DNA of 64,000 nucleotides from positions 139,574 to 203,573 of the forward strand of contig JAJFKB010000003.1 of assembly GCA_021773395.1 (NCBI GenBank), read 5' to 3'. Positions 1 to 64,000 of the stretch are shown piece after piece. Below the pieces are notes generated by a model, which saw only the letters and a program-made list of their open reading frames with translations, had not been told where the DNA came from and did not search any database. Made by a program: the position numbers and the translations under genes. Position 1 is the first letter of the stretch; the number at the start of each line of letters is the position of its first letter. This stretch comes from Gammaproteobacteria bacterium (GTDB lineage Bacteria > Pseudomonadota > Gammaproteobacteria > Pseudomonadales > IMCC2047).

Positions 1-284
1 TCTCCATCCTGCTGGACACTAATGACAGATTGATCAGGTAGTGTTTTACAGATATCCATCATCTTTCGAGCAGGTACCGTGATTTCTCCTGCGTCTCCCG
101 GTTGCTCAAGTTGAACCCGGCCTACCAGCTCAACTTCCAAATCCGTTCCGGTGAGGGACAAACGATCACCCTCAACAACAATGAGTATATTTGACAACAC
201 AGGCAACGTTTGGCGTCGCTCAACTACTCCGGCTACCAAAGTAAGCGGCTTCAGCAATTCCTCTCTGGATATGACAAATTTCAT
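1..284 (-). CDS. dnaN: DNA polymerase III beta sliding clamp, 5' part only (gene runs off the left edge)
   Basis: Minus-strand translation from ATG at 284 gives MKFVISREELLKPLTLVAGVVERRQTLPVLSNILIVVEGDRLSLTGTDLEVELV, a typical DnaN N-terminus. It lies directly downstream of dnaA. Confidence 0.9.
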   Translation of the reverse strand, partial: MKFVISREELLKPLTLVAGVVERRQTLPVLSNILIVVEGDRLSLTGTDLEVELVGRVQLEQPGDAGEITVPARKMMDICKTLPDQSVISVQQDG

Positions 285-370
285 ATTGTTATCCTCTGTT
301 CTTAATTTTTATCTGTAAATTCATAAGCGGGTCTCTGTTGATAGGCTGCTTTTCTTTGGAAGTTCAGCTG

Positions 371-1759
371 CTAGGTTGTCAACAAACGCATCAGGTTCTT
401 ATAGTCTTCTCGAATATCATTATTGGTTTCGCTCAACTCCTTAACTTTACGACAAGCATGCAGCACCGTGGTGTGATCACGCCCGCCAAAAAAATCCCCT
501 ATCTCTGGTAGGCTATGGTTTGTGAGCTCTTTTGCCAGCGCCATCGCAACCTGCCTGGGCCTGGCCACTGATCGACTTCTTCTTTTGGATAACATATCAC
601 CCATCTTTATTTTGTAGTACTCGGCCACCGTTTTTTGAATATTGTCGACACACACAAGCTTATCCTGGACCGCGAACATATCCTTAAGCGCATCTCTAAC
701 AAATTCTATACTAATCTCGTTTCCTGTGAAGTGGGCGCTTGCTATCACCCTTTTTAGCGCGCCCTCTAGCTCTCTGACATTAGATCTTATTTTTTGAGCA
801 ATAAAAAACGCGACATCTTTTGGTAAATTAATGTTCGCCTGATCTGCCTTTTTAAGCAATATCGCTACTCTGGTTTCCAGTTCAGGGGGCTCCACGGCAA
901 CAGTCAACCCCCAGCCAAACCTCGATTTTAATCGCTCTTCCAGCCCTTTTATCTCTTTCGGGTAGCGATCACAGGTCAAGATCATCTGCTGCTCGCTTTC
1001 GAGCAATGCGTTAAACGTATGGAAAAACTCCTCTTGGGAACGCTCTTTCGCTGCAAAAAATTGTATATCGTCAATCAACAGCGCATCTACAGATCGATAA
1101 AATCGCTTAAACTCATTAATAGCGTTCATTTGCAGGGCTTTAACCATATCCGCAACAAATCTTTCTGAATGCAAATAGACCACTTTTGCTTCAGGATTTT
1201 GTTTTAACATATAACTACCGACCGCATGCATCAGGTGTGTTTTACCAAGACCAACGCCTCCGTATATAAACAGGGGGTTATATGCGCCCCCCGGGTTCTC
1301 TGCAACCTGCAAGGCCGCTGCCCGAGCAAGCTGGTTGGACTTGCCCTCTACAAAAGTGTCAAAGGTAAATGCTCTATTTAAACCGCTAATGTGCTTAGCT
1401 TTGTTGTTGGGCTGGCCGTCTAATTCCTTCTTTCTATTACCAAATTGAGGGGGCTGCTTGCGCGAATGACTTTCTGTATCTTTAACCGCTACCGGCTCTG
1501 TGGGCAAAGCCTCTTGTTTCCGCGTACCAATCACAACTTCTACCGTAATTGCACTTCCTTCAATTTCACCAACAATTTCACTGATGCGCTGCAGGTATCT
1601 TTGTGAAACCCAGTCAAGAACAAAACGGTTCGGTGCCAACAAAGTTAGATTTCCATCGACAAAATCAGATTGCAGCGGTCTTATCCAGGTATTGAATTGC
1701 TGTTCGGGTAGCTCTTTCTGCAGCATCCCAGCACAATTTGCCCATATCTTTTTGGCCAT
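371..1759 (-). CDS. dnaA: Chromosomal replication initiator protein DnaA
   Basis: 462 aa ORF with Walker [11 protein letters not shown], an AAA+ core, and the C-terminal DNA-binding block [15 protein letters not shown]. It sits in the conserved dnaA-dnaN context. Confidence 0.97.
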
Positions 1760-1871
1760 TAATTCCTATTCTCTAATTATTTTTAACTCGATTTTCTATC
1801 TTCGCCACTTACAATAAAGGCAGCTTTATCTTGAGAAACAGAACCCAGCATTTTAACCTTTTAAAGAAAAC

Positions 1872-1886
1872 TTATCCACAGGATAA
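1872..1886. promoter_or_regulatory. Perfect DnaA box TTATCCACA fused to an inverted half-site (TTATCCACAGGATAA) in the dnaA-rpmH intergenic region
   Basis: Exact 9-mer consensus at 1872-1880. GGATAA at 1881-1886 mirrors TTATCC. It lies about 110 bp upstream of the dnaA start on the opposite strand, a position typical of dnaA autoregulation. Confidence 0.6.
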
Positions 1887-2295
1887 AATATTTATTTTTA
1901 CTAGCAATTTCAACAGGTTGTATAATTTAATCGGTTTAAAGCCATTACCATTGTTTTTACTTAGAAAACCCTGGATTAATTGCGTGATACTCAATACATT
2001 ACCCGTCGAATGGCCTTGCTATTCCAGACACTATCCAAGGGAGTTTTGCCTAGCTAGAAGCTTGAATTAACATAATATTTGCTATGGAAAACCGGCTGTT
2101 TTTTTACTCTTTTATCACAATAAAACGAATAAGCAGGTCTAATTCATCAAATAATTTATGTAAATATGTTAACTCATTGAAAATTTATTGGCTTTTCTTT
2201 AGGAATAAATTGCAGATTGGCTCCGAATTCACTAGAATCCCCGCTCCCAAAATATTGGTAAATGACCGATATAGGATTCGTGTGGAGCAATTTCG

Positions 2296-2430
2296 ATGAA
2301 AAGAACTTTTCAACCCAGCAATTTAAAACGCAAACGTACCCATGGCTTTAGAGCAAGAATGGCTACAAAAAATGGTCGCCTGTTGATTAATCGACGTCGT
2401 GCTAAAGGTCGAAAAAGACTCTCTGCCTAG
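2296..2430 (+). CDS. rpmH: 50S ribosomal protein L34
   Basis: Not in the ORF track because it is under 60 aa. My translation is [44 protein letters not shown] with a TAG stop at 2428-2430. It sits upstream of rnpA. Confidence 0.95.
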
Positions 2431-2464
2431 CTGCTCGTGATAAGCCATTTACTGTCCATTTTTC

Positions 2465-2833
2465 ATGGTCAGACTTGGATTTCCTAAGCAGAAAAGGCTA
2501 TTAAAGGCCCGCGATTTTCAGCGGGTTTTCGATCGCTCTAGCGCGAAAGCTTCCTCGCGGGTAATGTTACTAATCGCCGCGCCTAACGGATTAAACCAAC
2601 CACGAATTGGTTTTATTATCGCCAAAAAACAGGTTCGTTTAGCTGTACAGCGCAATCGAATCAAGCGGGTTATCCGTGAAACCTTCCGCTCCTTCGACTC
2701 TGGGGATTTCTCCTATGATGTCATTCTTCTCGCTCGCAAAGGGGTGGACCAGCAGAGTAGCCGGAAAATCCGTATCGAGTTTGAAAACCTCTGGCAGAAA
2801 CTGATGCTGCGGACGAAGGGTAACAAAAATTGA
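2465..2833 (+). CDS. rnpA: Ribonuclease P protein component
   Basis: 122 aa basic protein containing KLLKARDFQRVF and the RNR-like motif (AVQRNRIKRVIRE). It follows rpmH. Confidence 0.9.
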   Translation: MVRLGFPKQKRLLKARDFQRVFDRSSAKASSRVMLLIAAPNGLNQPRIGFIIAKKQVRLAVQRNRIKRVIRETFRSFDSGDFSYDVILLARKGVDQQSSRKIRIEFENLWQKLMLRTKGNKN

Positions 2834-3123
2834 AAAATCTCATGTCCAAGCTTATCGTGGTATTTTTTAAAGGGTACCGCTTTATTATCAGCCCTTTACT
2901 TGGCAATAATTGCCGGTTTTACCCCTCCTGCTCCTGCTACGCGGAAACCGCTATTCTCAGGTTTGGCTTTGTTCGTGGTACCTGGATGTCTATCAGGCGC
3001 CTGTTAAAATGTCATCCCTGGCATGAGGGTGGTCTGGATCCTGTTCCAGAAATTAAGCTTACCAAATCAACCTCCTCTACCTCATCGACAACAAGAGATG
3101 CTCCATGGACGCACAACGTATAG
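2830..3123 (+). CDS. yidD: Membrane protein insertion efficiency factor YidD
   Basis: Contains the YidD signature ISPLLGNNCRFYPSCSCYAETAI..LLKCHPWHEGGLDPVP. It overlaps the rnpA stop and the yidC start. Confidence 0.85.
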   Translation: MKNLMSKLIVVFFKGYRFIISPLLGNNCRFYPSCSCYAETAILRFGFVRGTWMSIRRLLKCHPWHEGGLDPVPEIKLTKSTSSTSSTTRDAPWTHNV

Positions 3124-4817
3124 TTCTTATTTTATCGCTCGCAGTTGTTAGTTATCTGCTATTACAAGCCTGGAATGAGGACTATGGTCAGCCAGTTCCT
3201 GTGACTCCGGTATCCCTTGAGCAAGGGGGCGCTTCTGAAAAGCTGGCCGCCACAGGAATACAAACGGAAATAGCCACGGATCTACCGACAGCTACCGCAG
3301 CATCCACACTGGCCAGTAAAGATATCCCTGCAACCGCTGAGACTTTGCCTACCGTTAGCAAAGCCGCTATGAATAGAATAACCGTTGAAACGGATGTATT
3401 GTCATTACAGATAGATCCTGTAGGCGGCGATATTGTTTACGCAGCTTTGCGTGCTTACCCAAGATTAATTAACCAGCCCGAAGATCCGTTTGTGCTGCTT
3501 GAACAAAATTCAGAAAGGACTTATATCGCCCAAAGCGGTTTGATTGGCACCAACGGTCCCGACGCAAATCCGGCGGGACGGCCCTTATTCCAAACCAAAC
3601 AAGCAAATTATGTGTTAGATAACGGGCAGGATGAGCTAACTGTTGATCTGACTTATACCAGTCAAGACAAGATAAGCATTACCAAACGCTATAGATTCTT
3701 ACGCGGTGACTATTTGGTAAAGGTTGAATATCTGATCGACAACCAATCCGCAGAGCCATGGCAGGCAAACTTTTTTGCACAATTTAAAAGAGATAATAGC
3801 CCGGATCCCAGCCAAACAACCAGCATGGGTATGAAATCCTTCGTCGGAGCAGCCATCACTTCTGTGGACAAGCGCTATGAAAAACTGGATTTCGAAGACT
3901 TTGCTGAAACACCATTAAAGCTAAAGAATACTGGTGGCTGGATTGCCATGCTGCAACACTATTTCGTTGCCGCATGGGTACCCAACAAAGAGTTACAGCA
4001 TAATTATCAAACACGCAAAAACAGTAAGGGAGAAAATATCGCAGGTTTGGTCAGCCCTGCTGTGACAGTCGTCCCTGGCTCAACCGCAAGAACCGGAGCT
4101 GAACTTTACGTCGGGCCAAAAGCACAGGGTAGATTAAGTGAAATTTCACCCTCACTGGAGCTCACCGTCGACTATGGCTGGCTTTGGTTTATTGCACAAC
4201 CTTTATTCTGGTTACTCTCTACCTTGCATGGATTTTTTGGCAATTGGGGTTGGGCCATTATCTTTACTACCCTAGTAGTAAAACTCCTTTTCTTTCAGTT
4301 GTCTGCTACCAGCTATAAGTCTATGGCCAATATGCGTCGTGTTGGCCCTGAATTACAGCGACTCAAGGAAAGATATGGTGACGACCGACAAAAAATGTCT
4401 ACAGCCATGATGGAGCTCTACAAAAAGGAAAAAATAAATCCCTTAGGAGGTTGTTTGCCTATTCTAGTGCAAATGCCTGTTTTTATTGCGCTATATTGGG
4501 TTTTATTAGAAAGTGTTGAATTGCGACAAGCACCCTTTATGTTCTGGCTAAATGATCTATCGGTCAAAGACCCTTATTTCATTCTGCCGATTGTAATGGG
4601 TGCCACCATGTTCTTCCAACAAACACTGAACCCAGAGCCACCCGATCCGATGCAGGCCAAGGTTATGAAGATGATGCCCATCATGTTCACTTTTTTCTTC
4701 CTCTGGTTCCCGGCTGGCCTCGTTCTTTACTGGGTGGTGAATAACGTTTTATCGATTGCTCAACAATGGGTCATTACCCGCCGAATAGAACAGGCTGCGG
4801 CAGCAAAGGGAAAATAG
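3105..4817 (+). CDS. yidC: Membrane protein insertase YidC
   Basis: 570 aa protein with an N-terminal anchor (MDAQRIVLILSLAVVSYLLLQAW), a large periplasmic domain, and a conserved C-terminal 60 kDa IMP core (KINPLGGCLPILVQMPVFIALY). Confidence 0.95.
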   Translation: MDAQRIVLILSLAVVSYLLLQAWNEDYGQPVPVTPVSLEQGGASEKLAATGIQTEIATDLPTATAASTLASKDIPATAETLPTVSKAAMNRITVETDVLSLQIDPVGGDIVYAALRAYPRLINQPEDPFVLLEQNSERTYIAQSGLIGTNGPDANPAGRPLFQTKQANYVLDNGQDELTVDLTYTSQDKISITKRYRFLRGDYLVKVEYLIDNQSAEPWQANFFAQFKRDNSPDPSQTTSMGMKSFVGAAITSVDKRYEKLDFEDFAETPLKLKNTGGWIAMLQHYFVAAWVPNKELQHNYQTRKNSKGENIAGLVSPAVTVVPGSTARTGAELYVGPKAQGRLSEISPSLELTVDYGWLWFIAQPLFWLLSTLHGFFGNWGWAIIFTTLVVKLLFFQLSATSYKSMANMRRVGPELQRLKERYGDDRQKMSTAMMELYKKEKINPLGGCLPILVQMPVFIALYWVLLESVELRQAPFMFWLNDLSVKDPYFILPIVMGATMFFQQTLNPEPPDPMQAKVMKMMPIMFTFFFLWFPAGLVLYWVVNNVLSIAQQWVITRRIEQAAAAKGK

Positions 4818-4893
4818 AGAAGAAGCGACACCAAGCAATTATTAAGATGCTGCCTGAAAATCGAATTATTGTGAGTTTCAGAAAGATACCAGC

Positions 4894-6282
4894 ATGATAA
4901 TTACAGATAGCGACACAATCGTAGCACAGGTCACTCCAGCTGGTCGTGGTGGGGTGGCTATTGTGCGTATCTCAGGTCCCCTCACAAAATCTATTTCTAA
5001 AAAGCTATTAAAACAGGATATAGCGCCACGTTATGCGCTTTTTACCTCATTTTGCGGCACGATAGGAACAAAAAACAATCAAATAATTGACCAGGGTATT
5101 GCTCTTTGGTTTCCGGGTCCACAATCTTTTACTGGTGAAGACGTGCTGGAATTACAGGGCCACGGTGGTCAGGTAATTGTTGATTTATTAATCAGAAATA
5201 TCCTTGCTGCCGGTGCTCGTATGGCCCGTCCCGGAGAGTTTTCAGAGCGCGCTTTCCTTAATGACAAACTGGACCTGGCTCAGGCTGAAGCCATTGCTGA
5301 CCTGATTGACAGTAGCTCCGAGCAGGCGGCGCAAAGCGCTTTACGTACACTCCAGGGTGATTTTTCAAAACGTATTAATGCTCTGGTAGAGGCTCTTATT
5401 CAATTACGTCTCTATGTAGAGGCCGCTATTGATTTCCCGGAAGAAGAGATAGATTTCCTGGCTGACGGTAAAATAATGTCAGAGCTTGACGAAATCATAG
5501 CTATTTTACAGCAGGTTATAGAGCAAGCCAGTTTTGGTACAGTGTTAACCGAGGGAATGACAGTGGTAATGGCCGGCTTACCGAATGCCGGAAAATCCAG
5601 CTTGTTAAACCAACTCTCAGGTCGAGATAGCGCGATTGTTACAGACATACCTGGCACCACCAGAGATTTACTACGAGAGCATATACAAATAGATGGTATG
5701 CCTTTGCATGTTATTGATACTGCAGGGTTAAGAGTAAGCGGTGACGCAATAGAGCAGGAAGGTATAAAACGAGCCTGGCAAGAGATTAAACAGGCCGATC
5801 GAATTCTATTGGTAGTGGATAGCAGCACTCTAACGGCTACTCACCCACACGACATCTGGCCTGAATTTATAGACCAGCTGGACTCGCTCGAAAAAATCAC
5901 CATTATCCAAAATAAAGTGGATCGTTCAAAACTGTCAGTAAAATTAATTGAGCGAAATACAGATAACCCGTTCCCCATAATAAGATTGTCTGCAAAAGAG
6001 GGCCTGGGCTTGGATCTTCTAAGACAACACCTGAAATCCTGTATGGGCTTTACTAGCTCTGTAGAAGGCTCTTTTAGTGCCCGCAGGAGACACCTGGTCG
6101 CGCTTCAGCAGTCGTTAAAACTTCTGGATAGCGGTAAACAACAGCTGGAAAGCGCCAACGCGGGAGAATTGCTTGCTGAAGACCTGCGGTTGGCGCAACA
6201 ATGCCTCTCAGAAATTACCGGGGCTTTCACTAACGATGATCTTTTGGGCAAAATATTTTCCAGTTTTTGTATTGGAAAGTGA
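4894..6282 (+). CDS. mnmE: tRNA modification GTPase MnmE (TrmE)
   Basis: G-domain motifs GLPNAGKSS and DTAG are present, along with the terminal CIGK motif. Confidence 0.95.
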
Positions 6283-6339
6283 TTTTATTTAGCCATTAAA
6301 CCCTGTCTATAAGCTGTTAATTCGAATACTCATAAGGTC

Positions 6340-6600
6340 TTAGTAAATTGTGCATAGTTCCTACCTGTGGATAAAGCTGCTACTTACCCACAGCTACAAA
6401 CCTACATATACGAGACAATACCGGTAGTTTTAAACAGAGTCTATTTAGTCTTATCCAACTGATTTTAAAATAGTTTTATATGGTTATACATAAATCTTAA
6501 CCTCTCTAATAATAATAACAGTAATTAAAGTATTAAATAATATATTAATATTATAAGGTGCCCACAAATTAAAAATAATGGCTCTTATATTATTCACTGC
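6340..6600. other. Candidate chromosomal replication origin (oriC): DnaA-box cluster plus AT-rich unwinding tract, between mnmE and mnmG
   Basis: Boxes: TGTGCATAG 6349-6357 (1 mismatch), TGTGGATAA 6366-6374 (perfect), inverted partner TTACCCACA 6384-6392 (1 mismatch), TTATCCAAC 6451-6459 (2 mismatches), TTATTCACT 6590-6598 (1 mismatch). An extremely AT-rich stretch of about 100 bp spans 6460-6560. No ORF of 60 aa or more lies in the 388 bp gap. Confidence 0.5.
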
Positions 6601-6670
6601 GCACCCCTTTTCATTTAGGCCTGAAACATTATACTAGTGTCCCTTTTCCACCGTAATTGTGAGAGTTTAG

Positions 6671-8557
6671 TTGGATTACCCCAAGCAATATGATGTGATC
6701 GTAATCGGAGGTGGCCACGCCGGAACGGAAGCTGCATTAGCGTCAGCTCGAGTCGGAGCGTCTACGCTATTGCTTACTCACAATATCGAAACGCTCGGAC
6801 AAATGTCCTGTAATCCGGCTATAGGCGGCATCGGTAAAAGTCATTTGGTAAAAGAAATTGATGCGCTGGGCGGAGCAATGGCACTTGCAACCGATCGGTC
6901 AGGAATACAGTTTCGAATACTTAATTCCAGAAAAGGTCCTGCTGTAAGGGCCACCCGAGCTCAAGCTGACCGCACACTTTACAAAGCAGCCATTCGACAC
7001 ATCCTGGAAAATCAACAGCATCTTGATATTTTTCAGCAAGGCGTGGATGACCTGATAGTTCATGGAGAGCGCGTTTTAGGTGTGGTCACACAAATGGGAG
7101 TTAAGTTTACTGCTAAGACGGTGGTTTTAGCGGCCGGCACTTTTCTAGGAGGGTTGCTTCATATCGGATTGCAGAGTTATTCAGGCGGCCGTGCCGGAGA
7201 CCCACCGTCCATTGCATTAGCCCAGAGACTTAGAGAATTACCGCTGCGCGTTGATCGTTTAAAAACGGGTACTCCACCCAGAATTGACGCGCGCTCAGTT
7301 GATTTCTCGAAATTGCAGGAGCAGCCCGGAGATACCCCTCTACCTGTGATGTCTTTTATGGGCTCACGGGAAATGCATCCACAACAAGTGAGCTGTTTTA
7401 TTACTCACACTAATCAACAGACGCACGACTATATCCGAGCTGGACTCGATCGATCTCCAATGTATACGGGGGTAATAGAGGGAGTTGGGCCACGTTATTG
7501 CCCATCGATTGAGGATAAAATCCACCGGTTTTCTGACAAGAGCGCGCACCAGATATTTGTTGAACCTGAGGGACTAAATACCCACGAACTCTACCCGAAT
7601 GGTATTTCAACCAGCCTGCCATTTGATGTGCAGCTGGATTTCGTACGTTCCATTCAAGGGTTTGAAAATGCGCATATTACCCGACCCGGATATGCGATTG
7701 AGTATGATTTTTTTAATCCGCAGGATTTAACCAGGACGCTGGCGGTAAAATCTTTAAAGGGCCTTTATTTTGCTGGACAGATTAATGGAACCACGGGTTA
7801 TGAGGAGGCTGGAGCTCAAGGACTTCTGGCGGGATTGAATGCTGCGATGGAAGCACTGGACAAAGAAGGCTGGCATCCGCTTCGTGATGAAGCTTATATC
7901 GGTGTAATGGTGGATGACCTGATTTCATTAGGAACCAGTGAGCCTTACCGCATGTTTACCAGTAGAGCTGAATACAGGCTATTGCTGCGCGAAGATAATG
8001 CTGATCTGAGACTCACAGAGCAGGGATATAAGTTGGGTCTGGTGGGAGAGGAGCAATGGCAGCACTTCAATAAAAAACAGGAAATGATTACCGGTGAACA
8101 GCAGCGTTTAAAATCAACCTGGATTCAACCAGCAAGTTCTGAAAGTGAACTGCTGATAGATAAATTGGAAAAACCAATAAGCCACGAGCACTCTTTGATG
8201 GAGTTATTGCGACGACCAGAGCTAACCTATAGGGATATTCAATCGATTAAAGGCCAGGGAGTTGCAGATGAAGAGGTCGCAGAACAGTTGGAAATACAGG
8301 CTAAATACGAAGGTTATATTGAACGTCAAAAGGGCGAAATAGAACGATTAAGACGCCAGGAAAATACGCCTTTGCCTGAAGATTTAGATTATGATCGCAT
8401 CTCAGGATTATCCAATGAGGTGAAACAGAAATTACAGCAGATGCGTCCGGATACAATAGCCAGCGCCTCACGTATACCAGGAATTACACCGGCGGCAATT
8501 TCATTGCTTTTGATTTATCTAAAGAAGAAAAATATTCTGGAGAGCAAGAGCGCTTAG
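6671..8557 (+). CDS. mnmG: tRNA uridine 5-carboxymethylaminomethyl modification enzyme MnmG (GidA)
   Basis: The N-terminus [16 protein letters not shown] is an FAD-binding motif. The 628 aa length is right for GidA and the start is TTG. Confidence 0.95.
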
Positions 8558-8569
8558 CTGGGGATTGTT

Positions 8570-9205
8570 GTGGAATCGATTGCAAAAAAGATTGGTGAAG
8601 GCTGTCAGCGTATACAGCTGAAGCTTTCGAAAGAGCAACTGCATAAACTCGAAGCCTATATTAATTTACTGGTTAAATGGAATAGAGCATACAATTTAAC
8701 GGCGATCAGAGAGCCAGAAAAAATGGTGATTTACCATTTACTGGATAGCCTGGTATTAAAAGACAGCTTTGATCAGCAAACACAGAATATTTTGGATGTA
8801 GGTTCAGGCGCGGGAGTACCAGGGATACCACTCAGTATAGTATTTCCAGATAAAGACTTTACTTTGCTCGATAGTAATGGCAAAAAGACTCGATTTATGA
8901 CACAGGCTAAACTGGAGCTAGGTTTAGATAACTGTATCGTCGTTAGGCAACGGGTGGAAAATCTGATTATTGATCGCCCATTTGATGTGATTATATCAAG
9001 AGCTTTTTCCACACTGGCAGACTTTGTAAAGAATACTGAGCACTTGCTTGGCGAACTGGGCGAGTTCTATGCGATGAAAGGAAAGTCTCCAGAAGAGGAG
9101 ATAGCAAGCCTTCCAGCCAGTGCTTGTTTAGTGAGGATACAGCCGTTAAAGGTGCCCTTTCTATCGGAACAACGACATTTGGTCGTGTTAAAGAAATCAA
9201 ACTAA
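8570..9205 (+). CDS. rsmG: 16S rRNA (guanine527-N7)-methyltransferase RsmG (GidB)
   Basis: SAM motif DVGSGAGVPGIPL in a 211 aa protein, located after mnmG. Confidence 0.9.
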   Translation: MESIAKKIGEGCQRIQLKLSKEQLHKLEAYINLLVKWNRAYNLTAIREPEKMVIYHLLDSLVLKDSFDQQTQNILDVGSGAGVPGIPLSIVFPDKDFTLLDSNGKKTRFMTQAKLELGLDNCIVVRQRVENLIIDRPFDVIISRAFSTLADFVKNTEHLLGELGEFYAMKGKSPEEEIASLPASACLVRIQPLKVPFLSEQRHLVVLKKSN

Positions 9206-9223
9206 TAAGCACCGGGGGCATCC

Positions 9224-10009
9224 TTGGGTAAAATTATTGCAGTGACCAACCAAAAAGGTGGTGTAGGAAAAACCACCACCGCCGTGAATCTGTCTGCATC
9301 ATTGTTTGCGATTAAACGAAAAGTATTGATGGTAGATCTGGATCCACAGGGTAATGCGACTATGGGTTGCGGTGCGGATAAAAACCAGCTGGAATATTCT
9401 GTTTACGATCTTCTAACGGGGCGCTGTGCGATTACACAGGCAATTATAAAAAAAACAGCGGCTGGATTTGATTTGTTGCCGGCGAATGCCGATTTAACAG
9501 CGGCCGAGGTCGAGCTGATGTCCCTTGAAAACAGGGAAAATAGGTTGCGCGATGTACTGTCAACCGTTAAAGAAGAATACGACTATATCATAATAGACAG
9601 TCCCCCATCTCTAAGTATGCTGACCGTAAATGCGCTGGTGGCTGCACAGAGCGTTATTATTCCAATGCAATGTGAGTATTATGCCCTGGAAGGATTAACG
9701 GCATTAATAAGTACCATTAACGGTATTGCTGGTGGTGCCAATCCCAAGCTGAAAATCGAAGGCCTATTACGGACCATGTATGATCCCCGCAACAGTTTAA
9801 GTAAAGATGTTTCGAATCAATTGGTCAGCCATTTTGGTGAAAAGGTTTACGATACGGTGATACCCCGTAATGTACGCTTGGCCGAAGCGCCCAGTTATGG
9901 ATTGCCAGCGCTGATCTATGACCGAAAATCCAGGGGAGCACTGGCCTATCTGGCTTTGGCAGGGGAAATTCTAAGAAAATCCAGATCGCAGCATGCGGTT
10001 GCAGTCTAG
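9224..10009 (+). CDS. parA: Chromosome partitioning ATPase ParA (Soj)
   Basis: Deviant Walker A NQKGGVGKTTT in a 261 aa protein, upstream of parB. Confidence 0.9.
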   Translation: MGKIIAVTNQKGGVGKTTTAVNLSASLFAIKRKVLMVDLDPQGNATMGCGADKNQLEYSVYDLLTGRCAITQAIIKKTAAGFDLLPANADLTAAEVELMSLENRENRLRDVLSTVKEEYDYIIIDSPPSLSMLTVNALVAAQSVIIPMQCEYYALEGLTALISTINGIAGGANPKLKIEGLLRTMYDPRNSLSKDVSNQLVSHFGEKVYDTVIPRNVRLAEAPSYGLPALIYDRKSRGALAYLALAGEILRKSRSQHAVAV

Positions 10010-10026
10010 ATAACCAGGAAAAGAAA

Positions 10027-10896
10027 ATGGCAACACAAAAAAGGGGTTTAGGACGAGGCTTGGATGCTTTGCTGGGAAATATAAATGACGAAACAGCAGC
10101 TCCGGCAACGTTAGCCGAACAGGAAAAGCTATCCCGATTACCTGTAGATTTAATACAAAGAGGTAAATATCAGCCGCGCAAGGAAATTGAACCAGAGGCG
10201 CTTCAGGAGCTAGCCAATTCAATCAAAGCGCAGGGAGTGATGCAGCCTATCGTTGTTAGGGCTATCGCAGATCATCGCTATGAAATTATCGCTGGAGAAA
10301 GGCGTTGGCGGGCAACACAACTGGCAGGTATTGATGAGATTCCCGCCATAATCCGCAATGTGACGGATGAGACTGCTATTGCAATGGCGCTCATTGAGAA
10401 TATCCAGAGGGAGAATCTGAACCCGATGGAAGAAGCTGTAGCTCTGCAGCGGCTTCAGGATGAATTTGAGCTTACACAGCAGCAGGTGGCCGATGCCGTT
10501 GGTAAGTCAAGAGCATCTGTTGCCAACCTGATTCGCTTAAATGGATTGAACGAGGAAGTAAAGGCGCTGCTGTTAAATGGGAAACTGGATATGGGGCATG
10601 CGCGAGCCTTGCTGGCTTTGTCGGGAATACAACAGACCGGAGCAGCACGAGATGTTGCCAGCAAGCAGTTATCGGTACGACAAACAGAAGCGCTGGTAAA
10701 AAAACTGTTGACGCAAAAAGTTGACGTTAAAGGAGTGCCAGCAATAGATCCGGATATTAAATTATTACAGCAGCGCTTGAGCGATCAGTTGGGATCGCCG
10801 GTTGTCATCCAGCATGGATCCAAAGGAAAGGGTAAAATGGTCATTAAGTATAATTCCACCGAAGAGCTGGACGGGATTCTAGAGCACATCAAATAA
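10027..10896 (+). CDS. parB: Chromosome partitioning protein ParB (Spo0J)
   Basis: ParB box GERRWRA and the LIENIQRENLNPMEEA motif are present, followed by a helix-turn-helix region. Confidence 0.9.
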   Translation: MATQKRGLGRGLDALLGNINDETAAPATLAEQEKLSRLPVDLIQRGKYQPRKEIEPEALQELANSIKAQGVMQPIVVRAIADHRYEIIAGERRWRATQLAGIDEIPAIIRNVTDETAIAMALIENIQRENLNPMEEAVALQRLQDEFELTQQQVADAVGKSRASVANLIRLNGLNEEVKALLLNGKLDMGHARALLALSGIQQTGAARDVASKQLSVRQTEALVKKLLTQKVDVKGVPAIDPDIKLLQQRLSDQLGSPVVIQHGSKGKGKMVIKYNSTEELDGILEHIK

Positions 10897-11301
10897 AGCC
10901 CGTTTATGCACGTTATAATTAAACAAAATGTAAGGAATCATTATAATTTTTTTGATGTTTTTAAGCTGGGCAAATAAATAGGCTATAACTGCTGAACCCT
11001 TGATGCCTGGCGGGTGTTCGCCTGGTTAACTCAATTAAGGGGTAGCTATATTGTACTGCTTGGGATGACTGCTCTGTCGAGTAGTTTCATCCTTGACCAG
11101 CAGCGCATTAAAGCTTGATTGGCCGTGCAATTGCTCATATACTACGCGCCCTGTTGGAAGGCAGGTTATGTGCTTTTATTGCTCAATCGGCCATTTATTT
11201 AATGGTTACGATATTTGGGGTGAACCGGGATCAACCGATCGATTACGCAGGTTAACCTACCAGTTTATCGAATTGCACTTGCGCAACTCTGTGTAACACT
11301 G

Positions 11302-11619
11302 GTGTTAACTGTTATTGGCTTTGGTTTGGCCGGTATCGATAAGGCTTTGTCGATACTGCTTGGTGGTCTGATTTGCTTGGCAGGCAGTGGTTTATTTATC
11401 TGGATCTATTTTTATAGAATCCGGGCAAGACAAACGGCACATAATATCCTTCAAACGGCATACAGGGCTGAATTATCGAAGTTGGTGTTAACGTTATTTT
11501 TGTTTCTCATCACCATCGTAACCTTTAAAGGGCTGGATTTTTTACTTTTCATTGCTGCCTTTTTTATATCGCAGCTGATTAGCTGGATAGCCCCCCTGTT
11601 GTTTAGGCGATTAAACTAA
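11302..11619 (+). CDS. atpI: ATP synthase protein I; 5' end uncertain (see finding)
   Basis: Small hydrophobic protein immediately upstream of atpB. The GTG call truncates a predicted transmembrane helix, and the frame is open upstream to 11224. Confidence 0.65.
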   Translation: MLTVIGFGLAGIDKALSILLGGLICLAGSGLFIWIYFYRIRARQTAHNILQTAYRAELSKLVLTLFLFLITIVTFKGLDFLLFIAAFFISQLISWIAPLLFRRLN

Positions 11620-11658
11620 TGCAGTGGACCTAAACGAAACCGTAACCAAATTTTGTAA

Positions 11659-12540
<882 letters not shown>

Positions 12541-12559
12541 CTATTTAACTAAATTTTAA

Positions 12560-12823
<264 letters not shown>

Positions 12824-12869
12824 AGCTCGGTCTTTTATATAAACCCTAGCGATAAGCGAGAGGTGCTTT

Positions 12870-13340
12870 GTGAATATTAATGCAACTATCATAGGACAGA
12901 TGTTGACGTTTGTGGTCTTCGTCTGGTTCTGCATGAAGTTCATTTGGCCGCCACTAATCAGTGTGTTGGCTGAGCGAACAAAAAAAATTGCGGATGGCCT
13001 AAGTGCTGCGGACCGTGCTGAAAGAGACCTGGAGTTGGCTCAAGAAAAAGCGATGGATCAACTAAAGGAAGCCAAGCAACAGGCTGCCGAAATTATTGAT
13101 CAGGCGCATAAGCGATCCAGCCAATTGGTCGATGAAGCTAAAGATCAGGCGCGCGAAGAAGGTGATCGCCTGCTCAAAGCGGCACAGGCTGAGATTGAAC
13201 AAGAGTTCAATAGGGCTCGAGAGGAACTTCGATCGCAAGTGGCTAAAATAGCGGTCGCAGGTGCAGAGAAAGTATTGGGTTCAAGTGTCGATGCTAAAGC
13301 CCATTCAGCACTGCTCAATAAATTGGCAGCGGAACTATAG
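12870..13340 (+). CDS. atpF: F0F1 ATP synthase subunit b
   Basis: 156 aa protein with an N-terminal transmembrane segment and a long charged helix. The start is GTG and the operon position fits. Confidence 0.9.
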
Positions 13341-13349
13341 GTCCATATC

Positions 13350-13886
13350 ATGGCAGAAGTCAGTACCATTGCACGACCCTATGCTAAAGCGGCTTTTGAG
13401 CATGCCACAGAGGGTGCAGAATTATCCCAGTGGTCAGAAGCACTTGCTTTGGCCGCAGCAGTCACCAGTGATCCTGATATGAAACAATTGCTGGCCAGCC
13501 CTGCTCTTGACAGTGCCAAAAAGGCTGAACTCTTCATTGATGTTTGTGGTGCCGATTTGAATGATGGAGTGAAGAACTTTATCACTATATTGGCAGAAAA
13601 CAAGAGATTAGCTGCCCTGCCCGCCATTAGTCAGGCGTTTGAGGTGATGAAAGCGCAGAAAGAACAGGCTATTGATGTTCAGGTGATTACGGCTTTCGAA
13701 TTGACGGCAGAACAACAGGATATTCTGACTCAAAAGCTCAAAATTAAGTGGCAAAAGGAAGTCAGTATCATTCAGCAGGTAGATAGCAGCTTAATAGGTG
13801 GTGTCATCATTCGCGCAGGAGATCTGGTTATTGATGACTCTATTCGTGGCAAGTTAACGCGGCTGGCTGAAGCAGTAAACACGTAA
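13350..13886 (+). CDS. atpH: F0F1 ATP synthase subunit delta
   Basis: 178 aa protein with an OSCP-like N-terminus ([10 protein letters not shown]), in the expected operon position. Confidence 0.9.
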
Positions 13887-13923
13887 AGATTGGAAAGAAC
13901 TATTACAGGTTAAGAGGCATACC

Positions 13924-15468
13924 ATGCAACAACTGAATGCTGCAGAGATCAGTGAGATAATCAAACAGCGCATTACTAAGGTAGATATCTCATCAGAAGC
14001 TCGCAATGAAGGTACTATCGTTAGTGTATCTGATGGTGTAATCCGTATAAACGGTCTTCAGGACGTAATGTACGGGGAAATGATTGAATTCGCTGGTGGT
14101 ATTTACGGTATGGCGCTTAACTTGGAGCGCGACTCTGTCGGTGCCATCGTTTTGGGCGACTATAAAGGACTGTCTGAAGGACAGACTTGTCGTTGCACCG
14201 GCCGTATTCTGGAAGTTCCAGTTGGACCTGAGCTAGAAGGACGGGTAGTTGATTCTTTGGGTAATCCCATCGATGGACGTGGCCCCGTTGAAGCAGCTCT
14301 GACGGATCCAATTGAAAAAGTTGCACCTGGCGTAATCGCACGTAAGTCGGTAGATCAGCCGGTACAGACTGGACTGAAAGTGATCGACTCTATGGTGCCA
14401 ATTGGTCGTGGCCAGCGGGAGTTGATTATTGGTGACCGCCAGATTGGTAAATCGGCAGTAGCGATCGATGCCATTATCAACCAGAAAAACACGGGTATTA
14501 AATGTATTTATGTCGCTGTGGGCCAAAAAGCTTCTTCAGTAGCGGCGGTTGTGCGCAAACTTGAAGAACATGGCGCGATGGAACATACCATTGTCGTTGC
14601 GGCTAACGCCTCAGATCCGGCATCCATGCAGTTTTTGGCACCATTCGCCGGCTGTTCAATGGGCGAGTATTATCGGGATCGTGGTCAAGACGCACTAATT
14701 ATTTATGATGATTTGACCAAGCAGGCATGGGCCTATCGTCAGATTTCATTGTTACTTCGTCGTCCACCGGGTCGTGAAGCCTACCCAGGAGATGTTTTCT
14801 ATTTGCACTCGCGTCTGCTGGAAAGAGCGGCGCGAGTTAGTGAAGCCTACGTTGAGAAGTTCACCAACGGTGAAGTCAAGGGTAAGACCGGGTCACTTAC
14901 CGCATTGCCGGTAATTGAAACGCAAGCCGGTGACGTATCAGCATTCGTACCTACCAATGTGATTTCTATTACCGACGGTCAGATATTCCTGGAGTCGGAT
15001 ATGTTTAACGCCGGTGTCCGACCAGCAATGAACGCTGGTATTTCGGTATCCCGGGTGGGTGGTGCTGCTCAAACTAAAATCATGAAGAAACTGTCTGGTG
15101 GTATTCGTACCTCTTTGGCGCAGTATCGTGAGCTGGCAGCATTCGCACAGTTTGCTTCGGATTTGGATGAAGCCACCAAAGCCCAGTTGGATCACGGAGA
15201 GCGTGTAACAGAATTAATGAAGCAAAAACAATACTCTCCGCAAACAATTGCTGAAATGGGGCTGCTTATTTATGCCTCAAACGAAGGTTATCTGAAAGAT
15301 ATCGAAGTGCCTAAAATTGGCGATTTTGAGGAAGCGCTGCTGTCCTATGCGCAGAGTCAGTATGGCGACCTGATGAGTGAGATCGAAACCAGTGGTGATT
15401 GGAATGATGACTATGAGGCTAAGTTCAAAGAGTGCCTCGACAAGTTCAAATCAACACAAACCTGGTAG
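13924..15468 (+). CDS. atpA: F0F1 ATP synthase subunit alpha
   Basis: Walker A GDRQIGKS in a 514 aa protein with typical alpha-subunit sequence. Confidence 0.97.
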
Positions 15469-15527
15469 CGGGTTACCCTTTGGTAACTCAAAAGTTAACT
15501 ATTAACTCTGGAATACTGAGATAACTC

Positions 15528-16388
15528 ATGGCAGCCGGAAAAGAGATCCGCACGCAGATTGCGAGTATTAAAAGTACGCAGAAAATTACTAGCGCGATGG
15601 AGCTGGTAGCGGCAAGTAAGATGCGCAAAGCTCAGGAAAGAATGAGTCTTGGGCGGCCCTATTCGGATAGAATACGTGCGGTCGTCAGTCACTTGGCCAA
15701 TGCGGCCTCGGAGTTTCGCCATCAATATATGGATGAACGAGAGGTTAAACGTGTTGGTGTAGTTGTTATTTCAACTGATCGAGGCCTGTGTGGCGGCTTA
15801 AATGTTAACCTCTTTAAAACAGCGATTCGTTCTACCAGAGAGTGGCAGGATAAGGGCGCTGAAATTGATCTGTGTCTGGTAGGCGCCAAAGCGGTCAGCT
15901 TTTTCAAGAGTGTAGGTGGCAATGTAGTTGCCGCAAAAACGCACTTGGGTGATGAATTCAATGCATCAGATTTGATTGGATCGATCAAAGTTATGCTGGA
16001 TGCATTTGAAGAAGGCAAAATCGATAAGTTGTTCCTGGTATACAACCGATTTGTTAATACCATGACTCAGGAGCCCTGTGTTGATCAGTTGTTACCACTT
16101 AAGGCAGAAGAAAGTGAACAAATGGCCCATCACTGGGATTACCTGTATGAGCCGGACGATGCTTCGTTGCTTGAAGGCCTGTTAACCCGCTATATAGAAT
16201 CGCAGGTTTATCAGGGTCTGGTTGAAAATAATGCCTGTGAGCAGGCGGCCAGGATGATTGCCATGAAGAGCGCCACAGACAATGCTGGTGATCTGATTGA
16301 CAATCTACAGCTGGTCTACAATAAGGCACGACAAGCGGCGATCACTCAGGAACTCTCAGAGATCGTTAGTGGCGCGGCGGCGGTCTAA
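15528..16388 (+). CDS. atpG: F0F1 ATP synthase subunit gamma
   Basis: N-terminus [36 protein letters not shown] and C-terminus [14 protein letters not shown] match gamma subunits. Confidence 0.95.
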
Positions 16389-16417
16389 AGAATTTAATTT
16401 TACCGGGGAATGGTTGA

Positions 16418-17845
<1,428 letters not shown>

Positions 17846-17907
17846 CATTGACACCTGCTGAACCTATCAGTTCACAGGTGATCAAAGGATAAAAGGGTTT
17901 AATAGGC

Positions 17908-18333
17908 ATGGCGATGACTGTCCATTGCGATATTGTTAGCGCAGAAGAAAAGATTTTCTCCGGTCTGGTGGAAATGGTAATTGCGGCTGGTTCTCTTGGA
18001 GATCTGGGTATAGCACCCGGCCATGCACCTTTGCTGACCGAGCTAAAGCCCGGTCCGGTGAGATTGATCATGGAGAGTGGCGAAGAGGAAATTTTCTATG
18101 CTTCCGGTGGTTTTCTTGAAGTGCAACCGCACTTGGTCACCATTCTGGCCGATACAGCGTTACGAGCCCATGATATGAGTGAGGCTGCGGCTCTGGAGGC
18201 AAAGAAGCAGGCCGAGCAAATGATGTCGGATCAAAGTTCAGATATCAATCATGCCTTAGCGTCAGCGCAGTTGGCTGAAGCGGCAGCTCAGCTGAGAACA
18301 CTTTCGCGTATCAGGAAAAAGATGGGTAAATAA
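17908..18333 (+). CDS. atpC: F0F1 ATP synthase subunit epsilon
   Basis: 141 aa protein that is the last gene of the operon, with a typical N-terminal beta-sandwich sequence ([15 protein letters not shown]). Confidence 0.9.
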
Positions 18334-18360
18334 CTCAAGAGTTCATCTCAGCGATTATAG

Positions 18361-18388
18361 AAAAGGCAGCATAAGCTGCCTTTTTTTA
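18361..18388 (+). terminator. Rho-independent terminator of the atp operon
   Basis: The sequence AAAAGGCAGC-ATAA-GCTGCCTTTTTTT has a 6 bp GC stem (18365-18370 paired with 18375-18380), a 4 nt loop and a T7 run. Confidence 0.8.
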
Positions 18389-18488
18389 TGGCTTTTTAGT
18401 CGAATTGGACAATAATGTATCAAAGCTTTTTATTTAAATTATTTCTGAGAGAAAGTTAGAAATCGACATTTAGGGAGTACGGAGCGTT

Positions 18489-19850
18489 ATGAGTTTGGAG
18501 GTTGTTGTCCTCGCTGCAGGTCAAGGTACCCGCATGAAGTCGGATTTGCCGAAAGTGCTGCATCAACTGGCCGGCAAACCGTTGCTGTCACACGTCGTAG
18601 AAACCGCTGTGATGATGGATGCGGAAGCGATTCATGTGGTGGTCGGGCATGGCGGAGAGCAGGTGGAAGCAAGCCTTCAGCAGCACCCTGTTAACTGGAT
18701 TACTCAGGAGCAACAGCTGGGTACGGGGCATGCAGTAGCACAGGCGTTACCTGCGATTGATACGAAGAGCATGGTGCTTATTCTTTATGGTGATGTTCCC
18801 TTAACTCCAATTACAACGCTAAACCGGTTGCTTGAAAAGCTGGATTCAAACAGTATTGGCCTGTTAACGGTTCAGTTAAGAGATCCAGCGGGCTATGGCC
18901 GCATCCTTCGTGATGAGCAGGGCCTGGTGCAGGCGATTGTTGAAGAAAAAGATGCAACGACAGAACAACGAGCGTTCAAAGAAGGCAATACCGGAATTAT
19001 TGCCGTCAGCTGCGAAAAACTGAAGGACTGGTTACCAAAACTTTCTTCAAATAACGCTCAGGGAGAATACTACCTAACGGATATTGTCGCGATGGCGGTA
19101 TCTGAAGGTATGCGGGTCGAAGCAGAAGTGGTGACAATCGAGCAGGAAGTACAGGGAGTTAACAGTCGCAGGCAGCTAGCCGAGTTGGAGCGCTGGCACC
19201 AGCTTAAACAGGCAGAAAAACTAATGGATCAGGGGGTTACGCTCGCGGATCCCGCACGCCTGGATATTCGGGGCGAAGTAACGGTTGCGCAGGATATTTT
19301 CATCGATGCGAATGTGCTGCTGGAGGGCAAGGTCAGTATTGGAAATCGGGTAAAGATCGGGCCGAATGTAGTGATCAAGAACGCACAAATCGGTAGTGGT
19401 GTCACCATTCATGCGAATACGGTAATCGAAGATGCGCAAATAGAAGATAACTGTGATATTGGCCCGTTTGCTCGTTTGCGACCGCAAACGCACCTCGCGC
19501 AAGGAGCAAAGATTGGTAACTTTGTAGAAATTAAAAAATCCTATATCGGTGTTGGTAGTAAAGTGAATCACCTCAGTTATGTCGGTGATGCTGAAATTGG
19601 CAAGCAGGTGAATGTGGGCGCAGGTACTATCACCTGTAATTACGATGGCGCCAACAAGTTTAAAACGAAAATCCAGGATGGTGTATTTGTCGGTTCAAAT
19701 ACAGCGCTGGTGGCTCCTATCACGGTCGGTGAGAATGCCACAATTGGTGCAGGTTCTACGCTGTCAAAAGATGTGGCTGCAGACACGCTTGTCGTAGCCA
19801 GAGGAAAGCCAAAGGTTGTCGAGGGCTGGCAGCGACCAAAGAAAAAATAG
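18489..19850 (+). CDS. glmU: Bifunctional UDP-N-acetylglucosamine pyrophosphorylase / glucosamine-1-phosphate N-acetyltransferase
   Basis: N-terminal [18 protein letters not shown] motif and C-terminal left-handed beta-helix hexapeptide repeats. Confidence 0.95.
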
Positions 19851-19875
19851 CAGAAGAATACAAGGCCATGAAATT

Positions 19876-21711
19876 ATGTGTGGAATAGTAGGAGCAATCG
19901 CAAATCGTGATGTAACCGGCATATTGCTGGAAGGCTTAAGGCGATTGGAGTATAGAGGTTATGATTCGGCGGGTATGGCTGTCATCGAATCAGGACAAGA
20001 CCATTTTGAAAGGGTGCGTCGAGAAGGCAAGGTACAGCAGCTTGCGGATGCGATCGCCGATGAACATTTAACAGGTATGATTGGGGTGGCGCATACCCGA
20101 TGGGCGACCCACGGTGTTCCCAGCGAGCGTAACGCGCACCCGCATATGTCAAACGATCAGATAGCCGTGGTTCATAATGGCATTATTGAAAATCACGAAT
20201 CGTTAAGAGACGAACTAAAAGCTGCCGGATACCAGTTCACTTCGGATACGGATACCGAAGTGGTGGCGCACTTGATTCATTATTATCGAAATGCTGGTGA
20301 TGAGCTACGTCTGGCGGTACAAAAAACCATAATGAGACTGGAGGGAGCCTTTGCTTTAGGCGTGGTAGACAGTTCCCAACCTGACCGACTAATTGCAGCT
20401 CGTAGTGGCAGTCCTTTAGTTGTTGGAGTGGGTATCGGCGAGAACTTTATCGCCTCCGATCAATTAGCGCTACTGCAGGTGACCGATCAATTTATTTTTT
20501 TGGATGAAGGTGATTTTGTAGAACTGACCCGAGAGGGTGTTGTTGTTTTTGACGATCAGTTAAAACCGGTTCAGCGTCCCGTCACACGCTTTGATCACCA
20601 CGTTGATGCAGCAGATAAAGGCACTTATCGGCACTTTATGCTTAAGGAAATTTTTGAGCAGCCACAGGTAGTAAAAGCAACATTAAACGGAAGAATGACA
20701 GACAAGCAGGTACTGGAACAGACTTTGGGTACCGCCGCCAAGGAGATACTGGATAAAGTTCAGGCTGTTCAGATTATTGCATGTGGCACTAGTTATCATG
20801 CGGGGTTGGTAGCGCGGTACTGGATTGAGGACCTGGTGGGGATTCCATGTCAGGTGGAGGTAGCAAGCGAGTATCGATACCGTAAAGTGGTGGTAGCACC
20901 GAATACGCTGTTTGTGACCATTTCGCAGTCAGGAGAAACAGCGGACACACTGGCCGCTCTGCGCATGGCAAAGAGCATGGGGTATCTGGCGAGTCTGGGT
21001 ATCTGCAACGTGGCGACCAGTACATTGGTGCGCGAATCGGATCTGGTCATGTTAACACAGGCTGGCCCGGAGATTGGTGTGGCGTCCACGAAAGCGTTCA
21101 CCACACAGCTGGTCGCTTTGCTACTGGTGACACTGATGTTGGCCCGAAGACAGGGGTTGCCCGCAGAGAGAGAACAGCGAATAGTGACAGCCTTACACCA
21201 GCTTCCTGATTTGTTAACAGAAGTACTCAAGCTAGATGCAAATATTCAGCTGCTTTCCGAACAATTTGCGGATAAACACAATGCCCTGTTTCTGGGGCGA
21301 GGAGCCATGTATCCGGTGTCCATGGAAGGCGCTCTAAAACTTAAGGAGATTTCCTATATTCATGCCGAGGCATATCCAGCAGGAGAGTTAAAGCACGGAC
21401 CGTTGGCTTTGGTGGATGGTGATATGCCAGTGATAGCGGTTGCACCCAACAACGAGTTATTGGATAAACTAAAATCCAACCTGCAAGAAGTCAAAGCACG
21501 TGGCGGAGTGCTTTATGTGTTTGCCGACCGTGAAGCGTCTGTTGGTGAGGCGGAGGATACCAGAGTACTGGTAATTCCCCCGGTGGATGATATTCTTGAG
21601 CCGATTGTCTATACCTTGCCGCTGCAGCTGCTTGCTTATCATGTTGCTGTGCTGAAAGGTACGGATGTCGACCAACCACGTAATCTGGCAAAATCTGTTA
21701 CGGTTGAGTAA
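19876..21711 (+). CDS. glmS: Glutamine--fructose-6-phosphate aminotransferase
   Basis: The start is trimmed to the [11 protein letters not shown] at 19876, because the catalytic Cys must follow the initiator Met. The ORF-track start at 19816 adds 20 unsupported residues. SIS domains are present and the protein ends KSVTVE. Confidence 0.95.
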
Positions 21712-21769
21712 CTGGATAAAGAACCAACGAGATTACGGGCAAACATTACGATAACTCAGTGGTTATACA

Positions 21770-23539
21770 ATGGAACATCAAGCCTGGCTAACGCTGGCTG
21801 TTACGTTAGCCACACTATTAACACTATCTATTAGCTCGCTGGCGCCTGACGCTGTTTTATTGGCTGCCGTAGGGATTTTGCTGTTGCTGGGAGTTATCAC
21901 TCCGGTGGAGGCTCTTACTGGGTTTACCAATGAGGGGCTGGCTACCATTGCATTACTTTTTATTGTCGCCCGAGGCTTAACTGATACCGGTTTTATCGGT
22001 AATCTGACGCAAAATTTGCTGGGCCGCCCGAAAAACACCGTTCATGCGCAGCTAAGATTAATGTTGCCTGTGGCGGGTGCCAGTGCTTTTATGAACAATA
22101 CCCCGGTTGTCGCCATGCTCATTCCAGCGGTATCGGATTGGGCGAAGCGAAATAATTTGCATGTCGCACAACTTATGATGCCCCTGAGCTATGCTGCAAT
22201 TATTGGCGGCACATGCACTCTAATAGGATGCAGCACCAACCTGATAATTAATGGGCTATTGCTTGAGTATGACGAACAGTTAGAGTTGTCTTTATTCGAG
22301 TTGGCGTGGCTGGGTATTCCCTGCTCTTTAGTGGTCATTTTACTCACTGTGGCATTGAGTGGTCGATTATTGCCCAAGACCGGTTCGGGTACGCAGCAGT
22401 TTGCCGATGCGCGTCGCTATACTCTGGCAATGGAAGTACAGAGTGACTGTCCGCTGGTCAACCTATCGATTGAAAAGGCAGGCTTAAGGCAGTTGCCCGG
22501 TATGTTCCTGGTAGAAATTACACGCGGGAACAAAGTTATTCCTGCAGTATCGCCACAGGAAATAATAGCTGCAGGTGACATATTGTTATTTGCGGGTATC
22601 GTCGAGTCAGTTGTAGATCTGCAAAAGATTCGCGGTCTGGTACCGGCAACCAATCAAATATTGAAAGTAGACGCGCCGCGAGACCAGCGAGCACTGGTTG
22701 AGGTAGTGGTCTCCGATAAATGCCCAATTATTGGAAAATCTATCAAGGAGGGTCGCTTCAGAACACATTACAATGCTGCTGTCATTGCGGTAGCCAGAGA
22801 TGGCGTACAACTTAATAAAAAACTGGGTGAAATAGTGCTTAAAACCGGCGATATGCTATTGCTGGACACTCATAATGGTTTTGCAGAGCAGCAGCGCTAT
22901 GCGCCGGATTTTTTATTGGCGAGCCAAGTAGATAACTCACAGCCAGTCCGATTTGAACGACGCTATTTTGCCGGAGCAATTTTGCTGGGAATGATTGTGC
23001 TGGTGACCTTGGGTTTATTATCCATGTTTAAGGCCTCTGTTGTTGCAGCAGGGATGATGCTGCTCATGGGCTGTACTTCGATAACCAGTGCAAGGCGCAG
23101 TATTGATATTCAGCTTTTATGCGCAATTGCGGCAGCGATTGCCATCGGGCTTGCGCTACAGAAGACAGGGATTGTTGAACTGTTAGCCAACGGGCTGACC
23201 AGTCTGGCCTCCGGCAGTGCCACGTTGACGCTAACGGCAATATTCTTACTGGCGGCATTGCTGACGGCCATTGTTTCCAACGCAGCTACGGCAGTGATAT
23301 TTTTTCCTGTCGCGACTGCCAGCGCACTGGATCTGGGAGTGAGCCCTACGCCCTTCGTGATCGCGCTAATGGTAGGGGCTTCTGCAAGTTTTGCCACACC
23401 CATCGGGTATCAAACAAATTTAATGGTTTACGGTCCGGGAGGGTATCGTTTTAATGATTTTGTTCGAATGGGATTACCGGTCACAATGGCGGTTACTTTG
23501 GTCGTCGTGTTTCTTACACCGCTAATTTGGCATTTCTAA
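21770..23539 (+). CDS. SLC13/DASS-family anion permease with two central TrkA-C (RCK C-terminal) domains
   Basis: 589 aa protein with polytopic N- and C-terminal halves. Two soluble inserts show TrkA-C-like patterns (VEITRGNKVI..GDILLFAG and VEVVVSDKCPIIGKSI..GDMLLLDT). The substrate is not assignable from sequence alone. Confidence 0.75.
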   Translation: MEHQAWLTLAVTLATLLTLSISSLAPDAVLLAAVGILLLLGVITPVEALTGFTNEGLATIALLFIVARGLTDTGFIGNLTQNLLGRPKNTVHAQLRLMLPVAGASAFMNNTPVVAMLIPAVSDWAKRNNLHVAQLMMPLSYAAIIGGTCTLIGCSTNLIINGLLLEYDEQLELSLFELAWLGIPCSLVVILLTVALSGRLLPKTGSGTQQFADARRYTLAMEVQSDCPLVNLSIEKAGLRQLPGMFLVEITRGNKVIPAVSPQEIIAAGDILLFAGIVESVVDLQKIRGLVPATNQILKVDAPRDQRALVEVVVSDKCPIIGKSIKEGRFRTHYNAAVIAVARDGVQLNKKLGEIVLKTGDMLLLDTHNGFAEQQRYAPDFLLASQVDNSQPVRFERRYFAGAILLGMIVLVTLGLLSMFKASVVAAGMMLLMGCTSITSARRSIDIQLLCAIAAAIAIGLALQKTGIVELLANGLTSLASGSATLTLTAIFLLAALLTAIVSNAATAVIFFPVATASALDLGVSPTPFVIALMVGASASFATPIGYQTNLMVYGPGGYRFNDFVRMGLPVTMAVTLVVVFLTPLIWHF

Positions 23540-26500
23540 CGTTCGGTTCTGAATCTGTCAGTGGTACGACAGCCCTCTTTTTATAAAGGGGTATTGGTTT
23601 ACCGATAAAATAACCCTGTGCGTAATCCACACCCAGGCGTCGTAGTGCATTTAACGTTTGTTCATCTTCAACAAATTCGGCAATCGTCAGCTTGCCCATG
23701 ACATGCCCTATCTCATTGATAGAGCGAACCATTTCGTAGTCAATCGGGTCGGAGGTAATATCCCGAACAAAAGCACCATCGATTTTAAGAAAATCGACAG
23801 GCAGGTTTTTTAAATAATTAAAGGAAGATAGACCGCTTCCGAAGTCATCCAGTGCGAACAGACAACCAGCGGCTTTAACCTGAGTAATAAAATCAATGGC
23901 CTTAGACAGGTTTGATATGGCGGCTGTTTCGGTCACTTCGAAACAAATTTTTTCACAGGGCACCGTAGACTTACGAAGTGTCTCAAGCAAGAATTTTAGG
24001 AATGTACCGCTGCCGAGCGATAACCCGGACAAATTAATAGAAATCATTGAGATTTTGGCTAATTGTTGCTGGTGGTTACCTAGCCATGAAAGTGATTTAT
24101 TGATAACCCATTGGTCTATTTGTGTGGATAGAGTGTAGCGTTCGGCAGCGGGTAAAAAAGCACCCGGAGGAATAATTTCTCCGGTTTCAGAAATCATTCT
24201 CACCAGCACTTCAAAATGGCTATTTTTCTGTTCTTTCTGTAAATCCTGAATGGGTTGTATGTAAATGTGCAGGCGATCCTGTTCAAGTGCCATATTGATT
24301 TTACTGACCCAATCCATTTCTCGGCGGCGTTGAGTTAACTCCAGGTCATTTGGGTGGTAGGTGCGTATTCGATTGCGGCCAGCGTCTTTGGCGGCATAAC
24401 AGGCCATGTCCGCAGCGCTCATAATTTCGTTAACGGTTCCACTATACTCGTCGATGGGTATCAGACCAATGCTGACGCCCACGTTGTATCGCTGTTGTTC
24501 CCAGACAAACCGAAAATCCTGTATAACCCTTCTTAGATCTTCTGCAATCTTACCCGCACGCTCCAGTGAACAGTTCTCCATTATGATACCAAACTCATCA
24601 CCGCCCAACCGCGCTAACATATCGCTGCGTCGAATCTTTGTGCTTAAGATAGCACCTAACTGATGTAATAACGTGTCGCCCGCGAGATGGCCACAGGCAT
24701 CGTTGATCACTTTAAACTGATCCAAATCCAGATAACAAAGCGCATGCTGCTGGTTGGGCTGGTCAGTGCTTAACAGTATTCGCAGCCGCCTGTCGAACGC
24801 ATCTCTGTTATAAAGGCCGGTCAGGGAGTCATGTGCAGCCTGGTACTCAAGTTCCGCTGACAGGTTCTTTTTCTCTGTGATATCCAGCATCACACCGTAC
24901 TTTCGGACATTGGCCGGATCACTATCGTTTTTGATATGGACCGTGTCATGGATCCAGACAGTCGACCCGTCTGCATGCAACATACGGTACTCTATTTCGT
25001 AATTTTCCAGGGTTTTAGATTTTCCCTCAGCTTCTCTTAGTGCACCAAATTGATCATCAGGGTGAATCAGGTTAGCCCAAAATCCGCTTTGGTAAAATTG
25101 TTCGGGGTTGTAGCCCAATATCTTTGATACTGAAGCACTGACGAAATAGACTTCATTGCCTTCTATATTTGACTCCCAGACAATCGCATTAATATCATTG
25201 ACCAGGCGCTGGTAATGCGCATTGCTTTCTTGCAGCGATAGCTGGGCCCTCTGCCGTTCAATCACCCGTCCAAGCTGTATTGCAACCGGCTTTAATATAT
25301 CCGACAGGTTTTTGGATACTTCTTGTTTTTCTGGCGAGACGAACTCCATGACGACTAATACCTGATCATCCACGATGACCGGGAACGCGAATGCGCTCTG
25401 TATGCCGGTGCCCTCTTTAATGCTGCTGCGAGGAAAACCGTCATCTAGCGAAGCATCCGGTAGAAAAACCGGTTTTTTGGTACTTAGTACCTTACCGGGT
25501 ATTCCGTCCCCGGGCCCAAATTGAACACCGGCACACCAGGATTTTAGATGTTGATACTCCTGCTCGTTGTTGAAATGCCAAAGGTCAGAGCTTTCCAATA
25601 GACCTGTCTTTTGGTTAGGCAGCAGTGCGTGTCCGATCGGCCAATCGCTGTATTTGCAGATCTCTTCCAGGCACATCTTAATGGCCATCTCCAGATTGTT
25701 TGCCTCGTTTGCGGCAACGGCCACTTTGCGCAACAACCTTAGCGTCGCTGTTTTGTCCTGAGTAGCCTTGAGCGCGGCAAGCTCATCGGTTCTGTCCCGA
25801 CAAAACCCCAAAATAGCTGCCGTGCCATTAAAGGATGTAAGGTTCAGTACAACCTCGATATGTACAGTCTTGCCGTTTTTGTGTCGCATGGGAAGATCTG
25901 GGATTTTAAAATGCTTCTCCTGTTTCAGTTTATCAACCAGATTTTCGCGGTAACTGGTATCAACCATATAATCAAGCAGTGTTTTCCCGATCAACTCCTC
26001 GGCTGAGTAACCCAGTAATCTCTGGCCGGCTTTATTGAGCTGTAGCACTTTGCCCTCGATCAGACTAGTCATAATGATCGGATTAGGGCTGCTGGCTAAA
26101 GATCTTGAAAGTTGATACTGATCGTATTTTCCGCCCCTGTCTTCGTCAAAAAAACTATCCGATTGGCGCATAACTACCAATACATGGTTGATTTGACCAA
26201 CGTCATTTTTTAATGGGGTTAAGTTGATATGTAGCAGGGCATCGACAGGGCGCGCTGAGTAAACCTGAGAAGGAAAGTTAAGTTCAGCTCCTTTCAGAGA
26301 TTCCTGCACACGGGGTTTAATCAATCTGAAGGCATCTTCGCCTTCAACCTGGCTGATACAGGCGCCGACGACCTTTTCGCGAGGCAAATTAACAACGTCA
26401 AGATAGGCCTGGTTGGCAATCAAATAGCGAAACTGACGGTCGATGACTAGAATAGGATCCGTTAAAAGATCGAAAACATGCTGATAAAGCGCAATGTTTT

Positions 26501-26591
26501 CAATTGACATGTCTGTAAGGCAGTTCTCTATGTCCATACGGCCTAATTTGCTAGTTGGGCTAATTTTACAGAGTGAAATAATTGAGAGCAC
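23514..26591 (-). CDS. Multidomain c-di-GMP turnover protein (PAS-PAS-GAF-PAS-GGDEF-EAL)
   Basis: Contains GGDEF (RLGGDEFGII) and EAL-domain motifs (FEVLVRM, DDFGSGLSSFNYL, AEFVE..QGY). A GAF-like block and PAS-like blocks lie upstream. The start is uncertain: GTG 26591, ATG 26537 or ATG 26510. Confidence 0.85.
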   Translation of the reverse strand: MLSIISLCKISPTSKLGRMDIENCLTDMSIENIALYQHVFDLLTDPILVIDRQFRYLIANQAYLDVVNLPREKVVGACISQVEGEDAFRLIKPRVQESLKGAELNFPSQVYSARPVDALLHINLTPLKNDVGQINHVLVVMRQSDSFFDEDRGGKYDQYQLSRSLASSPNPIIMTSLIEGKVLQLNKAGQRLLGYSAEELIGKTLLDYMVDTSYRENLVDKLKQEKHFKIPDLPMRHKNGKTVHIEVVLNLTSFNGTAAILGFCRDRTDELAALKATQDKTATLRLLRKVAVAANEANNLEMAIKMCLEEICKYSDWPIGHALLPNQKTGLLESSDLWHFNNEQEYQHLKSWCAGVQFGPGDGIPGKVLSTKKPVFLPDASLDDGFPRSSIKEGTGIQSAFAFPVIVDDQVLVVMEFVSPEKQEVSKNLSDILKPVAIQLGRVIERQRAQLSLQESNAHYQRLVNDINAIVWESNIEGNEVYFVSASVSKILGYNPEQFYQSGFWANLIHPDDQFGALREAEGKSKTLENYEIEYRMLHADGSTVWIHDTVHIKNDSDPANVRKYGVMLDITEKKNLSAELEYQAAHDSLTGLYNRDAFDRRLRILLSTDQPNQQHALCYLDLDQFKVINDACGHLAGDTLLHQLGAILSTKIRRSDMLARLGGDEFGIIMENCSLERAGKIAEDLRRVIQDFRFVWEQQRYNVGVSIGLIPIDEYSGTVNEIMSAADMACYAAKDAGRNRIRTYHPNDLELTQRRREMDWVSKINMALEQDRLHIYIQPIQDLQKEQKNSHFEVLVRMISETGEIIPPGAFLPAAERYTLSTQIDQWVINKSLSWLGNHQQQLAKISMISINLSGLSLGSGTFLKFLLETLRKSTVPCEKICFEVTETAAISNLSKAIDFITQVKAAGCLFALDDFGSGLSSFNYLKNLPVDFLKIDGAFVRDITSDPIDYEMVRSINEIGHVMGKLTIAEFVEDEQTLNALRRLGVDYAQGYFIGKPIPLYKKRAVVPLTDSEPNVRNAKLAV

Positions 26592-26878
26592 CGCCGGTCG
26601 TCCAGCAGCGACCGTGAAATAGTCGCGTTGCGTCTATCTAAAGTTCCCCTCAAGAGTATAAATTAAGAATAGACGCTAATATGGAAATAGCAATATTGTT
26701 AATGGCATGCGGACGCTGATCTGACGGGTAGTTTTCTGAGTATATGAAAACAAAATTGTTATGTGAATATTTCCAATAATTCTATGATTTATCAGGCAAT
26801 TAGTTGCACTTAACCATAAAAAATGTAGTATGGGCGCGCCTTAAAAAGTAAACGTCGTGGAGTCAAAAGAGCTGAATC

Positions 26879-27493
26879 ATGAGTGAACCAAAAAGTAAAA
26901 ATATTGTTTGGAGTGAAAGCAAGGTCGAAGCAGGACAGCGGGAGCAGCTGCAGGGAAACAAACCGGCGACCTTATGGTTTACCGGATTATCAGGTTCCGG
27001 CAAATCTACTCTGGCAGTCGCTACGGAACTGGCGTTGATAGAACGGGGCATCAATGCTTTCATTTTGGATGGTGATAATGTTCGCCATGGCCTGAATAGC
27101 AACCTGGGTTTTTCGCCGGAGGATCGTACGGAAAATATTCGTCGTATCGGCGAAGTCTGCAAGCTTTTCTGTGATTCCGGAATGATCGTGTTTTCTGCCT
27201 TTATCTCTCCCTATCGTGCTGACCGCGATCTGGTCAGGGAAAAGCATCCACAAGGACAGTTTATTGAGGTGCTGATTGATGCGCCGCTAGAGGTGTGCGA
27301 AAGTCGCGACGTGAAAGGGCTTTATGAAAAGGCACGGGCTGGCGAGATTCCAGAATTTACGGGAATATCGGCGCCCTACGAAGCACCTAATAACCCGGAG
27401 ATTACAGTCAATACAGCGCAACACGGTCTTGATGAGTGTGTGAAACAGGTTATCGATTTTCTAGAGCTTAAAGGCATCATTCCCAGCGCTTGA
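26879..27493 (+). CDS. cysC: Adenylyl-sulfate (APS) kinase
   Basis: P-loop FTGLSGSGKST, the LDGDNVRHGLN motif and SAFISPYR are present in a 204 aa protein. Confidence 0.93.
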   Translation: MSEPKSKNIVWSESKVEAGQREQLQGNKPATLWFTGLSGSGKSTLAVATELALIERGINAFILDGDNVRHGLNSNLGFSPEDRTENIRRIGEVCKLFCDSGMIVFSAFISPYRADRDLVREKHPQGQFIEVLIDAPLEVCESRDVKGLYEKARAGEIPEFTGISAPYEAPNNPEITVNTAQHGLDECVKQVIDFLELKGIIPSA

Positions 27494-27540
27494 GTGAATC
27501 GATCAACGAGTGTCTGTCAGTAGGCAATGTGAGGACTTCC

Positions 27541-28518
27541 ATGAAATACCAAAAGGAACTTGAAGTTGCGATCCAGGCGGTGCGCGCTGCGGCCAATGTT
27601 TGTCGCCGGGTACAGCAAAATCTGGTGAGCGCTGATACCCTGGAGAAGCAAGATAAAAGCCCTGTGACGGTCGCCGATTTTGCTGCTCAGGCGATCGTTT
27701 GCGCCTATTTGCATCAGGCGATGCCTTTGGATCCAGTGGTCGGTGAAGAGGATTCGCTGGATCTGCAGAATCATGATCAGGCGCCGTTACGACATGCTGT
27801 CGTGACCCATGTAGCAGAAGAGATGGAAGGGGATCTGGACGAAGCCCAGGTAATGAACTGGATCGATCACGGCAATGCCGATGCCACTCATGAGCGTTTT
27901 TGGACCCTTGACCCCATTGATGGGACTAAAGGGTTTCTGCGCGGTCAGCAATATGCCATCGCCCTGGCGCTGATTGAGAAGGGTGAAGTGGTTCTCGGCG
28001 TGCTTGGCTGTCCCAATCTTAATGTGGGTGAGCAGCGGGGATGCTTGTTGACAGCGACAACCGATAGCCAGACCAGGATCTATCCGCTGGATGATGTTAA
28101 TGACCAGGGTCAGGTGATGCACATCGATCAGCTTGGCGAGGCCAGTCAGGCGCGTTTTTGTGAATCGGTGGAATCGGGGCATTCCAATCAGAGTGAAGCG
28201 GCTCAGATTGCTCAACTTTTGGGAATCGAAGCGCAGCCTTACCGCATCGACAGTCAATGCAAATATGCGGCGGTCGCGCGTAATGATGCTTCGATTTATT
28301 TACGCCTGCCTACCGATGCAGCTTACCAGGAAAAAATCTGGGATCACGCGGCCGGTAAAATTATTGTTGAAGCGGCGGGTGGTCAGGTGACGGATATGCA
28401 TGGCCAGCCTCTGGATTTCAGTCGGGGCCGATTTCTGGATGCCAACCAGGGCGTGGTCGCCACTGGTGGAGGAATACATCAACAGGTCGTCGATGCGATT
28501 AAACAGGTGCGTGGCTAG
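27541..28518 (+). CDS. cysQ: 3'(2'),5'-bisphosphate nucleotidase (PAP phosphatase), HAL2/SAL1-like
   Basis: Inositol-monophosphatase-fold motifs PVTVADF, WTLDPIDGTKGFLRG and WDHAAG are present. The start is moved to ATG 27541 (MKYQKELEVA), which is preceded by GAGGA. The track's TTG start at 27490 is less likely. Confidence 0.85.
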   Translation: MKYQKELEVAIQAVRAAANVCRRVQQNLVSADTLEKQDKSPVTVADFAAQAIVCAYLHQAMPLDPVVGEEDSLDLQNHDQAPLRHAVVTHVAEEMEGDLDEAQVMNWIDHGNADATHERFWTLDPIDGTKGFLRGQQYAIALALIEKGEVVLGVLGCPNLNVGEQRGCLLTATTDSQTRIYPLDDVNDQGQVMHIDQLGEASQARFCESVESGHSNQSEAAQIAQLLGIEAQPYRIDSQCKYAAVARNDASIYLRLPTDAAYQEKIWDHAAGKIIVEAAGGQVTDMHGQPLDFSRGRFLDANQGVVATGGGIHQQVVDAIKQVRG

Positions 28519-28566
28519 TGATGGTGACCACCAAACCGATACCAGTAAGAATTTTGGAGTTAAGAA

Positions 28567-29748
28567 ATGATTAAACCCTATGGGTCTGAAGACCTGAACC
28601 CGCTATTTGTCTATGATTCTGAAAGGCATCATGAGCTGGCTAGCGAGGCTGAAAATTTGCCTGCATTACTACTCAATTCAGCGGCAGCGGCCAATGCTGT
28701 GATGCTGGGTGCCGGCTATTTTAACCCCCATAAGGGCTATATGAATTTAGCCGATGCGATTAGCGTAGCGGAAAGTATGGCCACTACTGAGGGGCTGTTC
28801 TGGCCAGTGCCTATTGTTAATGTGACACAGGATGTACAAGCGATCTCGGGTGCCAAACGGATCGCTCTGAGGGATCCTAATGTCGAGGGTAATCCTGTTG
28901 TCGCCGTACAGGATGTGGAAGCGATTGAGGAGGTCTCCGAGGAACAGATTCTGGCAATGGCGGGAAAAATCTTTGGCACCACGGATAGTGATCATCCGGG
29001 TGTGGCAACTTTTACCGGACTGGGTCGCTTCCTGGTTTCCGGTCCTATCCAGGTACTCAATTTCAGTTATTTCCAACAGGATTTTCCGGATACGTTCCGT
29101 ACAGCTGTCGAAATTCGTAATGAAATTCAGGAGCGTGGCTGGGAAAAGGTTGTGGCCTTCCAAACCCGTAACCCGATGCACCGAGCCCATGAAGAGCTGT
29201 GTAAAATGGCTATGGAAGCGGTCAACGCGGACGGTGTATTGATTCATATGTTGCTGGGAAAACTGAAGCCGGGCGATATTCCGGCGCCGGTACGTGATGC
29301 CGCGATTCGTAAAATGGTGGAGCTTTATTTCCCTAAAAACAGCGTGATGATTACCGGTTATGGTTTCGATATGCTCTACGCTGGCCCTCGCGAAGCGGTG
29401 CTACATTCCATTTTCCGCCAAAACAGTGGTTGTGCACACTTTATTGTGGGGCGTGATCATGCCGGGGTTGGCGATTATTACGGCGCATTTGAAGCTCAGG
29501 AGATCTTTGATCAGCAGGTGCCCGAAGGTGCGCTGGGTATTGAGATTTTCAAAGCTGATCATACTGCCTATTCGAAAAAACTGAACAGGGTCGTGATGAT
29601 GCGCGATGTGCCAGATCACAGTATGGATGATTTTGTTATTCTGTCCGGCACTAAAGTACGACAGATGTTGGCGGCGGGTGAAGATCTGCCCCAGGAGTTT
29701 GCGCGCCCAGAAGTGGCAAAGATACTTATGGCACACTATCAAAGCTAA
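28567..29748 (+). CDS. sat: Sulfate adenylyltransferase, homomeric Sat type
   Basis: ATP-sulfurylase motifs QTRNPMHRAHEEL and VGRDHAGVG are present in a 393 aa protein. Confidence 0.92.
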   Translation: MIKPYGSEDLNPLFVYDSERHHELASEAENLPALLLNSAAAANAVMLGAGYFNPHKGYMNLADAISVAESMATTEGLFWPVPIVNVTQDVQAISGAKRIALRDPNVEGNPVVAVQDVEAIEEVSEEQILAMAGKIFGTTDSDHPGVATFTGLGRFLVSGPIQVLNFSYFQQDFPDTFRTAVEIRNEIQERGWEKVVAFQTRNPMHRAHEELCKMAMEAVNADGVLIHMLLGKLKPGDIPAPVRDAAIRKMVELYFPKNSVMITGYGFDMLYAGPREAVLHSIFRQNSGCAHFIVGRDHAGVGDYYGAFEAQEIFDQQVPEGALGIEIFKADHTAYSKKLNRVVMMRDVPDHSMDDFVILSGTKVRQMLAAGEDLPQEFARPEVAKILMAHYQS

Positions 29749-29899
29749 AATTGATATCCTCTGCAATCGGTGGGCACTGCAAAATCGGTGCTCATCGATT
29801 TCATAAATTGCGCCAAATCCTAAAACACTCCACTCACTATCCCTGTTATAATTTCGCACTTTATGACGATCGCCGGCACCAGGCGCAGAAATTATTCTT

Positions 29900-32083
29900 A
29901 TGGATGTTACCCCAATTCTGGACGCTCTCAACGAATCGCAGCGCAAAGCTGTTAGTCTGCCCTGCGCCGCCAGCGCTTTGGTACTTGCGGGTGCCGGGAG
30001 CGGTAAAACCCGTGTGCTGGTAAGACGTATTGCCTGGCTTATTCAAACAGAAGCGGTCTCTCCCCATAGTATCCTCGCGGTTACCTTCACCAATAAAGCG
30101 GCAAAGGAGATGCGCAATCGCATCGAAGAGTTGTTGGGTATGTCCGTGCAGGGGATGTGGGTGGGCACTTTTCATGGCCTGGCACACCGTCTGTTAAGAG
30201 CCCATTGGCAAGATGCCAAGCTACCGCAGAATTTTCAGATTCTTGATTCGGATGACCAGTTGCGGGTGGTGAAGCGAGTCATGCGAGCACTCAATATTGA
30301 TGACAGTCGCTGGCCACCCAAACAGGCGCAATGGTTTATTAATTCGCAAAAAGATGAAGGCCTGCGAGCAGCCTTTGTTCCCGAGCAGCTGGATCCTTAT
30401 AGTAAAACCATGCGTACCATTTATGCGGCCTATGAAGATACCTGTAACACTACGGGGATGGTTGATTTTGGTGAGCTATTATTGCGTGCGCACGAACTGT
30501 GGTTAAACAATCCTCGGTTGTTGAAGCATTACCAGGAGCGTTTTCAACATATTCTGGTAGATGAGTTTCAGGATACTAATACGATACAGTACGCTTGGTT
30601 GCGAGTGTTGGCCGGGGGTGGCAGCCGAACCACAGTGGTGGGTGATGATGATCAGTCCATCTACGGCTGGCGCGGTGCGAAAATTGAGAACATCCAAAAA
30701 TTCTCACAGGATTTCCCCGACACGCAAATGATACGGCTTGAGCAGAATTATCGCTCCACCAGCACTATTCTCAATGCAGCGAACCGGGTGATTGCCAATA
30801 ATCAGGGGCGGCTGGGTAAAGAGCTGTGGACAGAGGGCAACGAAGGGGAGCCTATTTCCCTGTACGCCGGATTTAACGAAATCGATGAGTCGCGCTTTAT
30901 TGTGGGTATAATCGAGGATGCCTTCAAACAGGGTCGCGCCTATAGCGATTGTGCGATTCTCTATCGCTCCAATGCGCAATCCAGGGTTTTGGAAGAATCG
31001 TTACTGCGCGCCGGTATACCCTATCGCGTGTATGGCGGGCAGCGCTTTTATGACCGACTTGAAATTCGCAACGCCCTGGCCTATTTGCGGCTAATACTTA
31101 ATCGTGACGATGATGCGGCTATCGAGCGGGTGATTAACGTGCCTACTCGTGGTATTGGTGGCAAAACCGTCGATCTGTTGCGGGCCGAAGCGCGACACGG
31201 GGGAGTATCCGTATGGCGTGCCGCACAACAGCTGATCGCCTCGAAAGCAATTACCGCCCGCGCCGCTGCAGCGTTGCAAGGATTTATCGACCTGGTTGAT
31301 CGGCTCGACAGGGATACGACGGATCTACCCATGCATGAACTGACAGATCATGTGCTGGAAAAGAGCGGCCTGCTGGAATATCATCGTCAGGAAAAGGGCG
31401 AGAAAGGTCAGGCGCGGGTAGAGAACCTGGAGGAGCTGGTCAGTGCCACCCGTGCGTTTTCCGCTGACGCCTATGATGCCGAGGGTATGACTGAGCTGGG
31501 TGTGTTTATTGCACAGGCTGCGCTGGATGCGGGAGAGGCGCAAGCTGACGAGCATGATGACTGTGTACAGATGATGACCCTGCACTCAGCCAAGGGTCTG
31601 GAGTTTCCGCTGGTATTTCTGGCGGGTATGGAGGAAGGGTTATTTCCCCATAAAATGTCGATGGAAGATCCCAGTGGACTGGAAGAGGAGCGGCGGCTTT
31701 GCTATGTCGGGATTACCCGAGCTATGCAGAAACTCTATATGACCTATGCAGAAAGCCGCCGTTTACACGGCAGTGAGACCATGAATCGCCCTTCCCGCTT
31801 TATTCGTGAAATTCCAACAGAATGCATCAATGAAATTCGCTTTAAAAGCAAAATCAGCAAACCGGTTAGTTTTAACCGGCAATCCGGAGGCAGTCCATTT
31901 GCCGGGTATCAAATTCCGGATACCGAGTTTCATCTGGGTCAGCGGGTTCAGCACAACATATTTGGTGAGGGTGTGGTGCTTAATTTTGAGGGTCAGGGTT
32001 CGCAGGCGCGAATACAGGTGAATTTTGATAAAGAAGGCAGTAAGTGGTTGGTTGTTGGCTATGCAAAACTGCAAGCAGTTTAG
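29900..32083 (+). CDS. uvrD: DNA helicase II (UvrD)
   Basis: UvrD/Rep motifs AGAGSGKTRVL, VDEFQDTN and LEQNYRS in a 727 aa protein. Confidence 0.93.
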   Translation: MDVTPILDALNESQRKAVSLPCAASALVLAGAGSGKTRVLVRRIAWLIQTEAVSPHSILAVTFTNKAAKEMRNRIEELLGMSVQGMWVGTFHGLAHRLLRAHWQDAKLPQNFQILDSDDQLRVVKRVMRALNIDDSRWPPKQAQWFINSQKDEGLRAAFVPEQLDPYSKTMRTIYAAYEDTCNTTGMVDFGELLLRAHELWLNNPRLLKHYQERFQHILVDEFQDTNTIQYAWLRVLAGGGSRTTVVGDDDQSIYGWRGAKIENIQKFSQDFPDTQMIRLEQNYRSTSTILNAANRVIANNQGRLGKELWTEGNEGEPISLYAGFNEIDESRFIVGIIEDAFKQGRAYSDCAILYRSNAQSRVLEESLLRAGIPYRVYGGQRFYDRLEIRNALAYLRLILNRDDDAAIERVINVPTRGIGGKTVDLLRAEARHGGVSVWRAAQQLIASKAITARAAAALQGFIDLVDRLDRDTTDLPMHELTDHVLEKSGLLEYHRQEKGEKGQARVENLEELVSATRAFSADAYDAEGMTELGVFIAQAALDAGEAQADEHDDCVQMMTLHSAKGLEFPLVFLAGMEEGLFPHKMSMEDPSGLEEERRLCYVGITRAMQKLYMTYAESRRLHGSETMNRPSRFIREIPTECINEIRFKSKISKPVSFNRQSGGSPFAGYQIPDTEFHLGQRVQHNIFGEGVVLNFEGQGSQARIQVNFDKEGSKWLVVGYAKLQAV

Positions 32084-32133
32084 CTCTCAAGGTTAGCTAA
32101 ACTTTTAGAAAAAACCGATTACAGAGGGAAGTT

Positions 32134-33243
32134 ATGAAAGTAACAAGATTAAGGGCTTTAATGTGGGCGCTACTCTCAACTTTGCTAGTGGCCTGTGGGG
32201 GGAATCAAGAGGCATCATCCGTTGCTAAAACAGCACAGCAGCCTCAACAGGTGATCAAATGGAAAATGGTCACCACCTGGCCGAAAAATTTTCCGGGGTT
32301 AGGTACCGGCGCGAATTACATGGCCAAAGCCATTACCGAAATGAGTGGCGGTAGACTCGAGGTCAAAGTATACGGCGCCAACGAATTAGTGGGTGCGCTG
32401 GAAGTCTTTGATGCGGTCTCACGCGGCACAGCGGAAATCGGTCATGGTGCGTCTTACTACTGGAAAGGCAAATCCGTCGCCGCGCAATTTTTTACCGCCG
32501 TGCCCTTTGGCATGAATGCGCAGGAGATGGCTGGCTGGCTCTACTATGGCGGTGGCATGGAACTATGGGAAGAGGTCTATGAACCCTTTGGATTGGTGCC
32601 GCTGGCAGCTGGAAATACCGGAACCCAGATGGGGGGCTGGTTTAATAAGGAGATTAATTCCATCGAGGATCTCAAGGGGTTGAAAATGCGCATCCCCGGT
32701 TTAGGTGGCGAAGTATTTAGCCGTGCCGGAGGCGTGTCCGTACTGGTACCGGGTGGTGAGATCTTCCCCTCTATGCAAACCGGTGCGCTGGACGCCACCG
32801 AATGGGTCGGGCCTTATAACGACCTGGCTTTCGGGTTGCACAAAGTGGCTAAATATTACTATTACCCCGGCTGGCAGGAACCTGGCCCGATCCTCGAAGC
32901 GATGGTGAACAAGCAAGCCTTTGACGCCCTGCCCGCTGATTTGCAGGCCATCGTGCGTGAAGCGGCTAAAGCTACCCATATGGATATGCTGGCCAATTAC
33001 ACAGCTGAAAATAACCGAGCGCTGAGAACCCTGGTCAATGAGCATGGCGTACAGCTGCGCAAATTCCCCGATGAAGTGATTAGTAAGTTGCGGGAAATAT
33101 CCGCGCAGGTGCTGGAAGAGGAAGCCGCAAAAGACCCGATCACCCAGAAAGTCTACGAATCGTTCAAGGCCTTTAACAGTCAGGTGGTAGAGTGGCATAG
33201 GATTTCGGAGAAAGCGTATTTGGAGGCTAGGGAGGAGGATTAG
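32134..33243 (+). CDS. TRAP transporter substrate-binding protein (DctP-type, COG4663-like), probable lipoprotein
   Basis: The signal peptide carries a lipobox (LLVAC). The body resembles TRAP solute receptors of the mannitol/chloroaromatic subfamily, judged from memory. Confidence 0.8.
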   Translation: MKVTRLRALMWALLSTLLVACGGNQEASSVAKTAQQPQQVIKWKMVTTWPKNFPGLGTGANYMAKAITEMSGGRLEVKVYGANELVGALEVFDAVSRGTAEIGHGASYYWKGKSVAAQFFTAVPFGMNAQEMAGWLYYGGGMELWEEVYEPFGLVPLAAGNTGTQMGGWFNKEINSIEDLKGLKMRIPGLGGEVFSRAGGVSVLVPGGEIFPSMQTGALDATEWVGPYNDLAFGLHKVAKYYYYPGWQEPGPILEAMVNKQAFDALPADLQAIVREAAKATHMDMLANYTAENNRALRTLVNEHGVQLRKFPDEVISKLREISAQVLEEEAAKDPITQKVYESFKAFNSQVVEWHRISEKAYLEAREED

Positions 33244-33324
33244 GTTGTTTTGTCATGGGATTGACTTCATGCTGGGTTAGGGCTTTTATCGACCCAAAGC
33301 GGTTATCGATAGGGCTCTGGTCGG

Positions 33325-33683
33325 AAATAAGGCTTGACCCCATTTGTGCTTTAAATTGGAGAGGCTATTACCGGGGTGCAACGGCTGTTTTATTTGAAGG
33401 TGTCCAGTATTCGACTTTTTGATATATGGAGATTCTTGGTTTCGCCTCTTGGCGAGTTCACTTTCTTTGAAGCGCCACAAAGAAAACGAACCAAAAGAAA
33501 TGGCGCCCCGTTTCCGTCGCCCTTCGGGTTCCCTGCGCTTCTCGCCGGTTAACGGTCGCTGCGGACTCGCGTTGCTCAAACAGTCCTCGCTCTTGTCCGT
33601 TAACCGCCTGCGATGCTCGGCGACTTCAAAGGGGTGGATTGTGTAATACCTTAATTTTTAAAGAAAATGGGACGTATTTATTT
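33325..33683. repeat. MITE/REP-like extragenic element with imperfect terminal inverted repeats and an internal 10-bp perfect inverted repeat
   Basis: The ends are AAATAAGGCTTGACCCCATTT (33325-33345) and AAATGGGACGTATTTATTT (33665-33683), in the pattern AAATAA-N-CCCATTT and its complement. An internal CGGTTAACGG (33546-33555) pairs with CCGTTAACCG (33597-33606). Both strands give low-complexity pseudo-ORFs. Confidence 0.4.
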
Positions 33684-33760
33684 TTATTGAACTTCCTTGC
33701 CGGGAACAACCCACTAGAACCCACCATTAGATTGAATGCTGACGCTGGACAGGCTCGTCC

Positions 33761-33799
33761 CTAAAATACCTGCCCCGGCAGCCAGGTCACCATATGTTG
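33761..33799 (-). pseudogene. Relic copy of the dctM 3' end (last 9 codons plus stop)
   Basis: The minus strand reads ..QHM VTWLPGQVF* while the intact dctM ends ..PQL VTWLPGQVF* at 34276-34305. Identity is 27/30 nt and an in-frame stop lies further upstream in the relic. Confidence 0.7.
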
Positions 33800-33909
33800 G
33801 ATAGATGGTTAATTCGCCATCCTGAAAGCATAGCTTTTTTGAATCTTGTCCTATCGCTTAAGATGCGGGGGCCGTTGACTCCGACCCCAACACCAAACCC
33901 TTAAGCCGC

Positions 33910-34170
33910 CTAGCGGTGACCCGGCGGAGGGGGTGGTGGATTGGTGGGTGGCCCCTTGCGACCCTTGGTACAGGCCTCGGCTCCCGGCGTTCCCTCCCAG
34001 GCATGCTGGGGCATGGCCCGACATCTATCCAATGTCATAAAAGGAGGTTGTTTAACCCAGCTGCCTTTCGGGACATTACAACAACGACGCTCGTTGGCAA
34101 CGGCCGGGCCGCCAGCGAATATAAACACCATAAGAGCAGCAGTGATACAGAATGAACTTGTTGTTTTCAT
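33910..34170 (-). CDS. Small secreted Cys-rich protein with poly-proline C-terminus (unknown function)
   Basis: The start is taken at MKTTSSF (ATG 34170), preceded by the strong SD GGAGGAGG. The signal peptide is ..FAGGPAVA|NE. The mature ~60 aa has 4 Cys (a CC pair plus two single Cys) and ends GPPTNPPPPPPGHR. The gene is visibly GC-rich relative to its flanks. Confidence 0.55.
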   Translation of the reverse strand: MKTTSSFCITAALMVFIFAGGPAVANERRCCNVPKGSWVKQPPFMTLDRCRAMPQHAWEGTPGAEACTKGRKGPPTNPPPPPPGHR

Positions 34171-34275
34171 CTTTACCTCCTCCTTTACATGCGGTGTGGG
34201 TGACAAATGGTATTGTCAGTGGACAATCCATGAGCAAGAAGTATAGGTGGGTATAGGAAGAATTAACACCCCTGC

Positions 34276-35643
34276 TTAAAACACCTGCCCCGGCAACCAG
34301 GTTACCAGTTGCGGCCAATACGATATCAACGCCAACATGATCAGCTGAATGACAATAAAGGGGATCACGCCGCGATAGATCTGGCTGGTGGCAACGGATT
34401 CGGGGGCGACGCCTCTCAGGTAGAACAGTGCGAAGCCAAAGGGTGGTGTCAGGAAGGAGGTTTGCAGGTTGATGGCGATCATAATCCCGAGCCAAACCGG
34501 GTCGAGACCCATGGTGAGCAGTATCGGTGCGACGATCGGTACCACCACAAAGGTGATCTCGATAAAATCGAGGAAGAAACCCAGGAAAAACATCACCAGC
34601 ATTACCAGGATCATGGCTGCCATCACGCCGCCGGGCAGGTTGCCGAGAAATTCACGGACCAGATCATCGCCGCCGAACCCCCGGAACACCAGTGAAAATA
34701 CGGCGGCACCAATTAAAATCAAAAACACCATACTGCTGACTTGCGTGGTGGCGCGCATTACGTCCCGTAACATTTGCAGTGTAAAACTGCCTTTGCTGAT
34801 GGCCAGTAATATTGCACCCATAGCGCCAACTGAGGCCGCTTCAGTGGGTGTGGCCAGTCCGGCCAGGATAGAGCCCAGTACCATTGATACCAGCAGCAGT
34901 GGCGGTGCCAGTGCTTTGGCAATCTGTAGTGCTGAGGTGTTACCCAGTTCTTCCTCTGGGTGAGCGGGTGCCGCAGTTGGTTTAAAAACGGCGACCAGTG
35001 ACACGTAGAGAATATAGAGACACACCAGTAGCAGACCCGGAATCAGCGCGCCCATAAACAGATCGCCGACGGATACAGTTTCCGGCGAGAAGACACCCAT
35101 TTCGAGTTGTGCTTCCTGATAGGCAGAGGACATGACGTCGCCGAGCAGTACCAGTACGATCGAAGGTGGAATAATCTGCCCGAGGGTGCCTGCCGCACAG
35201 ATAGTACCCGTGGCAAGCGGGACGTCATAACCGCGCTTTAGCATGGTCGGCAGCGACAGCAGGCCCATGGTCACCACCGTTGCGCCAACGATACCGGTAC
35301 TGGCCGCCATCAGCATGCCGACCAGAGTGACGGAAATGCCCAGCCCGCCGCGCAGTTTACCGAACAATGAGGACATGGTATCCAGCAGTTCTTCAGCGAC
35401 GTTGGATTTTTCCAGCATCACACCCATAAAAACAAACAGCGGCACGGCGACCAGTACTTCGTTGGTCATAATGCTATAGATTCGATTGGGTACCGCTTCA
35501 AGGAATACCAGGTCGAAGGAGCCGGTGACAAAACCGATCAGTGCAAATAGCAGTCCGGTGCCTGCCAGTGAGAAAGCCACTGGGTAACCAGCGATCAGCA
35601 CCAGAATGGCAACGATAAACAGCGCGAGAGACATGAACTCCAT
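34276..35643 (-). CDS. TRAP transporter large permease (DctM)
   Basis: 455 aa polytopic protein typical of DctM, overlapping the dctQ stop. Confidence 0.9.
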   Translation of the reverse strand: MEFMSLALFIVAILVLIAGYPVAFSLAGTGLLFALIGFVTGSFDLVFLEAVPNRIYSIMTNEVLVAVPLFVFMGVMLEKSNVAEELLDTMSSLFGKLRGGLGISVTLVGMLMAASTGIVGATVVTMGLLSLPTMLKRGYDVPLATGTICAAGTLGQIIPPSIVLVLLGDVMSSAYQEAQLEMGVFSPETVSVGDLFMGALIPGLLLVCLYILYVSLVAVFKPTAAPAHPEEELGNTSALQIAKALAPPLLLVSMVLGSILAGLATPTEAASVGAMGAILLAISKGSFTLQMLRDVMRATTQVSSMVFLILIGAAVFSLVFRGFGGDDLVREFLGNLPGGVMAAMILVMLVMFFLGFFLDFIEITFVVVPIVAPILLTMGLDPVWLGIMIAINLQTSFLTPPFGFALFYLRGVAPESVATSQIYRGVIPFIVIQLIMLALISYWPQLVTWLPGQVF

Positions 35644-36200
35644 TAACGTGTGTCTACCGATGCTGAGTTGACCTGGTTTTTAGGCCCAGTGATGATTAAC
35701 AGGCTTTTAGTCGCCTGGGCAAGGCCCTGCAGCAGCAGGGTAGCAGGCATAAGCAGCAGCAGCGTCTTCAGGATGTAGATCGCATCAAGCCCTCCGGCCT
35801 CGCGTGATCCTTCGTGGTAGGACCACGCGCTGGCCACGTACTGCCAGGAGATGCTAAAAATAAAAAGGCAAAAGGGAATCAATAGCAGCAGCGTGCCCAA
35901 AAGATCAACCCAGGCCTTTTTTCTGACGGACATGGGGCGATAGAAGATATCGACTCGAACATGACCTTCATGACTGAGTGTATAGGCGGCGCCCATCAAA
36001 AATATCAGGCTATGCAGATAAAGCAGCGATTCCTGCATCGCGATCGAGCCGATATTGAACAGGTAACGCAGAACCACTATTACAAAAGTAACCAGCACCA
36101 ATGCCAGCGTTAACCAGGAAATGCTCCGCCCAAGCAATTCGCTGAACCTGTCGACACCGTTAATGAAGGACTGCATGAAGGCTTGCCGGGCTTGCTGCAT
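35643..36200 (-). CDS. TRAP transporter small permease (DctQ)
   Basis: 185 aa protein with about four transmembrane segments, immediately upstream of dctM. Confidence 0.85.
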   Translation of the reverse strand: MQQARQAFMQSFINGVDRFSELLGRSISWLTLALVLVTFVIVVLRYLFNIGSIAMQESLLYLHSLIFLMGAAYTLSHEGHVRVDIFYRPMSVRKKAWVDLLGTLLLLIPFCLFIFSISWQYVASAWSYHEGSREAGGLDAIYILKTLLLLMPATLLLQGLAQATKSLLIITGPKNQVNSASVDTR

Positions 36201-36201
36201 T

Positions 36202-36594
36202 TCAGTCTTGCTTGATAATCTGCGCGCAGCCTTGTTTATCTACCGATACGACGACAAATTGCGAGTCAGTTACCTTATGGCTATCTGTTTCGTCATATTT
36301 ATGCGCCCAGACTTCTACCTGTATTTTTAGAGAGGTGCGGCCGATTTCGGTAATTTTTGCGTAAATATCAATAACCGACCCGACTTTAACAGGTGATACA
36401 AAATCCATTTGTTCGATATCGACCGTTACAACGCGGCTGCGCGTAGCTTTTTCACCAATAATTGCAGCAGCCAGATCCATTTGCGATACAATCCATCCGG
36501 CGGATATGTTGCCATGGGCGTTGGTGTCTTTGGGCAATGCGTAAGTGCTTAGGGCAAGCTCACCGGATGGTGAGGGGTTATCGTCTATTTCCAT
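36202..36594 (-). CDS. Acyl-CoA thioesterase, hotdog fold (YciA-like)
   Basis: Contains a PKDTNAHGNISAGWIVSQMD motif typical of YciA/Acot-type thioesterases. Its stop is adjacent to the dctQ start, placing both in one operon. Confidence 0.75.
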   Translation of the reverse strand: MEIDDNPSPSGELALSTYALPKDTNAHGNISAGWIVSQMDLAAAIIGEKATRSRVVTVDIEQMDFVSPVKVGSVIDIYAKITEIGRTSLKIQVEVWAHKYDETDSHKVTDSQFVVVSVDKQGCAQIIKQD

Positions 36595-36721
36595 GTTCCT
36601 GTTCTTATGTTGATCAATCGCTTGAAAGTCTGGCTGATTATAGGTTTATGCAGGTAAAAAAGAAAACACTAGAGCATTATAATGCGCTTTAACAAAACAA
36701 ATTTAATCCGGTATAGAGAGG

Positions 36722-37369
36722 ATGAGCAATAAATCATTGGTTAGCAGGCGCTGGTTGCTGAGTCATCGCTACTGGATATTTGACCTGGATGGCACCCTCA
36801 CCCAGCCCCAGCATGATTTCCAAGCGATCAAAAAGGCATTGGGGATCCCGCTTGATGCTGATATTCTGAATTACCTGGGTGGCTTGCCTAGTTGGCAGGC
36901 AAAGCAAAAGTATGTATTACTGGATCAGATTGAGTATGGTCTAGCGGGACAGGCTCAAGCGGCACCGGGTGCTAAGGCATTACTGGATTCGCTCGCGAGT
37001 GAAGGCGTCGAGATGGCGATACTGACACGTAACTCCAAGGCGAATGCGCATCTTGTATTAGAGGTGCTGGGGTTAAGCCATTATTTTAAAAGCAGCCACG
37101 TTCTGGGGCGAGAGCAGGCAAAGCCCAAGCCTAATCCAGAGGGCGTGGAATGGCTTTTGAAGCGATGGCAAGCGGAGACTGTTCAAGCGCTTATGGTAGG
37201 TGACTACCTCTATGACTTGCTTTGTGCCAAAAATGCGGGTGTTGCAGCGGTGCATGTCGACAGCGGAGGGGTTTTCCGCTGGCCGGAAAAAATGGATCTG
37301 GGAGTGAAAGATTTGAAACAGTTACTGGAGTTATTCAGAGGTTCCCTGGCAAAATCTAAGCTCGTGTAG
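36722..37369 (+). CDS. HAD-superfamily hydrolase (phosphatase-like)
   Basis: Motif I is FDLDGTLT, and the later motifs are LTRNS and GDYLYDL. The substrate is unknown. Confidence 0.75.
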   Translation: MSNKSLVSRRWLLSHRYWIFDLDGTLTQPQHDFQAIKKALGIPLDADILNYLGGLPSWQAKQKYVLLDQIEYGLAGQAQAAPGAKALLDSLASEGVEMAILTRNSKANAHLVLEVLGLSHYFKSSHVLGREQAKPKPNPEGVEWLLKRWQAETVQALMVGDYLYDLLCAKNAGVAAVHVDSGGVFRWPEKMDLGVKDLKQLLELFRGSLAKSKLV

Positions 37370-37421
37370 CTAGGCAGATAGGCAAAGGCAATTAACCAAT
37401 AACAAAGATCAAGGGGCGGCC

Positions 37422-38723
37422 ATGCAGCAGACAGAAATTATACGAACCATTAATCAGGAAAAGATGAAGCCGATGCAGTTCGCGGTGATTCTGGTCTGCT
37501 GGCTAATCAATATGCTGGATGGTTTCGATGTGCTGGCGATTGCCTATACCGCTCCGACCATCAGCAAAGAGCTACTGTTATCGCCGCAACAACTGGGGAT
37601 GGTGCTAAGTGCAGGGCTGGTCGGTATGGCAATCGGGGCTGTCAGTATTGCGCCACTGGCGGATCGTTTTGGCCGAAAAAAGGTGATTCTCTGGTGTCTG
37701 GCAGTTATTGGTAGTGCTATGTTGATGACGGCTTTTGTTAAGACAGTTACGCCGCTGGTTGTGGTGCGTATTGTGACCGGGCTGGGTGTGGGCGGATTGT
37801 TGGCGAGCCTCAATACCATGGTGGCCGAATACGCTTCAGATCGACGCAGACATTTTGCGATCAGCTTTTTACAAAGTGGTTATCCCATTGGAGCCCTTGT
37901 TGGAGGGTTGATTGCCGCGCCCCTGATCCCCGCCTATGGCTGGCAGGTGGTTTTTCTGGGGGGAGGTTTGGCGACGCTGGTAATGGTGATTGTCGTGCTG
38001 CTGCTACTGCCAGAATCGCTGCATTTTTTGCTTGAGAATCGGCCTAAAAATGCGTTGCAACAGGTGAATCGAATACTTAAAAAACTTGGACACCAGGCGC
38101 TGCAAGTAATGCCAGAAGCTAGTGGCTCGCGAGTCCAGGCGGGTGTGACCAAAGTGTTCTCAGCAGAACTGAAGAGCTCCACACTGCTGTTATGGATCAG
38201 TTTTTTCATGAGTATGTTGACGCTTTACTTTTTGTTGCTATGGACACCACAAATTATTGTAAATGCGGGATTACCTCAGGATCAGGCAATTCGTGTTGGA
38301 GCAACGCTTAACGGTGGCGGTTTAGTCGGTATGCTGTTGCTGGGTTATTTGTCGGAGCGGTTTGGTCTGTATCGTCTGATTATGCTTTTTTTCTTGATGG
38401 GCGCGCTAAGTATGGTGGCGTTTGCGCTGATCGACGCCTCTGTTGCCATGCTTTTGTTTTTGGCGTTCTGTTTAGGATTTTTCGCGATCGGTGGGATGAT
38501 CGGGTTGTATTCCGCAGCGGCCGGTATTTATCCCACAGCATTGCGTAATACAGGACTTGGCTGGGGTATCGGTATTGGCCGCCTGGGGGCCATTCTCGGT
38601 CCTAATGTAGCGGGGGTGTTAATCGGTATTGGCTGGGAGCAGGCCGATTATTTCCTGGTGCTGGCACTGCCACTGGTGTTTGCTATGGTTTCTACCTATT
38701 GGCTGCAACGATGCCAACAATAA
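37422..38723 (+). CDS. MFS transporter, aromatic acid:H+ symporter (AAHS/PcaK-like) family
   Basis: 12-TM MFS protein containing the LADRFGRKKV motif. The N-terminal region (INMLDGFDVLAIAYTAP) resembles AAHS members. Confidence 0.75.
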   Translation: MQQTEIIRTINQEKMKPMQFAVILVCWLINMLDGFDVLAIAYTAPTISKELLLSPQQLGMVLSAGLVGMAIGAVSIAPLADRFGRKKVILWCLAVIGSAMLMTAFVKTVTPLVVVRIVTGLGVGGLLASLNTMVAEYASDRRRHFAISFLQSGYPIGALVGGLIAAPLIPAYGWQVVFLGGGLATLVMVIVVLLLLPESLHFLLENRPKNALQQVNRILKKLGHQALQVMPEASGSRVQAGVTKVFSAELKSSTLLLWISFFMSMLTLYFLLLWTPQIIVNAGLPQDQAIRVGATLNGGGLVGMLLLGYLSERFGLYRLIMLFFLMGALSMVAFALIDASVAMLLFLAFCLGFFAIGGMIGLYSAAAGIYPTALRNTGLGWGIGIGRLGAILGPNVAGVLIGIGWEQADYFLVLALPLVFAMVSTYWLQRCQQ

Positions 38724-39060
38724 TGGATGGTTTTGATGTTAACCTGCTCAAGTTACCTGAAACCGCTATCGGTCAGCAGGCTGATATTGGGTTGCAAGCC
38801 CTAACTATTCAATGGCATTGGTGGTCGATTTTCGTTTAAAATAGCGCCTTTTTAAGGTAGGGGTACTCCCCTTTCTAATTCACCATTGAGAATTGGCAAT
38901 AGATAATAGACGGCTACATTCTTAATTGATGAATTTTGGTGATTAATAAATTAGTTTGCCGCGTCTTGGTAAAGATGCTTTTCCTATTCAGCCAGGTGGA
39001 TTGAAAGTTAATCGACTGATACTGCCAAGGCGCCCTTTGTCATATTTCCAGGAGTAAAAG

Positions 39061-40320
39061 ATGTTTAAAGCTGTTGACAACATTGCTGACTTTGATCCAG
39101 ATTTATCCGCTGCTATACAAGATGAAGTGATCCGTCAGGAAGAGCATATCGAACTGATCGCGTCTGAAAATTATGCCAGCCCGAGGGTGTTGGAGGCGCA
39201 GGGCACGGTATTAACCAACAAGTATGCTGAGGGTTATCCCGGAAAGCGCTACTACGGCGGTTGCGAATATGTGGATACAGCAGAGCAGCTGGCGATTGAT
39301 CGCGCCAAACAGCTTTTTGGCGCTGATTATGCGAATGTTCAACCACATTCGGGTTCGCAGGCAAATGCGGAAGTTTATATGGCATTGTTGCAGCCACACG
39401 ACACGGTGCTCGGTATGAGCCTGGCGGATGGTGGACACCTGACGCACGGCGCAAAAGTAAATTTCTCCGGTAAAATTTATAATTCGGTTCAGTATGGCTT
39501 GAACGAAGAAACCGGCGAAATTGATTATGATCAGGTTGAGACGCTGGCTAAAGAACATAAACCAAAAATGATTATAGCTGGGTTTTCTGCCTACTCTCAA
39601 ATAGTCGATTGGCAGAGGTTTCGCGATATTGCCGATGCTGTCGGGGCCTATTTTGTGGTTGATATGGCGCATGTAGCGGGTCTTGTTGCGGCAGGGCTTT
39701 ACCCAAACCCAATCGCCATCGCTGACGTGGTAACCACCACCACGCATAAAACACTGCGCGGGCCACGCGGAGGTTTAATTCTGGCGCGCGCCAATCCTGA
39801 GCTTGAGAAAAAGCTCAATTCCTCGGTATTTCCAGGTCAACAGGGTGGCCCGTTGATGCATGTTATAGCGGCCAAAGCCGTTGCCTTTAAGGAAGCACTG
39901 GAGCCTGAATTTAAAACGTATCAGGCGCAAGTCGTGAAGAATGCCAAAGTCATGGCGGGGATATTTATTGAGCGTGGTTATAAGATTGTTTCTGGTGGTA
40001 CGGAAAACCATCTGATGCTGGTTGACTTGATCGATAAGGGCATCACTGGCAAACAAGCCGATGCGGCTTTGGGTAGTGCGAATATTACGGTCAATAAAAA
40101 TGCGGTACCCAAAGATCCTCAATCACCTTTTGTCACCAGCGGTTTGCGGGTAGGCACGCCGGCGATTACTACGCGCGGTTTTAAGGAAGAAGAGGTTGAG
40201 AAGTTGACGGGTTGGATGTGCGACGTATTGGATGACATTGAAAATCCGGAAATTATTGAAAGAGTTCGCAAACAGGTTTTGGCGCTATGTTGTGATTTTC
40301 CGGTTTACGAAAAAAAATAA
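39061..40320 (+). CDS. glyA: Serine hydroxymethyltransferase
   Basis: Contains the PLP-lysine motif [14 protein letters not shown] in a 419 aa protein. Confidence 0.96.
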
Positions 40321-40432
40321 ACGGCCCTATAGTCATTTCTGTGCGGGATATAGTTATTATCAATAATCCCGCAATCAATGGGTGAAATGGCAGTAACAAC
40401 TTTAGTGGCTCAAATCTGATAGAGGCAAGCTA

Positions 40433-41767
40433 ATGGAAGCGGCGCAGAATCTGGTGGGTCAAATCAATCATCTGCTCTGGGGCGCGCCGCTGATCGCATT
40501 GCTCCTGGGGACAGGTATTTATCTGACCTTGGGTTTGGCGTTGATGCCCATTCGAAGGCTGGGCTATGGTTTTCGAATGCTATGGCAGGGCCGTCACAGC
40601 TCGGAAGCAGGCCAGATTTCTCCCTTTAATGCGCTCATGACAGCGCTCTCCTCCACCATCGGTACCGGAAATATCGCAGGCGTTGCGACAGCAATAGCCA
40701 TTGGTGGTCCGGGTGCCCTGTTCTGGATGTGGTGTACCGCACTGGTGGGTATGTCGACCAAGTATGCGGAAGCGGTGTTAGCGGTCAAATTTCGTGAAGT
40801 CGATGAAAGGGGTCAGTATGTGGGCGGGCCCATGTACTATATCAAAAATGGCTTATCTGCAAAGTGGAAATGGCTGGGTACAGCCTTTGCCATATTTGGT
40901 GCGCTGGCCGGTTTTGGCCTGGCCAATACCGTACAGTCAAATTCTGTTGCCAATGTGCTCAATGACACCTTTAGTATACCGGTAGAGCTCACTGCAGTGG
41001 TGATTACCATTCTGGTTGCTGCAGTTATATTGGGTGGCATTGAGCGTATAGCGCAGGTCGCCGGAAAGCTGGTTCCCTTTATGGCCATCTCCTATATTAC
41101 GGCTGGCTTACTGGTGTTGGCGACCCATCTACCGCAAATTCCCGGTGCAATATTGCTGATCGTTGACAGCGCCTTCAGCGGACATGCTGCAACAGGCGGG
41201 TTTAGCGGCGCTGCCATAGCGCTGGCCATTCGCCAGGGTGTGGCTCGTGGAATTTTCTCCAACGAAGCCGGGTTGGGTAGCGCGCCCATCGCGCATGCCG
41301 CAGCGAAAACCAATGACCCTGTGCGCCAGGGTGTGATTGCCATGCTGGGGACTTTTATAGATACCATTTGTGTCTGCACCATCACTGGCCTTGCCATCGT
41401 TGTGACCGGTGTCTGGAGTAGCGGTATCAACGGTGCACCTTTAACCTCAATGGCTTTCGGTCTAGGTATTCCAGGCGGAGAATATCTGGTCAGCTGTGGC
41501 CTGGCGATATTTGCCTTTACCACTATGCTGGGCTGGTGTGTCTATGGCGAGCGCTGTGCGGAGTTTCTATTTGGTGTCAAAGCCATTCTGCCATTTCGTA
41601 TTCTTTGGATTACCGCGATACCGCTAGGGGCTATCGCACAGCTGGATCTCGTATGGGCGCTGGCCGATATGCTCAATGCGCTGATGGCAATTCCAAATTT
41701 GATCGCCTTAATACTGCTCAGCCCGCTGGTATTCAGGTTGACGAAAGAATATTTTGGAAGAAACTAA
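40433..41767 (+). CDS. Alanine/glycine:cation symporter (AGCS family)
   Basis: 444 aa protein with AGCS signatures (SPFNALMTALSSTIGTGNIAGVATAI, FSNEAGLGSAPIAHAAA). Confidence 0.88.
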   Translation: MEAAQNLVGQINHLLWGAPLIALLLGTGIYLTLGLALMPIRRLGYGFRMLWQGRHSSEAGQISPFNALMTALSSTIGTGNIAGVATAIAIGGPGALFWMWCTALVGMSTKYAEAVLAVKFREVDERGQYVGGPMYYIKNGLSAKWKWLGTAFAIFGALAGFGLANTVQSNSVANVLNDTFSIPVELTAVVITILVAAVILGGIERIAQVAGKLVPFMAISYITAGLLVLATHLPQIPGAILLIVDSAFSGHAATGGFSGAAIALAIRQGVARGIFSNEAGLGSAPIAHAAAKTNDPVRQGVIAMLGTFIDTICVCTITGLAIVVTGVWSSGINGAPLTSMAFGLGIPGGEYLVSCGLAIFAFTTMLGWCVYGERCAEFLFGVKAILPFRILWITAIPLGAIAQLDLVWALADMLNALMAIPNLIALILLSPLVFRLTKEYFGRN

Positions 41768-41794
41768 CTGGCACTAGAGGATGTTATAAAAGAG

Positions 41795-42052
41795 CTAGTC
41801 GTTTAGCTCGAAATCAAAGCGAATAGCAATTTGTTGCTCGATAGTGCCATTTATTTCATCCAGCTTAAGCTCCATGTTTTGGTTCAGCCGTTGAGCGCGT
41901 TGTTCGGCCAGCTGTTTATCCTGTGCCAGCTCTTTGGTATTGCCATTATTATTCTCTGCCATAGTCTGATCGTTGCTATTAATAAGATCTTCAGCGATTG
42001 CAGGGCTGATAGTCAGACATCCAGTAATTGTAATTACAGCAAGTGATTTCAT
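41795..42052 (-). CDS. Small secreted, Gln/Glu/Asn-rich, probably helical protein of unknown function
   Basis: 85 aa protein with an N-terminal signal sequence that could be cleaved at AIA|ED or used as a short lipobox ITG|C. The remainder is a charged, low-complexity helical sequence. Confidence 0.5.
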   Translation of the reverse strand: MKSLAVITITGCLTISPAIAEDLINSNDQTMAENNNGNTKELAQDKQLAEQRAQRLNQNMELKLDEINGTIEQQIAIRFDFELND

Positions 42053-42344
42053 AATCTTTGCTCCTTTTTGGTGGGCCTAATAGGTGACTAATCAAGCCAA
42101 CTATTTTGGCTGCGCTTACTATATATAGGAGTAAAAAACAATATATTCAAACAACAAAATGCAAAAAATATTTTAAGTAATTGCTTGCCCGGGACTTCTT
42201 GCTCTCATAGGGGTGTGATTTTTGGCAAAGGTATATGGGTGGCTATACGGTAGGTTTGTGTCTGTATTTTACCGTTGAATTAAGGTGCAGCAGCTCTGTC
42301 AGGAGTATATGAGGCTTACCTGAAAGGCTATCTTTGTAAGGCAA

Positions 42345-42863
42345 TCAGCTTGGAGAATTAAGGCGGGAAACCAACAGTTCTGCCACTGATTGTGCGGCAA
42401 GCGCATCACAATCGATGACCAGATCGGCATATTTTTTATACAGCTTTGAGCGTTCGTCGAAGAGATCAGAAAAGCTCTGGTTAGGATGTCGGGCAATGCC
42501 TCGGGTTTCGTAATTGTGGATGCGTCGAGTGAGTTCGCGCAGGGGCACATCCAGAAAAACAATATACCCGTACTGTTTTAGGTGAGACATGCCTGCTTCG
42601 CTATACACGGCACTGCCGCCTGTGGCCACGACCTTACTGCGGGGATCGGTCTTCTGCAATACCTGTTCTTCAATATGTCTTAATTTCAGGTAATTTGAGG
42701 TATCCATGATTTGTTGTAATGTTTTGCCCTCTTGTACCTGAATAGCGACATCGGTATCCAAAAAATCCAGTCCCAGCTCCTTCGCCAGCAGCAGACCAAT
42801 AGTGCTTTTTCCCGCTCCGGGCATGCCGACTAAAACGATGCTGTTGTGCTTTATAATGGGCAT
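42345..42863 (-). CDS. Shikimate kinase family protein (AroK/AroL paralogue-like)
   Basis: Contains P-loop GMPGAGKST, the DTD motif and ATGGSAV in 172 aa. It starts 8 bp after the LysR stop. Confidence 0.75.
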   Translation of the reverse strand: MPIIKHNSIVLVGMPGAGKSTIGLLLAKELGLDFLDTDVAIQVQEGKTLQQIMDTSNYLKLRHIEEQVLQKTDPRSKVVATGGSAVYSEAGMSHLKQYGYIVFLDVPLRELTRRIHNYETRGIARHPNQSFSDLFDERSKLYKKYADLVIDCDALAAQSVAELLVSRLNSPS

Positions 42864-42871
42864 ACAATCCT

Positions 42872-43732
42872 TTAGCTCAGACTGGTTTTCACAAATTCCA
42901 CCAGGCGCGTGATAGCATCATTGGTGTCCTTGTTCTGATAGTTAAGGCTAACACCTATTTTGCCCAGTTTGGGAAATTTTTCGGATGGTTTGATAATCTG
43001 CAAATTATCAGGAACTGTGCTTTTAGCGAGTACCGTAACGCCCAAGCCCTCTTCAATGGCAGCTTGAATTCCCGTTAAATCAGGGATCGTATAGACAATA
43101 CGCCAAGATTGGCCTGCATTGTCGAGTGCCTGAACACCACGATTTCGGTAGATACAGCCCTCCGGTGCGGCAATCAAGGGTACAACCGGCTGCAGGTGGG
43201 CCTGGTGGTCGGTGCTGGTGACCCATACCAGTTCCTCAACTTTGACCCGATCAGTGCGGCTGGCGTTGGGGTCGTCGTGCAGGGCGAGTATCAGGTCGAA
43301 AGGTCTTTCTGGCTTGTCGCGCAACAGGTTTTTACTTAAGTCACAGGTTACTTCCAGTGTCACACTGGGGTAAGACTGAGCAAAACGTCCCACTATTTTA
43401 GGTAGCAGCGCGGTGGCGAATTCGCTGGGAATGCCAAAGTGAATGCGCCCACTGACCACTGGCTTGATAAATTGCGCCAGGGCTTCATCGTTTAACGCGA
43501 GAATTCGCTTTGCATAGTCAAAAAGTACCCTGCCCGCCTGGGTTAGATCCAGTTGTTGTCCGGAGCGTTTTAGCAGCGGTGACCCTATTATCTCTTCCAG
43601 CCGTTTTATTTGCAGGCTGATGGCCGGCTGTGACCTGCCCAATAATTCTCCTGCCTGAGTAAAGCCTCTTAATTCGGCAACGGTGACGAAAGAACGCAAG
43701 ACATCCATTGGTAAATTTTTGAGTACGCTCAT
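42872..43732 (-). CDS. LysR-family transcriptional regulator, divergent from gcvT
   Basis: An N-terminal winged helix-turn-helix (FTQAGELLGRSQPAISLQIKRLEE) is followed by a LysR substrate domain. It does not look like GcvA at the N-terminus. Confidence 0.88.
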   Translation of the reverse strand: MSVLKNLPMDVLRSFVTVAELRGFTQAGELLGRSQPAISLQIKRLEEIIGSPLLKRSGQQLDLTQAGRVLFDYAKRILALNDEALAQFIKPVVSGRIHFGIPSEFATALLPKIVGRFAQSYPSVTLEVTCDLSKNLLRDKPERPFDLILALHDDPNASRTDRVKVEELVWVTSTDHQAHLQPVVPLIAAPEGCIYRNRGVQALDNAGQSWRIVYTIPDLTGIQAAIEEGLGVTVLAKSTVPDNLQIIKPSEKFPKLGKIGVSLNYQNKDTNDAITRLVEFVKTSLS

Positions 43733-43865
43733 AGCATTTATATTATAAATGAGTATATTTTTATTATTAATTTAACAAATTTATGTTAAGCCTATAGGAT
43801 AACCCTGTTTTGCGTCAAGTACGGGAGACGCGAGTGCCCAAATAATCCAGTCGATGGGATGAAAT

Positions 43866-44993
43866 ATGAGTTCTGAAAATAATGTTTTGAAAACACCGCT
43901 GTATGATCTGCATATGGAACTTGGCGGCAAAATGGTACCTTTTGCGGGCTATCATATGCCTGTGCAGTATAAAGGCATGGGGATCATCAAGGAGCATCAA
44001 CAGGTGCGCGCACAAGCGGGGCTATTTGATGTTTCGCATATGGGTCAATTGATCATTGAGGGCGAGAACGCGACCAGAGCACTCGAAGCAATAGTGCCTG
44101 TAGATATAGATGCCCTGGGTTTAAATAAGCAGACCTATGCGTTGTTTACCAGCGAGGCAGGCGGGATTCTCGATGATCTCATCGTCACTCGCTGGGGGAA
44201 AGAGCAATATTTTCTAGTAGTCAATGCGGCTTGTAAGGATCAGGATGTGGCCCACCTGCAACAGCATTTAGGTGCACAGGCTGAACTGAGCCTTTTGAAC
44301 GATCAGGCCTTAATGGCTTTGCAGGGGCCTACGGCAAAAGATGTGATGGGGGAATTGGCACCGCAAACCAGTGAGCTGGTATTTATGTCGGGTTGCAGGG
44401 CTGTAATTGAAGGTGTTGAGTGCTACATTACCCGATCCGGTTATACCGGAGAGGATGGTTTTGAAATTTCACTACCCGCGGCACAGGCTGATAAAATTGC
44501 TCGGCTTATATTGGCCTTTGGCCAAGTTGAGGCAATTGGATTAGGTGCGCGCGACTCATTGCGTCTGGAAGCTGGCTTGTGTTTGTACGGGCACGATCTG
44601 GATAATGAGACAAGCCCGATCGAGGGAGCTTTAAACTGGTCAATTTCCAAGACGCGACGCACTGGCGGTGCAAAGGAAGGTGGTTTTCCAGGCGCTGATG
44701 TAATACTGGCACAGATGGCCAACGGAGTATCCAGAAAGCGCGTCGGATTATCTATCGACGGCCGGGTTCCCGTACGAGAAGGCGCACAGTTGCTGAATGC
44801 AGAGGGTCAATTGGTCGGACAGGTAACCAGCGGTGGCTTTGCACCTAGTTTGAATGCCCCTGTGGCGATGGGTTATGTAGCGACTGAGTACGCAAAGGAG
44901 GGTGTTCAGTTGAGCGCATTGGTGAGAGACAAGCCAGTTGCGGTTCAAGTGGCGAAGATGCCTTTTGTGGCGCAACGTTATTTTCGAGGCTAG
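43866..44993 (+). CDS. gcvT: Glycine cleavage system aminomethyltransferase (T protein)
   Basis: 375 aa protein with typical GcvT sequence (TPLYDLHMELGGKMVPFAGYHMPVQY), upstream of gcvH. Confidence 0.95.
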   Translation: MSSENNVLKTPLYDLHMELGGKMVPFAGYHMPVQYKGMGIIKEHQQVRAQAGLFDVSHMGQLIIEGENATRALEAIVPVDIDALGLNKQTYALFTSEAGGILDDLIVTRWGKEQYFLVVNAACKDQDVAHLQQHLGAQAELSLLNDQALMALQGPTAKDVMGELAPQTSELVFMSGCRAVIEGVECYITRSGYTGEDGFEISLPAAQADKIARLILAFGQVEAIGLGARDSLRLEAGLCLYGHDLDNETSPIEGALNWSISKTRRTGGAKEGGFPGADVILAQMANGVSRKRVGLSIDGRVPVREGAQLLNAEGQLVGQVTSGGFAPSLNAPVAMGYVATEYAKEGVQLSALVRDKPVAVQVAKMPFVAQRYFRG

Positions 44994-45064
44994 CACGCGT
45001 CGCGTTTGTAAGTGACGCAGGGGTCATGCTGGTTAAAACAGATTTAAGAGAATGAGGAATTGAA

Positions 45065-45442
45065 ATGAGCGCACTTAAATTTACTAAGGCACACGAATGG
45101 CTGTCGATAGATGGAGATCTGGTAACCATAGGGATTACCAACTTTGCACAGGAACAGCTGGGCGATGTGGTTTTCGTCGAGTTGCCGGAAGAGGGTCGGC
45201 AATTGCTGGAAGGGGAAGAAGCAGCGGTTATTGAATCTGTCAAAGCAGCGGGGGAAATCAATGCACCGCTCGCGGGAACAGTGGTTGCGATCAATGAAAC
45301 GCTGGCGGACGCTCCTGATACGGTAAATCAGGATCCTACTGGAGCTGGCTGGTTTTTCAAATTACGCGTTGAAGGCGATATTGAAAACGATGAGTGGTTG
45401 GATGATGAGGCCTACAATCGTTATGTTGAGGATGAGTGTTAG
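45065..45442 (+). CDS. gcvH: Glycine cleavage system H protein
   Basis: Contains the lipoyl-lysine motif ESVKAA in 125 aa. Confidence 0.95.
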   Translation: MSALKFTKAHEWLSIDGDLVTIGITNFAQEQLGDVVFVELPEEGRQLLEGEEAAVIESVKAAGEINAPLAGTVVAINETLADAPDTVNQDPTGAGWFFKLRVEGDIENDEWLDDEAYNRYVEDEC

Positions 45443-45512
45443 CGAGTTGAGTTATTTTACGAAAACCGGCTATAGAAACTGAATTAAGCGGCATTAGTTA
45501 GTAGAGATAGAG

Positions 45513-48413
45513 ATGAGATCAGAACAAGACGTAAGCGGGCCACAACAGCTGGAAATTAATAACGAATTTATCGGGCGTCACATAGGGCCGAGCGTTGAAG
45601 ACCAGCAAAAAATGTTGGAGCATCTGGGTTTGGATAGTATCGAGGCACTGGTGGCAGAGGTGGTGCCACCGGCGATCTATTCTGAGCAACCTCTAGCACT
45701 TGGGGAAAGCTGTTCTGAGCAGGCAGCTTTATCTCAATTAAAGGCTATTGCGCAGAAAAATAAGATCTATCGATCCTTCATTGGGCAAGGCTATTATAAC
45801 TGTCACACACCGAACGTCATATTGCGTAACATACTGGAAAATCCCGGTTGGTATACTGCTTATACGCCCTACCAGCCGGAGATTTCCCAGGGCCGCCTGG
45901 AAGCGCTGCTTAACTTCCAGACCATGATTTCTGATCTTACCGGTATGGATATGGCCAACTCTTCATTATTGGATGAGGCCACCGCGGCGGCAGAAGCTAT
46001 GACGCTCTGTCAACGAATCAGCAAGTCCAAGTCCAAGTGCTTTTTTGTATCAAGTGAGTGCTTTGAGCAGACCATTGATGTGGTGCAAACTCGCGCTGAG
46101 CCGATTGGTATTGAGGTTGTGGTCGGTGATCATCGAACGGATCTAGAAGGCCTGGATTGTTTTGGTGTGCTATTGCAGTATCCGGCTGCCTGCGGTGAGG
46201 TTTTTGATTATCGATCGACGATTGAATCCGCTCATGCAAAGCAGGCATTGGTGGTGATGGCAGCCGATCTATTGAGTCTTATGCTATTGAAATCACCAGG
46301 CGAGCTGGGTGCTGATGTGGCTATTGGCAGTAGCCAGCGATTTGGTGTGCCTTTAGGCTTTGGTGGACCGCATGCCGGTTATATGGCGACGCAGGAGAAA
46401 TTAAAGCGCGCGCTACCGGGCCGTATAGTTGGATTATCGGTAGATAGTCAGGGGCAGCCCGCTTATCGCTTGGCTTTGCAAACTCGTGAGCAACATATTC
46501 GTCGTGAAAAGGCGACCAGTAATATCTGTACTGCACAGGTACTTTTAGCCGTGATGGCCAGCATGTTTGCTGTCTACCATGGCCCGCAGGGCTTGAGACG
46601 AATTGCGACCCGCGTGAATCAACTGACCCTGGTGTTGGCTGAAGGTCTAAAGCAATTGGGTTGGAAGATAGCCAATGACAACTGCTTTGACACGCTGGTG
46701 GTAGAGACCGGCAACTATACGCAGACATTGCATGAGGCAGCGCGGGGCCTGCAGATTAACCTTCGGGAAATTGACGCGCAGTCTGTGGGAATTTCATTGG
46801 ATGAAACGGTTCTGCCAAAGGATGTAGATCAGCTTTGGCAAATATTTGCACGGGATCAGCAGCTGAACTTTAGCTTTGACCAGCTGACGGCGAACACATC
46901 TCTGGATTTATCAGAAGAGATGCTACGCACAGATGCACTACTCAGCCACGAGTGCTTTAACCGCTATCATTCAGAAACCGAGATGATGCGTTACCTGCGA
47001 CAGCTGGCGGATAAAGATATTGCGCTGGATCGTGCGATGATACCGCTGGGCTCCTGTACCATGAAGCTCAATGCGGTGGCTGAGATGATGCCCGTTACCT
47101 GGCCGGAATTCAGCCAGATTCACCCATTTGTACCTTTGGATCAGGCGCAAGGCTATCTGCAGCTGACGTCAGAGCTTGAACAAATGCTCTGTGCGGTCAC
47201 TGGATATGATGCCGTATCACTGCAGCCAAATGCTGGATCCCAGGGAGAATATGCCGGTTTACTGGCCATTCGCGCCTACCACGAGAGCCGTGGTGAAGGG
47301 CATCGTAATATTTGTCTGATCCCCAGTTCTGCACACGGCACCAACCCCGCATCGGCACAAATGTGTGATATGAAAGTGGTGGTCGTGAAGTGTGATGAGC
47401 AGGGAAATGTTGACCTGACTGATTTGACGGCCAAGGCACAACTGCATCGTGATAATCTGGCTGCTATTATGGTGACCTATCCCTCTACACATGGGGTGTT
47501 CGAGAACCGTATCAAAGATATTTGTGCCGTCGTTCATGACAATGGTGGGCAGGTGTATATGGACGGTGCAAACCTCAATGCTATGGTGGGGTTGTGTCAG
47601 CCGGGAAAATTTGGCGGTGATGTGTCGCACCTTAACCTGCATAAAACATTTTGTATTCCGCATGGTGGCGGTGGCCCCGGCGTAGGGCCTATCGCTGTAG
47701 GCGAACATCTGGCGCAATTTTTACCTGGGCACAAAATGCTAATAGCTCAGGGCAAAGAGCAACAGGTAGGGCCGGTATCCGCGGCCGCCTGGGGCAGCGC
47801 GGGGATTCTACCGATCAGCTGGATGTACATTCAAATGATGGGTGCACAGGGACTCAGGCAGGCCACGGAAGTAGCCATACTGAGTGCCAACTATCTGGCA
47901 GCGCGCTTGCAAGAGCATTATCCGGTGCTTTATACAGGCATTAACGGCAGAGTGGCACACGAGTGTATTATCGACTTAAGGGCCATCAAAGATGCCAGCG
48001 GTATTAGCGTGGATGATGTGGCTAAACGGCTAATTGATTTTGGATTTCATGCGCCGACTATGTCTTTCCCGGTTGCCGGGACGTTGATGATTGAACCTAC
48101 GGAGAGTGAATCCTTGCAGGAGCTGGATCGCTTTTGTGAAGCCATGAGCTGCATCCGGGAGGAAATCAGGGCGGTTGAACGGGGCGAAGTCGATGAGCAT
48201 GACAACCCATTGAAAAATGCGCCTCATACGGCGCAGGTGTTGGTTGCCGACAACTGGGCGCATGCCTATGGCCGAGAACAGGCAGCTTATCCGGTAGAAA
48301 GTTTGCGAACTAATAAGTATTGGTCACCGGTAGGACGTGTTGATAACGTATATGGCGATCGCAATTTGATCTGCGCATGCCCTTCCCCGTCGGAATATGA
48401 ATCGCAGGATTGA
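45513..48413 (+). CDS. gcvP: Glycine dehydrogenase (decarboxylating), P protein
   Basis: 966 aa single-chain P protein with PLP-lysine region [16 protein letters not shown]. Confidence 0.96.
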
Positions 48414-48514
48414 CTAAATTGGTGACCTTCTGCTGGGTTAAAAAGCATATTCATCCCGATTAAGTCAGAGCTGTCTCGAAAGGGTTTGGGAATAAAATAA
48501 AATTTGTTTCGGTA

Positions 48515-49384
48515 TTAACGGGGTTTCTTGGGTTTTAGTTTCAGAACATTGTCAATGTCTGATGCCTCGTGTCGTTCGCAAAGTTGTTCCCAAGGCTCTC
48601 CCCAGGTCCGGTTTACTATTCTTCCTCGCTGTACGGCCTTACGTTGCAATATTAATTCGGCCCAACGCCGGACATTTTGGTAGCTCTTAACGTTCAGAAA
48701 TTCGCCTGAATCGTATAGAGTTTCCAGGGCCAAATTACCGTACCATGGCCAGATAGCCATATCTGCGATGCTGTAATAATCGCCCACGATAAAACGCCGG
48801 GATGATAATTGTTTGTCTAGCAGGTCGAGCTGGCGTTTGACCTCCATGGTATAGCGATCAATGGCGTACTCGATCTTGATCGGCGCGTAAGAATAGAAGT
48901 GACCAAACCCACCTCCTAAATAGGGCGCCGAACCTTGTAACCAAAAGAGCCAATTCAGAACTTCGGTTCGCTCTACCGTTTCCTGTGGCAAAAAGTGGCT
49001 AAATTTTTCCGCTAGATATAGCAAAATGGCGCCTGATTCAAAGACACGTATGCGAGTTTCACCTGAGCAGTCGATTAATGCAGGAATTTTCGAGTTGGGG
49101 TTGGCATCTACAAATCCAGTGGAGAATTGGTCTCCCTCACTAATTTTAATCAAGTGAGCGTCGTATTCGGCCTCCGGTTCGTTTAAGGCCAACAGCTCCT
49201 CAAGCATAATAGTCACCTTCTGGCCATTGGGGGTTCCCATAGAATAAAGTTGCAGGGGATGCGTCCCTTCTGGAAGCTTTGCCTCATGTGTTGCGCCGGC
49301 CACGGGCCGATTGGTCTTTGACCAGTTGCCACCGTTTTCGCTATTAAAAGCCCAAACCTTCGGTGTAACATATTCGTTTATCAT
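48515..49384 (-). CDS. Glutathione S-transferase, YghU (nu-class)-like
   Basis: Contains LQLYSMGTPNGQKVTIMLEELL and NPNSKIPALID, closely matching my recollection of E. coli YghU. Confidence 0.85.
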   Translation of the reverse strand: MINEYVTPKVWAFNSENGGNWSKTNRPVAGATHEAKLPEGTHPLQLYSMGTPNGQKVTIMLEELLALNEPEAEYDAHLIKISEGDQFSTGFVDANPNSKIPALIDCSGETRIRVFESGAILLYLAEKFSHFLPQETVERTEVLNWLFWLQGSAPYLGGGFGHFYSYAPIKIEYAIDRYTMEVKRQLDLLDKQLSSRRFIVGDYYSIADMAIWPWYGNLALETLYDSGEFLNVKSYQNVRRWAELILQRKAVQRGRIVNRTWGEPWEQLCERHEASDIDNVLKLKPKKPR

Positions 49385-49836
49385 AGAGTCCTCATTTAAA
49401 TTTTACCTAGCACCGGTTTTGCTGGTAATTTTCGATATTGGATCCAGTAGACTGCATAAGGCACTCTTAGATCCGTGGTATCGGTTTAAAAGTACTGATG
49501 CCATCAATACTTATAATATCACGCAGAAGAGAGGGGCTTGACGCGTACAGACTTTAAAGCCTTTATACTGCTGCATCAAATCTTAAGCCTAAACCCTATG
49601 CCTTCGCGAAAAGCATACCACTATCTTGTCATACCATAATTGGCCAAATGCTTTGGCTAGTGGAAGGGTGGATAGGGCTTATGGTCTTTTGGATCGAAAC
49701 CTGTTTTTCCATGGATGATCGAAAATTTAACCCCTGGAATACACGGATCGCATATAATAGGTTCACAGTCAGGCTTATGTTGGTGATAGTTATAGTCACC
49801 GTGTAAAGCGTCCAATTTCAATAGAGGTGATCAATC

Positions 49837-50355
49837 ATGTCGAGTTCAATCGTGCTAACTGTGATCTGCGATGACCGTCCAGGCATTGTTGAATCACTTT
49901 CACAAACCTTGGCGGCCCATGGCGGTAATTGGGTTGAGAGCAGCATGCTGTCGTTAGCGGGAAAGTTTGCCGGAATATTGATGGCGACTGTGCCGAACGA
50001 GCACACAGAAACGTTGATTGCGGATTTGCAGGCGTTAGGTGCGTCTGGATTACAAATAGTGGTCGAACGCACCGACGCTCAAGCCAGGCCAGAGGGAGCA
50101 CGCGAGTTCAGCCTTGAACTAGTTGGCCAGGATCGGCCAGGTATTGTGCGAGATATTACCCAGATATTGGCGAGACAGCATATCAACGTCGAGGAACTCG
50201 AAACGGAATGCCAAGATGCTTCGATGTCTGGGGAAAATCTGTTTATAGCTAACGCCAGAATTTTGGTTCCAGCACAAGCGTCCCTTGAAATCCTTCAAGA
50301 TGAGCTGGAAAATCTGGCTAATGAGCTGATGGTGGATATTAAACTGGAAGAGTAA
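49837..50355 (+). CDS. gcvR: Two-ACT-domain protein, glycine cleavage system transcriptional repressor GcvR-like
   Basis: Two tandem ACT-type repeats (DRPGIVESLSQTLAAHGGNW and DRPGIVRDITQILARQHINV) in 172 aa, near gcvTHP. Confidence 0.75.
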   Translation: MSSSIVLTVICDDRPGIVESLSQTLAAHGGNWVESSMLSLAGKFAGILMATVPNEHTETLIADLQALGASGLQIVVERTDAQARPEGAREFSLELVGQDRPGIVRDITQILARQHINVEELETECQDASMSGENLFIANARILVPAQASLEILQDELENLANELMVDIKLEE

Positions 50356-50588
50356 AACCTCCTGCGGTTTTCCGGGAGATCAGGTAAGCTTTGGTTTTAA
50401 TCGAACGGTTGATCCTGGTGTTTGTTTGTTTGGTGAGTTACCCATGAGCAGAAAGATTCAGCGAGTATCAGGTGTTCCAGGTAATGGGAATTATCGCTAG
50501 CTAGCCTGTCGCGTTCATTTCCTTTTGTTGTGATGGGCTGTTTAATTTCGTTGGCCTTGTCGCGCCATGTTTTCGATAAATATCTATG

Positions 50589-50617
50589 TTAACAGAGCAT
50601 TCAATAAATGTTAGTAT
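50589..50617 (+). promoter_or_regulatory. Putative sigma70 promoter of the thiamine uptake operon
   Basis: TTAACA (50589-50594), a 17 nt spacer, then TAGTAT (50612-50617). It lies just upstream of the palindrome and the THI-box. Confidence 0.35.
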
Positions 50618-50623
50618 ACCCGC

Positions 50624-50661
50624 GCTTATTTAGTAGATAACCAGCGACTATCTAAATAAGC
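50624..50661. promoter_or_regulatory. Inverted repeat GCTTATTTAG-N18-CTAAATAAGC (extendable to 13 bp with a 3-nt bulge), abutting the riboswitch
   Basis: The 10 bp arms are perfect (50624-50633 and 50652-50661). It sits between the putative -10 and the THI-box P1 stem. Confidence 0.5.
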
Positions 50662-50772
50662 ACAGTCCTAGGGGTGGCCTCCGGCCTGAGATTTGTCTGG
50701 TGAAGTGATAAACACTTTATCTGTACATAAACCCTTTGAACCTGATCCGGTTAATGCCGGCGTAGGGATAGG
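50662..50772 (+). promoter_or_regulatory. TPP (thiamine pyrophosphate) riboswitch, THI-box
   Basis: All conserved THI-element blocks are present: AGGGGUG, CUGAGA, ACCCUUUGAACCUGAUCCGGUUAAUGCCGGCGUAGGGA, with a variable P3 insert. A downstream hairpin, GUCUCUUU (50812-50819) paired with AAGGAGAC (50830-50837), can sequester the SD of the GTG start at 50844. Confidence 0.9.
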
Positions 50773-50843
50773 GATCTTTTCCATAGATACATTCTGCGCT
50801 TTGCACTCCGGGTCTCTTTTGTCATTTTTAAGGAGACACTGAG

Positions 50844-52958
50844 GTGAAATTTAAATCAATAGTTAGAACACCCTTGATCATGTCGGCGGCATTGCTTCCG
50901 GCGTTGGCACTGGCGGACAACCGCATTGAAGAGATTGTTGTGAATGCGGATTTTCGGCCACAGGACCTGATGGATCTGCCGGCCAGCTTAAGCGTTGTCA
51001 CAAGTGACACGATTAATGCCAGAAATGCCCGTCATTTCGATGAAATACTCAATGCTGCACCCAACGTTAACTTTGCTGCCGGGGCATCCCGGGGGCGCTT
51101 TATCCAGCTTCGCGGTATTGGCGAGCGTAGTCAGTTTGTCGACCCGGTCAATCCTTCGGTTGGTGTGATGGTTGATGATATAGATTTCAGCGGTATCGGT
51201 AACGCCGGAACGCTTTTTGATATTAACCAGGTTGAAATTTTACGCGGACCACAGGGTACCCGGTTTGGTAATAATGCGCTGGCGGGATTGGTCTATCTGA
51301 CCGCAAATAATCCGACAGAAGCGTTTGAAGGAGCGCTAGAGGCCAGTGTTGCGAATTATGATACCTGGAGCACCGGGGTTGTGGTCAGCGGGCCTGTCTC
51401 GCCTAACCTGCTGGGCCGTTTTGCGGTTCAGCAATATCAAAGTGACGGTTTTATCGATAATGAGTTTCTCAATCGAGACGATACCAACGCCCGTGATGAG
51501 CTGACAGTACGCGGAAAGCTGCGTTGGTTGGCAGCTGATAATCTGAGTTTCGATCTCTCCCTGTTCTACGCAGATCTGGATAACGGTTACGATACCTTTT
51601 CGCTGGACAGAAATCGCAATACGCTATCCGATGAGCCGGGAAACGATCGCCAGGAGTCAACAGCTGTTTCCCTTGGGACGACTTGGGAGTCGGCAGCCGG
51701 TTTTACCCTGGAAGCGAGTCTGGTCTATCAGGAATCTGATCTGGAATATGGTTATGATGAAGACTGGGCATTCGTGGGCATCCATCCCTGGGAATACCAG
51801 TCGGTTGACAACTATGTGCGTGATCGGGATCAGCTCAGTGTCGACCTGCGTCTTCTTTCGCAGGAGGGCAGTGAGCTATTTAATGGTTCAACCCACTGGG
51901 TAGTGGGGCTCTATTTTGAAAATCAGGAGGAGCAGCTGGAGCGAAGCTACACCTATGGTGACGTGCCGCTGTTTGAGAGCAATTCGGAAATGCAGACGCT
52001 CGCACTTTACGGTGAGCTGGACTCGCAATTGGCGGAGAATCTCACACTCAAGGTTGGTCTGCGGGTCGAGCAGTTTGATCATGAGTATCGGGATAATATC
52101 GGGATTAGCGCGGAACCTGACGATGATATGTGGGGTGGGCAGATCAGCCTGGAATATCAGCTTAACGATAACAGCATGATTTATGGTCTGGTGTCGAGGG
52201 GTTATAAGGCTGGCTCCGTCAATGGTGATGCACTTGGGAAAGCGTTACTTCGAGCTTGGCCGCCCACATTGGTGGATTTTCTAACACAGCACCTGGAATT
52301 TGATACGGAAACGCTACTGAATTTCGAGCTGGGCTATAAAGGGAGCTATTTTGATGAGCGGCTACAAACCCGATTGTCACTGTTCCGCATGGATCGCAGT
52401 GATATGCAGTTGAAAGCCTGGATAGTGGATGGTGTACAGTTTGCCGGTTATATCGATAATGTCGATCAGGGTGAGAATTATGGCCTGGAACTGGAATCCA
52501 TCTGGCAGGTTTCTGATGCGCTTCAATTATTTGCCAACATAGGCTGGCTGGAAACCGAGTTGGAAGATGATTTCTTTGTGAATGACGTGGATCTCGGGTT
52601 GGTCAACAAGAAAGGCCGCGAACAGGCACACGCACCGAATTATCAGTTCAATGTCGGTGGGCAGCTTGAATTTGCCCAGAATTTTTATGCGCGACTGGAA
52701 GTGGAAGCTAAGGATGAGTTCTACTATTCCAATAGCCATGAATCGAAGTCCGACAGCTTTGAGCTGGTCAATCTGACCTTGGGATACCGAGGAGAGCATT
52801 TTGATTTGATCCTTTGGAGCCGAAATCTGCTGGATAAAGATTATGGGGTGCGCGGGTTTCGCTTTGGTAACGACCCGCGTGACTTTTACGCGACGCACAC
52901 CTACGAGCAGTTGGGTGAGCCCAGAGTTTTTGGTGTCACGGGCAAATATCGTTTCTGA
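50844..52958 (+). CDS. TonB-dependent outer-membrane receptor (riboswitch context implies thiamine or a thiamine precursor)
   Basis: Signal peptide ..ALALA|D, a TonB-box-like EEIVVNA, a plug plus 22-strand-size barrel (704 aa), and a terminal aromatic ..KYRF. Confidence 0.88.
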   Translation: MKFKSIVRTPLIMSAALLPALALADNRIEEIVVNADFRPQDLMDLPASLSVVTSDTINARNARHFDEILNAAPNVNFAAGASRGRFIQLRGIGERSQFVDPVNPSVGVMVDDIDFSGIGNAGTLFDINQVEILRGPQGTRFGNNALAGLVYLTANNPTEAFEGALEASVANYDTWSTGVVVSGPVSPNLLGRFAVQQYQSDGFIDNEFLNRDDTNARDELTVRGKLRWLAADNLSFDLSLFYADLDNGYDTFSLDRNRNTLSDEPGNDRQESTAVSLGTTWESAAGFTLEASLVYQESDLEYGYDEDWAFVGIHPWEYQSVDNYVRDRDQLSVDLRLLSQEGSELFNGSTHWVVGLYFENQEEQLERSYTYGDVPLFESNSEMQTLALYGELDSQLAENLTLKVGLRVEQFDHEYRDNIGISAEPDDDMWGGQISLEYQLNDNSMIYGLVSRGYKAGSVNGDALGKALLRAWPPTLVDFLTQHLEFDTETLLNFELGYKGSYFDERLQTRLSLFRMDRSDMQLKAWIVDGVQFAGYIDNVDQGENYGLELESIWQVSDALQLFANIGWLETELEDDFFVNDVDLGLVNKKGREQAHAPNYQFNVGGQLEFAQNFYARLEVEAKDEFYYSNSHESKSDSFELVNLTLGYRGEHFDLILWSRNLLDKDYGVRGFRFGNDPRDFYATHTYEQLGEPRVFGVTGKYRF

Positions 52959-53048
52959 TAGAGAATTCCTGTGGCTTGTGCGCAGGGGTCATTTAATTGG
53001 GCCGGAAATTTCAGGTTGAAGTTACTGGCCCAGATTAGAGGGTGAACA

Positions 53049-53309
53049 ATGAAGATATCCGTAGAAATCAGCATGTATCCGTTAAGGGATGAATTTCTTC
53101 CTGTAATTGGCTATTTTATTGAACAATTGAATAAGGATCAGCAGGTTGAGGTGAAAACCAATAGCATGAGTACACAGCTGTTTGGTGAATACGATCAGGT
53201 GATGGCGCTGTTACAAGCCTCAATCAAGGAATCGTTCGAGCGTTTTAATAAGGTGGTGTTTGCGACTAAGTTTTTACATGGAGACGCACGCGCTAACGGT
53301 TATGAATGA
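53049..53309 (+). CDS. YkoF/MTH1187-family small thiamine-binding protein (Thiamine_BP-like)
   Basis: 86 aa protein whose pattern MKISVEISMYPL..fi..L......v....mSTqLfGEyDqV matches my recollection of the DUF77/Thiamine_BP fold. It has no signal peptide. Confidence 0.6.
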   Translation: MKISVEISMYPLRDEFLPVIGYFIEQLNKDQQVEVKTNSMSTQLFGEYDQVMALLQASIKESFERFNKVVFATKFLHGDARANGYE

Positions 53310-53931
53310 GATGTTCTCCGCGGCTCAATCTGCGATTGCGGCAATGTCAGTCATTGAGTTCAGCGCGGTGTTGCTGGGCGTGCTGTATCTGCTGTTGGCG
53401 ATGAAGGAAAATATTCTGTGCTGGTATGCGGCCTTCGTTAGCACGGCATTGTCTATCTACATTTTTTGGGATGTAGAGCTGTTGATGGAGTCCGCTCTGC
53501 AGATTTATTATCTGGTAATGGCCGTTTATGGCTGGTATCAATGGAAATTTGGCGCTAGAGGGAAAGAACAGCTCCCGATAGTCAGTTGGCCTTTCCAGAC
53601 ACACCTGTGGTTATTGATGCTGGTTATAGGGTGCTCGATCCTGTCCGGCTTTCTACTGACAGAAAATACCAGTGCCGCCTGGCCTTACCTGGACTCGTTT
53701 ACTACCTGGGGAAGTATCGTAACCACTTATATGGTGGCTAAAAAGGTATTGGAAAACTGGATTTACTGGCTGGTTATTGATTTTTTATCAATTTTTCTAT
53801 ACCTTGACCGCGGCCTCTATTTGTATGCCTTATTGTTTATGGTCTATATTGTGATTGTCATTTTTGGGCTGCTGACATGGACACGACACTACCAGACTCA
53901 GGGACAGAAAACCCTCAACAACAGTATTTAA
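53302..53931 (+). CDS. PnuC-family permease (PnuT-like thiamine / nicotinamide riboside transporter family)
   Basis: About 7 transmembrane segments with W-rich PnuC-like motifs (YGWYQW, ENWIYWLVID). The start is placed at ATG 53302 (MNEMF), overlapping the upstream stop TGA 53307-53309 in an ATGAATGA arrangement that suggests translational coupling. Confidence 0.75.
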   Translation: MNEMFSAAQSAIAAMSVIEFSAVLLGVLYLLLAMKENILCWYAAFVSTALSIYIFWDVELLMESALQIYYLVMAVYGWYQWKFGARGKEQLPIVSWPFQTHLWLLMLVIGCSILSGFLLTENTSAAWPYLDSFTTWGSIVTTYMVAKKVLENWIYWLVIDFLSIFLYLDRGLYLYALLFMVYIVIVIFGLLTWTRHYQTQGQKTLNNSI

Positions 53932-54812
53932 ACCTGGAGCAAGCGCTTCAAACCTATCCCCAATGGCGACATGTTGATTGCGCTCATCCGCCTGTTGTCA
54001 TTGAACCCTTTGATACGGGTTTGACCAATCAATGCTACCTGGTACAGGCTGGCGATAAGCGCTGCGTGTTGAGGCTAAATGCAAAAAACAGCCGCGTTTT
54101 GGGGCTTGATCGCGTTAATGAGGCGGTTGCATTGCGTCATGCGGAAGAGGCGGGGTTGGGCGCGCCGATCGTTTATTGTTCACCGCAGCAGGGCGTTTTG
54201 GTAACACTCTTTGTAGAGGGGCGGCAATGGACTGAAACGCAAGCACAAACCAGTTTCAATATCGAGCGATTGGCTAATCTATTGAAACAGGTGCATGCAC
54301 TACCCGTAACGACCAAAGCGTTGGATCCAAGACGCGTCACAGATCATTACTGGAAGGGTGTCAGGGATCAGTTCGTCGTTATACCTCCCCGCTTTCAAGC
54401 GTTGCGGCAGAAAATGGAGCGGTTGATGCTCGCGACCCAAACGGATTATCCGCAACGCTGTTTTTGTCACAATGATATCGTGTGCGCCAATATTATTGAT
54501 GCGGGCGACAGACTGTTTCTTTTGGATTGGGAATATGCCGCGATGGGTGATCCGCTTTTTGATCTGGCCGTGGTGGTGCATAATCAGCAGTTAAATGAGC
54601 AGCAGCTTCAGTATTTGCTCGAATGTTATCTGGGCTACATTAACAGCTCGGTTCGAAGGCAGTTCCTCAGTAATTATGCCATCTATATCTATATTGATAT
54701 GCTTTGGTACTGGTTTCAAAGTGCCTCTCATCCGGGACAGGGATATGCCACAACTGCTGAAGGTAAGCTGGATACACTAACGGCCCTGTTGCATGAACTG
54801 GGTATTAGCTGA
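53877..54812 (+). CDS. Thiamine kinase-like phosphotransferase (ThiK / choline-kinase / APH fold)
   Basis: Brenner motif CHNDIVCANII and LLDWEYAAMGDPLFDLA are present. The only ATG for this frame overlaps the pnuC-like gene by 55 nt. Confidence 0.65.
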   Translation: MDTTLPDSGTENPQQQYLNLEQALQTYPQWRHVDCAHPPVVIEPFDTGLTNQCYLVQAGDKRCVLRLNAKNSRVLGLDRVNEAVALRHAEEAGLGAPIVYCSPQQGVLVTLFVEGRQWTETQAQTSFNIERLANLLKQVHALPVTTKALDPRRVTDHYWKGVRDQFVVIPPRFQALRQKMERLMLATQTDYPQRCFCHNDIVCANIIDAGDRLFLLDWEYAAMGDPLFDLAVVVHNQQLNEQQLQYLLECYLGYINSSVRRQFLSNYAIYIYIDMLWYWFQSASHPGQGYATTAEGKLDTLTALLHELGIS

Positions 54813-54828
54813 TGATGTATCAGGGAAA

Positions 54829-57800
54829 CTAGTGGAAGTCGCGTGAAGGTAAAAGCACTTCAGCCACGGCTTGGCTATGGTCGATAATCTCTCCGGCAAT
54901 GATATGAGTGACCGAATCTTTACGCTCTAAAATCCCCTTAATCATCAAAAGCTTGCCAGTCAGAAGCGGCTGGCGGAAACGCTCCTGTAAATCACGCCAG
55001 ACGATGATATTCAGGTTACCTGTTTCATCTTCCAGGGTAAGAAAAATAACGCCGGATGCTGTACCGGGGCGTTGCCTTCCGGTCACAAGACCGGCAACAC
55101 GAACAAAGCGGCCGTGTTTGATCTGCTGTAGGGCGGTGGCGGTTCGACAAGCGTTAAAGGGGGAGCGGTTCCTCAAAATCGCCATCGGGTGTCGATTCAG
55201 GGTAAGGCCCAGGCTGTTGTAATCCGCAAGCAGGGTTTGTTCTTCGCTGGGCGGGGGCAGCACAATGCCATCGTCCAGCGAGCAGTATTGGGCGGATGTG
55301 GCTGTTATTTTGATGGCGTCAGGCGAGTCTGGGGGTGGTTGATATAGCAGTGGAAGCGGATCTTTCAGCGCCTGGTTTTGCCAGTGGGCCTGATGCCGGT
55401 GAGCAGCAAACCCGGGCATGGCGTTAGCCTGCACCAGTGCAGACCGTTCCTGTTGATTAAGTTGGGCACGATACTGCATATCCTGTAAATCGCTAAAAGG
55501 ACGCTGTTGCCGAGCCTGTACCAGGCGTTGGGCGGCTTTTTGGTTAAAGCCCTTGATTTGTCTTAAGCCCAAACGCAGTGCCGGTTGTTGCCGGGGCATC
55601 TGCTGCCAGGCTTCCAGCGTACAGTCCCAGTGGCTGTTTACCACATCAACTGGCAGTATGTGAATATGGTGGCGTTGCGCATCCTGAACCAATTGCGAGG
55701 GAGAATAAAACCCCATCGGCTGGCTGTTAAGCAAGGCAGCATAAAAGGCCGCCCCATGGTGACATTTTAGCCAGGCAGAAACATACACCAACAGGGCAAA
55801 GCTGGCAGCATGAGATTCAGGGAAGCCATAGCTGCCGAAACCTTTCATCTGATTAAACAGGCGTTCGGCAAAATCCTGAGAATGCCCTCTTTGGCGCATG
55901 CCTGAAATCAGTTTTTCCTTGAATCTGAGCAGGTTACCGTTGCGTCCCCAGCTAGCCATAGCGCGGCGCAGCTGATCCGCCTCACCACCGCTAAAGCCAG
56001 CGGCTACCATTGCCAGCTTGATCACCTGCTCCTGAAAAATAGGAACGCCCAGGGTGCGTTTCAGGACAGCTTCTATCGCTTTATTTTCGTAGTTAACCGG
56101 CTCCGTACCATCGCGCCGCCGCAGATAGGGATGCACCATATCGCCCTGAATCGGGCCGGGCCTGACAATGGCGACCTGGATCACCAGGTCATAATAATTC
56201 TCGGGGCGTAGCCGTGGCAGCATCGACATTTGCGCCCGGGACTCTACTTGAAATACGCCGACACTGTCACCTTGGGATAGCATTTTGTAAGGCTCCGGTT
56301 GTTCCCGGGGGATCGTCTCAAGCGTTAGCTTGTACGGACTATATTGGTTGGCCAGCTCAAGGCACTTGCGGATAGCGCTGAGCATGCCAAGTCCCAGGAT
56401 ATCAACCTTCAATAATCCCAGGGCCTCGATATCCTCTTTGTCCCACTGGATAATGGTGCGATCCTTCATGCTGGCGTTTTCTACGGGGGCCAACTGACTG
56501 ATGGGACCGTCACAGATAATAAATCCGCCGACATGCTGTGACAGATGGCGGGGAAACCCCAGGATTTCGTTAATCAGATACATAAACCGGTCGGCCAGCT
56601 CCGGGTTATTCAGATTAGCACTTTGAAAGCGCTGTTGTAGATCGTTGGAGCGGTCCCACCAGGCCAGAGATTTGGAAAGCTGATCAATGAATAAGGGATC
56701 CAGGCCCAGTGCCTTACCAATATCGCGAACCGCACTACGGGGTCGGTAGGTAATAACCGTTGCGGCCAGCGCGGTACGTTCACGGGAATACTTCTTGTAG
56801 ATATATTGAATAACCTCTTCGCGGCGTTCATGCTCGAAATCGACATCGATATCGGGAGGCTCATTGCGCTCTTTGGAGATAAAACGCTCAAACAATAATG
56901 AGGTTTGTTCCGGATTAACTTCGGTAATATACAGGCAGTAGCAGACCACGGAGTTGGCTGCTGACCCCCTGCCCTGACAAAGAATGCGCTGATCCCGTGC
57001 AAAACAAACAATATCGAACACGGTTAAAAAATAGTATTCATAGTTCAGCTCATGGATCAGGAGCAGTTCTTTTTCAATTTGCTGATGAATAGGCGAAGGG
57101 ATGCCCTGAGGCCAGCGTTGTTTGGCCCCCTGCTCCACCAGTTGCCGCAGATACCGCTTCGGAGATGACTGCGGGGGAATAATCTCTTTTGGGTATTGGT
57201 AGCGCAACTCGTCCAGAGAAAAGGTGCAGCAACGGCTAATATGTACGGTTTCCTCCAGCAGTTCCGGAGGGTAGATCCGGCGCAGCTTTTCAATGGGCCG
57301 CAGGTGTCGTTCGGCATTGCTTTGGCGTTGCAGACCTAGCTTTTGGATGGGGACGTTGAGGCGAATCGCGGTGAGCGCATCCTGTAGTGGTTTACGTTCA
57401 GGCACATGCATATGTACATCGCCACAGGCCAGCATGGGGATGTCCAGTTGTCGGGCCAGCTGATAGCAATCGAGATAGTGTTGCTGATAGTCCGGTTGCA
57501 GATAGCATTCGACGCCCAGCCACAGGCGTTGTGTAAAATATCGTTTTAATTGCTGTCCTGTTTGCAGAGGTGTAGCAGGTGGTGGTAACCAAATCAGCAG
57601 GCAGTGTTGGAGGCAGAATTCAAAGTCCTGTTCCTCAATCTGGTATTGACCTTTACCGCTGCGTCGCCGACAGAGCGTGATGAAGGCGGAAAGTTCTGTA
57701 TAGGCGATGCGAGTCGGGGCCAACACTACCAGTTTTGACTGTTCGGATAACAGGAATTCACTACCAACAATGAGTTTGATGCCCTGCGCTTTGGCGGCGA

Positions 57801-57954
57801 CATGGGCTTTGACAATGCCTGCCAGTGAACATTCATCGGTGATGGCCAGGGCGGTATAGCCGAGTCTGGCGGCCTGTTCGACGAACTCTTCCGGGCGTGA
57901 AGCACCGCGCAGGAAAGTAAAGTTACTAATACAGTGCAGTTCGGCGTAAGACAT
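54829..57954 (-). CDS. dnaE2: Error-prone DNA polymerase III alpha-like subunit DnaE2 (ImuC)
   Basis: The PHP-domain N-terminus MSYAELHCISNFTFLRGAS is the typical DnaE2 start. The track's 13-residue N-terminal extension is dropped. It lies downstream of imuA-imuB. Confidence 0.92.
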   Translation of the reverse strand: MSYAELHCISNFTFLRGASRPEEFVEQAARLGYTALAITDECSLAGIVKAHVAAKAQGIKLIVGSEFLLSEQSKLVVLAPTRIAYTELSAFITLCRRRSGKGQYQIEEQDFEFCLQHCLLIWLPPPATPLQTGQQLKRYFTQRLWLGVECYLQPDYQQHYLDCYQLARQLDIPMLACGDVHMHVPERKPLQDALTAIRLNVPIQKLGLQRQSNAERHLRPIEKLRRIYPPELLEETVHISRCCTFSLDELRYQYPKEIIPPQSSPKRYLRQLVEQGAKQRWPQGIPSPIHQQIEKELLLIHELNYEYYFLTVFDIVCFARDQRILCQGRGSAANSVVCYCLYITEVNPEQTSLLFERFISKERNEPPDIDVDFEHERREEVIQYIYKKYSRERTALAATVITYRPRSAVRDIGKALGLDPLFIDQLSKSLAWWDRSNDLQQRFQSANLNNPELADRFMYLINEILGFPRHLSQHVGGFIICDGPISQLAPVENASMKDRTIIQWDKEDIEALGLLKVDILGLGMLSAIRKCLELANQYSPYKLTLETIPREQPEPYKMLSQGDSVGVFQVESRAQMSMLPRLRPENYYDLVIQVAIVRPGPIQGDMVHPYLRRRDGTEPVNYENKAIEAVLKRTLGVPIFQEQVIKLAMVAAGFSGGEADQLRRAMASWGRNGNLLRFKEKLISGMRQRGHSQDFAERLFNQMKGFGSYGFPESHAASFALLVYVSAWLKCHHGAAFYAALLNSQPMGFYSPSQLVQDAQRHHIHILPVDVVNSHWDCTLEAWQQMPRQQPALRLGLRQIKGFNQKAAQRLVQARQQRPFSDLQDMQYRAQLNQQERSALVQANAMPGFAAHRHQAHWQNQALKDPLPLLYQPPPDSPDAIKITATSAQYCSLDDGIVLPPPSEEQTLLADYNSLGLTLNRHPMAILRNRSPFNACRTATALQQIKHGRFVRVAGLVTGRQRPGTASGVIFLTLEDETGNLNIIVWRDLQERFRQPLLTGKLLMIKGILERKDSVTHIIAGEIIDHSQAVAEVLLPSRDFH

Positions 57955-57965
57955 CAGGCTAGGCC

Positions 57966-59411
57966 CTAATAAAACAGGCCATGAACAAACCATCTGCGAG
58001 TTGCTAAATCACGAAACAGCCAGTACAGCCCTCCCTGTTCGTGACGGGCGACAAAATAGTCGCGCTGAATACGCGGGCTTTGCCACCAGTGGCTATCTAT
58101 ACGCTCTGGCCCACGCAACAGGGTTAGCTGACCTTGCCAGTAAAGTTTTTCCTGTCGTTGCTGAACGGGGGCAGGTTGAGGCAATAGCCAGAGCGGGCGT
58201 AACTTGGTGACGGTCGGCAATGGGGCACTAACCGGTTGAGTTTGCGTACAGGGCAGCGGCTGCCAGGCCAGTTCCGGGATGTGTTCCTGGCGGCAGGCAA
58301 TACCGTGCAGAGCATCCTTGCCTAATCGGGCGCTGAGCTTATCGAGCAACAGTTCCGGTGACTGCGTGGATGAATACTGCAACCCATCCCATAATGAAAA
58401 AGGTGCTGGGTTGGCGGCAATCAGCGTTTTGCTGGTTAACAGGACGCTGTGAACGGCCGTGCCTAGTGGTAATGATTCCAGTTTGATGCGGGTCAGCTCG
58501 AGAAAGACCGAAAAACTGTTCTGCGGCTGCGAAAATGCCAGCTGTAATAGCCTTGTTTTCCCTTTGATTTCAGCGAAACACCACTCAAAACCCTGGCAAT
58601 CCAGTTGCCGTGTGCGCAGATAGTCACAGAGTTCAGTTAACAGGCGTTTAATGGGAAATAATAACCCCTGCTTATTCTGAATGCCCTCAATATAAAAAAG
58701 CTCACTATGAAAGCGGGGTTCCAGACTGATGGGTAATTGTGGGTCAGGATGTTTCCCCATAATTTGCTGCAGATAACGCAGGAACTCTACACCAAAGCGC
58801 TTGCCAATGGCCGCGTGTGGTAGATCCAACACTTGACCAAGGGTCGTCAATCCCATCTCCTGTAAAAGAGTGATCTGTTTGCCGGGGATATCCAGAAGAG
58901 CAATGGAGATTTCCCTTAATTCCTGTATTAACAGGCTGGACTTGATATCTGTGGGAGTTTGTTTTAGCGCGCTGCGAGCGAATAATTCGGCGGCTTTTGG
59001 GGTATACCCCAGACCCCGTTGGCCGATAAACCCTTGCGCTTCCAGACCATGGGTAATCCGTTTCAGCAAAGAACCCAGGCCCTTAAACAGGCGCAGGCTT
59101 CCTTCAATTTCCAACAGCAGGATATGAGGTGATTTCAGGCTTACCATGGGTGAAAACTGATAGCACCAGCGCGACAGTTGATTAAGAGCGGCGACCTCTT
59201 TGGAGATATCCCGCGATAAAACATGCAGCCTGCCATCCAGTGCCATGGCAGTAGTTAACGACTGACCGGGTCTAATACCTGATTTTGCCGCGACCGTATT
59301 GGTGCAGACGACCAGTCCTTGTTCGCTGGCTAAAGTTGGGCGCTCGGTCTGTTCGCTACGGGTAAAAACCTGCAGAGGCAACAGAGGGAAGTAGAGACAA
59401 AGCCATAGCAC
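57966..59411 (-). CDS. imuB: Y-family polymerase-like protein ImuB
   Basis: The N-terminus MLWLCLYFPLLPLQVF is characteristic of ImuB. The protein is 481 aa and lies between imuA and dnaE2. Confidence 0.88.
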   Translation of the reverse strand: MLWLCLYFPLLPLQVFTRSEQTERPTLASEQGLVVCTNTVAAKSGIRPGQSLTTAMALDGRLHVLSRDISKEVAALNQLSRWCYQFSPMVSLKSPHILLLEIEGSLRLFKGLGSLLKRITHGLEAQGFIGQRGLGYTPKAAELFARSALKQTPTDIKSSLLIQELREISIALLDIPGKQITLLQEMGLTTLGQVLDLPHAAIGKRFGVEFLRYLQQIMGKHPDPQLPISLEPRFHSELFYIEGIQNKQGLLFPIKRLLTELCDYLRTRQLDCQGFEWCFAEIKGKTRLLQLAFSQPQNSFSVFLELTRIKLESLPLGTAVHSVLLTSKTLIAANPAPFSLWDGLQYSSTQSPELLLDKLSARLGKDALHGIACRQEHIPELAWQPLPCTQTQPVSAPLPTVTKLRPLWLLPQPAPVQQRQEKLYWQGQLTLLRGPERIDSHWWQSPRIQRDYFVARHEQGGLYWLFRDLATRRWFVHGLFY

Positions 59412-59420
59412 GGGCAGGAC

Positions 59421-60215
59421 CTAGTTTCTTGTCTGGGGAGCAAACGTTGCTGCTGTAATAGCCGGTTCGAGGTTGCTCAAGCGTATACTTGACAGCCCAT
59501 TGGTGGGTAGTTGCCTTTGCTTCCAGTGTGAGGTTGCACGATGCACGGGTAGTTGATCCGCCTTCAGTTGTCTGTTGTGCGGGGGCAACTCTGGCGTCAG
59601 CTGTAGCTGCTGTCCGGCCCAGCCGCCCTGCTGTTTTATGATGTGTAGGTGCAGTGATGAGGCGCTGCTGCTTAAGCTAATGCGTAAATGGCTGGGTGAG
59701 TTTTGTTGGCTAGTATAGGGCGGGCGAATGAGTGCCGATAATCCTGGAGCATTCAGGCAGGCCAATTGCAGTTTACGCAGTTTGGCATAGGTAATATGTG
59801 GGCTATTCAGCCAGCTAACAACGCTGTTACCACTTGATTTTAACGCCTGTTCCGTACACCAGAGCAGATCTGAGGTGTTGCGTGGGTGGGCGATGATGAT
59901 ACGACTCAGGTTAGCGCCCTGATGCTGCATGGCTGGAGCATAGGGAATATAGGGAGGGGCAATCAGCACCAGCCATCCGGGTAGTTGGCTGAGTTTTGCC
60001 AGGCTGGGTATCAGCAGCATTAACTCAGCGCTGCCTGTACGCTCAGCTAGTATTTCCACGAGCCCGCTTTTTGGCCAGCCGCCTTGATGTAAAGCTTGAT
60101 TGAGCGGACTAAAGCCGGTGTCGATACCGCTATTTTTTTTGCTTAGGGATGAAGCTTGCCAAAGATCGGGACGTGCCAATAGCGGTGACAGGGCTTTATG
60201 TTTATAGGAGTTCAT
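59421..60215 (-). CDS. imuA: ImuA (SulA/RecA-fold-like) SOS mutagenesis cassette protein
   Basis: First gene of the imuA-imuB-dnaE2 cassette. The start is trimmed to ATG 60215 (MNSYKHK), with ATG 60230 as an alternative, because the longest ORF (start 60284) would contain the LexA box. Confidence 0.75.
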   Translation of the reverse strand: MNSYKHKALSPLLARPDLWQASSLSKKNSGIDTGFSPLNQALHQGGWPKSGLVEILAERTGSAELMLLIPSLAKLSQLPGWLVLIAPPYIPYAPAMQHQGANLSRIIIAHPRNTSDLLWCTEQALKSSGNSVVSWLNSPHITYAKLRKLQLACLNAPGLSALIRPPYTSQQNSPSHLRISLSSSASSLHLHIIKQQGGWAGQQLQLTPELPPHNRQLKADQLPVHRATSHWKQRQLPTNGLSSIRLSNLEPAITAATFAPQTRN

Positions 60216-60235
60216 GGGATAACAAACCATCAATA

Positions 60236-60255
60236 TACTGTATATATGTACAGTA
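60236..60255. promoter_or_regulatory. LexA (SOS) box TACTGTATATATGTACAGTA
   Basis: Perfect gammaproteobacterial CTGT-N8-ACAG core at 60238-60253, about 20 nt upstream of the imuA ATG. Confidence 0.9.
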
Positions 60256-60387
60256 TATCTTTTAAGAAGGGTTGGCAATGCCACTAATGCTTTTTATAGG
60301 GATGGATGGTCGGGGGTGGAGATCAGTAGAAGATTCGATTAACCGAAAACAAAGAGATGTTTTGAGCGAAAGGATATTTAATTTGTA

Positions 60388-60402
60388 TCTCTCTCTCTCT
60401 CT
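60388..60402. repeat. Dinucleotide microsatellite (TC)7T in the putative promoter spacer of the large surface-protein gene
   Basis: TCTCTCTCTCTCTCT lies between the -35-like TTGTAT (60383-60388) and the -10-like TATTAT (60406-60411), giving a 17 nt spacer. Confidence 0.8.
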
Positions 60403-60448
60403 TTATATTATGCGCCATAGTTTTTCGCTGCCCAGGAGAGAATGAAGC

Positions 60449-63400
60449 ATGCGTTTTGCACTACCAAAATGGACAATTATAGCGGTATCACTATTTTTCC
60501 CAGTAGCCGCTTCTGCGGTGGATATACTGGTTTCCAGCTTGCTTGATGCGCCTGATCCAGCCGTGCGTGAAGGTGAAATCACCTACGCCGTCGAGGTGCA
60601 AAACCAGCAAAGTGATACCGCTAGCAATGTGGTGTTAAGCTTTCCTCTTCCCGGCCCCAGCATTAACCCCACCAGTGTTTTTGTCAGCGTGGACAATGGG
60701 GCCTGTAGTCATGATGGCGGTACACCAGGCACCGTAACCTGTAATTACGGGGATATGCTGGGCACTGCTGCTGTACCTGCAGGTCCGATAGAAACGGCTA
60801 ATATCGTGATTCGATCCACACAGGATACAGGCAACACTCTTGATGTTACTGCCAGTGTTACAACCGACTCCTCTGAGGCCAATACGGTCAATAATACACT
60901 CACCCAGAATACCACCATCGATGATGGCGCTGATCTTACAACAACCCTGGTCGGAACCCCCAACCCGGTGCTTGGTGGTGGTGATCTTGACTATACAGCA
61001 ACAGTCAGTAACAACGGACCCAATAATGCGTCAAGCGTCCAGGTGGTTTTTATTCTGTCACCCAACCTGAGCTATGAATCGGGTTCTGCTTCTGGCTCGG
61101 GCTGGAGTTGTTCTATATCCGGCCAGCAGTTAACCTGCACTCGTGGCAGTCTGGCAGATAGCAGCTCAGCACCTGATATTACTTTCACGGCCCAGGTTAC
61201 CGGTGCTACAGGAGGCACTCTTACTTCTACGGCTACTGTCTCGGCGGCAACCGGAGATCCGGTACCCAATAACAATGTGGTAACCTCGGATGTGACCCTG
61301 AATGAGGGTACCGATGTTGCAGTAACGATCAGCAGTTCATCCGGCTCGGTTATAGCGGGCAACAATATCACCCTAACCTTGGCACCACGTAATCTTGGAC
61401 CCTTTGATGCTGAAGATGTCGATGTGGTTTATACCATTCCGGCAGGCTTTACTTTAGTAGGGTCTCCGAACGGCACAGGCTGGAGCTGTGGTGTCGTATT
61501 ACCAATCGTCACCTGTTCACGATCAAGCTACGTGATTGGTGCCACAGATGATATCAGCCTTACCCTGACGGCACCTTTTCCGGCAGCACCAACTGTTTAT
61601 TCCAATCCTGTTAGCATTAGTACCACTACAGCAGAAGCTGCTGAGCGTATGGCGAATAATACGGATTCTGTCAATGTGACAGTTAATCCTGATGGTGTGG
61701 ATCTATCCATATCCAAGACCAAGGGGCCTCAACCTGTTGCACAGGGAAGTTCGATCAGCAGCGTCATTACCGTGCACAACAATGGTCCGAGGAATGCTCT
61801 GGCTGGAACCGTCACTATCCAGGATGTTTTGGTAGTAAGTGAAACCTACGTTTCTTTTAGTGGCACAAACTGGAGTTGCACAGACAACACCCCCAATATT
61901 GATTGTACATATAACGCCGCACTGAACAATGATGCTAACAGCTCAACCCTGACCATTACCACCACAGCTGCTGCCTCGGGATCATTGAGCAACACCGCCA
62001 CTGTGGCCTACAGCGGTTCTCCCGGGGACTATAACAACGCCAATGACAGCGATAGTGAAACCGTCACCTCTACCTCCCTGATTGGGGATTTACAACTGAG
62101 CAAAAGTGCTGATGCCGATAACAGTGATGGTGATATAACGACCCTGGATGCAGACCCGGCAGGGCCCAATCTGGAACCAACAATCACCTACACGCTGACT
62201 ATTTTCAATGACGGGCCTGATGCCGTGGATGGTATTGTATTAAGAGACCCGATACCGGGTTATATTAGCGGACAAACGACCGTAGCTGTTACCGCTAGTC
62301 CGGCAAATTACAGTTGCAGCACTGGCAGCACTGTGGTTTGTACCCAGACCTCCGGTTCCCTGGCCGACCAGGCAAGTGATAGTTTTACTATCACCGTCAC
62401 TCGACCCATTCGTGGCGGTACTCGAACGAACAATGCCACAGCTTTCTCCACGACAGTAGGAGATGATGACAGAAGCAATAACAGCGCTTCAACAACTGTG
62501 GTGGTTGAGACCGTGGCGGATGTCGAGGTGCAGAGCAAATCCGTTTCACCTAACCCGGTTAAGTCCGGTGTCGAGGCCACCTATGTAATAACGGTACGTA
62601 ATAACGGACCTGATACAGCACAAAACGTGTCCGTGGTGGACACCTTCTCTCTGGCGGGTGGCGATACCGGATTTACCTTTATTTCCGTGTCTGAGTCCCA
62701 GGGTAGTTGCTCTGGGTTGACGCCAGGTAATACCTATGTTGCTGCGGATACACCGACATTGACCTGTAACCTGGGCAACGTGAATAACAACAACACTGCA
62801 ACTATAACCCTGAAAATTCGACCCAACTACATGGCCTCGCCACCAACTCCGCGAACCATGGATAATTCGGTAACAATCAGCACCACAACCTACGATGACA
62901 ATTCGCTCAACGACGACTTTGGCCCGGTCACCCTGACTATCGTACAGGACGATATTGATCTGTTAATCAATAACTCCGATATCCCTGATCCAGTGGCCTG
63001 GGATCCGGCATCGAGTGGTGACAACGCCAATAATGATGTGGTCTACCATGTGGAATACACCAACCGTGGGCCTTCCTACGCGACTGGTGTCCAGTATGTT
63101 TACACCATGACACCCAAAGCCGGAAAAACAGTTCGCTTTGATTGTGATGAAGCCGCGGCCCTGGATGCCTGCGGCGTCAGTACAGATACCTGTAGCATCA
63201 CTGGCGGCAGCAACCCGGTAACCGGAGGTGATACTCTGGAACTAACCTGTACAGGCAATACGGTGTCAGGTAAAACCGATGAAATGACGGCTAATAGTAC
63301 CGGTCATCGATATCTGCATTTTCGAGTATTAACCGAGCCCGATGGTACCGGCGACACACACAACACCAATGCTGTTATCAGTGCCAATGAAGCAGAGACT

Positions 63401-64000
63401 ATTCTTGGAAATAACGCGGAGGCAGAAACTACCTCGGTGCGTGGCCGTGTGGATCTTGAGGTGACAAAAACCCCTTCTGATGCCTCGGTCGAGCTGGATC
63501 AGCCTTATACATGGACCATTAGCGTGGTCAATAATGGCCCCGTTGAGAGTGACCAGACGGACCTGACTGACACGCTGCCCGCAGGTATGATTTTCCATGG
63601 CGCGGTGCCAAGCTGGAATAATGCCAACGATTCCACCAGCGGTAATTGTAGTATTGCTGGGAGCGATCTAAGTTGTGACCTTGGCACTATGTCAGTAGGA
63701 GCCACGGCAATTATTTCGGTACCCGTAATGATGGATGCCTTCACGGCATCGAGCGTGCAAAACTGCGCAACGGCTACTACCACCGGTGTCGATGTTACAC
63801 CTGCCAATAACGAAGATATATGCGGTGCGGTTACCGTGATCAATAATTATTTCCCCAGCGACTATGGAGATGCTCCAGATACCACAGCCGGTACCGGAGC
63901 GGGTGATTATGCTACGACTCTTGATAATGGTGGCCCCCGCCATATACAACCGGGTGGTACCTGGCTGGGTGCCTGTGTCGACAGTGATGGTGATGGCAGT
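60449..64000 (+). CDS. Very large secreted surface protein with at least 8 DUF11-type (conserved repeat domain) repeats followed by a GEVED-like DYGDAP region; 3' end beyond the window
   Basis: Not in the ORF track because no stop lies in the window. ATG 60449 is preceded by AGGAG and the frame stays open for 1184 codons to 64000. Signal peptide is MRFALPKWTIIAVSLFFPVAASA|VD. Repeats carry NNGP motifs and paired Cys (GWSC..LTC). The end reads SDYGDAPDTTAG... Confidence 0.85.
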   Translation, partial: MRFALPKWTIIAVSLFFPVAASAVDILVSSLLDAPDPAVREGEITYAVEVQNQQSDTASNVVLSFPLPGPSINPTSVFVSVDNGACSHDGGTPGTVTCNYGDMLGTAAVPAGPIETANIVIRSTQDTGNTLDVTASVTTDSSEANTVNNTLTQNTTIDDGADLTTTLVGTPNPVLGGGDLDYTATVSNNGPNNASSVQVVFILSPNLSYESGSASGSGWSCSISGQQLTCTRGSLADSSSAPDITFTAQVTGATGGTLTSTATVSAATGDPVPNNNVVTSDVTLNEGTDVAVTISSSSGSVIAGNNITLTLAPRNLGPFDAEDVDVVYTIPAGFTLVGSPNGTGWSCGVVLPIVTCSRSSYVIGATDDISLTLTAPFPAAPTVYSNPVSISTTTAEAAERMANNTDSVNVTVNPDGVDLSISKTKGPQPVAQGSSISSVITVHNNGPRNALAGTVTIQDVLVVSETYVSFSGTNWSCTDNTPNIDCTYNAALNNDANSSTLTITTTAAASGSLSNTATVAYSGSPGDYNNANDSDSETVTSTSLIGDLQLSKSADADNSDGDITTLDADPAGPNLEPTITYTLTIFNDGPDAVDGIVLRDPIPGYISGQTTVAVTASPANYSCSTGSTVVCTQTSGSLADQASDSFTITVTRPIRGGTRTNNATAFSTTVGDDDRSNNSASTTVVVETVADVEVQSKSVSPNPVKSGVEATYVITVRNNGPDTAQNVSVVDTFSLAGGDTGFTFISVSESQGSCSGLTPGNTYVAADTPTLTCNLGNVNNNNTATITLKIRPNYMASPPTPRTMDNSVTISTTTYDDNSLNDDFGPVTLTIVQDDIDLLINNSDIPDPVAWDPASSGDNANNDVVYHVEYTNRGPSYATGVQYVYTMTPKAGKTVRFDCDEAAALDACGVSTDTCSITGGSNPVTGGDTLELTCTGNTVSGKTDEMTANSTGHRYLHFRVLTEPDGTGDTHNTNAVISANEAETILGNNAEAETTSVRGRVDLEVTKTPSDASVELDQPYTWTISVVNNGPVESDQTDLTDTLPAGMIFHGAVPSWNNANDSTSGNCSIAGSDLSCDLGTMSVGATAIISVPVMMDAFTASSVQNCATATTTGVDVTPANNEDICGAVTVINNYFPSDYGDAPDTTAGTGAGDYATTLDNGGPRHIQPGGTWLGACVDSDGDGS

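Follow-up and report, generated by a model that had tools for sequence, protein, structure and literature searches.

The prophage e14 sits in the 3′ end of the icd gene of E. coli, and the displaced end of that gene is the icdC pseudogene (PMC13626634, citing Hill et al. 1989). Integrase-free mechanisms, either circular intermediates or homology-facilitated illegitimate recombination, have been put forward for the rhs, CDI and type VI effector loci (PMC2935791, PMC5361080). Homology-facilitated illegitimate recombination combines one homologous and one illegitimate joint and usually deletes recipient DNA (PMC3240628). In conjugation experiments with E. coli, a gene end carried on a circle was duplicated around the inserted DNA (109–950 bp) upon integration by a single crossover (PMC3240628).

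The locus described here lies in a stretch of 64,000 nt (the window) from a Gammaproteobacteria bacterium (Pseudomonadales; IMCC2047), positions 139,574–203,573 on the forward strand of contig JAJFKB010000003.1 in assembly GCA_021773395.1. The gene dctM (34276..35643, minus strand) is an intact open reading frame for a TRAP transporter large permease of 455 aa, identified in a profile search by TIGR00786 (339 bits against a cut-off of 268). Its orthologues in two relatives are 95% (L002) and 90% (L003) identical in amino acid sequence. The genes around the locus encode DctP, UvrD/Rep, DctQ, a thioesterase, HAD, MFS and SHMT, the neighbours being housekeeping genes. On the dctQ side, ~8 kb of sequence contains neither an integrase nor a transposase, and none precedes dctP and uvrD on the opposite side; the neighbouring genes also include no reverse transcriptase. 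The locus holds no tRNA or tmRNA target and has no Rfam match. The relatives with which it was compared are distinct species-level lineages, none of which reaches 99%; the nearest, L031, is mosaic in this part of dctM. The arrangement at the 3′ end of dctM is probably the product of a recombinase-independent insertion of foreign DNA, which duplicated the terminus of the gene.

The repeated dctM terminus and the empty site

The terminus of dctM occurs twice in the same orientation. Sequence comparison identifies the upstream copy, R1 (34275..34307, minus strand), as the working end of the gene, made up of its final 10 codons with the TAA stop and one further nucleotide. The downstream copy, R2 (33760..33792, minus strand), is the displaced ancestral terminus, or relic. 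It ends in TAG followed by GG, as in the relatives, and joins the ancestral flank. Two dctM ends had been predicted at this position, and re-reading of the minus strand reproduced them exactly, in coordinates and in letters. R1 reads GTA ACC TGG TTG CCG GGG CAG GTG TTT TAA from 34305 to 34276 and R2 reads GTG ACC TGG CTG CCG GGG CAG GTA TTT TAG from 33790 to 33761, both of which translate as VTWLPGQVF and a stop. The two copies differ at four positions, every one a third-position transition if the change from stop to stop is counted. Similarity extends beyond the codon block by 2 nt upstream and 1 nt downstream, which gives a repeat of 33 nt with a spacing of 515 and a longest perfect run of 13 nt. 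The right edge of the repeat lies within 1–2 nt of the stop codon. The TAA stop is unique to R1, TAG being present in R2 and in all four relatives (L002, L003, L031 and L032). The terminus GQVF is found in both copies and in none of the homologues whose C-termini were read (P0010–P0050). The junction between R1 and the inserted DNA reads GGCAGGTGTTTTAAGCAGGGGTGTTAATTC, and an empty-site junction in strains of the same species would read GGCAGGTATTTTAGGGACGAGCC. The folding stability of R1 and R2 is not above that of shuffled sequences.

The pair forms the strongest local direct repeat across the window, and the repeat pattern is found nowhere else in these 64 kb. Its similarity holds under formal statistics, with 28 of 31 core positions matching. 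The best pair at offsets of up to 3 kb reached 22–24 in ten random first-order Markov sequences matched in dinucleotide frequency. The window derives from a metagenome-assembled genome, which speaks for an assembly artefact, and chance similarity could also be proposed. Both are extremely improbable given this count of matches and the position of the repeat, in frame at a gene end. Moreover, an independent Logan assembly contig (L001) contains the entire arrangement, both repeats and the insert, at 100% identity, and the gene carried by the insert is conserved (dN/dS 0.08 against the L030 copy).

Empty sites were sought in relatives and found: dctM is uninterrupted, ends in TAG and is followed by no insert in L002, L003, L031 and L032. 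The post-stop DNA of L003, and in part that of L002, is homologous to the DNA which follows R2 in the window. This ancestral flank downstream of dctM (33642..33759, minus strand) was defined by alignment to L003 and by a motif shared with L002 and L032. Positions 33792–33662, comprising R2 and the flank, align to L003 6923–7057, directly at the dctM end, and the motif TTCAATA-AAATAAAT-CG is common to the window, L002 and L032. A conserved 165-nt element (33478..33641, minus strand), outside the insert, marks the same ancestral position through its match to L002. It is 91.7% identical to L002 7468–7635, where it lies ~100 nt past the dctM stop, and it is absent from L031, L032 and L003.

Since the flank of R2 matches the post-stop DNA of relatives, R2 is the ancestral terminus of dctM and the 515 bp were inserted. 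By its context, R2 is evidently the old, once-functional end of the gene, now non-coding. The original prediction had held that DNA integrated at the extreme 3′ end of dctM and regenerated that end, and the empty relatives, together with the joining of R2 to the ancestral flank, bear this out. The contiguity of R2 with that flank likewise agrees with the proposal that the event left the old end behind. Two further details of the relic were not upheld. It had been described as decaying upstream; instead, there is a sharp end to the dctM similarity at 33792, and the 85 nt past R2 resemble the dctM 3′ regions of three genomes no better than shuffled sequences do (p=0.13). The in-frame stop ascribed to the relic lies in unrelated DNA.

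The insert and its small gene

The insert, of which there is one copy in the window, consists of a core and a filler. The core (33878..34273, minus strand; 396 nt) was delimited by homology to the loci L030 and L023. It comprises a leader, a small gene and the first half of a terminator hairpin. The 5′ leader is 103 nt long and contains a conserved TATACT at 34240–34245. Over 398 aligned columns, the core is 93.7% identical to L030 9897–10294, a locus which belongs to the L002 genome and lies 475 kb from dctM; it is 79.6% identical to L023 586–934. The L030 site is marked by a gene for a protein of a membrane-transport family (Pfam Mem_trans), which neighbours an EF-hand gene. Other genes of the window are ~81% identical to those of the L002 genome. 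The dS of the core is 0.18, against 0.74–1.74 for seven neighbouring genes in the same genome pair. As this is far below the values of the neighbouring genes, the core must have been transferred laterally. It is a recent arrival, truncated at both ends. Homology to L030 sets in 2 nt past the dctM stop and breaks off in the loop of the terminator hairpin; L030 has this hairpin in full. Further upstream, TGTTTGTCT is common to L030 and L023 and, by eye, missing from the window.

The age of the core also bears on whether the insert could be ancestral, with the empty relatives having lost it through recombination between the repeats. Precise deletion between direct repeats of 33 nt is feasible, and the relatives compared all belong to distinct species-level lineages. 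Such a history is nevertheless very unlikely, as at least three independent precise losses would be needed and the core is much younger than the split of the lineages. In addition, the L002 genome holds the gene at another locus, and the origin of the duplication would be left unexplained.

Between the core and R2 lies a filler of 85 nt (33793..33877, minus strand). It does not significantly match dctM 3′ regions, the flanks of L030 and L023 or any of the other loci compared, and is a segment of other origin than the core. The boundaries of the core differ among the three copies (the window, L030 and L023), and on this evidence the insert is not a discrete element. It has no terminal inverted repeats. 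Nor does it resemble the DNA that follows R2, by which a tandem duplication of the downstream flank was rejected. The insert had further been described as compositionally distinct and GC-rich, which does not hold: its overall GC content of 52.4% lies between the 48.4% of the window and the ~54% of the flanking genes, and a value of 70% is reached solely in the 100 nt which encode a proline-rich tail.

Several classes of element were considered and rejected. An insertion sequence, MITE or transposon disagrees with the lack of terminal inverted repeats, with repeats of 33 nt here and 62 nt at L023, and with the single copy in the window. An integron gene cassette was rejected as inspection of the 3′ end revealed no RYYYAAC/GTTRRRY pair and the neighbours include no integrase. 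For a diversity-generating retroelement, the differences between the copies (A/G, T/C, G/A and A/G) run in both directions and are not confined to adenine, and the neighbouring genes lack a reverse transcriptase.

The presence of one small secreted-protein gene in the insert, as predicted, was confirmed. The gene (33910..34170, minus strand), also called in L001/L024, encodes a protein of 86 aa with a signal-peptide-like N-terminus, four cysteines and a proline-rich tail. It is preceded by the ribosome-binding site AAGGAGGAGG (34176–34185, minus strand). The mature part contains four conserved cysteines arranged CC...C...C, and an invariant CC-W-C-C pattern is common to six remote homologues. 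No Pfam or NCBIfam family was found above the cut-off for the protein. The AlphaFold2 (AF2) model has a moderately confident core (pLDDT 80–88), for which there was no fold match in the PDB (best E = 2.6). Convincing flanking repeats were not found around five of the remote homologues (L025–L029). The locus adds a small family of predicted secreted four-cysteine proteins to annotation. A phage or satellite origin was rejected, since neither relatives of the protein family nor copies of the repeat occur in viral contigs.

The original prediction called for a search for copies of the insert at other gene 3′ ends. The core does recur, in L030 and in L023, where it stands beside a relic of the 3′ end of pmbA; its ends are not shared. 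The L030 copy has no flanking repeat. In L023, a single 2.4-kb metagenome contig in which the gene has two frameshifts, the core is bracketed by 62-nt direct repeats (77% identical), the left one detached from any pmbA gene. Their sequence is unrelated to that of the window repeat, and the downstream one forms the start of the pmbA 3′-end relic. L023 also presents a row of pmbA 3′ fragments which separate single small genes.

These copies weigh on site-specific integration, in which case the 515 bp would represent either a tiny non-autonomous cassette or what remains of a larger island or prophage, with its integrase encoded elsewhere and an attachment site carrying a surrogate dctM 3′ end. 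The direct repeats of the target gene terminus, ending at the stop, the synonymous differences with differing stop codons and the empty site of the relatives all agree with such an origin. By inspection, the repeat contains a dyad, ACCTG-N10-CAGGT, which is a putative binding site for a recombinase. A parallel is e14, likewise flanked by icd and the C-terminal pseudogene icdC (PMC13626634). Site-specific integration is unlikely even so. There is no integrase in the insert or within ~8 kb, each of the three copies of the core (window, L030, L023) has different ends, and that of the window stops inside its own terminator. Furthermore, the L030 copy is without a flanking repeat, the L023 repeat is an unrelated sequence and no copies are found among viral contigs. 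The decay of two independent islands to the same single gene would be implausible.

It is distinctly improbable that the insert represents a minimal mobile cassette of a previously unrecognised kind, a gene with its leader and no recombinase of its own, which lodges at or past the 3′ ends of host genes. Were this the case, each insertion would make a long duplication of the terminus (33 nt at dctM; 62 nt at the pmbA end in L023). Integron-like arrays would then form without an integron, which would fit the row of pmbA fragments.

Origin of the duplication

According to the preferred reading, ~0.5 kb of foreign DNA would have entered the extreme 3′ end of dctM without a dedicated recombinase, through illegitimate recombination or recombination based on short homology. 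The fragment would have brought the small secreted cysteine-protein gene together with its own leader. After this event the final 33 bp of dctM would have been present twice; the copy R1 completes the permease gene, and the transporter would never have been truncated.

The duplication itself may have arisen in two ways. In version (a), the target would have been duplicated in one complex event; for example, replication may have left dctM just past the stop, copied foreign DNA and re-entered 33 nt upstream. In version (b), the incoming DNA would already have borne a dctM terminus from a close relative, which recombined with the resident one in a Campbell-type single crossover or a 3′-end displacement. 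We infer that the two are about equally likely. We lean slightly to version (a), because the core has a different, longer repeat in a second genome and because both copies in the window share the lineage-specific GQVF. The all-synonymous type of the differences and the occurrence of TAA in R1 alone give a likelihood ratio of ~10 for (b) over (a). The four differences observed in 33 nt fit the age implied by the core, for which ~3.7 are expected (at ~0.09 substitutions per site per branch, with 33 free sites and ~9 synonymous sites). The original prediction attributed the relic to a diverged allele. In its favour, all four differences are of the synonymous type; the argument is weakened by a probability of ~0.05 for this outcome if one copy is selected and the other drifts. 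The lower probability of 0.003–0.018 holds only if both copies are taken as drifting. The GQVF ending shared by the two copies likewise makes the attribution less secure. A donor arrangement in which the dctM stop abuts the core was not found among the relatives and loci compared. Neither version accounts for the edge of the repeat at the stop, unless selection kept dctM intact and the cargo co-transcribed. A 33-nt homology with a perfect run of 13 nt is below the usual needs of a RecA-dependent crossover.

In this clade, the dctM 3′ end serves as a recombination junction. In L031, the last ~225 nt of dctM and the downstream PEP-CTERM gene derive from an L032-like donor. Between the window and L031 there is also a sharp breakpoint within dctM, at ~nt 300. 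Segment 301–1140 of the L031 gene is equally far from every relative (dS 1.7–2.1), and the distances of the window gene to L002 and L032 are as expected (dS 0.85–0.96); the breakpoint is therefore owed to the L031 mosaic and not to the window. Sliding identity and max-chi-square comparisons of the window dctM with L002 revealed no donor tract, only a conserved 120-nt patch which does not adjoin R1. Identity to L002 over the final ~100 nt of dctM is ~86%, lower than the 94% of the core.

These comparisons concern a further explanation, in which a linear donor carrying a 3′ part of dctM, the core and the filler crossed over in dctM by homology and joined illegitimately 33 nt before the resident stop, so that the 3′ part of dctM would be foreign too. 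The breakpoint against L031 at first suggests such an event, and in L031 and L032 the 3′ end of dctM is carried along with the cassettes downstream of it. Homology-facilitated illegitimate recombination is documented in transformable bacteria and has been proposed for type VI secretion effector–immunity arrays (PMC3240628, PMC5361080). As an account of this locus it is nonetheless improbable: the breakpoint belongs to L031, and a donor-like tract next to R1 was not found. The usual outcome is a deletion in the recipient (PMC3240628), whereas a 33-nt duplication is seen here. The microhomology at the junction (CAAC, offset by 3 nt) is unconvincing by inspection.

If recombinase-independent insertion is accepted, the locus would be a clean, datable case in which a single orphan gene entered a chromosome without mobile-element machinery and left the target gene undamaged, the old end of dctM persisting as a molecular scar. 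The spacer between the convergent dctM and dctP serves as a slot for differing accessory genes in related marine bacteria, with the dctM 3′ end acting as its recombination junction. For annotation, the locus cautions that a short in-frame pseudo-terminus downstream of a gene is the mark of an insertion.

Comparison with known systems

The locus resembles that of e14 in icd (PMC13626634), where DNA likewise entered a housekeeping gene at its 3′ end. The target gene stays intact through a second copy of its terminus, with the old terminus beyond the insert as a short C-terminal pseudogene, and the two copies differ mostly at synonymous positions. However, e14 is a prophage of 15 kb that encodes its own integrase, has defined att sites and leaves the chromosome on SOS induction. 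The dctM insert is 0.5 kb long, carries one gene and no recombinase, and has ragged ends which vary between copies.

In the rhs, CDI and type VI loci, as here, laterally gained DNA recombines at the 3′ part of the host gene, whose old end is orphaned downstream, and direct repeats of gene sequence result. The row of pmbA 3′ fragments in L023 resembles a displacement array of the rhs or type VI kind. In those systems, the new tip is a different toxin with its immunity gene, and displacement is the purpose of the system. At dctM, the old and new ends specify an identical run of nine residues, the repeat spans just 33 nt and the cargo is a separate gene past the stop. Campbell-type and homology-facilitated events differ in another respect, as the homology at dctM is 33 nt with four mismatches and a 13-nt perfect run, and no recipient DNA was deleted.

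Integron cassettes and small mobile insertion cassettes are similar in being ~0.5 kb long and carrying one small gene, often secreted, at different loci in related marine bacteria. The insert differs from them in several features: it has no attC-like site (by inspection) and no integron integrase nearby, its ends are not fixed and its flanking repeats are host gene sequence. Set beside these systems, the dctM insert is an ordinary footprint of gene gain and not a new system.

The duplicated terminus of dctM

The TRAP transporter large permease gene dctM (34276-35643, minus strand) encodes 455 aa and has a TIGR00786 match of 339 bits. Its 3′ end is present twice on the minus strand, as predicted originally. 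The working copy, R1 (34275-34307), reads GTA ACC TGG TTG CCG GGG CAG GTG TTT TAA, and a second copy, R2 (33760-33792), lies 515 nt downstream and reads GTG ACC TGG CTG CCG GGG CAG GTA TTT TAG from 33790 to 33761. Both encode VTWLPGQVF*, and their four differences are all third-position transitions. The repeat reaches 33 nt once 2 nt upstream and 1 nt downstream are counted. It is the top-scoring local direct repeat across the 64-kb window, with 28/31 matches vs 22-24 for the top pair in ten composition-matched random sequences, and no further copy was found elsewhere within that window. An independently assembled Logan contig of the same locus (L001) is 100% identical over R1, R2 and the intervening DNA; an artefact is extremely improbable.

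Two descriptions in the original prediction were not upheld. The insert, said to be GC-rich and distinct, has 52% GC, with the window at 48% and the neighbouring genes at ~54%, and 70% is reached only in the 100 nt coding for a proline-rich tail. The relic was also said to decay upstream. Instead, the similarity to dctM ends abruptly at 33792, and the adjoining 85 nt are at shuffle level when compared with dctM 3′ regions (p=0.13).

Four related genomes were retrieved via DctM. These are L002 in the complete Pseudomonadales MAG OZ246007 (95% aa identity to the window; 82.5% nt over the dctQ-dctM stretch, 84.5% for dctM alone), the MAG contig L003 (90% aa), the ENA contig L031 (~95% nt in flanking genes) and the Logan contig L032 (84% nt). 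In all four, dctM is unbroken, TAG-terminated and free of the insert, and these are the empty sites for which a search had been proposed. The DNA following R2 (window 33792-33662) aligns to the post-stop DNA of L003 (6923-7057), and a conserved 165-nt element lies ~100 nt past the dctM stop in L002 and 119 nt past R2 in the window. R2 and its flank are the ancestral arrangement, and the 515 bp were inserted on the window lineage, because R2 keeps the TAG-GG and the flank of the relatives and the TAA is found in R1 alone. Ancestral presence of the insert followed by repeated loss is very improbable.

Variation around the dctM locus

The 165-nt element (window 33478-33641) forms a long imperfect hairpin and is 91.7% identical to L002 7468-7635. 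It occupies the same position downstream of dctM in both, amid DNA that is ~82% identical or unalignable, and is missing from L031, L032 and L003. A dispersed repeat is suggested by the Logan contig, which breaks off at the edge of the element (33481). No match was found in Rfam, and the stability of the fold is at shuffle level.

Between the convergent genes dctM and dctP lies a spacer that is a variable slot (window 33244-34275; L002 7369-9338; L031 5112-6520). The window has the small-gene insert there, L002 a TehB methyltransferase and a GNAT acetyltransferase, and L031 and L032 a secreted protein of 270 aa whose tail is PEP-CTERM-like. The convergence of dctP (32134-33243, plus strand) with dctQM (34276-36200, minus strand), which is not the usual dctPQM operon, is repeated in L002.

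A sharp recombination breakpoint separates the window from L031 at nt ~300 of dctM (window ~35340; L031 3744-5111), dS being 0.12 upstream and 1.86 downstream. The last ~225 nt of L031 dctM and the downstream PEP-CTERM gene are L032-like. L031 is the mosaic, because all relatives are equally far from its middle dctM segment, whose source lineage is as distant as L003; the window dctM was rejected as the mosaic, and the breakpoint belongs to L031. A further DctM relative, P0017 (463 aa), carries an 8-residue C-terminal extension (…GKVFRGCYDVRY), consistent with the same terminus having lost one T from the TTTT run before TAG by frameshift or sequencing error.

The insert, its small gene and other copies

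The insert was divided into a core, half of a terminator hairpin and an 85-nt segment. In the 396-nt core (33878-34273, minus strand), a 103-nt leader that carries a conserved TATACT and a strong ribosome-binding site are found with an 86-aa ORF (33910-34170, minus strand). The encoded protein has four conserved cysteines, an N-terminus resembling a signal peptide and a proline-rich tail. Only the first half of the small gene's terminator hairpin lies in the insert, and the 85-nt segment (33793-33877, minus strand) is without a match to any fetched locus. The ORF, anticipated as one small secreted-protein gene, is a real gene, because it has homologues with an invariant pattern and a dN/dS of 0.08 between the two closest copies. 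When 1.84 billion representative proteins were searched exhaustively with HMMER, six family members came up at E ≤ 0.001, the window protein included, and a later profile search added one. All share the signal peptide and the pattern CC...W...C...C. No family match was obtained in Pfam or NCBIfam. The core of the protein is modelled by AlphaFold2 with moderate confidence (pLDDT 80-88), and the model has no fold match in the PDB.

In its 90% cluster the small protein is joined only by P0009 (83/86 identical), whose gene (L030) lies in the L002 genome, 475 kb from dctM, between a Pfam Mem_trans (membrane transport protein family) gene and an EF-hand protein gene. Window 34273-33878 and L030 9897-10294 are 93.7% identical. 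Between the two genomes, dS is 0.18 for the small gene vs 0.74-1.74 for seven neighbouring genes, and the non-coding leader is 93% identical (6 substitutions and one single-base gap in ~104 aligned positions). The core was therefore transferred laterally, long after the window and L002 lineages split. The intrinsic terminator is complete in L030, and no direct repeat was found flanking that copy. Adjoining it is a 264-nt element (L030 9585-9848), MITE-like in look, with 32-nt terminal inverted repeats that are 88% complementary; its arm has a 20-21-nt match in the 3′-terminal part of the HAD hydrolase gene (window 37327-37347), which may be chance.

A metagenome contig of 2.4 kb (L023) carries a third copy, with 79.6% nt identity and two -1 frameshifts, flanked by an alpha/beta-hydrolase gene on one side and by pmbA fragments on the other. 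The core boundaries differ in all three copies. Homology between the window and L030 starts 2 nt past the dctM stop and stops within the loop of the terminator; L030 and L023 have extra upstream sequence in common that is missing from the window, and their homology stops 8 nt past the stop codon. The core is mobile on an evolutionary scale, yet is no discrete element.

On L023 the core lies between direct repeats of 62 nt that are 77% identical (457-518 and 1015-1076). The downstream repeat runs into an open 35-codon pmbA 3′ end (...WLIKHMTVAGE*). This end has 13/29 identities with a longer C-terminal piece of PmbA that follows after 850 nt (Pfam PmbA_TldD_3rd positions 141-220), and a second small gene lies between the two pieces. 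The three pmbA 3′-end pieces (457-518, 1015-1122, 1676-1978) are in direct order and separate the frameshifted four-cysteine gene from a 122-129-aa membrane-anchored ORF on the opposite strand. The contig carries no intact pmbA. With this single short contig, the placing of the same core twice between duplicated host-gene 3′ pieces, which differ in length and sequence, is suggestive only. It is distinctly unlikely that mini-cassettes without a recombinase form a class of their own, lodging at the 3′ ends of genes and building up arrays of displaced termini.

Mode of insertion and comparison with known systems

Ragged, composite foreign DNA was probably inserted at the last 33 bp of dctM independently of any recombinase, and these 33 bp were duplicated in the process. 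The absence of an integrase or transposase, noted at the outset, extends to the genes on either side (DctP and UvrD/Rep on one; DctQ, thioesterase, HAD, MFS and SHMT on the other), none of which is a recombinase. The insert has no terminal inverted repeats, its locus has no tRNA or Rfam match, and no copies were found in viral contigs. The ragged ends, and the lack of a recombinase in the insert or among its neighbours, make a trans-mobilised or decayed site-specific element unlikely. Classical homology-facilitated illegitimate recombination with a long anchor has a similarly low probability: no donor tract was found in the window dctM adjoining R1, and a duplication is seen instead of a deletion. 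Insertion sequences or MITEs, integron cassettes and diversity-generating retroelements were rejected, as their defining features, when tested, did not fit.

The recombinase-independent insertion could have taken two forms, rated roughly equal with a slight preference for the first. In target duplication, a single event, for example a replication template switch, would leave dctM just past the stop and re-enter 33 nt upstream, generating the 33-nt duplication. This needs only one step and is favoured by the composite insert, with its filler and its breakpoint in a hairpin, and by repeats that are long and of varying length at the two loci. In its favour, too, the GQVF ending of R1 and R2 is shared by none of the 41 closest DctM homologues (P0010-P0050), and the four differences match the ~3.7 predicted from the age of the core (~0.09 substitutions/site/branch; 33 free and ~9 synonymous sites). 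Alternatively, incoming DNA bearing the dctM terminus of another strain would recombine with the resident terminus. It has been reported that single crossovers of re-circularised fragments with a gene end duplicate that end (PMC3240628). The TAA confined to R1 favours this form, as does the joint movement of dctM 3′ ends and downstream cassettes in the clade (L031, L032). The original prediction took the synonymous-only differences as the mark of a diverged allele. All four are indeed synonymous, with a probability of 0.003-0.018 if both copies drift, but this rises to ~0.05 because R1, under selection, can show synonymous changes only. The pattern favours an incoming terminus over target duplication only moderately.

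The window locus is a real, well-resolved insertion scar and a further example, with its own cargo gene, of a type of event already known. Insertion of e14 in icd leaves the gene intact with an icdC pseudo-terminus (PMC13626634), and the footprint in the window is likewise an intact gene with a displaced pseudo-terminus. Unlike that integrase-borne class, the insert has neither a recombinase nor fixed ends. The C-terminal displacement footprint is also shared with rhs and type VI secretion loci (PMC2935791, PMC5361080). In contrast to the polymorphic toxins, the peptide encoded by the old terminus in the window is unchanged in the new one, and the cargo forms a gene of its own.
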